Shown here in pieces: positions 1 to 55,959 of a stretch of DNA of 55,959 nt. The DNA comes from Promethearchaeota archaeon Loki_b31. GTDB lineage: Archaea > Asgardarchaeota > Lokiarchaeia > Sigyniarchaeales > SOKP01. The stretch is from contig NJBI01000015.1 in the NCBI GenBank assembly GCA_005222975.1, forward strand, positions 1-55,959. Reading direction: 5' to 3'. The position numbers and the translations under genes were made by a program. The notes below the pieces were generated by a model. It was not told the DNA's origin. It saw only the letters and a list, made by a program, of their open reading frames with translations, and made no database searches. Within the stretch, counting starts at the first letter, position 1; every line of letters starts with the position of its first letter.

Positions 1-1
1 G

Positions 2-106
2 AAGAATGCAATTCGCGAGACTTTGGGCTTGAAAAGCGTTTTAGCGAAAGGTAAGAAACCCCCACAAAAGAAGAGTAGAAACAAAGAGAACAATTTTGTC
101 GGGTGA
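2..106 (+). CDS. 3' end of a CDS truncated by the window edge (basic C-terminal tail, product unknown)
   Basis: Open frame KNAIRETLGLKSVLAKGKKPPQKKSRNKENNFVG ending in TGA at 104-106, convergent with the 143..658 gene. Confidence 0.35.
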   Translation, partial: KNAIRETLGLKSVLAKGKKPPQKKSRNKENNFVG

Positions 107-142
107 AGATGAGTTTAAAAATATATGAAAAAAAAGATTTTT

Positions 143-658
143 TTAAGGTGTTGGTAACGCTGCAAGTACGCTAACATATGAACTGAGGAATAGAACCGCT
201 AATCCTGCAAGAATATTCAGCAATAGCGTGAGTATATTGAGCTTCTGCTTCTGTTCTGGTGTGAATTTCTTAACTCTATCCACAATCTGACTGCGGAACA
301 AACTTAAGAATATCATCACGAAGTATAACAAATGTTTGATACTCATAAGAATCGAGTATTCATTTCCAAAGCTTAAGAAGCCCGTGGATAACCCAGATAA
401 TACAGCTCTATTAGACATAAGTAACCCGGTAACTATCAACCCAATTATACTGATGTAGGTTAATAGACTAAGTTTTTTCTTTATCATAAAATTCAATGCT
501 TGAGTTTCTTTGGATTTACCAAGAACTTTCCTCATTGCAGGTAAAACGGTAAATGCAAGCGTCAACATACCCCCAATCCACAAAGCAGTAAATACATTGT
601 GGAGGAAGATAATCAAAATTGGAGCAATTATAGCAGATATAGGAGCCATAAGGATCAC
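143..658 (-). CDS. Small integral membrane protein with about 4 TM helices (CopD/DUF4149-like)
   Basis: Hydrophobic helices; H..F.A.WIGG motif near the N-terminus and a KH motif later; true start may be the ATG at 649. Confidence 0.6.
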   Translation of the reverse strand: MILMAPISAIIAPILIIFLHNVFTALWIGGMLTLAFTVLPAMRKVLGKSKETQALNFMIKKKLSLLTYISIIGLIVTGLLMSNRAVLSGLSTGFLSFGNEYSILMSIKHLLYFVMIFLSLFRSQIVDRVKKFTPEQKQKLNILTLLLNILAGLAVLFLSSYVSVLAALPTP

Positions 659-904
659 ATCTATTTTTAATTAAAATGTATAGTTAATCAAAATGGATTA
701 TTATGTGATATAATTTTTACTTTACCCGTAAAGGGAAACTCTTTTCTCCATTAAATTCTTCTAATTGAACCGTTCTATATTGAGTAAATATTTTTATATT
801 GCATAAATATAGCATAAAGCGATATAGCACGAATATAAAACCATGAATATTATGAATTGCTTATAGACATTAACAGAAATAAAAAATATATTAAAAAAAA
901 TTAA

Positions 905-2104
905 TTATTTAGTATTAGCTATTTCTCTGCCGAATTCTATGCATTTTTCCAAACTTTCATCATCAGGGTTCCACAAAGCGCGTATACCGTCGTTAATTAC
1001 AGAAAAACCGCTCTTTTCTAAATATTCCTTTATAACCTTTATTGATTCTCCACTCCATCCATAACAGCCGAATGACGCAGCTTTCTTGTTTTTAAAACGC
1101 ATTTCTCTAATCATCTCCAAAATTGCGGCAACACCAGTTAGAACTCCTCCACCAATAGTAGGTGATCCTACAAGGATAATCCTAGATTTAAAGATCTCTG
1201 TAATTAAGTCGTTTTTATCGGTTTTTGCTATATTATACAATTTAACATTAACTTTCTTATCAATTTCACGGATTCCTTTTGTAATTGCTTCGGCCATTCT
1301 TTTTGTTCCATTCCACATTGTACCGTATAATATTGTAATTTGGTTTTCTTGGTAATCGTTAGCCCAAGTTAAATACTTTTCTACGATTTGAGTTGGATTG
1401 TCTCTCCAAATAACTCCATGACTTGTTGCAATAATATCAATAGGGATTTTAAGATCTAAAACCTCTTTGATTTTTTTATCAACAAACATACTGAAAGGCG
1501 TGAGAATATTAGCATAATATTTTATACATTCCGCATAAAGTTCGTCTTGATCAACAAGATCGTTATACATAAATTCAGTGGCGTAATGTTGACCAAAAGC
1601 ATCGTTGCTGAATAATATATTGTCTTTGGTCAAATAACATGCCATACTATCAGGCCAATGAAGCATCTTCATTTCTACAAAGATTAATTGTTTACCATTT
1701 CCTAGATCTAACGTATCCCCCGTTTTTACTACTTGAAAATTCCAATCTTTATGATAATGTCCCTTTATTGACTTTACGCCATTTGCAGTACAATATATTG
1801 GCGTCTCTGGTATCTTTTTCATGAGTTCCGGAAGTGCTCCACTATGATCACTCTCTGCGTGATTTGTAATAACATAATCAATTTTACTTAAATCAATTTC
1901 TTTAGATAGATTCTCAACAAATTCTTTCGAAAAGGGCTTCCAAACAGTATCAATTAGTACAATTTTCTCTTCCTTAATTAAGTAGGAATTGTAAGTAGAA
2001 CCACGATTCGTGGAATATTCGTCTCCATGGAATTTTTGGAGTTCCCAATCTACTTTACCGACCCAATAAACGTTATTTTTTACTTTAAAGCTCGTATACA
2101 TCAC
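905..2104 (-). CDS. fprA: Flavodiiron protein (FprA/NorV-type O2/NO reductase)
   Basis: GSTYNSYLI, diiron motifs NHAESDHSG, MLHWPD, FSNDAFGQH and SHG; C-terminal flavodoxin domain (YGTMWNGT, GSPT, FGCYGWSGE). Confidence 0.95.
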   Translation of the reverse strand: MMYTSFKVKNNVYWVGKVDWELQKFHGDEYSTNRGSTYNSYLIKEEKIVLIDTVWKPFSKEFVENLSKEIDLSKIDYVITNHAESDHSGALPELMKKIPETPIYCTANGVKSIKGHYHKDWNFQVVKTGDTLDLGNGKQLIFVEMKMLHWPDSMACYLTKDNILFSNDAFGQHYATEFMYNDLVDQDELYAECIKYYANILTPFSMFVDKKIKEVLDLKIPIDIIATSHGVIWRDNPTQIVEKYLTWANDYQENQITILYGTMWNGTKRMAEAITKGIREIDKKVNVKLYNIAKTDKNDLITEIFKSRIILVGSPTIGGGVLTGVAAILEMIREMRFKNKKAASFGCYGWSGESIKVIKEYLEKSGFSVINDGIRALWNPDDESLEKCIEFGREIANTK

Positions 2105-2189
2105 CCAAATAATTTATTATTATTAATTTAATTAACAATATTTTTCTTCCTTTAAAAATAGCGTTTCTCTAAAATATTAGCGATTTTAG

Positions 2190-2927
2190 TTAGAAACGAT
2201 CTTTTCTTATTTTTTGTTTTGAAAGGTAATCGGCTAAATAAAGAGGTTCTGGTTGTCTATGGTTTTTAGTTGTTTTTAACGCAACTTTTATAGATAAATC
2301 TAAAATTGTTTTGTACCCAACGCTAATAAAGATAGGTTTCATACTATCGTTTAAACATACAGCATTTCCTATTAATTCTTGAGGTGAATCAGTTGCTTTT
2401 TTTGGATCATAAGCCCAGACTGGCACTTTATTCCCTTTTTCTCTCTTTAATGTTTTCCACTCTGAATATCCAATAAACATATTTTTTGCTACACCAAAAG
2501 TTGGGACATCTAAAGCTAAACCTAACTGTACCGCCTCTCCAAATCGTTTAGGATGGATAATTCCGTGGCCATCGCACATAATAATATCTGGCGTTTCTGG
2601 AAGCTTGTTTATAGCTTGTGCAAACAAGTTACACTCTCTAAAACCCAAAAAACCGGTTTTATAAGGGAATTTAATAATATCTTCCGCGAGACAATGATTT
2701 TCCATCTTATTATTAGTCAAATTCCAGAGAACCGCACATGAAACCCCCCACTCTTCATTTCCTTTGTTATAATAAGAAATATCTACCCCTACAACCCACT
2801 CAATATCTTTAATTTTTGTATGAATTACACTTTTTTGCCTTTTTTTTTTTAAAATTAAACTGTATTTCTTTTGAAGTGCTTCTGCTTCATCTGAAGAAAA
2901 GTCCTTTTGAAGTAATTCATACGTCAT
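2190..2927 (-). CDS. nfi: Endonuclease V (deoxyinosine 3' endonuclease)
   Basis: GVDISY, FPYKTGFLGFRE, DGHGIIHPKRFG, GVAK, PIFISVG and PEPLYLAD motifs. Confidence 0.93.
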   Translation of the reverse strand: MTYELLQKDFSSDEAEALQKKYSLILKKKRQKSVIHTKIKDIEWVVGVDISYYNKGNEEWGVSCAVLWNLTNNKMENHCLAEDIIKFPYKTGFLGFRECNLFAQAINKLPETPDIIMCDGHGIIHPKRFGEAVQLGLALDVPTFGVAKNMFIGYSEWKTLKREKGNKVPVWAYDPKKATDSPQELIGNAVCLNDSMKPIFISVGYKTILDLSIKVALKTTKNHRQPEPLYLADYLSKQKIRKDRF

Positions 2928-2990
2928 TGATAATCAATATATTAATCGTTATATTTATTATAAATTAATATACTAATCAAGTGAAATAAA

Positions 2991-3581
2991 ATGTTTCATA
3001 ACATCCCAGAACTCGTAATAAGAAGAATGAGATATTTAGAGGGTCTTGATTCTAAAGATAGAGCTAATGGAACGCCTCGGATGGAAAGATTGCGAAAAAT
3101 ACCGGCTGAAACTGGTAAATTTCTCGCGATTTTAGCAGCTTCTGCACCAGAAGGACAAATCTTAGAAATCGGAACCAGTGCTGGCTATTCCACACTATGG
3201 ATAGCTTTAGCATGCATGAAAAGGAATATTAAAATTAAAACCTATGAAATTTTGGAGAAAAAAATACAAATTGCTAAAGAGACATTTCGAGAGAGTAAAA
3301 TGGAGAAATATATTGAATTAATTGAGGGGGATGCTCTCAATTATTTGACAACTGAAAAAAATGTATCGTTTTGTTTTTTGGATGCTGAAAAAGAAATTTA
3401 TGAAGAATGTTATGATTTAATAATACCAAAGTTGATACAAGGAGGATTGTTGGTAGCTGACAATGCAATAAATCACTATGAGACATTAAAGCCTATGATA
3501 AATAAAGCATTGTCTGACAAACGTGTAGACGCTATGATTGTACCAATTGGAAAAGGAGAATTATTATGTAGGAAAAATTAA
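2991..3581 (+). CDS. SAM-dependent O-methyltransferase (family 3 / YrrM-like)
   Basis: [22 protein letters not shown] and GGLLVADN motifs. Confidence 0.9.
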
Positions 3582-3811
3582 ATTAAACAAAAATTATTTT
3601 AGGAATTATTTACTAAATAAGTTGAGAAATTAAATTCAGGTTAGGACTAAACGAGGAAATGATTAGATTTAGTACCCCTACAACCCATTCAATATCTTTA
3701 ATTAAGGATATAATCTTTTTTGACTTAATATTATAAAAAAAATCAAAGTTTAAGAAAAATACTTATCTTTTTGCTGTACTCATTAAACCAATAAAAAAGG
3801 TTTCAAAAGAA

Positions 3812-5884
3812 ATGGCTGAACGAAAATTAAAGTGGGACAAGTTAATTGGGCTCTCAGAAGAAGAAATTAACCAAAAAGCACAAGAAATTCTTTCACATAT
3901 GACTATAAAAGAAAAAACATGGCAGATGGTTGGAGATGGTGAACTTGGTATTCATGATGAGAGTTCGGAGAGTTCGGAAACAAGATATAATTATAAACCT
4001 GTCCCTGCTGGTGTTGATAAGAATCTTGGAATTCCCGGTATTGAATTCACTGATGGTCCTAGAGGTGTTGCATTGGGTAATTCCACTTGTTTTCCTGTTT
4101 CTATGGCAAGGGGGGCAACTTGGGATTTGGAACTAGAGAAAAATATAGGAAATGCGATCGGAATCGAAGCAAAAGCTCAAGGAGCTAATTATTTTGGTGG
4201 CGTTTGCATTAACCTTCTGAGACATCCCGCATGGGGTAGGGCTCAAGAAACTTATGGCGAAGATACTTTCCATCTTGGAGCCTTTGGAGTGGCCCTCATA
4301 AAAGGAACGCAGAAGCATGTAATGTCATGTGCAAAACATTACGCGTGTAATAGCATGGAGAACATGCGATTTGATGTTGATGTAAAAATAGATGAACGGA
4401 CCTTAAGGGAAGTGTATCTTTGGCATTTTAAAAAATGCGTCGAAGCAGGTGTAACATCCATTATGAATGCATATAACAAGGTCAATGGAAAATACTGTGG
4501 CCACAATTCTCATCTTTTACGCGATATATTAAAAACTGATTGGAATTTCAAAGGTTTTGTAGTTACAGATTTTGTCCGGGGCATTCGAAACGGAATGGAT
4601 GCAATAAATGCTGGAGTTGATATTGAGATGCCTTTTGGAATTCATATGAAACCAATAAAGCTGAAAAGGTTATTAGAGAAAGGGAAAATTTCGGAAGAGC
4701 AAATTAATGAGGCCGTTTTAAGAATACTGAGATTAAAATTAAAATTTGCACATGAAGGAGATCCAGCGATATATAATACAGATAAAGTTGCGTGCAAAAA
4801 GCATATCCAGCTTGCATTAGATGCCGCGAGGAAAAGTATAGTACTACTAAAAAATGAGGAAAGTCTACTTCCACTAAGAAAAAAGAATATTAAAAAAATT
4901 GCAGTGATGGGAAAGCTTGCAGACACACCTAATATCGGAGACAATGGCAGTAGCAGGGTTTATCCGCCTTACGTAATAACTCCTCTCGAGGGAATCAAAA
5001 ATTCTGCCGGAAATACTATAGAAATAATGCACAACGATGGAGGAAACCTTGAGCATGTTGAAAAATTAGCTCGTCAAACTGACGCTGTAATCATTGTTGT
5101 AGGTAATACAAGCAATGACGAAGGCGAATATATTCCTCCTTTAGGAGGAGATAGGGATTCGCTTGAATTGGACGAGGAAGACGAAAAACTAATATTAGCG
5201 GTTGCTTCAGCAAACAAGAAATCTATTGTTGTATTAGAAGGGGGAAGTTCAATAATAGTAGAATCTTGGAAAGATAATGTTCCAGCAATATTAATGGCGT
5301 GGTATCCTGGAATGGAGGGTGGCACAGCAATTGGGGAGATTATTTTTGGAAAATTTAATCCGTGTGGTAAGCTTCCCATTGTATTTCCTAAATCAGAAGA
5401 TCAGCTTCCCTTCTTTGACAAATATGCAAAATCTATTGAATATGGATATTATCATGGATACAAGTTAATGGATAAAAATGGATATGAACCTGCTTTCCCT
5501 TTTGGACATGGACTAAGTTATACAACTTACACTTATAAAAATCTTCGCAAGAATAAAGAAGCTATTTCCAAAAATGCTGAAATAGAATTTAATGTGGATA
5601 TTACGAACGATGGACATATATCCGGAGAAGAAATCGTACAATTATACATAAGTTATAATAATTCTTCGGTTGATCGGCCAATTAAAGAATTAAAAGGATT
5701 TGGGAAGGTATACTTGAACCCTGGAGAAATTAAAACATTAACCTTAAATCTTAAAGCAGAAGACCTATCGTATTACGATTCTAATAAGAAGAAATGGGTT
5801 ATTGAACCAATAGAATATATTGCGCACTTTGGACCCTCTTCTAAAGAGGAGAGTTTTATATCAACATCGTTTAGAATAACATAA
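3812..5884 (+). CDS. Glycoside hydrolase family 3 beta-glucosidase with C-terminal Fn3-like domain
   Basis: TDGPRG, WGRAQETYGED, KHYACN, nucleophile motif VVTDF, AWYPGMEGG, FPFGHGLSYT and KELKGF; no signal peptide. Confidence 0.95.
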   Translation: MAERKLKWDKLIGLSEEEINQKAQEILSHMTIKEKTWQMVGDGELGIHDESSESSETRYNYKPVPAGVDKNLGIPGIEFTDGPRGVALGNSTCFPVSMARGATWDLELEKNIGNAIGIEAKAQGANYFGGVCINLLRHPAWGRAQETYGEDTFHLGAFGVALIKGTQKHVMSCAKHYACNSMENMRFDVDVKIDERTLREVYLWHFKKCVEAGVTSIMNAYNKVNGKYCGHNSHLLRDILKTDWNFKGFVVTDFVRGIRNGMDAINAGVDIEMPFGIHMKPIKLKRLLEKGKISEEQINEAVLRILRLKLKFAHEGDPAIYNTDKVACKKHIQLALDAARKSIVLLKNEESLLPLRKKNIKKIAVMGKLADTPNIGDNGSSRVYPPYVITPLEGIKNSAGNTIEIMHNDGGNLEHVEKLARQTDAVIIVVGNTSNDEGEYIPPLGGDRDSLELDEEDEKLILAVASANKKSIVVLEGGSSIIVESWKDNVPAILMAWYPGMEGGTAIGEIIFGKFNPCGKLPIVFPKSEDQLPFFDKYAKSIEYGYYHGYKLMDKNGYEPAFPFGHGLSYTTYTYKNLRKNKEAISKNAEIEFNVDITNDGHISGEEIVQLYISYNNSSVDRPIKELKGFGKVYLNPGEIKTLTLNLKAEDLSYYDSNKKKWVIEPIEYIAHFGPSSKEESFISTSFRIT

Positions 5885-5977
5885 ATTGATAGAACACCTA
5901 AAAAGGAAAAAAATCTTGATTAAAGTGATATTCTACGATATCCAAATTTTCAGAGTGTTTGGAAAGGAATATCCTCT

Positions 5978-6352
5978 TTACTGTATTTTCTTAGAATTCT
6001 TTTGAAACCATTCTTTAAGTTCATCAAATTTTCTTAATCCTTGTGCAACATTCATAGTCATACGATAAATTTCGCCTTCAGGTGGAAAAAATTCATATCC
6101 CTTTTTATCTAAGAAGATATATGCTAATAAAGAACCTATTTTTTTATTTCCTTCAGAGAAATTATGATTCTCTACAATTTCCTTATATAAAGTAGCAACT
6201 TGATCCCAAATAGTCGGAGCGTTTTGGAAAGGAATGCCCCATTTTACTTTATCAAGTGTAGATATCACTCCTTGGCGATTCATTAAATGTCCTATCTTAA
6301 TCTGATCTTCGAATAAAACTTCAATATATTCAACTGAAGGAATCCAAACCAC
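5978..6352 (-). CDS. Fic/Doc-family (death-on-curing-like) toxin
   Basis: 124 aa; HNFSEGNKKIG matches the Doc motif HxFx[DE]GNKR apart from R->K; GTG start overlaps the upstream TAG. Confidence 0.8.
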   Translation of the reverse strand: MVWIPSVEYIEVLFEDQIKIGHLMNRQGVISTLDKVKWGIPFQNAPTIWDQVATLYKEIVENHNFSEGNKKIGSLLAYIFLDKKGYEFFPPEGEIYRMTMNVAQGLRKFDELKEWFQKNSKKIQ

Positions 6353-6615
6353 TAATCTTCACCAAGTTTTCTCCATTCTTCACTATATTTTTCCATGAAT
6401 GTCTTTACAATTTCTCGATCTCTTTCTAATTCTTCTATAGCTCCCTTTTTTTCACTTTCTAAAAATTCCTTAAAATAATTCTGAATTAAATAGCGAATAA
6501 CTTCAGCGTCATTTTGTATCCCTAAAGAGGATTTAATTATATTGAAACGTGTTGAAAGATTGCCTTTTAACTCTGTATGTACCACTTTTGGTTTTTCTTT
6601 CTCCATTAAAACCAC
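6352..6615 (-). CDS. Putative antitoxin (RHH-like N-terminus, acidic amphipathic C-terminal helix)
   Basis: 87 aa, translationally coupled upstream of the Doc-like gene; C-terminal FMEKYSEEWRKLG resembles Doc-neutralising helices. Confidence 0.65.
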   Translation of the reverse strand: MVLMEKEKPKVVHTELKGNLSTRFNIIKSSLGIQNDAEVIRYLIQNYFKEFLESEKKGAIEELERDREIVKTFMEKYSEEWRKLGED

Positions 6616-6640
6616 TTAAAAATTTAAAAATAATTTTATA

Positions 6641-6699
6641 TTTACAATATATTACAATTTATTATAAATTAAAGGTTTTTGTAATAAATAATTTGTAAA
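6641..6699 (-). promoter_or_regulatory. Putative TA promoter: TATA box flanked by paired inverted TTACAA/TTGTAA boxes
   Basis: TTTACAA (6641) and ATTACAA (6651) mirrored by TTGTAAT (6679) and TTGTAAA (6693) around minus-strand TTTATAAT at 6661-6668. Confidence 0.45.
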
Positions 6700-6927
6700 A
6701 TTTCATTTTCGAATTTTAAAAAGCAAAATATTGGTTCTTTAATATAAATATTAAAAATTTATTGATTACATAACTTATGTGAATTATACTTTAGAAGCTC
6801 TTAAGATTCAAAAATGGTTGGATATTCATCAATATCATATATTAAGTATCAAGATAACGATCAAACATTTTGGCATATGCATTTTTAAGTCCGATAATCT
6901 TAAATATAAGAGAATGTTTCGATACCT

Positions 6928-7401
6928 ATGAAATCTCTATTGGTTTTGCTTTCATACCATCACAATAATACTGAGAAAATCGCTAATGTCTTCGCAAAAG
7001 TTCTTGATGCACAAATAAAAACGCCACAGCAAATAAACCCTGAAGAGCTTCAAGAGTATAGTCTAATAGGCTTTGGCTCAGGGATATATGGTGCAAAACA
7101 CCATAAAGATCTGCTTGACCTTGCCGATAAACTACCACAAGTCACCAACAAGAAAGCATTCATTTTCTCAACCAGTGCAATGACAGGAGAAGCCAAAGTC
7201 GCCAAAGATCATTCGCTGCTTAGGGAAAAACTGCAATCGAAAGGTTACATGATCGTTGATGAATTTGCTTGTAAAGGTTTTAACACTAATAGTTTCATGA
7301 AATATTTTGGGGGAATGAATAAGGGTAGACCTAATGCTGAAGACCTCAAACATGCGGAAGAGTTTGCTCAGAACCTGAAGCAGAACCTGCAAAAGAAGTG
7401 A
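6928..7401 (+). CDS. Flavodoxin family protein
   Basis: SYHHNNTEKIA, GFGSGIY, FSTS, F.CKGF and GRPNAEDL motifs. Confidence 0.88.
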   Translation: MKSLLVLLSYHHNNTEKIANVFAKVLDAQIKTPQQINPEELQEYSLIGFGSGIYGAKHHKDLLDLADKLPQVTNKKAFIFSTSAMTGEAKVAKDHSLLREKLQSKGYMIVDEFACKGFNTNSFMKYFGGMNKGRPNAEDLKHAEEFAQNLKQNLQKK

Positions 7402-7444
7402 AACTTGAACACATGAATTACAAGTTTTATCCCTCTACCGAAGC

Positions 7445-8443
7445 CTAAGGAAACTCATTTTTCTTACTGTCAATAGTTATTACTAATTTTCCTTGGTGGT
7501 GTCCTTCTTCAAGGTACCGGAAAGCTTCAGCAACCTCACCTAACGGGTAACATCTATCTATAATAGGGACTATCTTGCCGGCTTCAAAAAGCTCAGTCAA
7601 AAAAACCAGATCTTCTTTTTTGTTTGGTTTCCACATCACGATACTCATTTTCTTACTCCTTGAAATCAATGATCCTAGGAACATAGCTTTGAAAACTCGA
7701 GCCATTGAACCTCCGACCATGCGTAAAACTCCCTTGGGATTCAAAGCACGCTTATAATCGGAAATCGAACGAGATACCACAACATCAAGAATCAGGTCAT
7801 AACGCTGCCCACTTTTGGTGAAATCTTCTTGAGTGTAATCAATGACCTGGTCTGCACCAATGGAGCGCACCATGTCCAATTTCTCCGTGCTGTCCACGCC
7901 AGTCACTTCAGCCCCGAATAATTTGGCAATCTGCACCGCAAATGTACCCACACCACCACCCGCACCATTAATCAAAACCTTTTGACCTGGTTGAATCTGA
8001 CTTTTATCGCGAAGACCCTGCAAGGCGAGGATTGCTGCTTGAGGTAGGGTCGCTGCTTCCTCGAATGTCATGCTGGCCGATTTCAGCGCTAATGGTTTTT
8101 CAGGAACACATACATACTCAGCAAAAGCGCCAAAACCACACACGGATAAGTCCACGAATATATCATCACCTGGCTGAAACTGCTTTACATTTCTGCCAAC
8201 TGCTTCAACCCGCCCCGCTATGTCAGATCCGAGTATCTTATATCTTGGTTTTCGAAGCCCCCCGATGCGGACCATTGGCCTCCCTCTGAGGTAATCCAAA
8301 TCAGCAGCATTTAAGGATGCCGCATGAACTTTGACCAGTACTTCATTGTCCTTGGGAGTAGGTTTATCTACCTCTTTGAGCTGAAGAACATCCGGAGGCC
8401 CGTATTTTGTGCATACAATCGCTTTCATTTTTTTATTTTCCAT
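7445..8443 (-). CDS. MDR-family NAD(P)-dependent oxidoreductase (quinone reductase-like, no catalytic Zn motif)
   Basis: YGPPDVL, GSDIAG, VLINGAGGGVG, GADQVIDY and GKLVI motifs. Confidence 0.92.
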   Translation of the reverse strand: MENKKMKAIVCTKYGPPDVLQLKEVDKPTPKDNEVLVKVHAASLNAADLDYLRGRPMVRIGGLRKPRYKILGSDIAGRVEAVGRNVKQFQPGDDIFVDLSVCGFGAFAEYVCVPEKPLALKSASMTFEEAATLPQAAILALQGLRDKSQIQPGQKVLINGAGGGVGTFAVQIAKLFGAEVTGVDSTEKLDMVRSIGADQVIDYTQEDFTKSGQRYDLILDVVVSRSISDYKRALNPKGVLRMVGGSMARVFKAMFLGSLISRSKKMSIVMWKPNKKEDLVFLTELFEAGKIVPIIDRCYPLGEVAEAFRYLEEGHHQGKLVITIDSKKNEFP

Positions 8444-8474
8444 TTTTTACTATTTTATTACTTCTAAAAGGAAA

Positions 8475-8972
8475 TTATAACATTTGATTATTTTCATTCT
8501 TTTTTTTATTCTCAATAAAAAACTCAATAAAATCATTAGAATAAGCTTTAACTAATTCGAAAGCTCCATTCTCTAAGGCTAATTCTGCTTTATTTAGCTT
8601 TAAACTAAGTATTGGTGGATAGATCATTTCAGCGTTTGTATTCTCTTGAAGAGAGTCAATCCAGAATGGTTCCATTTTAACATCGGAAGGTGCAATATAA
8701 AAACCTGATAACATTTTAAGACTATGATTGTTAATTTTTGAAATTTCAAAGTATTTTCGCACCCAATTTTGAATTTCCATACTTGGTATTGTTTCACTTA
8801 TGATATCTCCAATAATCAAGTAATCTAACTTCTCTTCTAACAACAAAGAGGGATCTATCTTTTTAGCAGTTCCTACTGATACATCAATGTAATCTTCCAA
8901 GCGATCTTGGAGCCTCTCAGCAATTATCTTTAAGAAACCAATTTCTTCTTTATATATTATCCATAGTTTCAT
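8475..8972 (-). CDS. Hypothetical protein, degenerate flavodoxin-like fold
   Basis: N-terminal MKLWIIY...G..K.IAE.L and DYLIIG pattern of flavodoxins, without the Ser/Thr-rich FMN phosphate loop. Confidence 0.5.
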   Translation of the reverse strand: MKLWIIYKEEIGFLKIIAERLQDRLEDYIDVSVGTAKKIDPSLLLEEKLDYLIIGDIISETIPSMEIQNWVRKYFEISKINNHSLKMLSGFYIAPSDVKMEPFWIDSLQENTNAEMIYPPILSLKLNKAELALENGAFELVKAYSNDFIEFFIENKKKNENNQML

Positions 8973-9033
8973 TATTATTCACGTGATTTTATTTTGTATT
9001 AAAAAAAAAATTAGTTAAAGACGAAAACGTCCT

Positions 9034-9756
9034 TTATTCTTCAGATGTGTTCATTTCAGTTATCTTTGCGGCCCTCGACAGACGGTAGACCTTCCATCCG
9101 AAGAGGGGAAGGAAGATGAGATTGACAAAGACGGTAGATCCCATTAATTGCATTCCTATTAGTCCCGGGACAAACAGACTGGCAAACACACCCACTAACC
9201 CGATCACTCCGAGGACAATGCTCACCCTCCCGAAGCGTCTGCCAAAGGCCGTGGCTCCAAGCATGGCCACGCCGAGGGCGATGAAACCTATCATCATGAA
9301 TAGGCCCCCTAAGAAGAAGAATGTGGAAGTTATTCCCATGGTCGTTTGCCACAAAAGGACGACCGTCGCCTGCGTCTCGGGCGTCGCGCCAGAAGCGTGA
9401 TAAAGGTCAGAGAGCGGGGCGAAAGCGACAATCGTGGACGCATCTCCAAGAGCGATTACGATGTAACCTATAACACCCAATACGCTTCCGATTAGGGCGA
9501 TTGTTTGGCTGGTTCTCTGGAGGGTCCGATATAAGACCAGAACAAAGGCTATCGACAGAAATGCGGTCGCCATGGACAGACTAATGCTCAAAGCGATAGC
9601 CATTCTGGCGTCGGGGAACGTCATCAGCCCCTCGGGGGTAAAAGGATCTACAAGAGCGTATAATGGCATGCCGACAATGAAGACGATGACAGCCAGGATA
9701 CCGGCTAGACCACCCCATCGCAGGACGCTTTTCTCATTCTCCATAGACTCTTCCAC
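9034..9756 (-). CDS. Multi-pass membrane protein (DUF4386-like)
   Basis: About 6 hydrophobic helices and an RWGGLAGI start motif; GC-rich codon use; true start probably the ATG at 9744. Confidence 0.65.
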   Translation of the reverse strand: MEESMENEKSVLRWGGLAGILAVIVFIVGMPLYALVDPFTPEGLMTFPDARMAIALSISLSMATAFLSIAFVLVLYRTLQRTSQTIALIGSVLGVIGYIVIALGDASTIVAFAPLSDLYHASGATPETQATVVLLWQTTMGITSTFFFLGGLFMMIGFIALGVAMLGATAFGRRFGRVSIVLGVIGLVGVFASLFVPGLIGMQLMGSTVFVNLIFLPLFGWKVYRLSRAAKITEMNTSEE

Positions 9757-10366
9757 CGTTCTTTATCTGCTCCGAAATTGTCAGATTTTGTTGTGATGTT
9801 CCTTGATTATAACTAGATTTTTTTGGGGATTCGCGCGCTCGTGCCTTGCGAACGAACACGAATAATAATCCCATCCAAACTTGCCCTACCAGATGTACGA
9901 GAATTCCCAGCACCATCAGTACTCGAGCGATGTCGTTGGAAAACCACTGCACCAAAAATCTGAGGAAATCGGGTAACACGTCTGCAAAATAAGCAAAATC
10001 AAAGGGAAAGACCATAAGGAGCCAAGTAATGGCGACAGCGGCAAACATCATTCCACCAAAAACATCAAAGTAGCGAGAAAGGTGTTTGCGACCAAATAAC
10101 CCATACAAAGCACCTGAAACCATCACAGCAATCAGATATCCATAAAACAGGATCATCTCCAACGTGCTGAATTTTGCAGTGAAAAAACCTGTTGACCATA
10201 TCTGATGGGCAACGAAGTACAACACACCCAAGACACCTAACACAAAAATAACTGTACCCCCAACACGCTCGGAATACTCCATGGTGTCGTTCATCTCTTT
10301 CTCTACACTTTTAGAAAACCAACTCTTGTTCTCTTCAATTTTCTTTAAATTTTTAATTCTTATCAC
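9734..10366 (-). CDS. Hypothetical membrane protein (about 4 TM)
   Basis: Hydrophobic segments with STGFFT and VFPFDF motifs; C-terminal tail overlaps the next gene. Confidence 0.65.
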   Translation of the reverse strand: MIRIKNLKKIEENKSWFSKSVEKEMNDTMEYSERVGGTVIFVLGVLGVLYFVAHQIWSTGFFTAKFSTLEMILFYGYLIAVMVSGALYGLFGRKHLSRYFDVFGGMMFAAVAITWLLMVFPFDFAYFADVLPDFLRFLVQWFSNDIARVLMVLGILVHLVGQVWMGLLFVFVRKARARESPKKSSYNQGTSQQNLTISEQIKNGGRVYGE

Positions 10367-10629
10367 CTTTTTTTGAAATTTTATTACGAATTCTAAAACA
10401 AATTGAGGCTTATAAGAGTATGTTCACTAATAAGGAAAATAATAGTAATACGAGCTTACTGTCTTTAAAGGAAAGGAATGGAGATAATTGATAATATAAT
10501 TAAAAATTTTACATTGAAATAATTCGAAAATATCACTGAAGTACGCTTTTTTCCACTCAAATGAATAAACATGGGAACTAAATTACCAAATTTTTTACTA
10601 TATGGGTGAAATCTGAGAATATAAAATTA

Positions 10630-11514
10630 TTATTTTGTTCGAAGTAATTGATCTATCCAACACTCATACCACCCTATTGATAAGAATATGTGTGGAATAA
10701 CATCCTTGAATCCTTCGGTTTGTAGTTCTTCCAGTATTAGTTGGGAATCTCGAGCAGTTCTTGACCAGGTTTCTAATAAAATCAAGTTTGGAATATTGCT
10801 AAAGCCTGCGCAGAATATAATATTCTGAGAATATTTATCGTAAAAATGTTTTATTATAGAATTCATATCTGTACCCTCGTTCAAATCTATATGAAAAACT
10901 GTTACAAAACTATCTTTATATAATGGTGTCCATTCAATCGAAAATGAAGCTAAATTATTCTCAATCATTCGATCTAAATGTTTTCTAACAGTTTTAGCAG
11001 AAAGTCCTGTGTCATCAGCAATATTTATAATCGGCTTCCGTGCATCTCTGTTAAGAGACTTTAGTATTTTATAATCAATACCAGTGAGTGGTTCAGGGAA
11101 TGATGTGTAAGGTAGATTTACAATTCCTATAGTTGGATCACTAATTTGTGCCGTTCTTGAGACAGAACTACTATAATCTTGAAGTTCTGATATATTTCTC
11201 ACTATGGCAGAGATATAGAGAAATTTTCCACTTGCTATGGCAATAGATAAAATGTTCTCATGTTGCCCTAGCTCTTTACTAACTGCTTCCATCGATCTTG
11301 CATTAGAAGTGCCATAAATTACAACTGCTAGACAATTCAACGCCAATATACTTGGTCTTGCGATATAAGCGGTGATAATCCCATCTTCTTCAAGCCTTTT
11401 TATACGTTTATGAACTGTACTCACTGACATATCGATCATTTCCGCTAATTCCCTATATGTCAATCGAGAGTTTACTGATAGTTTTTGCCAAAAAATTAAG
11501 TCAATTTCATCCAT
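10630..11514 (-). CDS. Lrp/AsnC-family transcriptional regulator with two tandem HTH plus effector units
   Basis: MDEIDL...NSRLTYRELA...STVHKRIKRL and a second copy IDYKILKSLNRDARKPI..IA...KTVRKHLDRM; start moved from 11628 to the ATG at 11514. Confidence 0.88.
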   Translation of the reverse strand: MDEIDLIFWQKLSVNSRLTYRELAEMIDMSVSTVHKRIKRLEEDGIITAYIARPSILALNCLAVVIYGTSNARSMEAVSKELGQHENILSIAIASGKFLYISAIVRNISELQDYSSSVSRTAQISDPTIGIVNLPYTSFPEPLTGIDYKILKSLNRDARKPIINIADDTGLSAKTVRKHLDRMIENNLASFSIEWTPLYKDSFVTVFHIDLNEGTDMNSIIKHFYDKYSQNIIFCAGFSNIPNLILLETWSRTARDSQLILEELQTEGFKDVIPHIFLSIGWYECWIDQLLRTK

Positions 11515-11742
11515 ACTACTTCTATGACAAGTAATCTTTCTTGTTAAAAATAATTTTCTCATCAATTTTAATAAAAAGTTGCTGGAAAGTATTCTTTTCA
11601 GAAGAACATCAACAACACATACATTCAATAAAAAATTTATATTAATTCTTTTATAAATATTAAAAATTTATACTCGTCTACCTTTTTAATAATAAATAGA
11701 ATCTTTTATAATAAAGATAATAATTTTTAAAGAGACACTAGA

Positions 11743-13074
11743 TTGGTTCGACCCCCAACTGAAAAAAACATCTGCTTGCGCTGTAAAGGAGCGAGATTAT
11801 TATGTGGTAAGAAAACATGCCCAATCTTATTAAAAAAATCTGTTTTAAAATCGCTGGTTCCATTTGAATTTGATAAAACATTACGAAATGTAGAGCTTTC
11901 TGGACCTAGCCCTCCAGGATTTTTCGTCGGTCACTTCAATTATCCAAACGTATATTTAGGACCATTGGTTCCTTTTCAAAAATTTGAAATAGATCAAAAG
12001 ATTTCGGATTATCACATCTTAGACGCTCCAGAACTATGGTTTGGAAAAAGCATAGTTGATGTTATAGGATATAGAAGTAGTTTGGTAAGAAATAATTTTA
12101 AAATCAATGTTAATCTTGGAAAAAGGAGCCGTAAAAACACGATCCCCATGAAGGCACAAAAATTACTCGAAACTTCTCAAGAATTATCGATGGCCGCTCG
12201 TCCTGTAGATACAGAAACAAAGCTACCAAAAATGAATTTAAGAATGCTGTTGGATAATCACGCGTTGCCTATGGGTCCTACTGGTATGGCTGAAAAAATA
12301 AGAATCACAGAGAATACAAAGGTACATCCAAAAGTAGATTATTGCGTTGCTGATACCGATTTAAAAGCAACGGAAGCGGTATCAAAATACCTCTATTTTA
12401 AAGGACGCGTCCCAGAATCAACAATTAAAAGGGTTTTTTCAGCTGGTTTGTTAGGCGAAAAGAATAAGCGGCGAATTGTCCCGACTAGATGGAGTATAAC
12501 CGCTGTTGACGACATCATCTCTAAGGCTCTAATTAAAGAAATTAAAAAATTTCCTGAAATAAATGATTATCGCATTTTTGAAAGAACATACTTAGATAAT
12601 CACTTTAAAATACTTCTTTTTCCTGGCAAATTCACGTACGAGATGAACGAAGTTTGGGCGCCCAATACGTTGTGGAACATATCTCTCAATGGGAATATAC
12701 GCAATTTAAAACCTCAAATAATGACTGATTTTGAATTTTATAAGGGAAGAAAGAATTACGCAAGCAATATTACGGGCGCTTACTACGCTGCTCGAAAGGA
12801 AGTTTGCGAATATTTATACCGGATCGGAAGACAAGCAAGGATTCTAATCTTTCGCGAAGTACAAGGGGGTTATATTGTGCCATTAGGTGTTTGGGTTATC
12901 AGAGAAACTGTAAAAAACGCAATGGAACTAAAAAATCCGCAAATCCTCGATAATTTTGACGACTCGATTAAAAACATGGCGGAGGGTTTCATGGTTAGCT
13001 ATAAATATTGGAAAAAGAGCAGTAAATTAATAAATTTCGTTAAAAATCAGAGAACTATAGATAATTTTTTATAA
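11743..13074 (+). CDS. nreA: Nre-family archaeal DNA repair protein with C-terminal PIP box
   Basis: N-terminal CxxCKG..LCG...CP, SPP..FVG..NYP.V..GP, VPTRWSITAVD, GAYYAAR and PLGVWVIRE; ends in QRTIDNFL. Confidence 0.9.
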   Translation: MVRPPTEKNICLRCKGARLLCGKKTCPILLKKSVLKSLVPFEFDKTLRNVELSGPSPPGFFVGHFNYPNVYLGPLVPFQKFEIDQKISDYHILDAPELWFGKSIVDVIGYRSSLVRNNFKINVNLGKRSRKNTIPMKAQKLLETSQELSMAARPVDTETKLPKMNLRMLLDNHALPMGPTGMAEKIRITENTKVHPKVDYCVADTDLKATEAVSKYLYFKGRVPESTIKRVFSAGLLGEKNKRRIVPTRWSITAVDDIISKALIKEIKKFPEINDYRIFERTYLDNHFKILLFPGKFTYEMNEVWAPNTLWNISLNGNIRNLKPQIMTDFEFYKGRKNYASNITGAYYAARKEVCEYLYRIGRQARILIFREVQGGYIVPLGVWVIRETVKNAMELKNPQILDNFDDSIKNMAEGFMVSYKYWKKSSKLINFVKNQRTIDNFL

Positions 13075-13145
13075 GTTATCTAATTTTAAAATTTATATTA
13101 TACTTAACTTAATTTAAATCTATAAGGAACTGGGGAGTTATTAAG

Positions 13146-14003
13146 ATGATTATTGATATGCATGTTCATCCTTTTTGTAAAGAGGCTGATTGGGGCAAAG
13201 ATCTTGAGTTTTTAGCTAATGTTCTACTTGGTACAAATAAAAAAGGACGTCGTGCGATGTTTAAATTTTATGAAGTTCTACAGACAAAAATATCTATTGA
13301 TGATTATATTACTCAGATGGAAAAATACGGTATTGATAAAGCTGTAATTGTATCATATAATCTTACGACAGCCTACGGTGTATGTATAGTTACAAATGAT
13401 AATGTCGCGGATTTTGTTAAGAAATATCCCGAGAAGTTTATTGGATTTGCGTGTATTGATGTTCCCGCACATGACGCTATGGATCAACTTGAATACGCAA
13501 TAACATCATTAGACCTTAAAGGTGTCAAACTTGTACCTCCAGCGCAGAAGATTGACATTTCTGATAACAAATATGACCCCTTATGGAAGAAAATGATAGA
13601 TCTTAACATACCTCTTTGGACTCACACAGCACATTTAGTTTCAATAATAGGGGCAATAACAAAATACGGCCATCCAATGCTAGTAGACGCATTAGCCTCT
13701 AAACATCAAGATTTAACAATCATAATGGGACATATGGGAATTCCATGGTTTTGGGATGCATGGGGCGTAGTTATTAGACATCCTAATGTCTATATTGATA
13801 TTTCTGCATATCCTGAACTATATCCGTGGTTTCCTTTTGAAGCATTTTCTAAATTCAATGCGGAGGATAAAGTATTATTTGCTTCAGATCATCCTCTTAA
13901 ACATTGGAACGAGGTTATTCCTGCATTCAAAGAGGTTCCTATTTCTGATGGGTTTCGAAGAAAAATTCTCGGTGAAAATGCAAAAAAGTTATTAGAATTA
14001 TAA
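13146..14003 (+). CDS. Amidohydrolase_2 family metal-dependent hydrolase
   Basis: IIDMHVH, KGVKL, HT, GHMG, NVYIDIS, FASDHP and ILGENA motifs. Confidence 0.9.
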   Translation: MIIDMHVHPFCKEADWGKDLEFLANVLLGTNKKGRRAMFKFYEVLQTKISIDDYITQMEKYGIDKAVIVSYNLTTAYGVCIVTNDNVADFVKKYPEKFIGFACIDVPAHDAMDQLEYAITSLDLKGVKLVPPAQKIDISDNKYDPLWKKMIDLNIPLWTHTAHLVSIIGAITKYGHPMLVDALASKHQDLTIIMGHMGIPWFWDAWGVVIRHPNVYIDISAYPELYPWFPFEAFSKFNAEDKVLFASDHPLKHWNEVIPAFKEVPISDGFRRKILGENAKKLLEL

Positions 14004-14067
14004 CCTTGTATGATTTAGGAACCTTTCAATATTGTAAATACTAATTAAAAACTAAAGAGGGAACTTT

Positions 14068-14952
14068 ATGATTTGGAAAACAAATATAAATAAAATGATG
14101 GGTACTAAGTACCCTTTAATTATGGCAGCTTTTGCAGGGTATGGTAAAACTGAATTTGCCGCATTGTTCTCAAATGCTGGTGGATTGGGGGTTATTACTG
14201 CCTTGAATTACCAGACCGGTGATTTTGGATCCGAATTGCAAAAAATGAGAGAATTAACGGACAAACCTTTTGGTGTTAATTTAACTGTGCTACCTCCGGG
14301 CGTGAGAGCTCTTAATGTTAAAGTATCAAAAGATGACTATTTAAAATATTTAGACATAGCTATTAATGAAGGTGTGAAAGCTTTTTTTACTTCTGCTTAC
14401 CAAGCTACTCATTTGGGAAAAAGGATTCACGAAGCGGATTGCTATTGGATTCACAAATGTGCTTTGATTAGACACGCTATTTCGGCTGAAAGAGCGGGAG
14501 CTGACGCTATTACTTTAATTGGAATGGAAGCTTCAGGTTTTAAAAATCCCTATCAACATACAACTTTAGTAAATATAACCATAGCAAAACGGTTATTGAA
14601 AGTTCCCATCATTGCCGCGGGTGGAATTGGAGACGCGCGTGGATTTTTAGGGGCATTAGCTATGGGGGCAGATGGCGTTTGCCTTGGTTCAGCAATCCTT
14701 ACAACAGCTGAAAGTCCCGTCCCTAAAGAGATGAAGAAGAAATGGTTAGACATGGATGTACTTTCCGAAGATTACCATAGAAAACTGTACCATCGAGAAT
14801 TAAAGGCAACCAGGGTGCTATCAACAGCCATAGTACATCAAAAAGAAATCGTTCCTTTACGCGATTTTATCGAAAACATTATGGATGAGGCAGGAGAGAT
14901 TTTAAAATCGTGGGGATTCAAAGAAAATCAATTAAATATCTCATCTAATTAA
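14068..14952 (+). CDS. Nitronate monooxygenase / FabK-like FMN oxidoreductase
   Basis: SNAGGLG, TDKPFGVN, PIIAAGGIGD and ALAMGADGV motifs. Confidence 0.88.
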   Translation: MIWKTNINKMMGTKYPLIMAAFAGYGKTEFAALFSNAGGLGVITALNYQTGDFGSELQKMRELTDKPFGVNLTVLPPGVRALNVKVSKDDYLKYLDIAINEGVKAFFTSAYQATHLGKRIHEADCYWIHKCALIRHAISAERAGADAITLIGMEASGFKNPYQHTTLVNITIAKRLLKVPIIAAGGIGDARGFLGALAMGADGVCLGSAILTTAESPVPKEMKKKWLDMDVLSEDYHRKLYHRELKATRVLSTAIVHQKEIVPLRDFIENIMDEAGEILKSWGFKENQLNISSN

Positions 14953-15005
14953 ATATTAGACATCTACTAAAAAGAAATTAGATAAAAATAAAATAAAAAA
15001 AATAT

Positions 15006-16733
15006 TTAAAGCTCTATTGGTTCGAATTCTTTTAAATTCTTAACTTTTTTAACTTTAGGATTCTTAATTAAATATCCTTTAATTACAACCATAGACACTT
15101 GTCCTAAGTAATCAATATTCTCTAGGGGATTTCCTGGAACGACTTGAATATCTGCTGATTTTCCAACTTCAATACTCCCGGTTATATCACCAATACCAAT
15201 ATTTTCGGCATTGCCTTTAGTGGCGAAGTGAAGAGCTTCTTGTGCAGTCATATCTGTATATTTCAAGAAGTTCTTTAATTCTTTCCAAACATTATAATGC
15301 GTGGCGTAAGGGACTGCTGCATCTGTACCAACTGTCAATATAATTCCTTCTTTGTACGCTTTCTGTAATCCATTGATCATTCCTACTTCAATCAAAACCG
15401 CATTTTCTTTTTTTACATCCGTTATTTTCGTCTCTTCTTTAGAGAGTACTGCCATACCCATACCTGCAGAAGTAGTGGAAGTCAATGTAGTAAATCCTCG
15501 AAGCGATTTAGGATTATTTTTAAATAATGGTACTAAATCATCAGTTATTTTAGCACCGTGTTCGATGCTGTCAACACCTCCCAAGAGTGCCTCCTTAATA
15601 CCGTGAGTCGATTCGCAATGAGTGGCAACTAATAATCCACCACGATGAGCCTCAAAACACGCAGTCTCGATCTCTTCTATGGTCATTTGAGGTCGGCCAG
15701 CTTCGCCGACTTTTCGCGAATCCATAACCCCTCCAGTTGATAGGATTTTTATAAAATCTACTTCCTTTCTTAGGTTTTTTCTTATGGCTTTTTTTACTTC
15801 TGTTGGAGAATCCGCGGTATGCGCCATCATTCCACCGTGACCACCAGTTATACAGATACCCATTCCAGCACAAACTAATCTAGGTCCGATTAACTTTCCT
15901 TTTTTAATTTTATCCCTAAGTTTAAGATCTAAGTAGAACGGATCGCTCATCGTTCTCAAAGTCGTCACACCCGCATTTAAAGCATTGCTAGCGTTATTTT
16001 TCATCATGTTACTAAGAATTTTTTTGCCTAAAGGCGTTTTAAGTAATTTGGTTAATTTTTCCAGTGTTTTATCGCTTAAGTTCATTATTTTCATCGGCTT
16101 TCCGCTTCCTGTTAAATGACAATGAGCGTTAATCAAGCCTGGTAGAACATAGCCTCCCTTTAAGTCTATTTTCCTGTAATTCTCTGGAATCTTGATATCT
16201 TCTTCTTTTCCTACCCCGACAATTAAACCGGGCGTCTCATCATCTTCTGCAACATTTTTAATTAATATTACTCCTTTGCTAATTATCGAACTCTTAAGAT
16301 TACCGTCAATTATATTACAATTGATTAGCGCTAAATTTGCTTTAGGTTCTTTTTTTCTATATTTTAATCGTTTTATCCAGCCTATTGTGAAAAGCGTTAA
16401 AATTATATCAATAACACTTCCAATAATTGCCATTATCCAGTACCACACCACCGGCATCCAACTAGAATCCAAACGAGCAAGATTCAATGTTAAGTTGTAC
16501 ATCCCAACGCCGTAAATTCCAAGAATATCTAAAATTCCTAATGGAATTCCTACAAAAGGGATAATCCACGGGAAAATATTAAGTAATCCAATAATCGTAT
16601 GTGCAAGAGCACCTAAGGTTCCTTCCAACGTCCCGTATGTTATCCACGCAAATAAAGAAATTAGAATTGTTAAAAAAAGTAGAAATACTATACACTTATT
16701 TAAAAAATTTAATGTTCCTTTATTCTCGTTCAT
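15006..16733 (-). CDS. Amidohydrolase (Xaa-Pro dipeptidase-like) with N-terminal membrane domain
   Basis: PGLINAHCH, TGGHG, IKILSTGGV, DSIEHG, GTDA and GSIEVGKSAD motifs; first ~120 aa hydrophobic. Confidence 0.88.
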   Translation of the reverse strand: MNENKGTLNFLNKCIVFLLFLTILISLFAWITYGTLEGTLGALAHTIIGLLNIFPWIIPFVGIPLGILDILGIYGVGMYNLTLNLARLDSSWMPVVWYWIMAIIGSVIDIILTLFTIGWIKRLKYRKKEPKANLALINCNIIDGNLKSSIISKGVILIKNVAEDDETPGLIVGVGKEEDIKIPENYRKIDLKGGYVLPGLINAHCHLTGSGKPMKIMNLSDKTLEKLTKLLKTPLGKKILSNMMKNNASNALNAGVTTLRTMSDPFYLDLKLRDKIKKGKLIGPRLVCAGMGICITGGHGGMMAHTADSPTEVKKAIRKNLRKEVDFIKILSTGGVMDSRKVGEAGRPQMTIEEIETACFEAHRGGLLVATHCESTHGIKEALLGGVDSIEHGAKITDDLVPLFKNNPKSLRGFTTLTSTTSAGMGMAVLSKEETKITDVKKENAVLIEVGMINGLQKAYKEGIILTVGTDAAVPYATHYNVWKELKNFLKYTDMTAQEALHFATKGNAENIGIGDITGSIEVGKSADIQVVPGNPLENIDYLGQVSMVVIKGYLIKNPKVKKVKNLKEFEPIEL

Positions 16734-16898
16734 AATTTTATGCCAAATATTATTACTTTTAATATTTAATGATTTAATTTTTAATAGATTAAAATTGTTC
16801 CTTTAATATAAAAATAATTTTAAATATCGTCAAGAATAAGATTAAATAGTTAAGAAAGATGATGCTATTGCTAAATAATCAAAAAGGTAGGAATTATC

Positions 16899-18104
16899 AT
16901 GTCAAATGAATCAATAGTATATTGGGCATCTCCAATAGAAGTCGCTTCGTTAAGAAATACATCAAAAAATATGGTTACAAACAATTTAGTGAAAACCAGA
17001 TTGATTTTGGATAAAATCTTAGATAATATAAAGCTTGGAGATAAAGTTGCTATAAAAGTTCATGTGGGAGAGGCACATAACACTCATTACTTGCGGCACG
17101 ATTATGTGCGTGAAGTAGTCGAGGCTGTGAAATCAAAAGGGGGCATACCCTCCCTAATTGAGACTCATGGTTTAGGAAATAATATTGAAAATATTGGAAT
17201 TTGTGAGGACTATTCAATCTGTATTGGTCATCGAAAGAACGCTACAGAACATCGTGAAATTGCTATGTTACATGGATATTTAGAATCAATAATCGGAGCT
17301 CCACTGAAATTTATTGATGGAGAAAGTGGTATTGAGAGAAAAGTTGTAAAAATAGATGGACTTAAATTTGAAGAAGTTTCTGTTGCTGAAGGTCTCTATA
17401 ATTACGATAAACTTGTAGTAATTTCTCACTTTAAAGGTCATCCTCAAGCAGGATTTGGCGGTGCTTTAAAACAGCTTGGGATAGGGTGCGTTACTAAACA
17501 TAACAAGCATTTAGCTCATTTTGGAAGTAGTTTAGTTGTTAACACTAAAAGATGCGACTTATCTAAATGTAAACAAGAATGCATAGGTTCATGTCCAGTA
17601 CAAGCAATTAAGATTGATGGCGATTCTGCTTTAATCGATGCTTCTCTCTGTTACGGTTGTTTTCAGTGTACCCAAAAATGTCCAGTTAAGAGAGCTATTA
17701 AAAGTCCAAGAATGAATAATATCAGTGATTTTGTTGATCGCTTTATAGACAATGCCTTTGCAGTTATAAAGTCTTTTGGTCCCGAAATGGTACGCTATAT
17801 CAACTTTGCCTTGGATATTCCTCTTATGTGTGATTGCGTTCCAAATCCTGGTATGAATGTGGTTCCCGATCTGGGAATATTCGGTTCTTCTGACCCTGTA
17901 GCAATAGACAAAGCCTGTATCGATGCAGAAATTAACGCTCCCGGTTTACCAATTTTAAAAGAAGATGGACAATGGACTGAACCTTTAGCTCGAGGTGTTG
18001 AGAAATTTAAAGCAATGATGTCTTTAACTAATCCAAATCTACAATTTGATGCTGCACTCAAAAATAAAATAGGATCTACGGATTACAAGTTAATTCAGAT
18101 TTGA
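16899..18104 (+). CDS. DUF362-domain Fe-S protein with inserted ferredoxin-type Cys motifs
   Basis: KVHVGE, SHFKGH...GFGGALKQLGIGC, CYGCFQCTQKCP, CDC and DPVAIDKA motifs. Confidence 0.88.
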   Translation: MSNESIVYWASPIEVASLRNTSKNMVTNNLVKTRLILDKILDNIKLGDKVAIKVHVGEAHNTHYLRHDYVREVVEAVKSKGGIPSLIETHGLGNNIENIGICEDYSICIGHRKNATEHREIAMLHGYLESIIGAPLKFIDGESGIERKVVKIDGLKFEEVSVAEGLYNYDKLVVISHFKGHPQAGFGGALKQLGIGCVTKHNKHLAHFGSSLVVNTKRCDLSKCKQECIGSCPVQAIKIDGDSALIDASLCYGCFQCTQKCPVKRAIKSPRMNNISDFVDRFIDNAFAVIKSFGPEMVRYINFALDIPLMCDCVPNPGMNVVPDLGIFGSSDPVAIDKACIDAEINAPGLPILKEDGQWTEPLARGVEKFKAMMSLTNPNLQFDAALKNKIGSTDYKLIQI

Positions 18105-18211
18105 TTTGAAAAAACTTTTAACTAACATAGCAGTAGATTATTATTATTAGAATAATTTGAATATTGTAGATACAAAATTATTTGAATGTGTACTCGTAGA
18201 GGTTAAAAATA

Positions 18212-18766
18212 ATGAGTATTGAAAATGATATATCTGAAAAAAGATCTAAAGGTTATAACTTCGAAAATATATCTTTAAAAATTGCTTTAACCGCTATTAC
18301 AGCAGCATTATATATTGTTTTAGGTTATGTATTTCAAGCCATTAGTTTTTTAGGTTTGCAATTTAGAGTTGCAGAATTAATTGTTGGAATGTGTATTATT
18401 TTCCCACTTGAAGGTTTAATTGGCAACGTCATTGGTGTTTTTTTCGTTAATTTATCATCACCATTAGGCCCAATTGATCTTATTAGCTGTATTGTAAATG
18501 TTCCTGCACTTTATTGTATAATATATTTCAAGGATAAAAGAGGTTTAAAATTTCTAGGAGGAATTTTGTATGCTCTTATTATTTCCCTTTATGTTGCATT
18601 TATTTTGAACTTTGTTCTGTCTTTACCGATATTGCTTATGTTTATCCAAGTTTTAATTCCTGAAGTAATTTTAGCTACACTTGGGATTATATTATTTGAA
18701 AATATCAAAAGGGGATTAAATATAAATGATAAAATAAATAGAAAAAAAGAAGAAATTAGTTCTTAA
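18212..18766 (+). CDS. QueT-family (queuosine precursor transporter-like) membrane protein
   Basis: A.TAALY, ISF..LQFRVAE and N..SP.G.ID motifs. Confidence 0.8.
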   Translation: MSIENDISEKRSKGYNFENISLKIALTAITAALYIVLGYVFQAISFLGLQFRVAELIVGMCIIFPLEGLIGNVIGVFFVNLSSPLGPIDLISCIVNVPALYCIIYFKDKRGLKFLGGILYALIISLYVAFILNFVLSLPILLMFIQVLIPEVILATLGIILFENIKRGLNINDKINRKKEEISS

Positions 18767-18767
18767 A

Positions 18768-20051
18768 TTAAATTTCTCCAGCACTTATCTTTTCGATATC
18801 TTTCGGTAAATATTTCAAAATTGGTATTAAAAGTAATGAACAACTCAACGCCATTATAGACAAGATAAGATATCCCGGGCTGTATTGATTATTAAAATGC
18901 AAAAATAACTGACCAAGTATTAATAAACTTATACTTCTGCCAAAGGTGTACGCAAGATAATTAAGAGAGTAAATCGTTGATCTAATTTGAGGAGGATTTG
19001 TTTCTCCTAGAGTAGCTTGCGTAAGTGGATCAATTCCTCCAAAAAGAAATGCGCCAATATATACTATAGCAATAAAAATAAAGGCTACAATAAAATCAGT
19101 GGAAATAAAGGTTAACGAGTACGCGATAATATATAAGCTGGAACCACCAATAAGACAAATTAAAACAATTTTCATCCTCCCATTTTTATCGGTTTGGCGT
19201 TTTTTATCGCCCATTTTGCCAAATAAGGGGCCACTAACAACCTGACTGCTAAAAACCAATATTAAAAAGATCGTGGCTAAACTTGAAGAAAGCATAAAGT
19301 CGTTTTTAAGCATCGAAATGAAAAATGAAGATATAGCACCAATAGAAATAAACATCACAAAATTAAAAATTAATAAGCCAATCGTCGATTTAATTCTCCA
19401 GATTTTTTGTAGATCTTTTATTTTTATCTTATAACTTAAATCAATATCAATATCTCCTGATGCTTTATTTAACTTATCCATTGCACCTCTTACTGGTTCT
19501 ATAAGGAGAAATAATAGCCCTGTACAAAAAAATCCGCTTATCGAAATAATAAAAATAGGTACCTGCCATGTGTAGAAATCGATTAAAAATCCCGATAACA
19601 TCTGCCCTAGCCCATTTCCTAAAACATAAACCGCGCTTAAAACACCGAATTTTCTTCCTCGATTTTCGGCGTCTACTAAGTCTACAATTAAAGAAAACGT
19701 TAAAGGTAATGCGGCTCCAAAGCCAATCGCTGTAAATAGTTGAAATATTAATAACGAATAGAAATCTGTAGCAAAAATAGTTAATAAAGTAAAAATTGAC
19801 CACTCAATAGTAGCAACGATTAACAAACTTTTGCGTTGGAATTTATCAGCTAAAACAGCCCAAATTAGCGAACTAAATGCTGCTACCATCAAGAACATTG
19901 AATTGATAACAGCAATTTGCTCTTCGCTACCTAAACTTAAAGCAAGCGTAAGCTCTCTTGCCATAGGAGTTATAATACTGAATAAAGCTGACGAAAAGAA
20001 AATCAATAGAATTAATATCTTTGTTGAATAATTTTTCGTTAGAATCACCAA
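18768..20051 (-). CDS. MFS transporter
   Basis: About 12 TM helices; WAVLADKFQRK motif A; D....NRG and ETNPPQIRST. Confidence 0.9.
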   Translation of the reverse strand: MVILTKNYSTKILILLIFFSSALFSIITPMARELTLALSLGSEEQIAVINSMFLMVAAFSSLIWAVLADKFQRKSLLIVATIEWSIFTLLTIFATDFYSLLIFQLFTAIGFGAALPLTFSLIVDLVDAENRGRKFGVLSAVYVLGNGLGQMLSGFLIDFYTWQVPIFIISISGFFCTGLLFLLIEPVRGAMDKLNKASGDIDIDLSYKIKIKDLQKIWRIKSTIGLLIFNFVMFISIGAISSFFISMLKNDFMLSSSLATIFLILVFSSQVVSGPLFGKMGDKKRQTDKNGRMKIVLICLIGGSSLYIIAYSLTFISTDFIVAFIFIAIVYIGAFLFGGIDPLTQATLGETNPPQIRSTIYSLNYLAYTFGRSISLLILGQLFLHFNNQYSPGYLILSIMALSCSLLLIPILKYLPKDIEKISAGEI

Positions 20052-20138
20052 GTTAAAATATATCTTTAATAGTGATTATATCAAAGTTTTATTTAAGCCT
20101 TTAATTAATAAGGATTGAATTTTATTTGAGTTGGGTTT

Positions 20139-21350
20139 ATGTGGGTTAACGCTTGGGCATATATGAGGATGGATAAACAACAAAGATGGTGGAATTTTGA
20201 GTGGAACTTTAACGATACGGTTCAAAATCAAATAAATCTACCGGAAAAAGTTATAATTAAAGATGACACTTTAAGGGAGGGAGAAGAAACACCTGGTACT
20301 TATTTTACAATAGACCAGAAAATTGAAATAGCAAAACTTCTAGAAGAATTGGGCATCCCTGAAATTGAGGTGGGTTACGCTGCTGGTATCAAAGAACATG
20401 CTGATGCTTTTAAAGCTCTAAAGAAGGAAGGCATAAAAATGAAACTGTCTTCGCACGCAAGATTGTATGTTGAGGATGTTAAGAAAGAGGTTGACGATAT
20501 TTTGGCAGCAGAAGCAGATCATATAAACTTTTTACTTGTTCCCAGTCCTGTCTTAAAAAATAAAAATGATGTATTTAGTAGAATTACGGAGGGAATAGAA
20601 TATGCCAAATCGCAAGGCGCTTATGTCGCGTTCGGTTCTGGTCGTGTCATTCCAAAGTACTGGGAAAAATTTGTTACCTTGGCTTTAGATGCTGGAGTTG
20701 ATAGGATCGTTGTATATGACGGAAATGGATGCGCAACTCCTTTAGCCTTCAAAGATGTTGTTGAATTTACTAAAAGAATCGTTGGAGATATACCTATTGA
20801 AGTACACACGCATAACGACTTAGGATTAGCCGTTGCTACTACGCTTGCAGGAGTAGAAGGTGGAGCCGAAATAGTAGATGTTGTTTTTAACGGACTAGGC
20901 GATAGAGCGGGTAATGCTGCAACAGAAGAAGTAATAATGGCTCTCGAAATTCTCTATGGAATGGACTTAAATTTGAAACTAGAAAAAATTATGGAGATAT
21001 CTCAACTTATTGAAAAGTACAGTAAAACTCCATTGCAAGCCCATAAAGCAATTGTAGGGAAGAATTGTTTTATACACGAGTCAGATCTACATGTAGAACA
21101 AATATTAATTGGTAATTGGACTACTTGGGAATTATACCAACCGTGGGTTGTTGGACAATCTCGGAAATTAATATTTGGTGCAACAACCTTACAAGATAGA
21201 GCTATAAAAGCAAAATTAAATAAAATGGGATTAAACCCGAATAAAATGGATCTAAATGTTTTATTAGAAAAAATCCAAGAAAAAATAAAATTTCAAGATT
21301 ATATCTCGGAAAAAGAGCTTGAAGAATTAGCGAAAAAAGTAATTAAATAA
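20139..21350 (+). CDS. DRE-TIM metallolyase, homocitrate/isopropylmalate/citramalate synthase family, no regulatory domain
   Basis: DDTLREGEETPG, HTHNDLG, GLGDRAGNA and IVGKNCFIHES motifs. Confidence 0.85.
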   Translation: MWVNAWAYMRMDKQQRWWNFEWNFNDTVQNQINLPEKVIIKDDTLREGEETPGTYFTIDQKIEIAKLLEELGIPEIEVGYAAGIKEHADAFKALKKEGIKMKLSSHARLYVEDVKKEVDDILAAEADHINFLLVPSPVLKNKNDVFSRITEGIEYAKSQGAYVAFGSGRVIPKYWEKFVTLALDAGVDRIVVYDGNGCATPLAFKDVVEFTKRIVGDIPIEVHTHNDLGLAVATTLAGVEGGAEIVDVVFNGLGDRAGNAATEEVIMALEILYGMDLNLKLEKIMEISQLIEKYSKTPLQAHKAIVGKNCFIHESDLHVEQILIGNWTTWELYQPWVVGQSRKLIFGATTLQDRAIKAKLNKMGLNPNKMDLNVLLEKIQEKIKFQDYISEKELEELAKKVIK

Positions 21351-21364
21351 TTTAGGTAAGTATC

Positions 21365-22603
21365 GTGAAAGAGAAAACTAAATGGTTCAATGAAAAGTGG
21401 TGGGTTTCGCCTTTAAATTACGATCCTGAGTTAAATAAGTGTTTTAATTTTCCAAAACAAGTTTATGTTAGGGATTCGACAATTAGAGAAGGGGAAGAGA
21501 CTCCTGGTGTTTATTATACATTGGACGAAAAAATAAAAATTGTTGAGATGTTAGAAGAATTAGGCGTTGAGCACATAGATTGTGGGTACATCGGCCAAGT
21601 TCAAGATCAATGGGAATTAGCTAATCAAATCAAGGAATTAGGAATGAAAATAAAAACATATTCTCATTTGAGCACAAATCCTTCACGATGGACAAATGAA
21701 ATACATAAGTCTTTAGAAGCTAAGTTAGATTATATTGGTTTTGGTATAGTTTTGACTGAATGGCAACTTCAATTATTTACAAGAGATAACAACATAACAC
21801 CCGAAGTCATGATTAGTTTGATTCCTTCCGTGTTAAAAAGAATTAAAAGGTTTGGAGGTGAAGCTATATTAGATTGCGTCGACGCTACTCGTTCAGATTT
21901 CTCAATTTTAAAAAAAGCTATAGAAAAAGGGGTAAAAAACGGCGCAAAAATGATAATGTTATATGATACCGTTGGAGCTTGTAATATTCCTGCCATTTCC
22001 TATATGTTTCAGCAGTTGAAACCTATTGTAAAAGAAATTCCCCTTGGAATTCATGTTCACGACGATTTTGGGTTAGGAACTGCATCTACAATCGCTGCCG
22101 TGGAACAAGGCGCGCAATATATGGATCTAGTAGTTAATAAGCTAGGGGACAGGGCGGGAAACACCTCTTTAGAAGAAGTAATAATATCTTTAGAAATGCT
22201 CTATGGTATAGATACAGGTATTGATCTATCTAAACTATACAACCTAAGCAAACACTTAGAAAAAGTCTCTGGAGTTCCTTTACCTTATAACAAGCCCGTT
22301 GTAGGGAAAAACACGTTTTTACACGAAAGCGAGCTCCATGTTATGGGAGCGTTAGAAAAAGAAAAGTTTTGGATGTGTTTTACTCCCTATAAACCAGAAA
22401 TCGTAGGACAGAAAGAAAAAATAATATTTGGTCCGACTACGCTTCATGGCGACGCTATAAGAATGAAATGTGAACAGCTAGGCTTTAAAAATTATGAAAA
22501 ATTTATTAACGAGATAATGGATACGACCCATACTATTATTACAAAAAAAAAATACATAAATGAAAAAGAGTTAGAAGAATTAATACAGAAAATTATTAGA
22601 TAA
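21365..22603 (+). CDS. Second DRE-TIM metallolyase paralog (LeuA/NifV family)
   Basis: DSTIREGEETPG, DTVG, HVHDDFG, LGDRAGNT and VVGKNTFLHES motifs. Confidence 0.85.
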   Translation: MKEKTKWFNEKWWVSPLNYDPELNKCFNFPKQVYVRDSTIREGEETPGVYYTLDEKIKIVEMLEELGVEHIDCGYIGQVQDQWELANQIKELGMKIKTYSHLSTNPSRWTNEIHKSLEAKLDYIGFGIVLTEWQLQLFTRDNNITPEVMISLIPSVLKRIKRFGGEAILDCVDATRSDFSILKKAIEKGVKNGAKMIMLYDTVGACNIPAISYMFQQLKPIVKEIPLGIHVHDDFGLGTASTIAAVEQGAQYMDLVVNKLGDRAGNTSLEEVIISLEMLYGIDTGIDLSKLYNLSKHLEKVSGVPLPYNKPVVGKNTFLHESELHVMGALEKEKFWMCFTPYKPEIVGQKEKIIFGPTTLHGDAIRMKCEQLGFKNYEKFINEIMDTTHTIITKKKYINEKELEELIQKIIR

Positions 22604-22657
22604 TTTTCCTTTTCATAGTGATCAAAAAAGCTGTAAATTTAATTCCTATATTAGAGC

Positions 22658-23977
22658 GTGCTAATCATTAATCAGCAGACATTAAATGATTTAGTGAAAT
22701 TATTATCCAAATTTGTTGAGAGAAAACCTGGTACTCTTTCTGGGAGTTACCGTAGCAACCCTCAGATTGTTCATTATTATTACGAAATTATTCGATATTG
22801 GAATAAAATAAATTATATTTTAAAGCGAATGCTTAATTCTACAAATAAACATCTCGTTTCTGGGAGTTCTGATATTGCTAAGTATTTAATTGCTATCTAT
22901 CGAATTGTATGGGAAAAGGAAAATACTTTAAAAACTGTAAAAGAACTCAATCTAACCAAACAACAATCGAAACTTCTTAATAATATTGAATTCTTTTCGT
23001 GGAAGCAAGCCTTAAAAGGAAAAAACGAGGTCGAAAGATTAAGTTTAGAACTCGCAATTCCGTCTTTTTTAATTAATAAGTTATTACCTATAATAGGCGT
23101 TAAATCTATAAAAGAAAATTTCGAACCTTTGAAAAATGTGGAAGGTAGTGAGACATTCACATTTAGAACTAACGATTTATGGAATGAGAAATCGAATCAT
23201 AATTCAATAGATCTTATTTTGAAAGATTTAGAAGAACGCCATATTAGTTTTAAACAAGATATCCATTTTCAAAGATTGTTCCATACTAGTTTAAAAGATA
23301 AAAAGAATATCATATTAAGTAAATCGTATAAAGATGGTAAACTAGTTATCCAAGACAAGGCATCTTTTACGGTCGTTAATTTATTACATCCTCATCCTAA
23401 CGAGCTGATATGTGATATGTGCGCGGCTCCTGGGATCAAAACAAGTATTATTGCCCAATTATCTCAAAATCAAGCAAGGATTATAGCTAGCGATTTTAGC
23501 ACATCCAGGTTGAATGTTATGAGACAAATTTCAAGAAATCTAAATGTATTAAATTCTCATTTGATAAATTCAGACAGTATTAAATTACCTGTTAGATTTA
23601 CTAACTTTTTCGATAAAGTTTTGTTAGACGCACCTTGCACTGGAAGCGGGACGTTTTCTACGAACCCCGAGCTTAAATGGCGGCAGAATGAAAGATTTCT
23701 ACATCAAAATGTTGTGCTCCAAGAGAAATTGCTTAAAAGCTCTATCTCTCTCTTAAAACATTCCGGCATTCTCGTTTATTCTACATGTAGTCTTTATCCT
23801 GAGGAAGGCGAATTGCAAATTTTAAAAATATTAGACGAAGTTAAACCCATCAAACTTCCAAATTGGTTTTCTCCTAGCTATGAAATTAAAAACCGACAAA
23901 TTCCTGGTACAGGAAGATTATTTCCCGCAATACATCAAACTAAAGGCTTTTTTATAGGAAAATTCAAAAAAAAGTGA
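22658..23977 (+). CDS. RsmB/NOP2/Sun-family RNA m5C methyltransferase
   Basis: IQDKAS, DMCAAPGIKT, DKVLLDAPCTGSG, LVYSTCSL.PEEGE and GFFI motifs. Confidence 0.92.
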   Translation: MLIINQQTLNDLVKLLSKFVERKPGTLSGSYRSNPQIVHYYYEIIRYWNKINYILKRMLNSTNKHLVSGSSDIAKYLIAIYRIVWEKENTLKTVKELNLTKQQSKLLNNIEFFSWKQALKGKNEVERLSLELAIPSFLINKLLPIIGVKSIKENFEPLKNVEGSETFTFRTNDLWNEKSNHNSIDLILKDLEERHISFKQDIHFQRLFHTSLKDKKNIILSKSYKDGKLVIQDKASFTVVNLLHPHPNELICDMCAAPGIKTSIIAQLSQNQARIIASDFSTSRLNVMRQISRNLNVLNSHLINSDSIKLPVRFTNFFDKVLLDAPCTGSGTFSTNPELKWRQNERFLHQNVVLQEKLLKSSISLLKHSGILVYSTCSLYPEEGELQILKILDEVKPIKLPNWFSPSYEIKNRQIPGTGRLFPAIHQTKGFFIGKFKKK

Positions 23978-24020
23978 TTATAATAATACTTAAGCAACTT
24001 TTTTTAAAGGTGGATTTAAG

Positions 24021-24830
24021 ACGACTAGGTCAAAATTTTGGACTGTAGGGCAAATTGACGCTACGGGAGTAAAAGGACCCCATGAAAAGGAATTTGAAGA
24101 TATAAGCAACGCAAATTATTCACTTTTCACGGATATTGATAAAATTAAGCTCAAGAATATAATAACAGAGGATATTGGAGGAAAAATAGAAAATATCGGA
24201 TTTGACGAAGATTGGACGATTACTTTAGAAATGTTTCCCGAAGTAATTATTCATTTAACTTATTCTTATTTTGGAGATGAATTTGGGAATGGTATTACGG
24301 CCGAATTTAAATGTTTTTTTTCGGGAGAGCGAGTAACCTTAGTACCCGGTGAAGACAGCATAACTTATGTTGATATTATTTTCAATTTTTTGGAAGGGAT
24401 GATAAAAAATAAAGAACCCTTTGAAAAGTCTTACGATAAAAAAACTGAACTAATGCAAAAGGTATTAATCCAAAGAAAAGAGCCCTTCAATTTATTAAAA
24501 GACGAGGATCAGAAAGATTTAGCGTCTTTTTTAGGGGCAGAAGTTTGGAAAACGGGTAACGAATGGCGAATCAAAAAAGAAGTTTTTCCAGATATTTTTA
24601 TAGAATTAGTTTATGATAATCAAGAGGGGTTAGATATTTCCTATTCTGGTAAGGCTCTTCTTAAAAAAATCGGAAGTTATCACATGGAATTAGTAGGAAT
24701 TTTCTTAATTAATCATGTGCTACGTTATATTACACTAAATAATCTCGAAAAGCAGTTACCTGATATATGTTATATAATGTTTTCAAGATTTTTTACTAAA
24801 CAAAAAAATTGGACTCATAGAAGAACTTAA
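24021..24830 (+). CDS. Hypothetical protein with two internal repeats (weakly DUF3786-like); probable ACG start
   Basis: Frame of ORF 24231..24830 is open back to 23994; SD AAGGTGGA lies 6 nt before the ACG at 24021; repeats WTITLEMFPEVIIHLTY and WRIKKEVFPDIFIELVY. Confidence 0.6.
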   Translation, partial: TTRSKFWTVGQIDATGVKGPHEKEFEDISNANYSLFTDIDKIKLKNIITEDIGGKIENIGFDEDWTITLEMFPEVIIHLTYSYFGDEFGNGITAEFKCFFSGERVTLVPGEDSITYVDIIFNFLEGMIKNKEPFEKSYDKKTELMQKVLIQRKEPFNLLKDEDQKDLASFLGAEVWKTGNEWRIKKEVFPDIFIELVYDNQEGLDISYSGKALLKKIGSYHMELVGIFLINHVLRYITLNNLEKQLPDICYIMFSRFFTKQKNWTHRRT

Positions 24831-24846
24831 GAATTTAAAAAAAATA

Positions 24847-25401
24847 TTAGATAGTTGTCCATAATATAGTTCTACCTTGCTTACGAGCACGTTTTATTTT
24901 TTTAGAGCTTTCTAAACCAGACATTACTTTCCAGATTTGTGAATTGCTTAACTTGAAATACTTTCTTAGTTCTGGGGTTGACATTTCTGTACCGTTTAAT
25001 AAATTTACAATTAACCTCTTAATTTCTTCAATTGTATCCTCGCTAGATTCAACCGGTGTATCATTTTCATCTTCCATAAGATCCATTTCATGGACAATTC
25101 TTGAAGCAACTTTATTAAGTTGTTTAATGTTGTTATCAATACCACGAGGTTTCATGAACAAACAGCATAATTCTAAATCTTTTGGAAACGCAACAATGTA
25201 AAAATTATCGTATAAAATAGCTCGTGGTTTTTTACCTGCATTACCTCCTCGAAATGCTAGATAAAAATTCATAGCGAAATCTTCAAGGTTCATTAAATTG
25301 GTAGGTGCTCCATATTCTTTTTTCCACTTGAGAAAAGGACCGTCTATCATATCAAAACCTATTAAAGCCGCACCAAAAAGCTCTTTTTCGTTAAAGTTCA
25401 A
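24847..25401 (-). CDS. Longin-like N-terminal domain fused to an ArsR-like winged helix-turn-helix
   Basis: LFGAALIGFDMIDGPFLKW hairpin motif, acidic linker, then IVNLL..TEMSTPEL...FKLSNSQIWKVMSGLE....I...KQGR wHTH; TTG start overlaps the GTPase stop. Confidence 0.6.
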   Translation of the reverse strand: MNFNEKELFGAALIGFDMIDGPFLKWKKEYGAPTNLMNLEDFAMNFYLAFRGGNAGKKPRAILYDNFYIVAFPKDLELCCLFMKPRGIDNNIKQLNKVASRIVHEMDLMEDENDTPVESSEDTIEEIKRLIVNLLNGTEMSTPELRKYFKLSNSQIWKVMSGLESSKKIKRARKQGRTILWTTI

Positions 25402-25927
25402 TTTCTTTTAATCTCCTCCTTATTGCAATTTGTTTCAATTCTTTTCTAATAATATCCATTAATTTAATTCTATTATTGGGATTAATAGCCGTAAATCCAT
25501 ACGTCTTAACTCGAAGAATATCTTCTACGCGATTCGGACTCATGCGACCATCGCTCTTTTGCAAATCTTGTTTGTTTGCTATTGCTATAATTGGGCATTC
25601 TTTACCGACAAAATGCGCAGCGTAATTAATTAATTCTCGTGAATTTAAAACATTACGCGGAGTCGAATCAGTTATGATAAAGATTACATCTGAACCTAAA
25701 AGATAATCTTTTGAATAAGCCTTAAAGTACGACCTTTGCCCCCCCATATCCCATATACGAAGATAATAATCGTCTAATTTGACCGTTTTTAAATCGAACC
25801 CATGGGTTGGCAAATATAATCGATCGATCGAATCCTTAGAGAGAAGCTTTAACATAGTTGTTTTGCCGACTGCAGGCGATCCTATGAAGGTAACCTTCAT
25901 CAAACTTTTTATTTCTGAACTCAACAT
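25391..25927 (-). CDS. Small Ras-superfamily GTPase, Arf/Arl-like
   Basis: G1 GSPAVGKT, G2 PTHGF, G3 WDMGGQ, G4 NKQD, G5 FTA. Confidence 0.92.
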   Translation of the reverse strand: MLSSEIKSLMKVTFIGSPAVGKTTMLKLLSKDSIDRLYLPTHGFDLKTVKLDDYYLRIWDMGGQRSYFKAYSKDYLLGSDVIFIITDSTPRNVLNSRELINYAAHFVGKECPIIAIANKQDLQKSDGRMSPNRVEDILRVKTYGFTAINPNNRIKLMDIIRKELKQIAIRRRLKEIEL

Positions 25928-26060
25928 TTCTTAAATCATTAAGAAAAGAATATATTTAATAAAAAAAAGAGCAAATAAATTACATATATCTATATAATAT
26001 CGACATATTATGATTTTAACATAAAAGAATCAGAAGTGTTAAAAATCCAAAAATTTAGAG

Positions 26061-27974
26061 CTAAAAAATTACTCCAAAATTAATATCATAAAAGAATAAG
26101 AGGAGGATTATTGAAAAGAGAGTTGGAATAATTAAACTGTATGTGAATAATCCTTGAGACACTTTTATGCTTTTCATTAAAGTATCCATAATCGTTTCAA
26201 AATATCTAGGATTACCCCAAATCTTGATCCCCTCAACTACAGAATCGTAATAAAAAAACTCGACTTCTTCTAAATCTTTTTCAGCTTTATTGATTAAGGA
26301 ATCAAGTTTTTCTAAAATCTTTTCTAATTTAATTTTATCCCCGATTGGTGAATAACCTCTTCGAGTAAATTGTCTAGCAACTGTATGGGAATCCGAAGTT
26401 GTTATTTCCCCTCTCTCTATCCCTCTATTTTGTAGCATATTTAAAATATAAGAACGAATATCAACATAGGCATTGTTCGCGTCAAAGTGGATAAATACTG
26501 TTTTTTGATCAGTGGTTGTCTCTTTAAAAAGGTGGACTACTAACCCACCTGTTCCAATTCCATCCTTTTCAGAAAATTCGGCCATCAAATCTTTTGCGAC
26601 ACCATATTGTACAATTAATTTGTTATTATTCTCTTTTTTATTATTTTTATTAGAGGTTAAAAATTTCTCTGTTACTGAAATAAGATCTTTCGCCTCTAAA
26701 GATTGATTTTCTATTAAAACTTCGTCGCCAATTATTGAATTATGCGAATCAATTATAATTATCTCGCGATAACCTTTTGATTTTGCTACTTTTCTAATTT
26801 CATCACCTATTTGAGCTTGCATATCATCAGAAGGTAGAGGATGTCTCGTTAAAAAAACAATAGCTATATCGTCTATATCAATGCCGATTAATTTAGCAGA
26901 ATTCGACATTTTTCTCGAGACATTTTTTATTTCATCAATCCATTCGTTTTGAGAGTTCTCTTCAATATATTTTACATCTCTTTTTATTTGCCTTAAAACT
27001 TTTTCGAGTTCACTTTGAGATGTTAAATTTTGCGTGTGGTCGTTGGTTGTATGATAAACGGTTGTTCCTGGAACGTGTTTGAAAGTTTCGTAAATGAAAG
27101 CAGGTAAATCAGAAGAACCGCACGTTTTAAACGGCCCAAAATGAATATGGGGGATAACAAATAATCCCTTTAACTTTTTAGATTTTTTACCCCGAATTGC
27201 TAAATATTGAATCTTCACATCAGAAAGAATACCAATTTTATCGAAAAAACCTTCTAACATATCATCGTTGCCTTCTGTCATCATAGAAAGCACGAAAGCT
27301 CTAATAAATGGGTAACCGCCTATGCCTGTCGCTTGTCTATATACATTACTCACTTGAGACATATTCCATGCGTAGGGAATTGCGAAGAAAATTGCACATA
27401 CTGTAAAAAACAAGATAGCTCTAATGAAAAATAATAGTGGGATTTGAGATGCGAAAACACTAAAAAAAGTAATTCCTAATATGGGTTGAATAAACGCTAG
27501 AATAAAATTTCCATATTTTCCAACGGTCGTAAATGAATAGTGTAAGACATAAGAAATAATATAAGCTAGAATTGTCCCAAGTATAAAAAATACTTCTTGA
27601 AATGTTACATTCCTAAGAAAAATTGTAATTATTTGACCAATTATTAAAGAAAGTCCAATCATACCCGTTATAAAAGCATTCATTTGAATCCCCCATCCTT
27701 TCGGAGGCGACGCTAAAATAGGGGCTCGCTTTGAATAATAGAAAATTGATAATACAATCCCTGCTCCCATTGTTAAATAAAACGTGATTAATACATTAGA
27801 AAGATAAAAGATATTCCAAATGTTTGTATAAAGCGAATTTAAAATAAATGATAGTAATCCAATTATGACAGGTAAACTAAAAAATATTATGTACGCTGAT
27901 TTTTTGGTTGAAAAGTAATCTAAGTATGAAATTATTCCCGGGATATTGCGAGTTGGTTGTTGTTGTGCGAACAT
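26061..27974 (-). CDS. DUF2070-family archaeal membrane protein
   Basis: N-terminal TM bundle then P.IHFGPF...GSSDLP, DSHN, DANN and TSDSH motifs; C-terminal TM. Confidence 0.85.
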   Translation of the reverse strand: MFAQQQPTRNIPGIISYLDYFSTKKSAYIIFFSLPVIIGLLSFILNSLYTNIWNIFYLSNVLITFYLTMGAGIVLSIFYYSKRAPILASPPKGWGIQMNAFITGMIGLSLIIGQIITIFLRNVTFQEVFFILGTILAYIISYVLHYSFTTVGKYGNFILAFIQPILGITFFSVFASQIPLLFFIRAILFFTVCAIFFAIPYAWNMSQVSNVYRQATGIGGYPFIRAFVLSMMTEGNDDMLEGFFDKIGILSDVKIQYLAIRGKKSKKLKGLFVIPHIHFGPFKTCGSSDLPAFIYETFKHVPGTTVYHTTNDHTQNLTSQSELEKVLRQIKRDVKYIEENSQNEWIDEIKNVSRKMSNSAKLIGIDIDDIAIVFLTRHPLPSDDMQAQIGDEIRKVAKSKGYREIIIIDSHNSIIGDEVLIENQSLEAKDLISVTEKFLTSNKNNKKENNNKLIVQYGVAKDLMAEFSEKDGIGTGGLVVHLFKETTTDQKTVFIHFDANNAYVDIRSYILNMLQNRGIERGEITTSDSHTVARQFTRRGYSPIGDKIKLEKILEKLDSLINKAEKDLEEVEFFYYDSVVEGIKIWGNPRYFETIMDTLMKSIKVSQGLFTYSLIIPTLFSIILLLFFYDINFGVIF

Positions 27975-28101
27975 AACCTGTTTTAAAAAATATTTATTTT
28001 TTTATTAAATTTTTTACTATTCCTACTTGTAATTAAATTAATTATCCTTATAATTAACTTTTTTTAAGAAATTATAAATAATTACAAATATAATAAAAAT
28101 T

Positions 28102-29154
28102 ATGTCGGAAGCTTATCCAAGGATGGAAAGATATTCAAATAAACGGTTTAGCGAAGTAATATCTGAAGGATTTAGATTTTTTGGTAAAAATTACTTGACT
28201 TTAATTGTACCACTTGGTTTGTTTCTGCTAATTTCGATAATAATAAAGAATTTATTAGTAGCCGATATGGTTTGGCAATCACTACAAATGACACCCGCCA
28301 TTGATTTTATTCTTGTTAAAGATCCTTCTGCTCTAACAGACGAGGATCTTAATCTTATGATGGAATATTTAGCTCTTAGTTTATTTAGCGGGTTCATTAA
28401 CAGTTTAGTAATAACTATTTTTAACGTACTAGCTATGTGCTTGGTTAGTAATTACCTCTATAACAAATTTATTGGGAACGAGACAAAGTTTTTCTCCGAA
28501 TTCAAAAAAGCAATAAATGGAAAATTAATATTCGTAATTCTTTTATTAGGAGTTGGAATTTCTATAGGAGCTTTTCTTCTCTATATTCCGAGTATTATCA
28601 TATTTGGGTATTATACTTTTTATGTTTTCACATATAATTCTGATAATTCTGAAGATTCCAATGAGCCAATAAGAGATGCGCGAGAAATAGCAAGAAAGTC
28701 TTTTTGGAAAATAATTGGAGTTTTTGTAGTTAGTAATCTAATAATATCGATCATTGATATCGTTTTTCAATTTATCATTGGCGATTTCTTAATTCAATTC
28801 TACCAAACTTCTTGGTACAATCCTTCCACAAGAAACTTTGGTATGATAATTTTATACGATTTAATATATTATATCGTTGATTTGATTTTTGCTCCGTTGT
28901 TTATATGTTTATTGACTTCTCTGTATGTTTCTTTAAAGACTAGAAGAGAAATATCTGTACAATACCAAACTTCTTATGATCAAACCCCTCAGAGTTATGG
29001 AACGCCATATCACGATGAATCAAGGTCAATTAAGAGTATGAATGCAGTTGATAAACCAAGATCTGGTTTATATTGCCCCTTTTGTGGGCAATTTGTGAAA
29101 AATAAGACTCAATATTGCCCCCATTGTGGAGAACAGTTTAATTTCGAGATTTAA
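28102..29154 (+). CDS. Multi-pass membrane protein with C-terminal zinc ribbon
   Basis: About 6 TM helices, low-complexity linker, then YCPFCG....YCPHCG. Confidence 0.8.
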   Translation: MSEAYPRMERYSNKRFSEVISEGFRFFGKNYLTLIVPLGLFLLISIIIKNLLVADMVWQSLQMTPAIDFILVKDPSALTDEDLNLMMEYLALSLFSGFINSLVITIFNVLAMCLVSNYLYNKFIGNETKFFSEFKKAINGKLIFVILLLGVGISIGAFLLYIPSIIIFGYYTFYVFTYNSDNSEDSNEPIRDAREIARKSFWKIIGVFVVSNLIISIIDIVFQFIIGDFLIQFYQTSWYNPSTRNFGMIILYDLIYYIVDLIFAPLFICLLTSLYVSLKTRREISVQYQTSYDQTPQSYGTPYHDESRSIKSMNAVDKPRSGLYCPFCGQFVKNKTQYCPHCGEQFNFEI

Positions 29155-29165
29155 GATAATTAGTA

Positions 29166-29966
29166 GTGATTTTTATGAATTTTAACATTATTCGTAAATT
29201 TGAATTAAATACGGACGATCTTAATAACCCTATCGTATTAATAGGTTGGCCTGGGATCGCATTAGTGGCAAAGTTAGCGATTACATCTATAAAGGATTCC
29301 ATTGGTGCCGAAGAATTTTTAGACATAGAATATTTTGATTTTCCGCCCAAATCTAATGTTGAAAAAGGGAAATTGGAAATCCCAAGTGCAAAAGTTTATT
29401 ATAAATCAAGAAAACAAGAAAAAGAACAAGATTTCTTTATATTAACGGCTAATTATCAACCTCAAACCTCAGAAGGAGTATTTGATTTTTCTCAAAAGTT
29501 TTGCGAAGAGATGGATAAATTAACAGATAGTAAAATTAAAATGTATATCAGCACTGGTGCTATGGTCATTGATAGAGTGATAGGCACATCGCTTGTGCAT
29601 GTTTGTGGAACGGATCAAGAAGTTGTTGATTCTTTTTTGAAATACGAAAATACTAAACTAATGGAAGGTGGTGTTATTGCTGGAGCAAATGGGATCTTAC
29701 CTGCTTGGGCGGGAAACAAGGGTTATGCCCCTGGGGTGTGTTTGTTAGCAGAAACATTACCTTTGCCTATGATGGCACTGGATCCTCGCGCATCTAAAGC
29801 TTTAGTCGCAATTTTAAAAGATTATTTCAACATCAATATGAATTTCGATGAATTAAACAAACAAATTGAAGAAATGGAACATGTGATTGATTCGTATAAA
29901 AAGCAAGCAGAGCACTTTATGAAGGGGACTCGAGACGATCGTGGTCCTGATTCTTATTTTCGATAA
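29166..29966 (+). CDS. PAC2-family proteasome assembly chaperone
   Basis: NPIVLIGWPGIALVAKLA, FPP, QP, GVIAGANG, CLLAET and DPRAS motifs. Confidence 0.85.
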   Translation: MIFMNFNIIRKFELNTDDLNNPIVLIGWPGIALVAKLAITSIKDSIGAEEFLDIEYFDFPPKSNVEKGKLEIPSAKVYYKSRKQEKEQDFFILTANYQPQTSEGVFDFSQKFCEEMDKLTDSKIKMYISTGAMVIDRVIGTSLVHVCGTDQEVVDSFLKYENTKLMEGGVIAGANGILPAWAGNKGYAPGVCLLAETLPLPMMALDPRASKALVAILKDYFNINMNFDELNKQIEEMEHVIDSYKKQAEHFMKGTRDDRGPDSYFR

Positions 29967-30117
29967 ATCTATCTCTTTAAAATTACTTCCTTTTTGATGT
30001 TACTTTAAAGGAGTGAATAGTGCTTAGGACCTACTACAAAAGTTAATAATTTATATTGTTATCAATTTTATTAACTAATGAAAATATTAAATCTAACTAA
30101 ATTAATGTGAAATAAAT

Positions 30118-32127
30118 ATGAAATTCTTCAAATTGTTTGAACCTTTGAAAATTAGCAATATAACCCTTTCAAATCGGATTGTGATGCCTGCAATGCATCT
30201 CGGCCTAGCTAACGACGGATTTATTACAAAAAAATTAACCAATTTTTATGTTGAAAGAGCGAAGGGAGGCGCGGGGTTATTAGTTGTAGGCGGATGTTAT
30301 GTAGATATATACGCAAAAGGATTACCGTCAATGATAGCGGTGGATGACGATAAATATCTTCCAAAATTAACTGAATTCACTAAAACAGTACATGATGCTC
30401 GAGAAAATGTTAAAATCTGTTGTCAGTTATATCACGGTGGTGCTTACGCTTTTCCACAAATTATAGGTCGGCAACCAATAGCACCTTCGGCAGTTTACAG
30501 TAAATTTAGTAAAACCACACCTAAAGAAATGACGCTGGAAGATATAAAACGAGAACAACAAGCATTTATAGATGCTACCATCCGTGCGAAAAAAGCGGGT
30601 TTTGACGCAGTTGAAATCTGTGCCAATGCCGGTTATTTGATGGATCAATTTATTTCTCCAAAGACTAATAAAAGAAATGATCAATACGGTGGATCTCTTG
30701 AAAATCGTTTGAGGTTTCCAATCGAAACAATTAAACTGATGAGATCTAGTGTACCTGATTTTGTTATTGGATATAGAATTTCTGGAGATGATTTTGTACC
30801 TGGAAGTAATACTTACAAAGAAAAAGCAATTATTGCCGAAGAATTAGGAAAATATTTAGATTACTTTAATGTTACTGGGGGATGGCACGAAACTAAAACA
30901 CCACAACTGACGATGGATGTTCCAGAAGGGTGCTATACTTATCTTGCAGAAAACATTAAGAAACATGTATCAATTCCGATTTTTTCTTCTAATAGGATAA
31001 ATACTCCCGAATTAGCCGAACAAGTATTAATGGCGGGCAAAGCTGACGCTATATGCATTGGCCGGGGATTGATTGCCGATCCATATCTTCCAATGAAAGC
31101 AAGTAAAGGCGAATTAAGAGATATAATGAATTGTATTGGATGCAATCAAGGATGTTTCGATAATGTTTTTAGAATGATGCCAGTAACTTGTTTAAGAAAT
31201 GCTCGCGCCGGAAATGAAGCTAGAACGGAACTTAAACCATTAAAAGAAAAAAAGAAAGTGATGGTTATTGGTTCTGGTCCAGGGGGATTAGAAGCCGCGA
31301 GAGTTGCTGCTATTAGAGGTCACGAAGTACATATCTTTGAAAAAGAAGATAAAATCGGAGGCTTATTAAATATAATCTGGGTACCGCCTGGAAGAAACGA
31401 GTTTAAAAGAATGATTGAAAATTATACTTACTGGATTCAAAAACATGGAATTCGTATGCATCTCCAACAAGAGGTGTCAATAGAAAAAGTAAAGGAATTT
31501 AATCCCGATGTAGTTTTTATCGCAACTGGTTCGAAACCAACAAGACCTCCTATAAAAGGCATAGAAAGAAAAAATGTTTATTGGGCTAACGATGTTTTTA
31601 GTGGAGATGCTCCAGTGGGTAAAAACAATGTAATAATTGGAGGAGGTGCCACCGGAATTGAATTAGCAATATTCTTAACTAAATATGGTGCACTAAGTCG
31701 CGAAGCCTTTGATTTCCTTACTTTTTACAAAGCATTAGAGACAGAGATAGCTTTAGAAATGCTCCATGAAGGAAGAAACCAAGTAACTGTGCTAGAAATG
31801 CTACCAAAACTAGGTTCTGCTTTAGGAAAAACCACGAAATGGGTGCTACTTGATAAATGCGACGCTTTAGGCGTAAAATTAATTACAAGTGTCAATATTC
31901 AAGAAATTGGAGATGATTATGTAAATTATTTAGACGCTGCTGATAAAGAACAAGTAATTAACAATGTTGATTACATATACTACGCTACTGGTGTGGAACC
32001 AAATGATTCTCTCTCTAAAGAGATTAAATTATTAAATATAAAGGTAGAAAAAATCGGAGATGTAAGAAAACCACAAACGGTAATGGAAGCAGTAGCTAGA
32101 GGTTATAAAATCGGAAATGTGATTTAA
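30118..32127 (+). CDS. fadH: NADPH-dependent 2,4-dienoyl-CoA reductase-like flavoenzyme (OYE domain, 4Fe-4S, FAD domain)
   Basis: NRIVMPAMH, ERAKGG, YGGSLENR, GWHE, CIGCNQGC...C, GSGPGGLEAA; OYE active-site region reads CANAGY. Confidence 0.82.
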   Translation: MKFFKLFEPLKISNITLSNRIVMPAMHLGLANDGFITKKLTNFYVERAKGGAGLLVVGGCYVDIYAKGLPSMIAVDDDKYLPKLTEFTKTVHDARENVKICCQLYHGGAYAFPQIIGRQPIAPSAVYSKFSKTTPKEMTLEDIKREQQAFIDATIRAKKAGFDAVEICANAGYLMDQFISPKTNKRNDQYGGSLENRLRFPIETIKLMRSSVPDFVIGYRISGDDFVPGSNTYKEKAIIAEELGKYLDYFNVTGGWHETKTPQLTMDVPEGCYTYLAENIKKHVSIPIFSSNRINTPELAEQVLMAGKADAICIGRGLIADPYLPMKASKGELRDIMNCIGCNQGCFDNVFRMMPVTCLRNARAGNEARTELKPLKEKKKVMVIGSGPGGLEAARVAAIRGHEVHIFEKEDKIGGLLNIIWVPPGRNEFKRMIENYTYWIQKHGIRMHLQQEVSIEKVKEFNPDVVFIATGSKPTRPPIKGIERKNVYWANDVFSGDAPVGKNNVIIGGGATGIELAIFLTKYGALSREAFDFLTFYKALETEIALEMLHEGRNQVTVLEMLPKLGSALGKTTKWVLLDKCDALGVKLITSVNIQEIGDDYVNYLDAADKEQVINNVDYIYYATGVEPNDSLSKEIKLLNIKVEKIGDVRKPQTVMEAVARGYKIGNVI

Positions 32128-32181
32128 AATCTTTTAAAAAACTTTTAATTTTCATTATTAAATATTAAAAAAAAAAATTTA

Positions 32182-33180
32182 TTGATTAAAGTGCAAGATA
32201 CCGGCTCCGACGAAGTGGACGAAAAAATAGAGCATAAATTATCTAATAATTTAAGAGGAATTAATGAACAATCACGAAATTACATTAGAGACATTGTAGT
32301 TTTAATCAATAGAGAAATTGGAATTAATAAAATTATATCTATTATTTTATTTGGAAGCCAGCAAGCAGATAACGATAATACTATTGTTTCTGACTGTGAC
32401 CTCCTCTTTATTTTTAAAAATAGAGTTTCAGATCATCATATTAAAGAAATTGAACGGTACTTTATCGCGTTAGAAATAAAACATAAGTTTAAAGAACCAA
32501 CTTCAAAACTAACTGGTAATGTATTAAGTGTTATACAGCAGTCAACTGGGATGTTCATAAGCCACTTTCTTACTAAACGAAAATATTGGGAACAAGCGGT
32601 CTTTTATAAGATTTTCCGAGTAAATAAAGTTTTCTCTGCTGTGTTTGCCCCTCGAAATATTGTTTTGAGCAATGTAATTCAGAATAGTACTATTTTGTAT
32701 GGCGATGATTTAAGAAATATTATTAAACCAAAAATCAAAATTTCTGTTCGAGAGATGTTTAGAAGTACCGTAATGAACCTATTTATTTCCTTTTTTGCTT
32801 TATTAATCGCACCGAAAAAAGAACTTAATTCAATAAAATACCAATTAGAGGCAATTAAATGGTCTTTAAAAGCTTCGAATTATTACTGTTTTGAAGACTC
32901 AGAATTGTTAAATACAATTGTCGAACGATTTATTTCGTTTGAAAAGCCTAAAGCCAAATTAAAAGCTAAAAATTTCTATTTTTCGTTTCTTGAACTAAGA
33001 AACCAACCGTTTAATAACTTAAAATTTATGCTACAGTGTCCCTTTAGGATCTTAAAGATTCACATTAAAGCAATACTTTTTAGGAAATTAACAAAATTAA
33101 CAAAAAGACAAATTTACGAAACCAAATTTGAAGTAAAGGAATACGACATATCACCACGGGATTTTCCATTACGATATTAA
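32182..33180 (+). CDS. Pol-beta-superfamily nucleotidyltransferase domain protein with helical C-terminal region
   Basis: SIILFGS...SDCDLLFIF (hGS...DxD) motif followed by ILYGDD. Confidence 0.7.
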   Translation: MIKVQDTGSDEVDEKIEHKLSNNLRGINEQSRNYIRDIVVLINREIGINKIISIILFGSQQADNDNTIVSDCDLLFIFKNRVSDHHIKEIERYFIALEIKHKFKEPTSKLTGNVLSVIQQSTGMFISHFLTKRKYWEQAVFYKIFRVNKVFSAVFAPRNIVLSNVIQNSTILYGDDLRNIIKPKIKISVREMFRSTVMNLFISFFALLIAPKKELNSIKYQLEAIKWSLKASNYYCFEDSELLNTIVERFISFEKPKAKLKAKNFYFSFLELRNQPFNNLKFMLQCPFRILKIHIKAILFRKLTKLTKRQIYETKFEVKEYDISPRDFPLRY

Positions 33181-33206
33181 TTAAAAATCAGTAAATCTAA
33201 AAATTA
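33099..33206 (+). repeat. Direct repeat copy 1 (108 bp; 3' end of the NTase gene plus downstream spacer)
   Basis: Aligns without gaps to 33649..33756 with 8 mismatches by manual count. Confidence 0.95.
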
Positions 33207-33587
33207 CAAAAATGTACTATGGAAAAATTCGTCAAAATCGCCGACAAACCCTCCTTGGTCGATAATTGCCTTTTCCTTGTGGTAGAAATCGCGATATTCC
33301 TGAGCGCATTGAGTACAGAACCAATGCTTTAAGGGGGCGTTGTAGACCATGTCTCTATCGGTTTGACGGCATCCAGGGCATAAACAAATCGAAGCCTGCA
33401 ACGCTCTATGTAGATCGCTGCGTTCGTTTTCAATTTTAATATATTGTAATGCAGGTTTATTCTTTACTTTCTCACGATGTAACTTCATCCATTTATCCAT
33501 AACAGCTTCTCGAATTAGTGCTCTTAAATTAAATGCGATTTTTTTGATTCGCTCGTTTTTGTAAGCGATAATTTTTTTATCTTTCAC
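33204..33587 (-). CDS. Small hypothetical protein with putative zinc finger
   Basis: CLCPGC...WFCTQC; visibly GC-richer than neighbours; lies between the two direct repeats. Confidence 0.7.
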   Translation of the reverse strand: MKDKKIIAYKNERIKKIAFNLRALIREAVMDKWMKLHREKVKNKPALQYIKIENERSDLHRALQASICLCPGCRQTDRDMVYNAPLKHWFCTQCAQEYRDFYHKEKAIIDQGGFVGDFDEFFHSTFL

Positions 33588-33648
33588 GTTAATTACATAT
33601 CCTTTTTTGTATTTAAACGTAATCTCTCACTACAATTATCGAAATGAA

Positions 33649-33756
33649 AACAAAAAGAAAAATTACCGAAACCAAATTTGAAGTAAAGGAATACAACATA
33701 TCACCACGGGATTTTCCAATACGATATTAATTAAAAATTAGTAAACTTAAAAATTA
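33649..33756 (+). repeat. Direct repeat copy 2 (550 bp downstream of copy 1)
   Basis: Core GAAACCAAATTTGAAGTAAAGGAATAC.ACATATCACCACGGGATTTTCCA.TACGATATTAATTAAAAAT shared with copy 1. Confidence 0.95.
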
Positions 33757-33867
33757 AATTCTTTAATGAATTAGAATTCTATAGATAGAATATTTTTATA
33801 TTATTAATGGTATATTAGTATTTAGTATCAAAAATAAAAATTTATTCTCAACAACCACTGTATTAAA

Positions 33868-34425
33868 ATGGAAAACGACGATATTGATATTAAGGAATTA
33901 TTTCTTGATATTTTAGCTATAGTAAAGTTCGAGCTTCGCTTCTATAAAGATAAAGAAAGCCCAATGTTCACTCGAATAGTCAAAACGAGAGTGTTCCAAC
34001 AAAAGCTTCAAAAATTAAGAGATTTCATCAATGCTTATTTTGAGATTATGTACAGAGGCGATGAAAGCCCAATTAATCAAGTTGCTTTGCGTACTCAACT
34101 TGATAATGTTGCGAGAATCACAAATTACTATAATGACCTATCTAGTTTCTATAAGGATCAAACACAAAACCTCATTACAAAAGAGAAACTTCTAAGTTTG
34201 ATTGATTACAGCCATATCGAATCCCTGTTTTTAGTGTTTACAAATATTCTGGACTGGGAGCATTACAAAAGCAGTCTAATCTTCCCACACGATAAGCAAA
34301 AAGAAAAACTTTTAAAAGAATTTCTTAGTAAACTTGCCAGTTCTGATATTAAAGAAGTTGAGGACTTAATCGACCTAGAACAAACTATTGATACTTTTGT
34401 AAAAAGCATAGAAGTGGAATTATAA
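33868..34425 (+). CDS. Hypothetical protein, probably alpha-helical
   Basis: 185-aa ORF with ATG start and an upstream AT-rich TATA-like region; no recognised motif. Confidence 0.7.
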   Translation: MENDDIDIKELFLDILAIVKFELRFYKDKESPMFTRIVKTRVFQQKLQKLRDFINAYFEIMYRGDESPINQVALRTQLDNVARITNYYNDLSSFYKDQTQNLITKEKLLSLIDYSHIESLFLVFTNILDWEHYKSSLIFPHDKQKEKLLKEFLSKLASSDIKEVEDLIDLEQTIDTFVKSIEVEL

Positions 34426-34641
34426 TCTCTTTAAAATTTATTGAAACTATTGTTAAATATGCCACATCAATATATTCTTTTTTATTCTTTGATATAAAGT
34501 AAAGAGTAAATTATTTTTTTAATATTCTGCATCGTATTTCTAAAAAAATCTATTATTTTAGAATTTCTTTATTCTCGTACGACAAATAGTTAAAAATGTT
34601 TTTATATTCGAATTTTCATGTAATAGTAAATATAATATAGA

Positions 34642-34672
34642 TTGAATCGATGAGATTCAAGAGCGCAAGCTC
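34642..34672 (+). other. Two adjacent perfect hairpins (candidate structured leader or small RNA)
   Basis: TTGAATC-GATGA-GATTCAA followed immediately by GAGC-GCAA-GCTC (GNRA tetraloop). Confidence 0.4.
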
Positions 34673-34716
34673 AAGTATTACGTGAATTCTTATATAGGTA
34701 TAGGAATATAACAGAA

Positions 34717-35019
34717 ATGGATTGTATAACCAATATCTTAGATTTTTACAATAACAAATCTAAGGACGAGGAAATAGACCTATCTCATTTCAATAAAGTT
34801 TGGCTAAGCAATCTCCTTATTAAGATCATGAAAAATTTTAACGAAGGGCGAACAAACGATTTAGAGCTACAAAATTGTTTAATATTGCTCGTAAATTTAT
34901 TCTCTAACGATGATAGTCCTGATTTTTATAATAAAAAAGGAAAAAATGTTCGAGAGCTATTGGATGACGATAGATCCAATTATATAAATATATTAAAATC
35001 AGAGTTTCGAAATAATTAG
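34717..35019 (+). CDS. Hypothetical protein
   Basis: 100-aa ORF with ATG start; no recognised motif. Confidence 0.65.
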   Translation: MDCITNILDFYNNKSKDEEIDLSHFNKVWLSNLLIKIMKNFNEGRTNDLELQNCLILLVNLFSNDDSPDFYNKKGKNVRELLDDDRSNYINILKSEFRNN

Positions 35020-35041
35020 AGAGAAGTAAGGTTCAATTAAT

Positions 35042-37324
35042 TTAAAAAACTTTTAATTCTTCTTCTTTAAATTTGTCATAATCGTTAAAAATAGCATCTA
35101 TTTCGCTCAATATTTCCTTAATGGCCGTTTTTGTCTTTTTATCTTGACCAAAAGTGTCTATAATCACTTTATATAGGTTAACATTATATTCCAAGGTTAG
35201 TTCTAAAATCTTTTTTAAATCATTCTCATTTATTCCTTTTTCTTCTAATTTTTTGAAGACACCCTCAATATCTTCTTTCAATTTATTTGTTGCGATTAAA
35301 ATACTAGAACATTTCTTGAACAAATCTTGCTCTTTTTCGTAAACAAAAAGATCTTCTTCTGTCAATTGCGAATTATCTGTAATCTCCTCTAATCTTTCAT
35401 TTAAAAGGCTTTTGACTCTCTCGTAAATCTTAATTGCTAATAGAATTTTTTCCTTACTTTTAATTAAGTCGTTTTTTCTTAATAATCGAGCTTCTATGAT
35501 TTTTAAATACGCGTCTTCGTAATAAATTTGAAGTTCCCCGAATGTACTTTTTTCTCCTTCAGCAATTTTTAAAATAATTTGTCTTAAATCCTCGTTAAGC
35601 ATATCTATTTCTATAGCAGATAGATCATCTAAATTAAGAATTTGAAATATTTGATTAGCCATAGTTTTAATCGATAACGCTTTAATATTCAATTCATGAG
35701 CCCTCTTCTCAATGTTAGTAATACTCCTAACTTCTCCTACTTTTTCGCAATAATTAAAAATCTTAATAGCGTCATCAAGTAATTTATTAAATTTTATTTG
35801 ATTAGATAATATGTAATATTTTGAATCTTGTATTTTTTGAATAGCTCTATCCATTTGGATTTCCAATTCGAATATATAATCTAATAAATTTACTTGCTTC
35901 CTTTCAGAAAGAATTTTAGACTTGTTTGCCATATCGACCTCTACTGATTTACCTGCGAAAAACCATAGTAGAGCAGAAGGTATCCAAAAAAAGATAGCAA
36001 AAATCATCATATTAAATACACTTCCAAGAATCGATATTAAAGTAAATGATATCAATAACGTAATTCCCTTTCCAACTTGTTCCGAAAGGCTAAAAAATGA
36101 GGTAGAAGTACCCTTATGTTCGGGAAGATTTACATCTACCATAACTGCATTCTTGTTAGAAACCCATCCTGTACTAAAGATCGAACCTATAAACCCAAAA
36201 ATGAAGTAATAAATGTAGCTCGGATAAATCTTAAAAATTTCAATAATTGTTGAAATTATATAAGAGGTAATCTCTTCAGTAGGGATTGGATCTGGATAAC
36301 TTAAATTAGTAACAAATTCGCTACTAAGAGTTTGAATAGAAAAAAGAGTTAAGAAGACAAATGGAATGCTTAGTATCATACAAGTTGTCGCTAATCGCGT
36401 TCTATTTTTTTTATTTATTCGAAATAAAATATCGCCAATATAAGACATTATCACGTTTCCCAGCAAGTACCCTATACCTAGTAAGCCAGCAAATATCGTC
36501 GCGGTTTGAAGCCTAATTTCGTTAGGCAATACGTTAAAGTAATGACTTGAAAGCATAGAAGTCATAAAATAAACTAAGATCGTTCCAGGAATGATCGCGA
36601 AAAAGCCTTGTATTATTAAATATCGATTAGTTTTCTTTTTTAAGATACTTGACAAATCTTTTTTTGAGATTTTATAGCTATACTCCAAGTTCATCTCAAC
36701 CATGTCCAATAGCTCGTTCTCACTAGCACCGCGCTGAGGGATTTTGACAAAAAATAAAACAAATACAATTATAATACTAATTCCAGATAACAAAAAAAAT
36801 GGAAATCTCCAACCTAGTATTGGTCCTACAAAAGAAGATAAACCTTGACCCACGCCATTGGAAACTGAACTTAGTATTGCAAGCGTACCAAACCATCCAG
36901 ACCTCTCATCAGGGGGAATCGCATCAGAAATAATTGAATAACCAACTGGCAAGACACATCCAAGCCCCATTCCACTCGCCATTCTAGAAATCAATAACAT
37001 TGAAAAATTTGTGGAAAAAGCAGTTAGTATCATCCCAAAAGTCCAAGAAAAAGCTCCTGCCATTATTACTTTTATTCTATCAATACGATCGGTATAATAC
37101 CCCCAAATTAAAGCAAACGAAGCACTAGTTAATAAAAAAAAGGCATCTGGAATTGCTATAAGCGCTTCAGGGATATTAAACTCAATCCTAATTACCCCAT
37201 AGCTCGGAATTAGCATGTTAGCACATGCTATTGACACAAATAGTAAGAACATGACTAAAATAATAGGGGCTAAGTCCTTTATTTTAATCCTTGTAAGTTT
37301 TGGCCTTCCTATAGCAATTACCAC
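35042..37324 (-). CDS. MFS transporter fused to a ~300-aa soluble helical C-terminal domain
   Basis: WGYYTDRIDR motif A, SDAIPPDERS and DVNLPEHKGT; residues ~460-760 are charged and helical/coiled-coil-like. Confidence 0.88.
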   Translation of the reverse strand: MVIAIGRPKLTRIKIKDLAPIILVMFLLFVSIACANMLIPSYGVIRIEFNIPEALIAIPDAFFLLTSASFALIWGYYTDRIDRIKVIMAGAFSWTFGMILTAFSTNFSMLLISRMASGMGLGCVLPVGYSIISDAIPPDERSGWFGTLAILSSVSNGVGQGLSSFVGPILGWRFPFFLLSGISIIIVFVLFFVKIPQRGASENELLDMVEMNLEYSYKISKKDLSSILKKKTNRYLIIQGFFAIIPGTILVYFMTSMLSSHYFNVLPNEIRLQTATIFAGLLGIGYLLGNVIMSYIGDILFRINKKNRTRLATTCMILSIPFVFLTLFSIQTLSSEFVTNLSYPDPIPTEEITSYIISTIIEIFKIYPSYIYYFIFGFIGSIFSTGWVSNKNAVMVDVNLPEHKGTSTSFFSLSEQVGKGITLLISFTLISILGSVFNMMIFAIFFWIPSALLWFFAGKSVEVDMANKSKILSERKQVNLLDYIFELEIQMDRAIQKIQDSKYYILSNQIKFNKLLDDAIKIFNYCEKVGEVRSITNIEKRAHELNIKALSIKTMANQIFQILNLDDLSAIEIDMLNEDLRQIILKIAEGEKSTFGELQIYYEDAYLKIIEARLLRKNDLIKSKEKILLAIKIYERVKSLLNERLEEITDNSQLTEEDLFVYEKEQDLFKKCSSILIATNKLKEDIEGVFKKLEEKGINENDLKKILELTLEYNVNLYKVIIDTFGQDKKTKTAIKEILSEIDAIFNDYDKFKEEELKVF

Positions 37325-37429
37325 TTAAACATTATTCTATTAATTATTAAATAGCAATTGGGAATTAAAAAAGCTTTCAAACAGCTAGAAATATACAAAG
37401 AAAGTTCGGAAAAGATGAATTTATGTGGT

Positions 37430-38116
37430 TCAATTCAGATTTAGGCAATATTCTAATGCGGCTTCTACATGAAGTTCTACTGTATCGAGTAATATTACAT
37501 CTGTATCATTTTGTTGGAGTATTAAAGGTAGTTCAGTGCATCCAAGAATAACACCATCTACCTCGTAGTTATTTACGATTTTTAAGAGCATATGTTTACT
37601 TTCCTTTGTAAACTTCCCGATCACTAACTCATCAAAAATAATTTTGTTTATTATATCTTGTTCTGAATCTAAAGGAGTTATGACTTCCATGTCTGATTTC
37701 GCGAAAAATTCTTGGTAAAATGAAGACTGCATCGTAAATTTTATACCCAATAATAGAAGCTTTCTTAAATTATCTTTTTGCGCTTTTTTAGCTGTAGCTT
37801 TTACAATACTAAGTATTGGGATTTTTGAAAGTTGAACTAAATCATTATAAACTGCATGAGGTGAATTTGCTGCCATGATTATAAAATCTACTCCCCCATT
37901 TTGTAAAGAATTAATGCCAGTCATCAAATAATCTACATAGATACCTTTATCATCACCCAATTCGTAATCGATTACTTTCTTAAAATTAAGGCTATAAATT
38001 AGAATTTCTGGATAATAGTAATCTTGGTATCTATCATAATACTTCTGAAGAATCAAATCGTAATATTTTATGGTTGATTCATGGGACATCCCACCTAGAA
38101 TTCCAATTTTCTTCAT
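37430..38116 (-). CDS. Aspartate/glutamate racemase family protein
   Basis: MKKIGILGGMSHEST, AANSPH and ILGCTELP motifs; GGAGG SD favours the ATG at 38116 over 38143. Confidence 0.9.
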   Translation of the reverse strand: MKKIGILGGMSHESTIKYYDLILQKYYDRYQDYYYPEILIYSLNFKKVIDYELGDDKGIYVDYLMTGINSLQNGGVDFIIMAANSPHAVYNDLVQLSKIPILSIVKATAKKAQKDNLRKLLLLGIKFTMQSSFYQEFFAKSDMEVITPLDSEQDIINKIIFDELVIGKFTKESKHMLLKIVNNYEVDGVILGCTELPLILQQNDTDVILLDTVELHVEAALEYCLNLN

Positions 38117-38223
38117 TTTACTTGAACCTCCGTTCCCATTCATTTCATTTAAAGCTCTCTAATCTTGATATTTTTTCATTCCTTTCAAGTTACGTTAAGA
38201 TTTTTTAACTTATAAATACATAA

Positions 38224-38470
38224 AATCTTCGTGAAATCGGTTTTCAGAAAAGAAAACATATTTTTGGAGGACCTTCTGCCAAAGATTACTTTTTAAGATA
38301 TTTGGCAGTTTTAATTGGAGGAATTCTTGGTTTTGTTGGAGCACTTGTACCTTTGGGTAATAATATAAATGTTACTCAAATTCCAATCACGTTTTCTGGT
38401 TCATTTTTGTTGCTGGATCCGATTTTAATGATTCTTGGTGGCATACTCGGATTAACTTTAAAAATAAACT
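38224..38470 (+). pseudogene. Probable fragment of a membrane-protein gene
   Basis: Open frame from 38224 (NLREIGFQKRKHIFGGPSAKDYFLRYLAVLIGGILG...ILGGILGL) with no good start; it degrades into low-complexity sequence and then the antisense of the tRNA. Confidence 0.4.
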
Positions 38471-38538
38471 ATCTATTTTTTTTATTTCCTTTTCTAAATT
38501 CAAATAAATTAAGAGAGATACTTAAATTAAATAAAAAG

Positions 38539-38641
38539 TGGAGCTGGGGGGATTCTCACATGACGGGTAAATCCCGCTTATTTATTGAACCCCCGGCCTT
38601 TCGCATGCCAAGCGAACGATCTTCCGCTAATCCACAGCCCC
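38539..38641 (-). tRNA. tRNA-Ala(GGC) with 31-nt intron in the T-loop (position 59/60; intron 38553..38583)
   Basis: Acceptor GGGGCTG/CAGCTCC with G3:U70 and A73; D arm GATT/GATC; anticodon arm TTCGC-TTGGCAT-GCGAA; T stem GGGGG/CCCCC; BHB motif at the junctions; CCA not encoded; T-tract follows. Confidence 0.93.
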
Positions 38642-38781
38642 ATTTAAAGATAAAAAATATTAATTCAGCATTATCGGACACATATAAAATCGTTAACTGT
38701 AGAATTTAATAATAATGGATTTTTAAAAAAAATTATGGTTTTTGAACTATTAAACTAAGAAATAAATAACAGATTTATTAT

Positions 38782-41700
38782 TTGAAGACTATGAAAAATT
38801 TTTGGAGAAAAATAAACTATCTATTAATTACGGTTTTGATAATTAACGCGATTATTAATCCCGTTCTTGGAATTGGAATTGTGAGAAATATTAATCACAA
38901 CAATCTTCAAAAGTTAGAGTTAGATTTCAGCGGATTAACGTATACTTCTTCAGATCAAGCAACTAATGAAAAATACAATTCAATATTACCCTTTAATAAG
39001 CAAAACGCGCTATTTGACGACTTATTGATAAAAGAATTAAATTTTATAGAATCATCTCAACAACATGATGAGACATTAATTAAGATTATAATCCTATTTA
39101 AAGATGGAATCTCAAAATCAGAAAGAATTGAATTAATAGATTCTATTTTTGATGAGTATGAAATAATTAATAATTATAATATTATTCCCGGCGTTTACAT
39201 GAAATGCAATCCAAAAGAATTGATTGCCAAAAAGGGTTTATTAGAAGTTGAATCCGCTTTAAAAAAGGTTTACAAGTCAAGATTTTATAGTTCACCATCT
39301 TTTCAAGAGCAATTTCCAGAAACTAGTGCGTTAAATAAAAATTCATATCCAAATTGGTGGATACCCGCTGTGGGAGCAGATAATTTAGGTTACGACGGTA
39401 GTGGCGTAAGAGTTGCTGTGATTGATACTGGAATATACGAACACCCTGATTTAAACTTATTATTAAGCCAGAATTTTGTTTCTGGAGAACTTTCTTCTGA
39501 ATACCAAGATTATGTAGGTCATGGAACTCATGTTGCAGGTATTATTGGAAGTAATGGAGGAGGTTCAAGTGGTGTTTACAGAGGCGTTGCTCCAGGCGTT
39601 TCTTTAATTAATGCAAAGGCTGGAGGCCTTTCAGGTTTAGAAGAAGGCGATGTTATTGGCGCTATTGAATGGTCTGTTGATACAGCTAATGCAGACATTA
39701 TTTCTATGAGTTTTGGTGGTAATTATCCAATTGCGAGTGATTCGATGATCTTAACTTTAGCAGCAGCTACAGAAAACGGCGTAATATGTGTTTCGTCAGC
39801 GGGAAATTCCGGTCCAGATTATTTTTCTGGTGGATCGCCTGCTTCTGGCATAGATGTCATTTCGGTGGGGGCTTCAGATAGAAATAACCATTTAGCCTAC
39901 TTTAGTAGTTGGGGCCCATCATTATCTTATTTAAGTTATCCTGATATTATTGCTCCGGGAGTAAATATTATCTCTACCGAGGCGCCAGAATCGGTTATAT
40001 CTGATAGATATCGCTTTATTGGAGATTACTTCGATTTTTCGGCCGATGCAGACTACTTACCTTTAAGTGGGACAAGTATGTCTTGTCCCGTTGTTGCTGG
40101 AGCTTTAGCAATTCTGAAACAAGCTTACCCTTTGATAACTCCCGAAACTGCGAGAATTGCCTTATTACAAGGTGCTCGAGACCTTTCCGATGTAGAAGAT
40201 GTTGAATTTTTGAAATCTGGTTTTGGTTTAATTAATGTGTCCGCTTCGCTTGACTATTTAAATTATTTAAATGCAAATTATTCCAATGTAAATGATGTAG
40301 CAAAAATTGCTCCCGATGAATTGCCTGTACAACCTTACGATTTATTGAATTTCCCTGGAGATCGTCAATTATTTAATTTAACTGTTATTTCAGGTAAAAA
40401 CAATAATTACAACATCAGTTATCCAATTATTATTGATGGAATCTCGTTGTCTATTGACAAACCTCAAATATCTTTTACCGATGCCGGTGTGAATTTCGTA
40501 GCACTAAAAGTTGAGATAGAAAGTGATGCAACGCCAGGTATAAGAAATTTTGAATTAAATATTACATCAGGAGTTAGGTTATACGATAATATTACAGTTT
40601 CAATAGAGGTTCGATTACCCGAGTATAGAGTTTTATTGGAATCTTACCACGGTTTGAATGATTGGCTCCCCGAACTTTCCTTCTATCAAATGGATTTTTA
40701 CGATTGGATGAAAGAACTTTCAGATTTAAACATCTCTATCGATTACTTAGCAGAATTTTGGACTCCAAATTACAATTCCAATTTAAATAATTCTATATTG
40801 ACTGAAGAACGATTAGCTCAATACGACTTGGTCGTATTACAAAACCCTATCTTGCCCTATAGTCCTTTAGAAATCCACAATTTGAAAAGATATTTTGATA
40901 ATGGAGGTAACATCTTGTTTTTAGGAACGAGATACCAAGATTTGTGTGTTGATAATATAAACGAGCTTTTTTCAGCAATTAACTTAGGAATCCAAATTAA
41001 CGAAGAGAATGTTGTCGATGAAAATTGGGTTGGAACTGGGGCAACCGTGAGTACTCAAAGCGTAACAGATTTTAACAATTCTCAAATATTTCAAGATGTA
41101 AACAAGTTTATATGGAACTATGGAACTACTTTAACAGCTTCGGGAAATGCAGAAGCGATTGCTTCAGTAGATGGGAAAATAGTTGTGGTTGCAAACGATG
41201 GTAGATTATCCGGAAGGGGACGATTTGTAGCGTTTGGGGATTTACACTGGGCTGCAGAGTTGTACGAATCGCAAACCTATTATCAAGACCATTATATTTT
41301 GACAAAAAATCTAATGCGCTATTTCTTGGAAAAAGACGAAGTTTCTATAAGTATTTTTCCCAATTCTGAAAGAACGCCCACTTCTCAAGTAAATATTTCA
41401 ATTTATGTGAAGGATCAAATTGGAGAAACGCCAGTTAGCTCAGCTACCCTAAATTCATATCTAAATGTATCAGTAGAAAACGATGCTTATTTTGAAACTG
41501 TAAATATGGTTTCAATGTCAGATGGTATCGCAATTAACAACACTTTTTCTTTACCCAGCCCAAGTAATAAACCATATGTTATAAAAGTGAATCTAACAAT
41601 TGGATCAAAGACTTACAATAAAACCTCCAAAATTCTTTATTATGACAACTCAGAAGTTCCAAAGATACTTAGTTTATGGGCCACTACTGACATCGAAAGA

Positions 41701-42753
41701 AATGGTGTTGATACATTAGATATCAATGCCACACTTGACGGAAGCAATTTTAATGCAACGGCTTATCTATCGATATATCCATCTACCTATTACACTAAAG
41801 AAGGAACAATCAATAAGACTTTTACTTTATCTAATTCACCATCAAATCCATTCAATTACTCTATTAGCAACACTCCTATATCTACGGATCCACCTGGTTA
41901 TGCTACTTTTTACATTCTGCCTTATAATCATAGTTCAAATTATTACAATCCACATTCGCCTAGATTAATTTCAATTATAATAAATCACCCTCCTGAATTC
42001 ATTGAAGAAACTTCTACAATATTAATCGATAACAATCAATTAATATCGCTTGATGAGACTCATACGGAAGATAGTTTACTAGTCATTCTTGTATCCCAAG
42101 GGAGCCAGCTTGACTTTATTATAAACCTTATTGATTCTGTGAGTTATGAGGATCAAGATAGCTCAAAAATGAGGGTGTCAGTAAACCTTTTTATCGCCTC
42201 AATTTCAGAGGACAATACAATTGTACCGATTAATTCAAAGAACTTTGTTCTTTCTGAATTAGAATATAAACCAGGTTCGAATACTCACTATGGAACTTTC
42301 GCAATTCCATATACTATGGAATTCTCCTCCATTACTGGAACGAAAAAGCTTTCAACTGCGTCTCAATATGATAATGATGCTCAAGATGGCTATTTAGCGA
42401 TCCTATTGATCACGGCTTTTGATAGCGAAGGAGAGTCTGAAGACTTTTTTATGGTTTTGTTGATTCAACCTTCAATACCTTCTGATTTTTTATTAGTACT
42501 AATTATTATCGGAGTTATAGTAGTAGTTGGAATAATTGTTGGCGTCTCACTTTTAGTTAGAAAGAAGAAAAAATCTCGCATATCGGCTCCTTTTGAAGGA
42601 TATTACCACCAAGATTATGAAGATGTTCCTTCACAAGAAGTATATGATTTCACTCAAAAGTCAGTATATTTTTGTCCTTATTGTGGATTTCAATTAACTA
42701 CGCCAAGAAGTTTTTGCCCTAATTGCGGTAAATCTTTAAAATTCCAAGAATAA
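38782..42753 (+). CDS. Membrane-anchored S8 subtilase with GldG/IFT52 (GIFT)-like domain, C-terminal TM and cytoplasmic zinc ribbon
   Basis: Signal/anchor sequence, prodomain, triad VAVIDTG / HGTHVAG / GTSMS, oxyanion SAGNSG; QYDLVVL.NP..PYS..EI..L..YF.NGG..LFLG domain; TM followed by RKKKK; FCPYCG...FCPNCG. Confidence 0.9.
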   Translation: MKTMKNFWRKINYLLITVLIINAIINPVLGIGIVRNINHNNLQKLELDFSGLTYTSSDQATNEKYNSILPFNKQNALFDDLLIKELNFIESSQQHDETLIKIIILFKDGISKSERIELIDSIFDEYEIINNYNIIPGVYMKCNPKELIAKKGLLEVESALKKVYKSRFYSSPSFQEQFPETSALNKNSYPNWWIPAVGADNLGYDGSGVRVAVIDTGIYEHPDLNLLLSQNFVSGELSSEYQDYVGHGTHVAGIIGSNGGGSSGVYRGVAPGVSLINAKAGGLSGLEEGDVIGAIEWSVDTANADIISMSFGGNYPIASDSMILTLAAATENGVICVSSAGNSGPDYFSGGSPASGIDVISVGASDRNNHLAYFSSWGPSLSYLSYPDIIAPGVNIISTEAPESVISDRYRFIGDYFDFSADADYLPLSGTSMSCPVVAGALAILKQAYPLITPETARIALLQGARDLSDVEDVEFLKSGFGLINVSASLDYLNYLNANYSNVNDVAKIAPDELPVQPYDLLNFPGDRQLFNLTVISGKNNNYNISYPIIIDGISLSIDKPQISFTDAGVNFVALKVEIESDATPGIRNFELNITSGVRLYDNITVSIEVRLPEYRVLLESYHGLNDWLPELSFYQMDFYDWMKELSDLNISIDYLAEFWTPNYNSNLNNSILTEERLAQYDLVVLQNPILPYSPLEIHNLKRYFDNGGNILFLGTRYQDLCVDNINELFSAINLGIQINEENVVDENWVGTGATVSTQSVTDFNNSQIFQDVNKFIWNYGTTLTASGNAEAIASVDGKIVVVANDGRLSGRGRFVAFGDLHWAAELYESQTYYQDHYILTKNLMRYFLEKDEVSISIFPNSERTPTSQVNISIYVKDQIGETPVSSATLNSYLNVSVENDAYFETVNMVSMSDGIAINNTFSLPSPSNKPYVIKVNLTIGSKTYNKTSKILYYDNSEVPKILSLWATTDIERNGVDTLDINATLDGSNFNATAYLSIYPSTYYTKEGTINKTFTLSNSPSNPFNYSISNTPISTDPPGYATFYILPYNHSSNYYNPHSPRLISIIINHPPEFIEETSTILIDNNQLISLDETHTEDSLLVILVSQGSQLDFIINLIDSVSYEDQDSSKMRVSVNLFIASISEDNTIVPINSKNFVLSELEYKPGSNTHYGTFAIPYTMEFSSITGTKKLSTASQYDNDAQDGYLAILLITAFDSEGESEDFFMVLLIQPSIPSDFLLVLIIIGVIVVVGIIVGVSLLVRKKKKSRISAPFEGYYHQDYEDVPSQEVYDFTQKSVYFCPYCGFQLTTPRSFCPNCGKSLKFQE

Positions 42754-42760
42754 TTTTTTT

Positions 42761-43411
42761 TTAATCTTCTTTATTGTTCAAGTTTTGGAGATCGGAATGC
42801 TTTAACAAATCGATAACCCGATTGGGGTCCTTTGCATTTAAAATAGTACTTGTACTGCTTAAAATATCGGCATTTAACTGGTTAGCGTTTATAAGATTTA
42901 TCCCCCCATCTATATCAACAATAAAAGCATACTTTTTCTTAAGTATAGCTAGCTGGTTTACCTTTTCAATTGAATGTGGAATGAATTTTTGACCAGACCC
43001 ACCTGGATAAACTGACATTACTAAAACTAAGTCAACTAAATCCAAGTAAGGAATTATTTCTGCGATTGTTGTATCTGGATCGATTGCTAAGCCCACTTTT
43101 TTCTTCCTATTCTTCAGTTCATTTATTAACGCTTTCTTATCTCCCGTTATTTCGTAATGAAAAGTAAATATATGAACATAATCAATAATTTTATCAATAT
43201 AGTCAAAGGGATTGTTTACCATCAAATGGGCGATGATAGGAATATCATATCTCTCTTTCAATATTCTAAATAAGTCCAAATCAAGGTTTATAACAGGTGT
43301 AAACTTTCCATCCGCAACATCAATATGTATGTAATCAAGCCCTACTAATCCCTCAAGAGGATCAAGATTAAAATTTAGGTTTGCATGAACAGCAACAGCA
43401 ATCTTTTTCAT
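42761..43411 (-). CDS. rpe: Ribulose-phosphate 3-epimerase
   Basis: [33 protein letters not shown] and DIDGGIN motifs. Confidence 0.93.
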
Positions 43412-43536
43412 CGTATTTAATTATATGATAAGCACGAATAATTTTTTATTTGTTAATGATAAATATCCTATTTGTTAAAAATTAAACTCTGAAAAGAGAC
43501 TTATAATTCTAAGAATAATAAAAAAAATTATATCTT

Positions 43537-44358
43537 TTAATTTGGGATATCCTTTTTACTAAAAACAAATAAACTCCCTGCAATGAGAACTCCGTTGATA
43601 ATTCCTAAGACAATAATGTCTCGTGTAAATAAGGCTGAATCTGCTTTTACCAAATAATCAACAGGATTATAGTAATAGAAGATTGATATGTATTTAATAC
43701 CCTGGATAGCTTCATCCATATATACGTAAAATGAACCGAGAAAAAACATTATAAATAAAACCATCACTCCCACTGCCACCGACTTTTTCGTACTTAAGAA
43801 TATCGTCGAACTGAATTTAGCTACCATTGCAAGTGCTCCGAGGAAGAGAACAACAGAAAAATAAGTTGCAAATAATCTCTCAAGAAAAATTCCTTCCGTT
43901 CTAAATGTTGATGAAGCTACCATACTTCCTAGCGTTATTAGAAAGAAAATACCGATAACTGTCATATTAAATACATATAGGAATGTAATTTTACTTCCAA
44001 GGAAATTATACCGAGAAATTGGTTTAGAGAGGGAAAGATCAATAGTCTTATTTTCTACATCACGGGAAAGGAGTGAACTAGCCATAAAGATAAGATAGAT
44101 CCCGGCATATAACCAAATGAAGCTTAAAAGTTCCATAGCCCAAAATCCATAAGGATTAGCTATTACTTCCAAGTCTCCTAAAAAAGCCATCAAGTCCTCA
44201 GGATATACGCTAAAAAAACCCTCCATTGCTTGTAAATCTATATCTTCTATTATAACTATTATATAAAAGCTTAGTAAGCCAATTACACCACCTAGTATTA
44301 GAATCGTGAATTTCTTTTCGAAAATTAGCTCCTTAACTGTGCTAAAAAATCGTTTCAT
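43537..44358 (-). CDS. ABC-2 type transporter permease
   Basis: 6 TM helices; E.KTIDL.LSKPISR..FL.SK and SIFYYY motifs; adjacent to the ATPase gene. Confidence 0.9.
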   Translation of the reverse strand: MKRFFSTVKELIFEKKFTILILGGVIGLLSFYIIVIIEDIDLQAMEGFFSVYPEDLMAFLGDLEVIANPYGFWAMELLSFIWLYAGIYLIFMASSLLSRDVENKTIDLSLSKPISRYNFLGSKITFLYVFNMTVIGIFFLITLGSMVASSTFRTEGIFLERLFATYFSVVLFLGALAMVAKFSSTIFLSTKKSVAVGVMVLFIMFFLGSFYVYMDEAIQGIKYISIFYYYNPVDYLVKADSALFTRDIIVLGIINGVLIAGSLFVFSKKDIPN

Positions 44359-45273
44359 TTAGGATGCCACCTCATAATATTTTAAAAATATATCCTCAAG
44401 TGCAGGACTTGTAACCTCTATGTCTACGATCTCAAATTTCGAAAGTAAGTTGAATACATTAGATATTTGTTCACGAGTAATCATGAATGAAGCATGGGTT
44501 TCATTAAATATAACAGATTCTACAGTTTGTGATGGTAGTTGATCAGAGAATTTCTGAAGTGCTTCTTTAGTAGCAAATTCAACTCTAATCTCTTTCATTG
44601 CCATGCTTTTTAGTTGTTGAATAGTAGCTACCTCAACTATTGTTCCTTCTCTTATGATACCCACACGATGAGCAACTTTTTCAACTTCTCCAAGCAAGTG
44701 GGAGCTAAGAAGCACGGTTGAACCTGTTTCTTTTTGTTGTTGACGAAGAATCTTGTAGAATTCAGCGGTTATTAAAGGATCCAGTCCAGCAGTAGGTTCG
44801 TCTAAGATTAGAAGATCCACCTCAGGGGCTAAAGCAAGTACTATTCCGACTTTTTGTTTATTCCCCTTACTGAGTTCTTTAACTTTTCTGTCAAGTTCTA
44901 ACCCGAATATCACTGCCAATTCCTCAATTCGTCTGATAGGAATATGATTTTCATAAAGTCCAAGAAGATATTTTAGGTTTCGCCTGGCAGTTTTGTCTTG
45001 AAATAAACCTAGGTCCCCCGGTAGGTAAGCAGTGCGTTGACGAATTTCAGTCGAATGATGGTGAATGTCAAGATCAAAAATCTGTGCTTCACCTGAAGTT
45101 TTTCGGATTAAATCGAGAAGAGTTCGAACTACAGTCGTTTTCCCCGCTCCATTAGGTCCAAGTAAGCCAAAAATTTCTCCCTGATATACTTCAAGATCGA
45201 AGTTTTCAATACCTCTTGATTTACCGTAATATTTAGTTAAATTTTTGGTTTGAATAATTATATTTTTAGACAT
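44359..45273 (-). CDS. ABC transporter ATP-binding protein
   Basis: GPNGAGKT, LSKGNKQK, LLILDEPT and SSH motifs. Confidence 0.95.
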   Translation of the reverse strand: MSKNIIIQTKNLTKYYGKSRGIENFDLEVYQGEIFGLLGPNGAGKTTVVRTLLDLIRKTSGEAQIFDLDIHHHSTEIRQRTAYLPGDLGLFQDKTARRNLKYLLGLYENHIPIRRIEELAVIFGLELDRKVKELSKGNKQKVGIVLALAPEVDLLILDEPTAGLDPLITAEFYKILRQQQKETGSTVLLSSHLLGEVEKVAHRVGIIREGTIVEVATIQQLKSMAMKEIRVEFATKEALQKFSDQLPSQTVESVIFNETHASFMITREQISNVFNLLSKFEIVDIEVTSPALEDIFLKYYEVAS

Positions 45274-45326
45274 TTATTTTACACCGTAAAATTTTATTTT
45301 TTTATCTCTCTCTCTCTCAATTTTAT

Positions 45327-46040
45327 TTATAAAACAATAACTTTTCCATCTTTTTGTCCTATATACGCTTTAGATGTCATTCCTATGAAAAATCCTGTAT
45401 CAACGACACCAGGAATCTGAGAAATCTTAAAATCAATATCAGATGGAGAATCTATAATACCAAAATCAACATCAATGATAAAATTACCATTATCAGTAAC
45501 TAAAGGGCCTACTTTTGCTTGGGCCATCCTTATTTTCGGTGTACCTCCTAATTTTTCTAACTTTTTCAAAATTGGGACATATCCAAAAGGAATAACTTCG
45601 ATTGGTACTCCCTTGTTCCAATTCTCTCCTAATTTTTCTGACTTTTTGCGATAATCTGCGATAATTACTAATTTTTTTGATGAAGAAGCAACAATTTTCT
45701 CTTGAACTAAACACCCGCCACCACCCTTAATTAAATTTAATGCCTTATCAATTTCATCAGCACCATCGATATCTAAGTCAATTTCAGGGTACTGATCTAA
45801 AGTAACGAGAGTCAGTCCATTATCTACTATTAATTGACGAGATTGAAAAGAAGTTGGGATGCACTTCAAGTTCAAATCCTCTGTTTTATTGATCTCCGCT
45901 ATTTTTTTGACGGCGTATTCAACTGTGGAGCCACTTCCAATTCCCAAAATCATGCCCTTTTTGACATTTTCCTCGACTGCTTTAAACGCAGCGTTTTTTT
46001 TGCTTATTTCAATTAGATCTTCACTCACAAGTTTCACCAA
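45327..46040 (-). CDS. rpiA: Ribose-5-phosphate isomerase A
   Basis: GIGSGST, DGADE, IKGGGG, EK, TDNGN and PGVVDTG motifs. Confidence 0.96.
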   Translation of the reverse strand: MVKLVSEDLIEISKKNAAFKAVEENVKKGMILGIGSGSTVEYAVKKIAEINKTEDLNLKCIPTSFQSRQLIVDNGLTLVTLDQYPEIDLDIDGADEIDKALNLIKGGGGCLVQEKIVASSSKKLVIIADYRKKSEKLGENWNKGVPIEVIPFGYVPILKKLEKLGGTPKIRMAQAKVGPLVTDNGNFIIDVDFGIIDSPSDIDFKISQIPGVVDTGFFIGMTSKAYIGQKDGKVIVL

Positions 46041-46044
46041 GATT

Positions 46045-46467
46045 TTATTTTTTTAACAAATTAAGAATTCTGATCGCCAAATAAGCAGCATTCTCGCCCC
46101 TATCTATTCCTACGCAAGCTACAGGAATTCTTGGGGGCATTTGTACAATAGACAATAACGCATCTAATCCGCCTAATTTGGCACTAACGGGTACACCAAT
46201 AACAGGCTTGTCAGTTTTAGATGCAATTACACCTGGTAAAGCAGCTGATAATCCAGCGATAGCAATATATACTAAGGATTGACACGATTTTAAATAATCG
46301 TCTAATTTGTCTGGATCTCGGTGAGCAGATATAATTTGAAGCTCGTAAGTTATTTTATATTCTTTTAAAACCTTCTCTGCTTTTTCATACACTTCTTTAT
46401 CTGAAGTACTACCCGCTATTATTGAGACCAAAGTCATTTTACTTTTATCTACATTTGTGTCTGGCAT
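46045..46467 (-). CDS. purE: N5-CAIR mutase / AIR carboxylase
   Basis: [36 protein letters not shown] and NAA motifs. Confidence 0.95.
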
Positions 46468-46673
46468 ATTTAATTTAAATCTCCTAAAAATAAAAATAAT
46501 TCTAATAAATTCTTAATAATTTTTTAACTAAATTATCAAAAAGAACCATTTCATTGTTAAGGTTCAAAAACAATTTTATCGAAAACTTTAATATATTTTT
46601 AAATATTTTCATAAATTAATATCAATTGAACTTAATATAATAATAATCTTAAAAATTTGAGGGATTTATAAAT

Positions 46674-47957
46674 ATGGAATTAAAAGAAGTATGGTTAATT
46701 GATTATGCGCGAACAGCTTTTTCTCGATCTAGGCCAAAACAACCAGAAAGAGATGTATTTGGTGAAATTAGAGGCGACGAACTTCTTGCTAAATTGTTAA
46801 TGAAATTTTTCGATGGAAAATTAGCGGATAAAGGAATCGAAAAGAAGGACATTGACGAGTTCACTGTTGGATCTGCCATGGGCGTCTGGGAGAATTGGGC
46901 TTATGGAGGTAGACTTCCAATGTTCTTAGCAGACTTTCCTTACGAAGTACCTGCTATGTTTGTAGATAGACAATGTGGATCAGCTGGTAGTGGAATGCAT
47001 GTTGGAATTATGGAGATTATGACAGGATATAGTAAAATTTGTATGGCTACAGGCGTGGAACACATGACTCGGGTCGATATGCAGAATAATCACATTAACC
47101 CAAATCTGAAAATGATTAATAAAAAGAGTGATTGGTATAGACCTAAATATGATTTATTAACAACAATTAATATGATACAAACAGCTCAAAAATTATACGA
47201 ACAAGAGGTGCCTGCTTTCAAGAAAGAAGATTTGGATAAATTCGGAGTGAGAGCTCATAATTTAACGGTTAAAAATCAAGAAGCTGGTTGGTTTAAAGGA
47301 GAAATTATCCCTATTGAAGGCCATGTTGGTGGCAATGTAGAAGAACCATTAATGGTAGATAAAGATATGGCTGCGAGAAAATCAACTTTAGAAGGTGTTG
47401 CGGGATTGCGAAGGTTATCAAAAGCTTTTTTCCTAGAGAAAAATGGAGGCAGAGCTGGCTATAAAGAGAGAGAAGGAACTTCTGAAGGAGTAATAACTGC
47501 CGGGAACTCTTCACCTCTGAATGCTGGAGCTACAGCTTGCATTGTAATGGCCGCTGAGGAGGCCAAAAAGCGAGGACTTGAACCGATGGCTAAGATAGTT
47601 TCAATTGGATGGGCAGGAGTAGATCCAAGCGTCATGGGTCGTGGTCCTGTTCCTGCAACGGAGATGGCCTTTAAGGCCGCTGGATTAACTGCTGATGATA
47701 TCGATTACTGGGAAATTAACGAAGCTTTCTGCGTTGTTGCTTTAAATTGTATGAAACATTTTAATATTCCCGAAGAAAAGGTCAATGTTATGGGCGGCTC
47801 CACGGCAATCGGTCATCCATTAGGGGCTACAATGATAAGGCTACCAGGCACATTAGCTCGCATCCTAAAAGATAAAAAGGCTAAGTACGGCGTTGCAAAC
47901 GCGTGTTGTGGTGGCGGACAAGGCGTCGCTACATTAATTGAAAACCTCGATGCCTAA
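46674..47957 (+). CDS. Thiolase (acetyl-CoA C-acyltransferase)
   Basis: RQCGS, TAGNSS, EINEAF, GHPLGAT and CCGGGQG motifs. Confidence 0.95.
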   Translation: MELKEVWLIDYARTAFSRSRPKQPERDVFGEIRGDELLAKLLMKFFDGKLADKGIEKKDIDEFTVGSAMGVWENWAYGGRLPMFLADFPYEVPAMFVDRQCGSAGSGMHVGIMEIMTGYSKICMATGVEHMTRVDMQNNHINPNLKMINKKSDWYRPKYDLLTTINMIQTAQKLYEQEVPAFKKEDLDKFGVRAHNLTVKNQEAGWFKGEIIPIEGHVGGNVEEPLMVDKDMAARKSTLEGVAGLRRLSKAFFLEKNGGRAGYKEREGTSEGVITAGNSSPLNAGATACIVMAAEEAKKRGLEPMAKIVSIGWAGVDPSVMGRGPVPATEMAFKAAGLTADDIDYWEINEAFCVVALNCMKHFNIPEEKVNVMGGSTAIGHPLGATMIRLPGTLARILKDKKAKYGVANACCGGGQGVATLIENLDA

Positions 47958-48143
47958 TTAAATTCTATTTTAGGTAAATTTTTCTTTTTTTTATTTTCTT
48001 ACAAACTTAGAATCTATTTAGTTCTCTTCTGATTATATTTCATCATTATTCTAGAAATATTTAAATATTAAACAATAACAATTAGACTTACTGTAAATTC
48101 TACAATAAATTTTGAAATAATAAATTTTGTAAGGTGAATTGAA

Positions 48144-48350
48144 ATTACTGTATATAAAAGTATTCAACTTGTTGCCACGAGCGATAAGAGTTGGGCTGAT
48201 GCAGTGAAAGTAGCTTATGCTGAAGCCAAAAAATCCCTTCGTGGTATACGAAATATTCAAATTATCGAATCTGATGTAAAAGTTAAAGAAGATCAAGATA
48301 AACTTATTTATAGAGTTCGAGTACAGATTAACTTTCAAATAGAGCGATAA
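48144..48350 (+). CDS. Dodecin-family protein (68 aa), probable ATT start; not in the ORF track
   Basis: (M)TVYKSIQLVATSDKSWADAVKVAYAEAKKSLRGIR...YRVRVQINFQIER; in-frame TGA at 48135; SD AAGGTGA 6 nt before the ATT. Confidence 0.85.
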   Translation: MTVYKSIQLVATSDKSWADAVKVAYAEAKKSLRGIRNIQIIESDVKVKEDQDKLIYRVRVQINFQIER

Positions 48351-48377
48351 GGGCTAGGAAATTAGCCCAAAAAAAAA
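48351..48377. terminator. Hairpin directly after the dodecin stop codon
   Basis: GGGCTA-GGAAAT-TAGCCC followed by an A-run and then a long T-run. Confidence 0.5.
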
Positions 48378-48512
48378 CAAATAATTTTTTTTTTTAATTA
48401 AACAACAAATTCCAAATCTTAATTTTTTTTAAGAATTAATTTTAAAAAGAGTAATAATATAAATTTTTATATTAAATTAATTTAGTTAATACTTAGCAGA
48501 TTTGTTATTATT

Positions 48513-48617
48513 ATGGAAGAGTTAATAGCTTCTTATGGATGGTATCTTGTCGCGGGGATAATTACCTTAGTTATATTAATCACATGTTGCACAATCAATA
48601 GAAAACTTTTAAAATAA
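48513..48617 (+). CDS. Putative 34-aa single-pass membrane peptide
   Basis: MEELIASYGWYLVAGIITLVILITCCTINRKLLK*: acidic N-terminus, hydrophobic core, basic tail; TATA-like TTTTTATA upstream. Confidence 0.5.
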   Translation: MEELIASYGWYLVAGIITLVILITCCTINRKLLK

Positions 48618-48662
48618 TAGTTGTCAATAATTCGGGCGTAGTATTCGTTTGGCACTGTTTAA

Positions 48663-49409
48663 CTAAATCCCTAAACCATTTCTATTTAGATCGTCTATTA
48701 ATTTTGGTAACAATTCTTTATTTATGTTAAGATAATCGCCGTCTAATTCAAAGTTATACTTTTGTCCCCACTCAATTAGAACTTTTATTAGAGTCTCTTT
48801 GTTTAATTTGAGTAGTTCTTGTATCATATCAACCTTAATACATTTTGAGACGCTTAATAATGCTTTTAATCGTTCAATAACGCTCTTGTTTTCTTTAGAT
48901 TCGATTTCTATTTCATTTAGGTTATCTAGCTTCTGTCTAATTGCCATAAGAGCTTGTTTAGCGTAAACAAAATCGGGATCGATTTTTAAAGCTTTTTGGT
49001 GAGCTTCTACAGCTTTTTCTAAATTTTCTCTTTCTTCGTAGATTAGACCAATGTTGTAATGGCAATGCTTATAATCAGGTTTTATAGCAATCGCAATTTT
49101 ACAAGCGTTCAACGCTTCTTCAAATAGTTCTAAGTTAAAATAGGCGATCCCGAGGTTATAATGCGCTCTATAATTATGGGGGTCGATCTCTATTATTCTT
49201 TTAAAATTTTTAATCGCTTTTTCATACTCTAAAACGTAATAATCGTTAAGGTAACCCCCGTAAGCAAACAATGCGTCAATAAGACTTTTCTTAATTTCGA
49301 GCTCGGGGATTTCTTTGAACAAATCCTCTAAAATTTCTATACCTTCTTCGAAATCTTCGTTATCTACTAATTTTTTTGCCTTTTCAAGGATTTCTATGTT
49401 GTCAGTCAA
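48663..49409 (-). CDS. TPR-repeat protein with C-terminal winged-helix-like domain
   Basis: AHYNLGIAY and CHYNIGLIY TPR units; C-terminal LK.LL.VS..IK.DM....L......LIEW......F.LDGDYL.I domain. Confidence 0.85.
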   Translation of the reverse strand: MTDNIEILEKAKKLVDNEDFEEGIEILEDLFKEIPELEIKKSLIDALFAYGGYLNDYYVLEYEKAIKNFKRIIEIDPHNYRAHYNLGIAYFNLELFEEALNACKIAIAIKPDYKHCHYNIGLIYEERENLEKAVEAHQKALKIDPDFVYAKQALMAIRQKLDNLNEIEIESKENKSVIERLKALLSVSKCIKVDMIQELLKLNKETLIKVLIEWGQKYNFELDGDYLNINKELLPKLIDDLNRNGLGI

Positions 49410-49419
49410 TTGATTTCAC

Positions 49420-49875
49420 TTAAATCTCATTTCCGTACCAAAAATTTTTAGATTTTTTAATGCCAACTTTCATAAAAACGCTTCTTAAGGCACCGTCTGA
49501 ATCCGGACAGATGTAATACACTTTATCTAATTTAAGCGTTTTCTTTATGTATAGTTGTAGTTCTCTGATTATTTTCTCTTCAATTCCTTTTTTGTAAGAA
49601 TCTTCTTTTTTTGTTAAAATTTGATGAATAATTGCTCTATCGTTGCCTAAATAATCCCTAAAAGAAGTGTATGTTCCCCAACCAACAATTTTCCCATCCT
49701 CTTTGGCAACCACCATAGAATTTCTATATTGAAGGTCTAAGACTCTTTTATTTAACTCTTGTTCGAATTTTTGCCAATGTGAGAAAAAGTAAGACTTATT
49801 TTCAATAAAATCTTCAAAAATTTCTTTAAGTGCCTCTCGATCTAATCGAGGATCGTATCTATCGATTATAATCAT
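49420..49875 (-). CDS. GNAT-fold protein
   Basis: VVAKEDGKIVGW, YKKGI and F.KVG GNAT-like pattern. Confidence 0.6.
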   Translation of the reverse strand: MIIIDRYDPRLDREALKEIFEDFIENKSYFFSHWQKFEQELNKRVLDLQYRNSMVVAKEDGKIVGWGTYTSFRDYLGNDRAIIHQILTKKEDSYKKGIEEKIIRELQLYIKKTLKLDKVYYICPDSDGALRSVFMKVGIKKSKNFWYGNEI

Positions 49876-49987
49876 GATAGTTCTGTTAATGATTAATGGT
49901 TTTATAATATTTTTTCTTTTGAATTTTATTTTATTTTAATTAATCTTTAATAAAAACTCTTTTTTATGTTCTGAAATATTAGAATTT

Positions 49988-50503
49988 ATGAAACAGACAG
50001 ATGAAATAGACAAATTGATTATACCTTTCAAAAAAACCAATAAGGACGCTACGCTTCCTATAACTTCAAAAAAAGGAGATGCTGGCGCTGACGCTCGAAT
50101 TATTGGCTTTAAACAAATCGTTAATGAAAACGGTAAAAAAGAATTAATCGAGCTTGACACTGACACTTATACGCTTAAACCCCTAGAGCGAATTGTGTGC
50201 CCTTTAGGATTCGCCACAGCTATTCCCGAAGGCTATTACTTTAAGGTCGTTCCCCGCAGTGGTCTCGCGCTATGGGAGGGAATATCAATCGTTAATAGTC
50301 CTGGTACTATCGATTCTGGTTATAGAAACGAATGGATGGCTATTGTTGTTAACCTTTCAAATAAAGAAGTACAATTAAAAAAAGGAGATAGAATATGCCA
50401 AATAATTCTTGGAAAGTTATACGAATACGAAATTACCGAAAAGAACGAACTACCAGATTCAGATCGAGGCTTAGGAGGTTTCGGGTCAACAGGAAAAAAT
50501 TAA
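49988..50503 (+). CDS. dut: Trimeric dUTP diphosphatase
   Basis: AGAD, PRSGLA, NSPGTIDSGYR, GDRICQ and RGLGGFGSTG (motifs I-V). Confidence 0.95.
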   Translation: MKQTDEIDKLIIPFKKTNKDATLPITSKKGDAGADARIIGFKQIVNENGKKELIELDTDTYTLKPLERIVCPLGFATAIPEGYYFKVVPRSGLALWEGISIVNSPGTIDSGYRNEWMAIVVNLSNKEVQLKKGDRICQIILGKLYEYEITEKNELPDSDRGLGGFGSTGKN

Positions 50504-50607
50504 TCTGAAGCTTAAAAAATCTTTTTTAAATCTCGTATAATAAAATTCAAATTCTTAGATTAATTTAATATATTATTCGTTTTCATTTAATTAGGATATT
50601 ATAAAAT

Positions 50608-52131
50608 TTGGATGAGAATTTGACCGAGTCTAATAATTTTGAACCATATAAAGATCACTTTTTGTATAAGATATTAAATCCAAAGAGTTTAGCAATTTTT
50701 GGAGCAAATAATAATTTATTAACAACAATGGGCTCTATGCAATTGCGTAACATTATCGCTGGTGGAGGATTTGATGGCAATATTTACCCAGTTCATCCTA
50801 GATTGGATGAGGTTCAGGGTTATAAAGCGTATAAATCCGTAAAAGATTTACCAGTAGTACCCGATCTTGCTTTTCTTATATTACCTACGAGAGTAGTACC
50901 TCAAGTTATGGAAGAATGCGGAGAAAAGGGGATTAAAAACCTTTTAATAACTTCTGGTGGTTTCAGAGAGATTGGAAAAGATGGAATAGAATTATCTAAA
51001 AAAATTGACGAAATTTCAAAAAAATACAATATGAGATTTGTCGGTCCTAACTGTCTTGGAATATATAATGGATGGTATGGATTTCCTGAGAAAAAAGAAG
51101 CTTATTTTAACACTTTTTGGCCTTATGCGATACCTGAACGGGGAAATATTTCGATTATAAGTCAATCAGGAACTATCGCTGCCCAAACTTTCTGGCATGC
51201 GAAAGAGATGGGTGTTAGGGTTAGTAAATCGCTTTCTGTAGGTAACGAAAGAAATATTGATATGGTAGATTTTTTAGAATATTTCAAAGACGATCCTCAA
51301 ACAGGTGTAATCGGACTTTATATAGAAGAGATAAAACGGGGAAAAGAATTCATTAAATTGGTTAAAGAAATCACTCCAAAAAAGCCAATAGTTGCGATCT
51401 ATACGGGAGGAACTAAAGCAGCAGATAGAGCGATCAAGAGTCATACGGGCTCTTTAGGTGGCAATCAAAAGATTTACGACGCAGTTTTTAAAGATTCTGG
51501 AATCATCTCTACTAACTCTATAACAGAGTTCTTGTATTACTTAAGGACTTTGTCCTTTGCTCAAAAGTATAACATATTTATGAAAGGTAATCGAGTAGGG
51601 ATTATTACCGATTCAGGTGGTTCAGGTTCTATGATGACGAAATCATCCGAATTATATGGTTTAGAGGTGCCCGAATTTTCTAAACAACTAAAAGATGAGC
51701 TTTCCGAATTAATACCTTTTACTGCAAGCGCCAACAACCCTATTGATGTTACTTTCGATGTGAATTTTTTAAACATATTTTACAAATTTCCAAAGATGTT
51801 AATGAAATCGGGAGAAGTTGACTCAATAATTATTTGGGGAGTTTTTGATTTCGACGATGTGATAGAAACAATTGAAAAATCAGGGATGGTGGTTGACGAG
51901 AATGTGAAAAATATGAGTCTCATGTTAGATAGGGCTATTATAAAGCCGATTAAGCGTTTAATGAAAAAATATTCCGTTCCTGTTTATTTTAGTGGACCCT
52001 TTCCATATAGATTTTCTTGGTTTCAAAAATTTCTGTCCTACGATATACCCATTTTTGACTTATGGGATGCACCACCTAAATGTTTAAAAATTCTGTATGA
52101 GTATTCAGAATATCGTAGATGGGTTTCGTAA
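50608..52131 (+). CDS. ADP-forming acyl-CoA synthetase alpha subunit (AcdA-like)
   Basis: CoA-binding domain, GGFRE, GPNCLG, SQSG, phospho-His motif SHTGS, SGG and NPID. Confidence 0.9.
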   Translation: MDENLTESNNFEPYKDHFLYKILNPKSLAIFGANNNLLTTMGSMQLRNIIAGGGFDGNIYPVHPRLDEVQGYKAYKSVKDLPVVPDLAFLILPTRVVPQVMEECGEKGIKNLLITSGGFREIGKDGIELSKKIDEISKKYNMRFVGPNCLGIYNGWYGFPEKKEAYFNTFWPYAIPERGNISIISQSGTIAAQTFWHAKEMGVRVSKSLSVGNERNIDMVDFLEYFKDDPQTGVIGLYIEEIKRGKEFIKLVKEITPKKPIVAIYTGGTKAADRAIKSHTGSLGGNQKIYDAVFKDSGIISTNSITEFLYYLRTLSFAQKYNIFMKGNRVGIITDSGGSGSMMTKSSELYGLEVPEFSKQLKDELSELIPFTASANNPIDVTFDVNFLNIFYKFPKMLMKSGEVDSIIIWGVFDFDDVIETIEKSGMVVDENVKNMSLMLDRAIIKPIKRLMKKYSVPVYFSGPFPYRFSWFQKFLSYDIPIFDLWDAPPKCLKILYEYSEYRRWVS

Positions 52132-52268
52132 TTATTAAACTTCTATTTCATTTTTTTAGTCATTTTCTTAGATCAGGCATATTTTTTAGCTGATTTTTAA
52201 AAGTAAACTTGAAATTAGTCAATTAATTTATTAGAAATAATAATTTAACTATTTAGTTGTGTTAGAGA

Positions 52269-53765
52269 TTGACTGAATCAAATGAAATTCATTTAAAAGA
52301 TCATATTCTATATTCGATAATAAATCCTAAGAGTATTGCTATTTTTGGGGCAAATAATAAATTTCTTGATACAATGGGCGCAATGCAGTTGCGAAATATC
52401 ATTGCTGGAGGATTTGCGAAAGAACGGATTTACCCTATTCATCCAAAATTAGATATAATACAAGGACTCAAAGCTTATAAGTCTGTTTTAGATTTATGGG
52501 AAGTTCCGGATTTAGCATTAATAATTTTACGACCTGATGTTGTTCCTGAAGTATTAGAAGAATGTGGACAGAAGGGAATTAAACATGTTATTATTACATC
52601 TGGAGGTTTTCGAGAGATTGGTAAAAAAGGTGTTATGTTGTCTCAAACCATTGACGATATTGCTAAAAAATATAATATGAGATTTGTTGGACCTAATTGC
52701 CTTGGTGTATATAATGGTTGGTATGGTTATCCTGAAAAAAAAAATACTCACTTTAATACAATGTGGATATATGCAATTCCAGAGAGAGGTAAAATATCAA
52801 TTGCTGCTCATTCTGGGACCATCGCTTCTCATTTATTTTGGTTTTGCAAACAAATTGGAGTTAAGATTGGTAAATCTCTTTCTATCGGGAACGAAAGAAA
52901 TATAGACTTAGTTGACATTTTAGAATACTTTAAAGATGATCCCCAAACTGATGTGATTGGGCTCTATATTGAAGAAATTAAGCGGGGTAAAGAGTTTATT
53001 CAATTAGCGAAGGATATCACTCCATTAAAACCGATTGTTGCAATTTATGCCGGTGGTTCTGAAGCAGCATATAGATCAATTATGGGTCATACAGGTTCTA
53101 TTGCCGGGGACGATAAAATATTTGAAGCAGTCTTTAAGGAAGTAGGAATTATATCTACATTTTCTGTAAAAGATTTTCTTTATTATTTGAGAGCATTTTC
53201 ATATGGTATTATTCCAAAAGGTAATAGAATAGGGATTATTACCGATTCTGGCGGTTCTGGTGCCATGATGGCAAAAGCAGCAGAAAAATATGGTTTAAGT
53301 ATTCCTGAATTTTCAGAAGAACTGAAATCGAAACTTAAGGCCTATGTTCCATCTGTAGCTAACATTGATAACCCTTTAGATTTAACATTTCAATTTAATC
53401 AGTATAATTTATATGTTAAAATTCCAAAGATTTTAATTAATTCAGGAGAAGTCGATGGAATTATTATTTATGCTGTATTTGGTTTTGAAGAAATTATGGA
53501 TGTTGTGAAAAAATCTGGAGGGAAATCTTATGAAGAATTTGATATCTCCAATCAAATGATGAAAGGTGTTTACTTAAAACCCATGCAACGGTTTGTCCGC
53601 AAAAAAATAGCTCCAATCTTTTATATTGGTCCTCAAGGTTATTCAAATCCGTGGGTAAGAGAATTTATTAAATCAGATATCCCGATTTTTGATTTATGGG
53701 ATATGCCCATAAAGACATTCAGCGTTTTGGCTAGATATTCCAATTATCGTACACATCATTTATAA
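52269..53765 (+). CDS. ADP-forming acyl-CoA synthetase alpha subunit, tandem paralog
   Basis: Same motifs with AHSG and GHTGS variants; collinear with the upstream copy. Confidence 0.9.
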   Translation: MTESNEIHLKDHILYSIINPKSIAIFGANNKFLDTMGAMQLRNIIAGGFAKERIYPIHPKLDIIQGLKAYKSVLDLWEVPDLALIILRPDVVPEVLEECGQKGIKHVIITSGGFREIGKKGVMLSQTIDDIAKKYNMRFVGPNCLGVYNGWYGYPEKKNTHFNTMWIYAIPERGKISIAAHSGTIASHLFWFCKQIGVKIGKSLSIGNERNIDLVDILEYFKDDPQTDVIGLYIEEIKRGKEFIQLAKDITPLKPIVAIYAGGSEAAYRSIMGHTGSIAGDDKIFEAVFKEVGIISTFSVKDFLYYLRAFSYGIIPKGNRIGIITDSGGSGAMMAKAAEKYGLSIPEFSEELKSKLKAYVPSVANIDNPLDLTFQFNQYNLYVKIPKILINSGEVDGIIIYAVFGFEEIMDVVKKSGGKSYEEFDISNQMMKGVYLKPMQRFVRKKIAPIFYIGPQGYSNPWVREFIKSDIPIFDLWDMPIKTFSVLARYSNYRTHHL

Positions 53766-53957
53766 TATTTTCTTATTTATACATATTGTTTTAGAAATCT
53801 TTTTTTAAATTTAACGATCTTCTGGATTCTATCGCTTAAAATTTAAGATAATATAATGAACATTACGAATTAATGGAAATTTAAAAATATGTAATCTATT
53901 AATTTAATAACTAGAAAAATTGAGACTATTGTAAAAGTGTGAAACTAGTTAAGAACC

Positions 53958-55949
53958 TTGCCAAATCCAAAAAAAGGAGTTTCGGAATCTATCACCTTAC
54001 AAGATAATTACAAATTGTTATTTGACAAGACTCCGATTTCTATAACTTTATTAGATCTAAATGGCGTTATATTTGATGTTAATTCTTCAACTGAAAATTT
54101 ATTTGGATTTAAACGGGAAAAATTAATTGGTACTAATTTTACAGATCTTTATACATTATCTCCTAAAGAAAAAGCTCCTATGAACAAGATTTTTGCTGAA
54201 TTAGTTAAAGGGAGTATTTTTGGTCCAGAGGATATTCAAATTTATAATAAGGATAAAAATTTTATTTGGGTTAATGTAATTGCTTGCAAAATAGAAATAG
54301 AGAAAAAAATCTATATTCAAGTTTTAACACAAGATATAAACCAACGCAAATTATTAGAACGAAGAATTGAAGAATCTGAGATGAGATATAGGGGACTTTA
54401 CGAATCATCTCCATTTGCTTTGACGGTAACTAATAGCAATGGTGTCGTATTAGATGTTAATTCTGCTACAGAAAAAATCTTTGGATTTAAAAAAAGTGAA
54501 GTAATAGGAAAAAAATATTTTGATTTAGGAATTTTTTCACCTGAACAAGTTGAGAGATTTAAAAAAGATTATAAAGAAGCTTTAAAAGGAAAAAAAATAA
54601 ACCCGATGGAAATTCAAATAAAAAGAAAAGACGGTACCATTGCATGGCTTAGCGTTCAAAATTCTCTAAAAAAAATTGGAAATGAAATTTTAATTGAATG
54701 TATAGCCCAAGACATTACCGAAAGAAAAACAGCAGAGCAAGAATTAATCAAATCCGAAGAAAAGTATAGAAATTTGGCGGATTCTCTGCCAGAAGTTATT
54801 TTTGAAATAGATTTAAGTTATAATATAACGTATACAAATTCAATCGCATCTAAAATCTTTGGATATTCAAATGAAGAATTCAAGAAAGGAATGAAAATAT
54901 TTCAATTTGTAGAATTTGATGATAAAGAATTGGCTTTAAAACAAACACAGCAAATATTTAGAGGAGAATATGTAAAACCGTTAGTTTTGAAGCTAAAAAG
55001 AAAAGATGGAACGTTTTTTTTTTCTAATATTCATGCAAGCCGAATTTTTAAACATAAAAAAGTTGTCGGAGTAAGATGTATAATACATGATATTACAGAG
55101 ATGAAAACTACTCAAGAAAAAATAAAAGAATCCGAAGAGAAATATCGACTTCTTGCAGAAAACGCGAATGATTTGATAACCGTTGTAAATTCCGATTTTA
55201 AAATAGAATATGTTAACCAGGAAGCACACCAAAGAATAATGGGATACTCTCCTGAAGAAATATTAAATCACAATGCTATGGATTTCGTGCATCCTAAAGA
55301 TCGAGATACAATTCTTAAGACATTTAACCAAAGAGTAGATTTTGTAGAAGCACGGATTAAACATAAAGATGGACATTATGTTTGGACAGAGACCGGTGGT
55401 AAATTTTTTAATGATAAGAGTGGCAAAACTAAAGTTCTGACATTTTCAAGAGACATAAGTGAAAGAAAAGAAACGGCTCAGAGATTAATCGAATCACAGA
55501 AAAAATATAAGGAATTGGCAAACTCATTGCCAGAAGTTATCTTTGAAATTGATTTAAAATTTAAATTAGTCTATACCAACGCAATCGCTTCAAAAATTTT
55601 CGGATATTCTCATGAAGAATTCAAAAAAGGATTAAATGTGTTTGATTTCATTCTCGAAGAAGATAGAGATGAAGTTATAAGGAACCTTAGCCTAATTTTT
55701 AGGGGTAAAACTGTCGATCCTTTAATTATGCAATTAAAAAAAAAAGATGGAACAATTTTTTATGGAAGTTTAAATGCTACTCCTATTTATAAAGGTACTA
55801 CGATTATTGGTATGAGAAGCGTTATTCACGATGTTACTGAAATGGTAAAGGTTGAAGAGAGAATAAAAGAATCTGAAGAACAATTCCGTACAATTGCAGA
55901 GCAATCTTTGATGGGTATTTCAATTATTCAGGAAGAAAGAGTTAAATAG
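53958..55949 (+). CDS. Multi-PAS sensor protein (5 complete PAS/PAC units plus the start of a sixth); probably the N-terminal part of a longer signalling protein
   Basis: Repeated SEEKYR.L....P, FGY/FGF, KKDG and DITE motifs; TAG at 55947 falls inside a PAS domain. Confidence 0.88.
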   Translation: MPNPKKGVSESITLQDNYKLLFDKTPISITLLDLNGVIFDVNSSTENLFGFKREKLIGTNFTDLYTLSPKEKAPMNKIFAELVKGSIFGPEDIQIYNKDKNFIWVNVIACKIEIEKKIYIQVLTQDINQRKLLERRIEESEMRYRGLYESSPFALTVTNSNGVVLDVNSATEKIFGFKKSEVIGKKYFDLGIFSPEQVERFKKDYKEALKGKKINPMEIQIKRKDGTIAWLSVQNSLKKIGNEILIECIAQDITERKTAEQELIKSEEKYRNLADSLPEVIFEIDLSYNITYTNSIASKIFGYSNEEFKKGMKIFQFVEFDDKELALKQTQQIFRGEYVKPLVLKLKRKDGTFFFSNIHASRIFKHKKVVGVRCIIHDITEMKTTQEKIKESEEKYRLLAENANDLITVVNSDFKIEYVNQEAHQRIMGYSPEEILNHNAMDFVHPKDRDTILKTFNQRVDFVEARIKHKDGHYVWTETGGKFFNDKSGKTKVLTFSRDISERKETAQRLIESQKKYKELANSLPEVIFEIDLKFKLVYTNAIASKIFGYSHEEFKKGLNVFDFILEEDRDEVIRNLSLIFRGKTVDPLIMQLKKKDGTIFYGSLNATPIYKGTTIIGMRSVIHDVTEMVKVEERIKESEEQFRTIAEQSLMGISIIQEERVK

Positions 55950-55959
55950 GTGAATAAAA

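Follow-up and report, generated by a model that had tools for sequence, protein, structure and literature searches.

A membrane-anchored Asgard subtilase with a predicted head of S8, beta-sandwich and GIFT domains resembling that of site-1 protease

A single gene of a Loki-type Asgard archaeon is predicted, from its sequence and from structural models, to encode an active type-I membrane ectoprotease that bears a head like that of eukaryotic site-1 protease (S1P) and belongs to an ancient family; we put the probability of this reading at roughly 0.6. The gene lies in the window, by which we mean the whole stretch of 55,959 nucleotides that was analyzed. One frame on the plus strand is open from 38782 to 42753 (1323 codons counted from a TTG) and closes with the TAA stop codon at 42751-42753. 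Because the database cluster representative, which is 100% identical, is 1320 aa long, the true start is likely the ATG at 38791 and not the TTG at 38782. The features of the gene are:

38791..42753, plus strand: S8-GIFT membrane subtilase, whole gene, 1320 aa from ATG 38791
38791..38874, plus strand: putative signal peptide or signal anchor, residues 4-31, read from the translation
38875..39351, plus strand: propeptide, about residues 32-190, by homology to the N-propeptide of Tk-SP
39352..40281, plus strand: S8 subtilase catalytic domain, residues 191-500, by PF00082 and structural superposition
39424-39426, plus strand: catalytic D215 (DTG), from sequence
39520-39522, plus strand: catalytic H247 (HGTH), from sequence
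39805-39807, plus strand: oxyanion N342, from sequence
40075-40077, plus strand: catalytic S432 (GTSM), from sequence
40282..40620, plus strand: beta-sandwich 'P-like' domain, residues 501-613, by AF2 model m598c99509ee7
40621..41331, plus strand: GIFT (GldG/IFT52, GATase-like alpha/beta) domain, residues 614-850, by Pfam, profile and model
41344..42471, plus strand: stalk of three Ig/MG/Fn3-like beta-sandwich domains, residues 855-1230, by AF2 model m8e10044b2817
42487..42558, plus strand: single TM helix, residues 1236-1259, a hydrophobic stretch followed by RKKKK (positive-inside)
42670..42738, plus strand: cytoplasmic C4 zinc ribbon, C1298/C1301/C1312/C1315 (CxxC...CxxC)
42754..42763, plus strand: oligo-T run immediately 3' of the stop; judging by its sequence, probably an archaeal terminator

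The preliminary description had reported the order signal, prodomain, S8 domain, beta domain, alpha/beta domain, further beta domains, TM helix and tail. The open frame is that of one intact gene, and Pfam, homology and models showed the order to be correct. In the translation, a basic n-region precedes the hydrophobic stretch of the signal peptide. phmmer aligned residues 100-501 to residues 36-427 of the ProN-Tk-SP chain (3afg_A), and the alignment of the family profile to Tk-SP begins at residue 88. Membership in family S8 is clear from Pfam, which matched Peptidase_S8 (PF00082) over residues 206-469 with 170 bits (cut-off 21.8; E 9e-50), and D215, H247, N342 and S432 are all retained in 27 of 27 homologues. 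VIA superposed the S8 domain on subtilisins and Tk-SP with an rmsd of 1.5-1.8 A and 33-40% identity. The closest sequence relative of the propeptide and catalytic domain is Tk-SP of Thermococcus kodakarensis (3AFG, 9UES), which phmmer detected at 3e-49, with subtilisins at about 1e-29; the family profile matched Tk-SP at E 2e-71. Like the Asgard protein, Tk-SP and Vpr (8JMW) are subtilases with a C-terminal beta domain, and the VIA alignment of Tk-SP to our core model (Z 45.1, rmsd 1.8 A, 33% identity) extends into the first beta-sandwich. By contrast, both enzymes are secreted and soluble, and lack the GIFT domain, stalk, TM anchor and zinc ribbon.

Downstream of the catalytic domain, the strands of the 'P-like' domain occupy residues 318-431 of AF2 model m598c99509ee7; VIA included this domain in the S1P superposition described below and aligned it in part to the beta domain of Tk-SP and Vpr. 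The alpha/beta domain at about 40621-41330, whose likeness to GIFT domains had been proposed beforehand, was recognized as such (nt 40621-41331): Pfam IFT52_GIFT (PF23355) scored 35.1 bits against a cut-off of 27.2, and this profile matches 28 of 29 diverse family members. In the AF2 model, strands and helices alternate through the GIFT part, and the alignment of this part with the S1P chain reaches residue 875 of that chain. ABC_transp_aux, OST48_N and DUF4350 also gave weak matches. The domain thus belongs to the GldG/ABC_transp_aux/OST48 clan of GIFT and GATase-like domains that also includes the GIFT domain of IFT52 (5FMR, 5FMS, 8BD7), a protein that the family profile matched over nearly the whole of the domain. 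The settings differ, in that IFT52 is a cytoplasmic subunit of ciliary transport, whereas the Asgard GIFT domain is predicted to be extracellular and is fused behind a protease. Likewise, GldG-type proteins go with ABC-2 transporters, whereas the Asgard protein has no conserved transporter link.

The AF2 core model covers the S8, beta and GIFT domains (pLDDT 88.9, pTM 0.86), which in this prediction form a head of three domains whose order, sizes and overall packing are those seen in S1P. Foldseek searches with the core model placed S1P at ranks one and two (9csd_A with E 4e-40 and TM 0.62, 8uw8_A with E 3e-38 and TM 0.58; 769 aligned columns). VIA superposed the core on 8uw8_A over 582 residues at 5.2 A (Z 44.1; model residues 1-664 on chain residues 190-875), with 25% identity over the full superposition, and human S1P is the only solved chain to cover all three domains, from S8 through beta to GIFT (model residues 1-664). 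A protein-language-model look-up (Atlas) likewise ranked eukaryotic MBTPS1 clusters at the top among named clusters (0.96; 192 of 256 features shared). The likeness of architecture to S1P that had been suggested beforehand is thus borne out on the predicted model, where S8, 'P-like' and GIFT domains are collinear with those of S1P, which is also the best Foldseek match, and one superposition spans all three. S1P (MBTPS1/SKI-1; SBT6.1/SBT7 in plants; 8UW8, 9CSD and 8UWC; MEROPS S08.063) shares the domain order from signal peptide to GIFT, and each of the two has one C-terminal TM helix beside a basic juxtamembrane stretch. In S1P, the 'P-like' domain has an unusual strand-swapped topology. The proteins differ in that only the Asgard one has a cytoplasmic zinc ribbon and a beta-sandwich stalk, the latter adding about 370 residues, and only S1P has the ER/Golgi setting; sequence identity between the two is only 19-25%.

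At the level of sequence, the comparison with S1P gave a different picture. Neither of the S1P-specific families, MBTPS1_3rd (PF23094) and MBTPS1_4th (PF23090), matched this protein at E <= 1. PF23090 matched in none of 134 genomes of the organism's own family and elsewhere in Asgard archaea had only marginal partial matches that did not exceed 36 bits; PF23094 had no match in any Asgard set searched. The S8 domain is nearer in sequence to Tk-SP and subtilisins (33-40%) than to S1P (25%), and the GIFT domain is nearer to the IFT52 and ABC_transp_aux profiles than to MBTPS1_4th. The family profile of the beta and GIFT part matched IFT52 structures at 1e-17 (67 bits) but S1P only at 1e-5 (27.8 bits). 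The preliminary description had also likened post-catalytic segments to those of MBTPS1. When HMMER aligned the family profile to PDB entries 8UW8 and 8UWC, the pairings did reappear, with the weak score of 27.8 bits (E 1e-5), but the motifs proved to be generic to GIFT domains: 'YH.L', 'EEI...NG' and 'G.iv.yGD' align better to IFT52 than to S1P, and the conserved His recurs in unrelated multi-GIFT proteins (40 of 42 aligned copies covering that position). We therefore rejected the motifs as derived characters shared specifically with S1P, since IFT52 and multi-GIFT proteins have them too. The link to S1P is architectural only. Given that the motifs are generic, the S1P Pfam families unmatched and the S8 domain nearer to Tk-SP and subtilisins, the description of the protein as a prokaryotic relative of S1P is a plausible hypothesis, not a result.

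The remainder of the protein consists of the stalk, the membrane anchor and the tail. AF2 model m8e10044b2817, which spans residues 855-1323 (pLDDT 87.3), contains three beta-sandwiches and the TM helix, the latter within a long helix at model residues 380-413. Structure comparison of the stalk found no specific relative but only generic tandem beta-sandwich proteins (Ig/MG/Fn3; Z about 10). The one C-terminal TM helix and the basic cytoplasmic stretch behind it predict type-I anchoring. In the tail, all four zinc-ribbon cysteines are kept in 27 of 27 homologues, and most of 28 divergent Asgard homologues likewise carry CxxC...CxxC in the tail; Pfam Zn_Ribbon_1 fell under its cut-off (E 1.6e-4).

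Searches of Asgard genomes revealed a widespread family. The beta and GIFT part was matched in 278 of 400 genomes, and several Asgard classes have full-length frames of 1220-1360 aa; across classes the family is single-copy and near-constant in length. Besides this family of about 1300 aa, the Asgard S8-GIFT proteins include a family of about 1000 aa and one with a long insert. A pattern scan of genome contigs with the generic GHGTH motif recovered only four full-length relatives. Against 1.84 billion representatives, the beta and GIFT profile gave 6416 matches, the best 150 of which are Asgard S8-GIFT or multi-GIFT proteins, and every named representative of the architecture is Asgard. A word-indexed profile search of longer proteins had only close family members among the matches listed. 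The best-scoring Asgard protein on MBTPS1_4th was also used as a query with its GIFT part, and none of the nine matches was eukaryotic. An S8 tree of 42 GIFT-bearing Asgard enzymes and 76 other subtilases, S1P not among them, gathers 73 of the 76 in a starred clade and places all 42 outside it, and the tree is thus compatible with a single origin of the S8-GIFT fusion. The gene itself is monocistronic among housekeeping neighbors, with minus-strand tRNA and racemase genes upstream and convergent genes downstream, and no conserved operon partner was found in the compared loci. In distant lineages, ABCE1 and LysRS recur as adjoining genes, a position consistent with old vertical inheritance, and the best explanation of the distribution is an ancient, widespread family inherited vertically in Asgard archaea. 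A link to ABC transporters like that of GldG was considered and rejected: L164, a locus from the same genus with 90% identity, lacks the ABC-2 pair at 43537-45273, and the recurrent 'ABC' neighbor in distant lineages is ABCE1 beside LysRS, so it signifies no transporter link.

Asgard archaea are the closest known archaeal relatives of eukaryotes, and among prokaryotes the Asgard family is the strongest candidate as ancestor of the body plan of S1P. That S1P descends from the Asgard S8-GIFT family is plausible but of less than even probability, and the same holds for the view that a membrane S8/'P-like'/GIFT/TM protease of the Asgard ancestor was the direct forerunner of eukaryotic S1P. Alternatively, the resemblance may be convergent, S8, beta-sandwich and GIFT domains having been joined independently or the eukaryotic version having come from another source. 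We regard convergence as a serious possibility of less than even probability: the affinity to S1P in sequence is weak and unspecific (27.8 bits against 67 bits to IFT52), MBTPS1_3rd is never matched and MBTPS1_4th only marginally and not by this protein, the common motifs are generic GIFT motifs, S8 followed by a C-terminal beta-sandwich is frequent among subtilases such as Tk-SP and Vpr, and Asgard genomes are rich in promiscuous GIFT domains, including those of multi-GIFT giants and stand-alone copies. Independent assembly is, however, harder to reconcile with an order, sizes and packing that in the predicted model are collinear across 582 residues of one rigid superposition, with an architecture that is Asgard-only among named representatives, and with the first rank of MBTPS1 in the Atlas look-up. 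A 2019 survey of subtilases judged S1P to be probably of eukaryotic origin (PMC6713707). Our literature search found no paper that names site-1 protease and Asgard archaea together, none that names IFT52 and Asgard together, and no description of this S8-GIFT family. An Asgard family with the head architecture of S1P offers a concrete, testable candidate for its origin, and brings surface proteolysis into the reconstruction of the archaeal ancestor from which eukaryotes arose. Were the Asgard enzyme indeed the direct forerunner, S1P would join the eukaryotic signature proteins of archaeal origin, among which it has not been listed, and the lumenal first cut of two-step proteolysis of the SREBP/ATF6 type would have arisen from an archaeal cell-surface processing enzyme.

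S1P has a two-part prodomain that is removed stepwise by autocatalysis, and the enzyme is licensed by SPRING. The Asgard protein is most likely an active cell-surface processing protease, its activity, topology and substrates being deduced from sequence and models. It would be exported by Sec, its propeptide would assist folding and then be removed autocatalytically, and ectodomain sequons may be N-glycosylated. The three-domain head would be held above the membrane on the beta-sandwich stalk. In S1P, the GIFT domain stabilizes the oxyanion-hole loop and packs over the active-site loops, limiting access (PMC11231238). By analogy, the Asgard GIFT domain may brace the loops around the oxyanion hole and narrow access to the active site, and we therefore propose that the enzyme carries out selective processing or shedding of surface or secreted proteins rather than bulk digestion, while the conserved zinc ribbon could couple it to a cytoplasmic partner or a particular location. 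The protein could also serve as a simpler, candidate SPRING-free model of GIFT control over a subtilase.

A nutritional role is the less likely but still substantial alternative. The protein would then correspond to pyrolysin or Tk-SP-type enzymes, but tethered to the membrane, and would break down environmental proteins as food for a peptide-fermenting archaeon, with the GIFT and beta domains being structural or glycan-binding. Its catalytic domain and propeptide are indeed closest to broad-specificity enzymes (Tk-SP at 3e-49, subtilisins at about 1e-29), no gene for a regulatory or substrate partner was found nearby, and MFS and ABC transporter genes lie nearby in the window, though not as conserved neighbors. 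Yet a single copy, near-constant length and a conserved zinc ribbon would be unusual for a scavenging enzyme, and the GIFT domain of S1P restricts access from its place over the active-site loops (PMC11231238).

The preliminary description had pointed to the part of S1P in regulated proteolysis of SREBP and ATF6 and proposed looking for M50 (S2P) proteases. One such gene was found in the genome (contig C55, 597 aa), but its presence is uninformative because M50 occurs in 14 of 14 control genomes, and it is unlinked to the subtilase gene; neither neighborhood nor genome ties the subtilase to regulated intramembrane proteolysis. S1P cuts after R-x-(hydrophobic)-x in lumenal loops or stalks of membrane-bound regulators, and S2P cleavage follows. 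That the Asgard enzyme is a functional site-1 protease, cutting the outer part of a membrane-tethered regulator before an M50 (S2P-type) enzyme frees the cytoplasmic part, is improbable: the S1P-like head, the predicted type-I anchoring and the single M50 gene would suit it, but M50 is universal in the controls and unlinked here, no membrane-tethered transcription factor was identified, the S1P-specific sequence signature is absent, and to our knowledge the known prokaryotic site-1 steps use unrelated proteases.

The cytoplasmic zinc ribbon is a feature that the preliminary description did not include. The protein also carries 19 sequons, every one of them in the ectodomain, a number close to the approximately 17 that composition alone predicts.

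Our analyses show that the S8-GIFT membrane subtilase of Loki_b31 is an intact, conserved, membrane-anchored protein with a three-domain head like that of the eukaryotic site-1 protease (S1P, MBTPS1), followed by a predicted beta-sandwich stalk and a zinc ribbon that is probably cytoplasmic. It is encoded by a single long open frame (window 38782-42753, +), which begins with TTG, has an ATG at 38791 and ends with a TAA stop followed by a T run. Since a database cluster representative identical to the enzyme is 1320 aa long, ATG 38791 is most likely the translation start. The subtilase gene is preceded by a minus-strand tRNA gene and a divergent racemase gene and followed by convergent genes, and so is a separate transcription unit. 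The G+C content of the window is ~32%. The stretch at 38539-38641 (-) ends in the complement of a CCA acceptor end; ARAGORN called no tRNA in the whole window, and an overlapping 135-codon ORF (38302-38709), which has no Pfam match, is probably not a gene. Just downstream of the subtilase gene, between rpe and rpiA, an ABC-2 permease and ATPase pair (43537-45273, -) was considered as a partner and ruled out, because a 90%-identical locus from a congeneric genome (L164) lacks it at this position; it is either a recent insertion in Loki_b31 or a loss in the other genome.

Pfam features of the S8-GIFT subtilase, with residues numbered from the TTG
Residues 206-469, Peptidase_S8 (9e-50)
Residues 661-747, IFT52_GIFT (35.1 bits, gathering score 27.2)
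Residues 1297-1319, zinc ribbon (score under threshold)

Residues D215, H247, N342 and S432, as well as the four Cys of the C-terminal CxxC...CxxC, are kept in all 27 homologues of an alignment with 48-74% identity. Among solved structures, the N-terminal 500 residues, propeptide included, are nearest to Thermococcus Tk-SP (3afg_A, 3e-49, query 100-501), with subtilisins second. Residues 1236-1259 are hydrophobic and are followed by RKKKK, which points to a cytoplasmic location of the tail. Most of 28 divergent Asgard homologues likewise have a zinc-ribbon tail, which marks it as an ancient trait of the family. All 19 N-x-S/T sequons lie in the ectodomain, where ~17 would be expected from composition alone.

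We modelled the head with AlphaFold2 using an alignment of residues 190-870 and 28 divergent relatives from Asgard genomes (identity down to 27%). The model is confident (pLDDT 88.9, pTM 0.86) and shows an S8 fold; model residues 318-431 form a beta-sandwich, and model residues 447-660 an alpha/beta domain. Human S1P was the top Foldseek match in the PDB (9csd_A, E 4.4e-40; 8uw8_A, 3.3e-38; 769 alignment columns, TM 0.62/0.58), while Vpr, Tk-SP and subtilisins ranked below it and extended no further than the first or second domain. VIA-align superposed 582 residues on 8uw8_A at 5.2 A (Z 44.1, 25% identity), spanning model residues 1-664 and chain residues 190-875; Tk-SP aligned over 302 residues (Z 45.1, 33% identity) and subtilisins over ~264 residues (Z ~41, 38-40% identity). 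The Asgard head follows exactly the plan published for S1P (PMC11231238), in which the peptidase S8 subdomain is joined by a P-like beta subdomain and by a GIFT subdomain bracing loops around the oxyanion-hole Asn. The superposition with human S1P and the published plan, together with the model and the Foldseek ranking, thus confirmed the anatomy put forward in the preliminary description, which had placed the alpha/beta domain (~40621-41330) accurately to within one codon. A second model (residues 855-1323, pLDDT 87.3) contains three beta-sandwich domains and a long TM helix, along with a disordered linker and a small zinc ribbon. Fold searches with it recovered only generic tandem Ig/macroglobulin/Fn3 arrays of adhesins, S-layer proteins and complement-type proteins (Z ~10), and we read the three domains as a putative stalk. 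In contrast to the Asgard enzyme, S1P has neither the beta-sandwich stalk nor the zinc ribbon.

At the sequence level, the link to S1P appears weak. A profile of the beta and GIFT domains, built from 29 sequences, matched IFT52 structures along nearly the full GIFT domain (1e-17), which, with the Pfam score, bears out the GIFT-like middle domain proposed earlier, whereas it matched S1P at just 1e-5 (27.8 bits). The motif pairings with MBTPS1 given in the preliminary description are present in the profile-S1P alignment (regions R-V-L-W-D-Q-Y-H-N-L, Y-G-T-L-L...E-E-I...N-G and G-R-I-V-L-Y-G-D) but are not S1P-specific: the last two align equally well to IFT52, and the conserved His of the first occurs in 40 of 42 covering aligned copies from unrelated multi-GIFT proteins. 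The S1P-specific Pfam family MBTPS1_4th did not match the Loki_b31 enzyme or any of the 134 genomes of its own family; it matched 8 of 29 diverse relatives (best 4e-8), and its matches over 400 Asgard genomes were marginal and partial (best 36 bits). MBTPS1_3rd matched neither the enzyme nor any of the 29 relatives. A language-model feature search ranked eukaryotic MBTPS1 clusters top among named clusters (0.96, 192 of 256 features in common) and nine times among the best matches, followed by a Thorarchaeota S8-DUF4350 cluster (0.90) and bacterial multidomain subtilases (<=0.85), a lead that favours the S1P link and partly mirrors domain composition.

All named homologues are from Asgard archaea, mostly Lokiarchaeota/Promethearchaeota, and 278 of the 400 Asgard genomes searched match the beta and GIFT part. 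The strong matches fall in frames of 1220-1360 aa from the family and order of Loki_b31; matches in other Asgard classes are weaker yet full-length, in frames of similar length. A second family of ~960-1040 aa, close in length to eukaryotic S1P, has the order S8, beta-sandwich and GIFT in other Asgard lineages (loci L144, L146, L148-L153 and L156), and its GIFT domain is matched about equally weakly by DUF4350, ABC_transp_aux, MBTPS1_4th and IFT52_GIFT. A long insert separates the S8 and GIFT domains in a third type. Among the matches listed in a search of 1.84 billion representative proteins, the S8-beta-GIFT order occurs in dozens of clusters, and those with a name are all Asgard. In a quick, short-search maximum-likelihood tree of 118 S8 domains (unrooted and without S1P), one supported clade (SH-aLRT 95) unites 73 of the 76 subtilases lacking GIFT, and all 42 GIFT-bearing Asgard enzymes fall outside it; the starred branches are compatible with the fusion having arisen once. 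Only within Loki_b31's own family is the gene syntenic with rpiA, purE and a thiolase gene. In several distant lineages (L170, L171 and L173-L177) the gene lies a few kb from ABCE1 (RLI) and class-I LysRS, an old syntenic block whose housekeeping character agrees with ancient vertical inheritance and is uninformative as to function.

That S1P descends from this family is plausible, if tentative, because the two share architecture, collinearity and packing, so far seen only in Asgard archaea and eukaryotes. Convergence is a realistic alternative, since S1P-specific sequence signal is lacking and GIFT domains are promiscuous in Asgard genomes, although the collinear order, packing and restricted distribution speak against it. 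A eukaryotic origin of the S1P group was put forward in a 2019 survey of subtilases (PMC6713707), and our literature search turned up no article that connects Asgard archaea with site-1 protease or with IFT52. The window contributes a Loki-type family member and the negative results given here.

The enzyme would be exported, fold with the assistance of its propeptide and cleave itself, and may be glycosylated, with an extracellular active site to which the GIFT domain would shape access. Because the enzyme is conserved as a single copy and keeps its cytoplasmic tail, and because its GIFT domain would occlude the active site, we favour selective processing or shedding of surface or secreted proteins as its role (probability about 0.55). 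On the same grounds a nutritional role seems doubtful, and it is improbable that the enzyme makes a true site-1 cut in regulated intramembrane proteolysis. The M50 (S2P) protease suggested as a check does exist, as a single gene not linked to the subtilase gene, but it is uninformative because all 14 control genomes have one.

The only other S8 subtilase of the genome is a large protein (C83:65935-67212, +, in a 1760-codon open frame). Five stand-alone GIFT proteins (242-449 aa) also exceed the IFT52_GIFT gathering score.

Stand-alone GIFT proteins of Loki_b31 (loci L158-L162; Pfam IFT52_GIFT, contig coordinates in its own genome, G000)
C34:27584-28147, minus strand
C35:27047-27442, minus strand
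C63:26669-27265, plus strand
C61:31750-32085, minus strand
C18:47350-47772, minus strand

Those of 449 and 424 aa carry the domain N-terminally and roughly match IFT52 in size; such proteins could help to trace where the GIFT domain of IFT52 came from. Tandem arrays of 6-10 GIFT domains occur in giant proteins of 1900-4800 aa (representatives P0168, P0176, P0181, P0186, P0192, P0235 and others).
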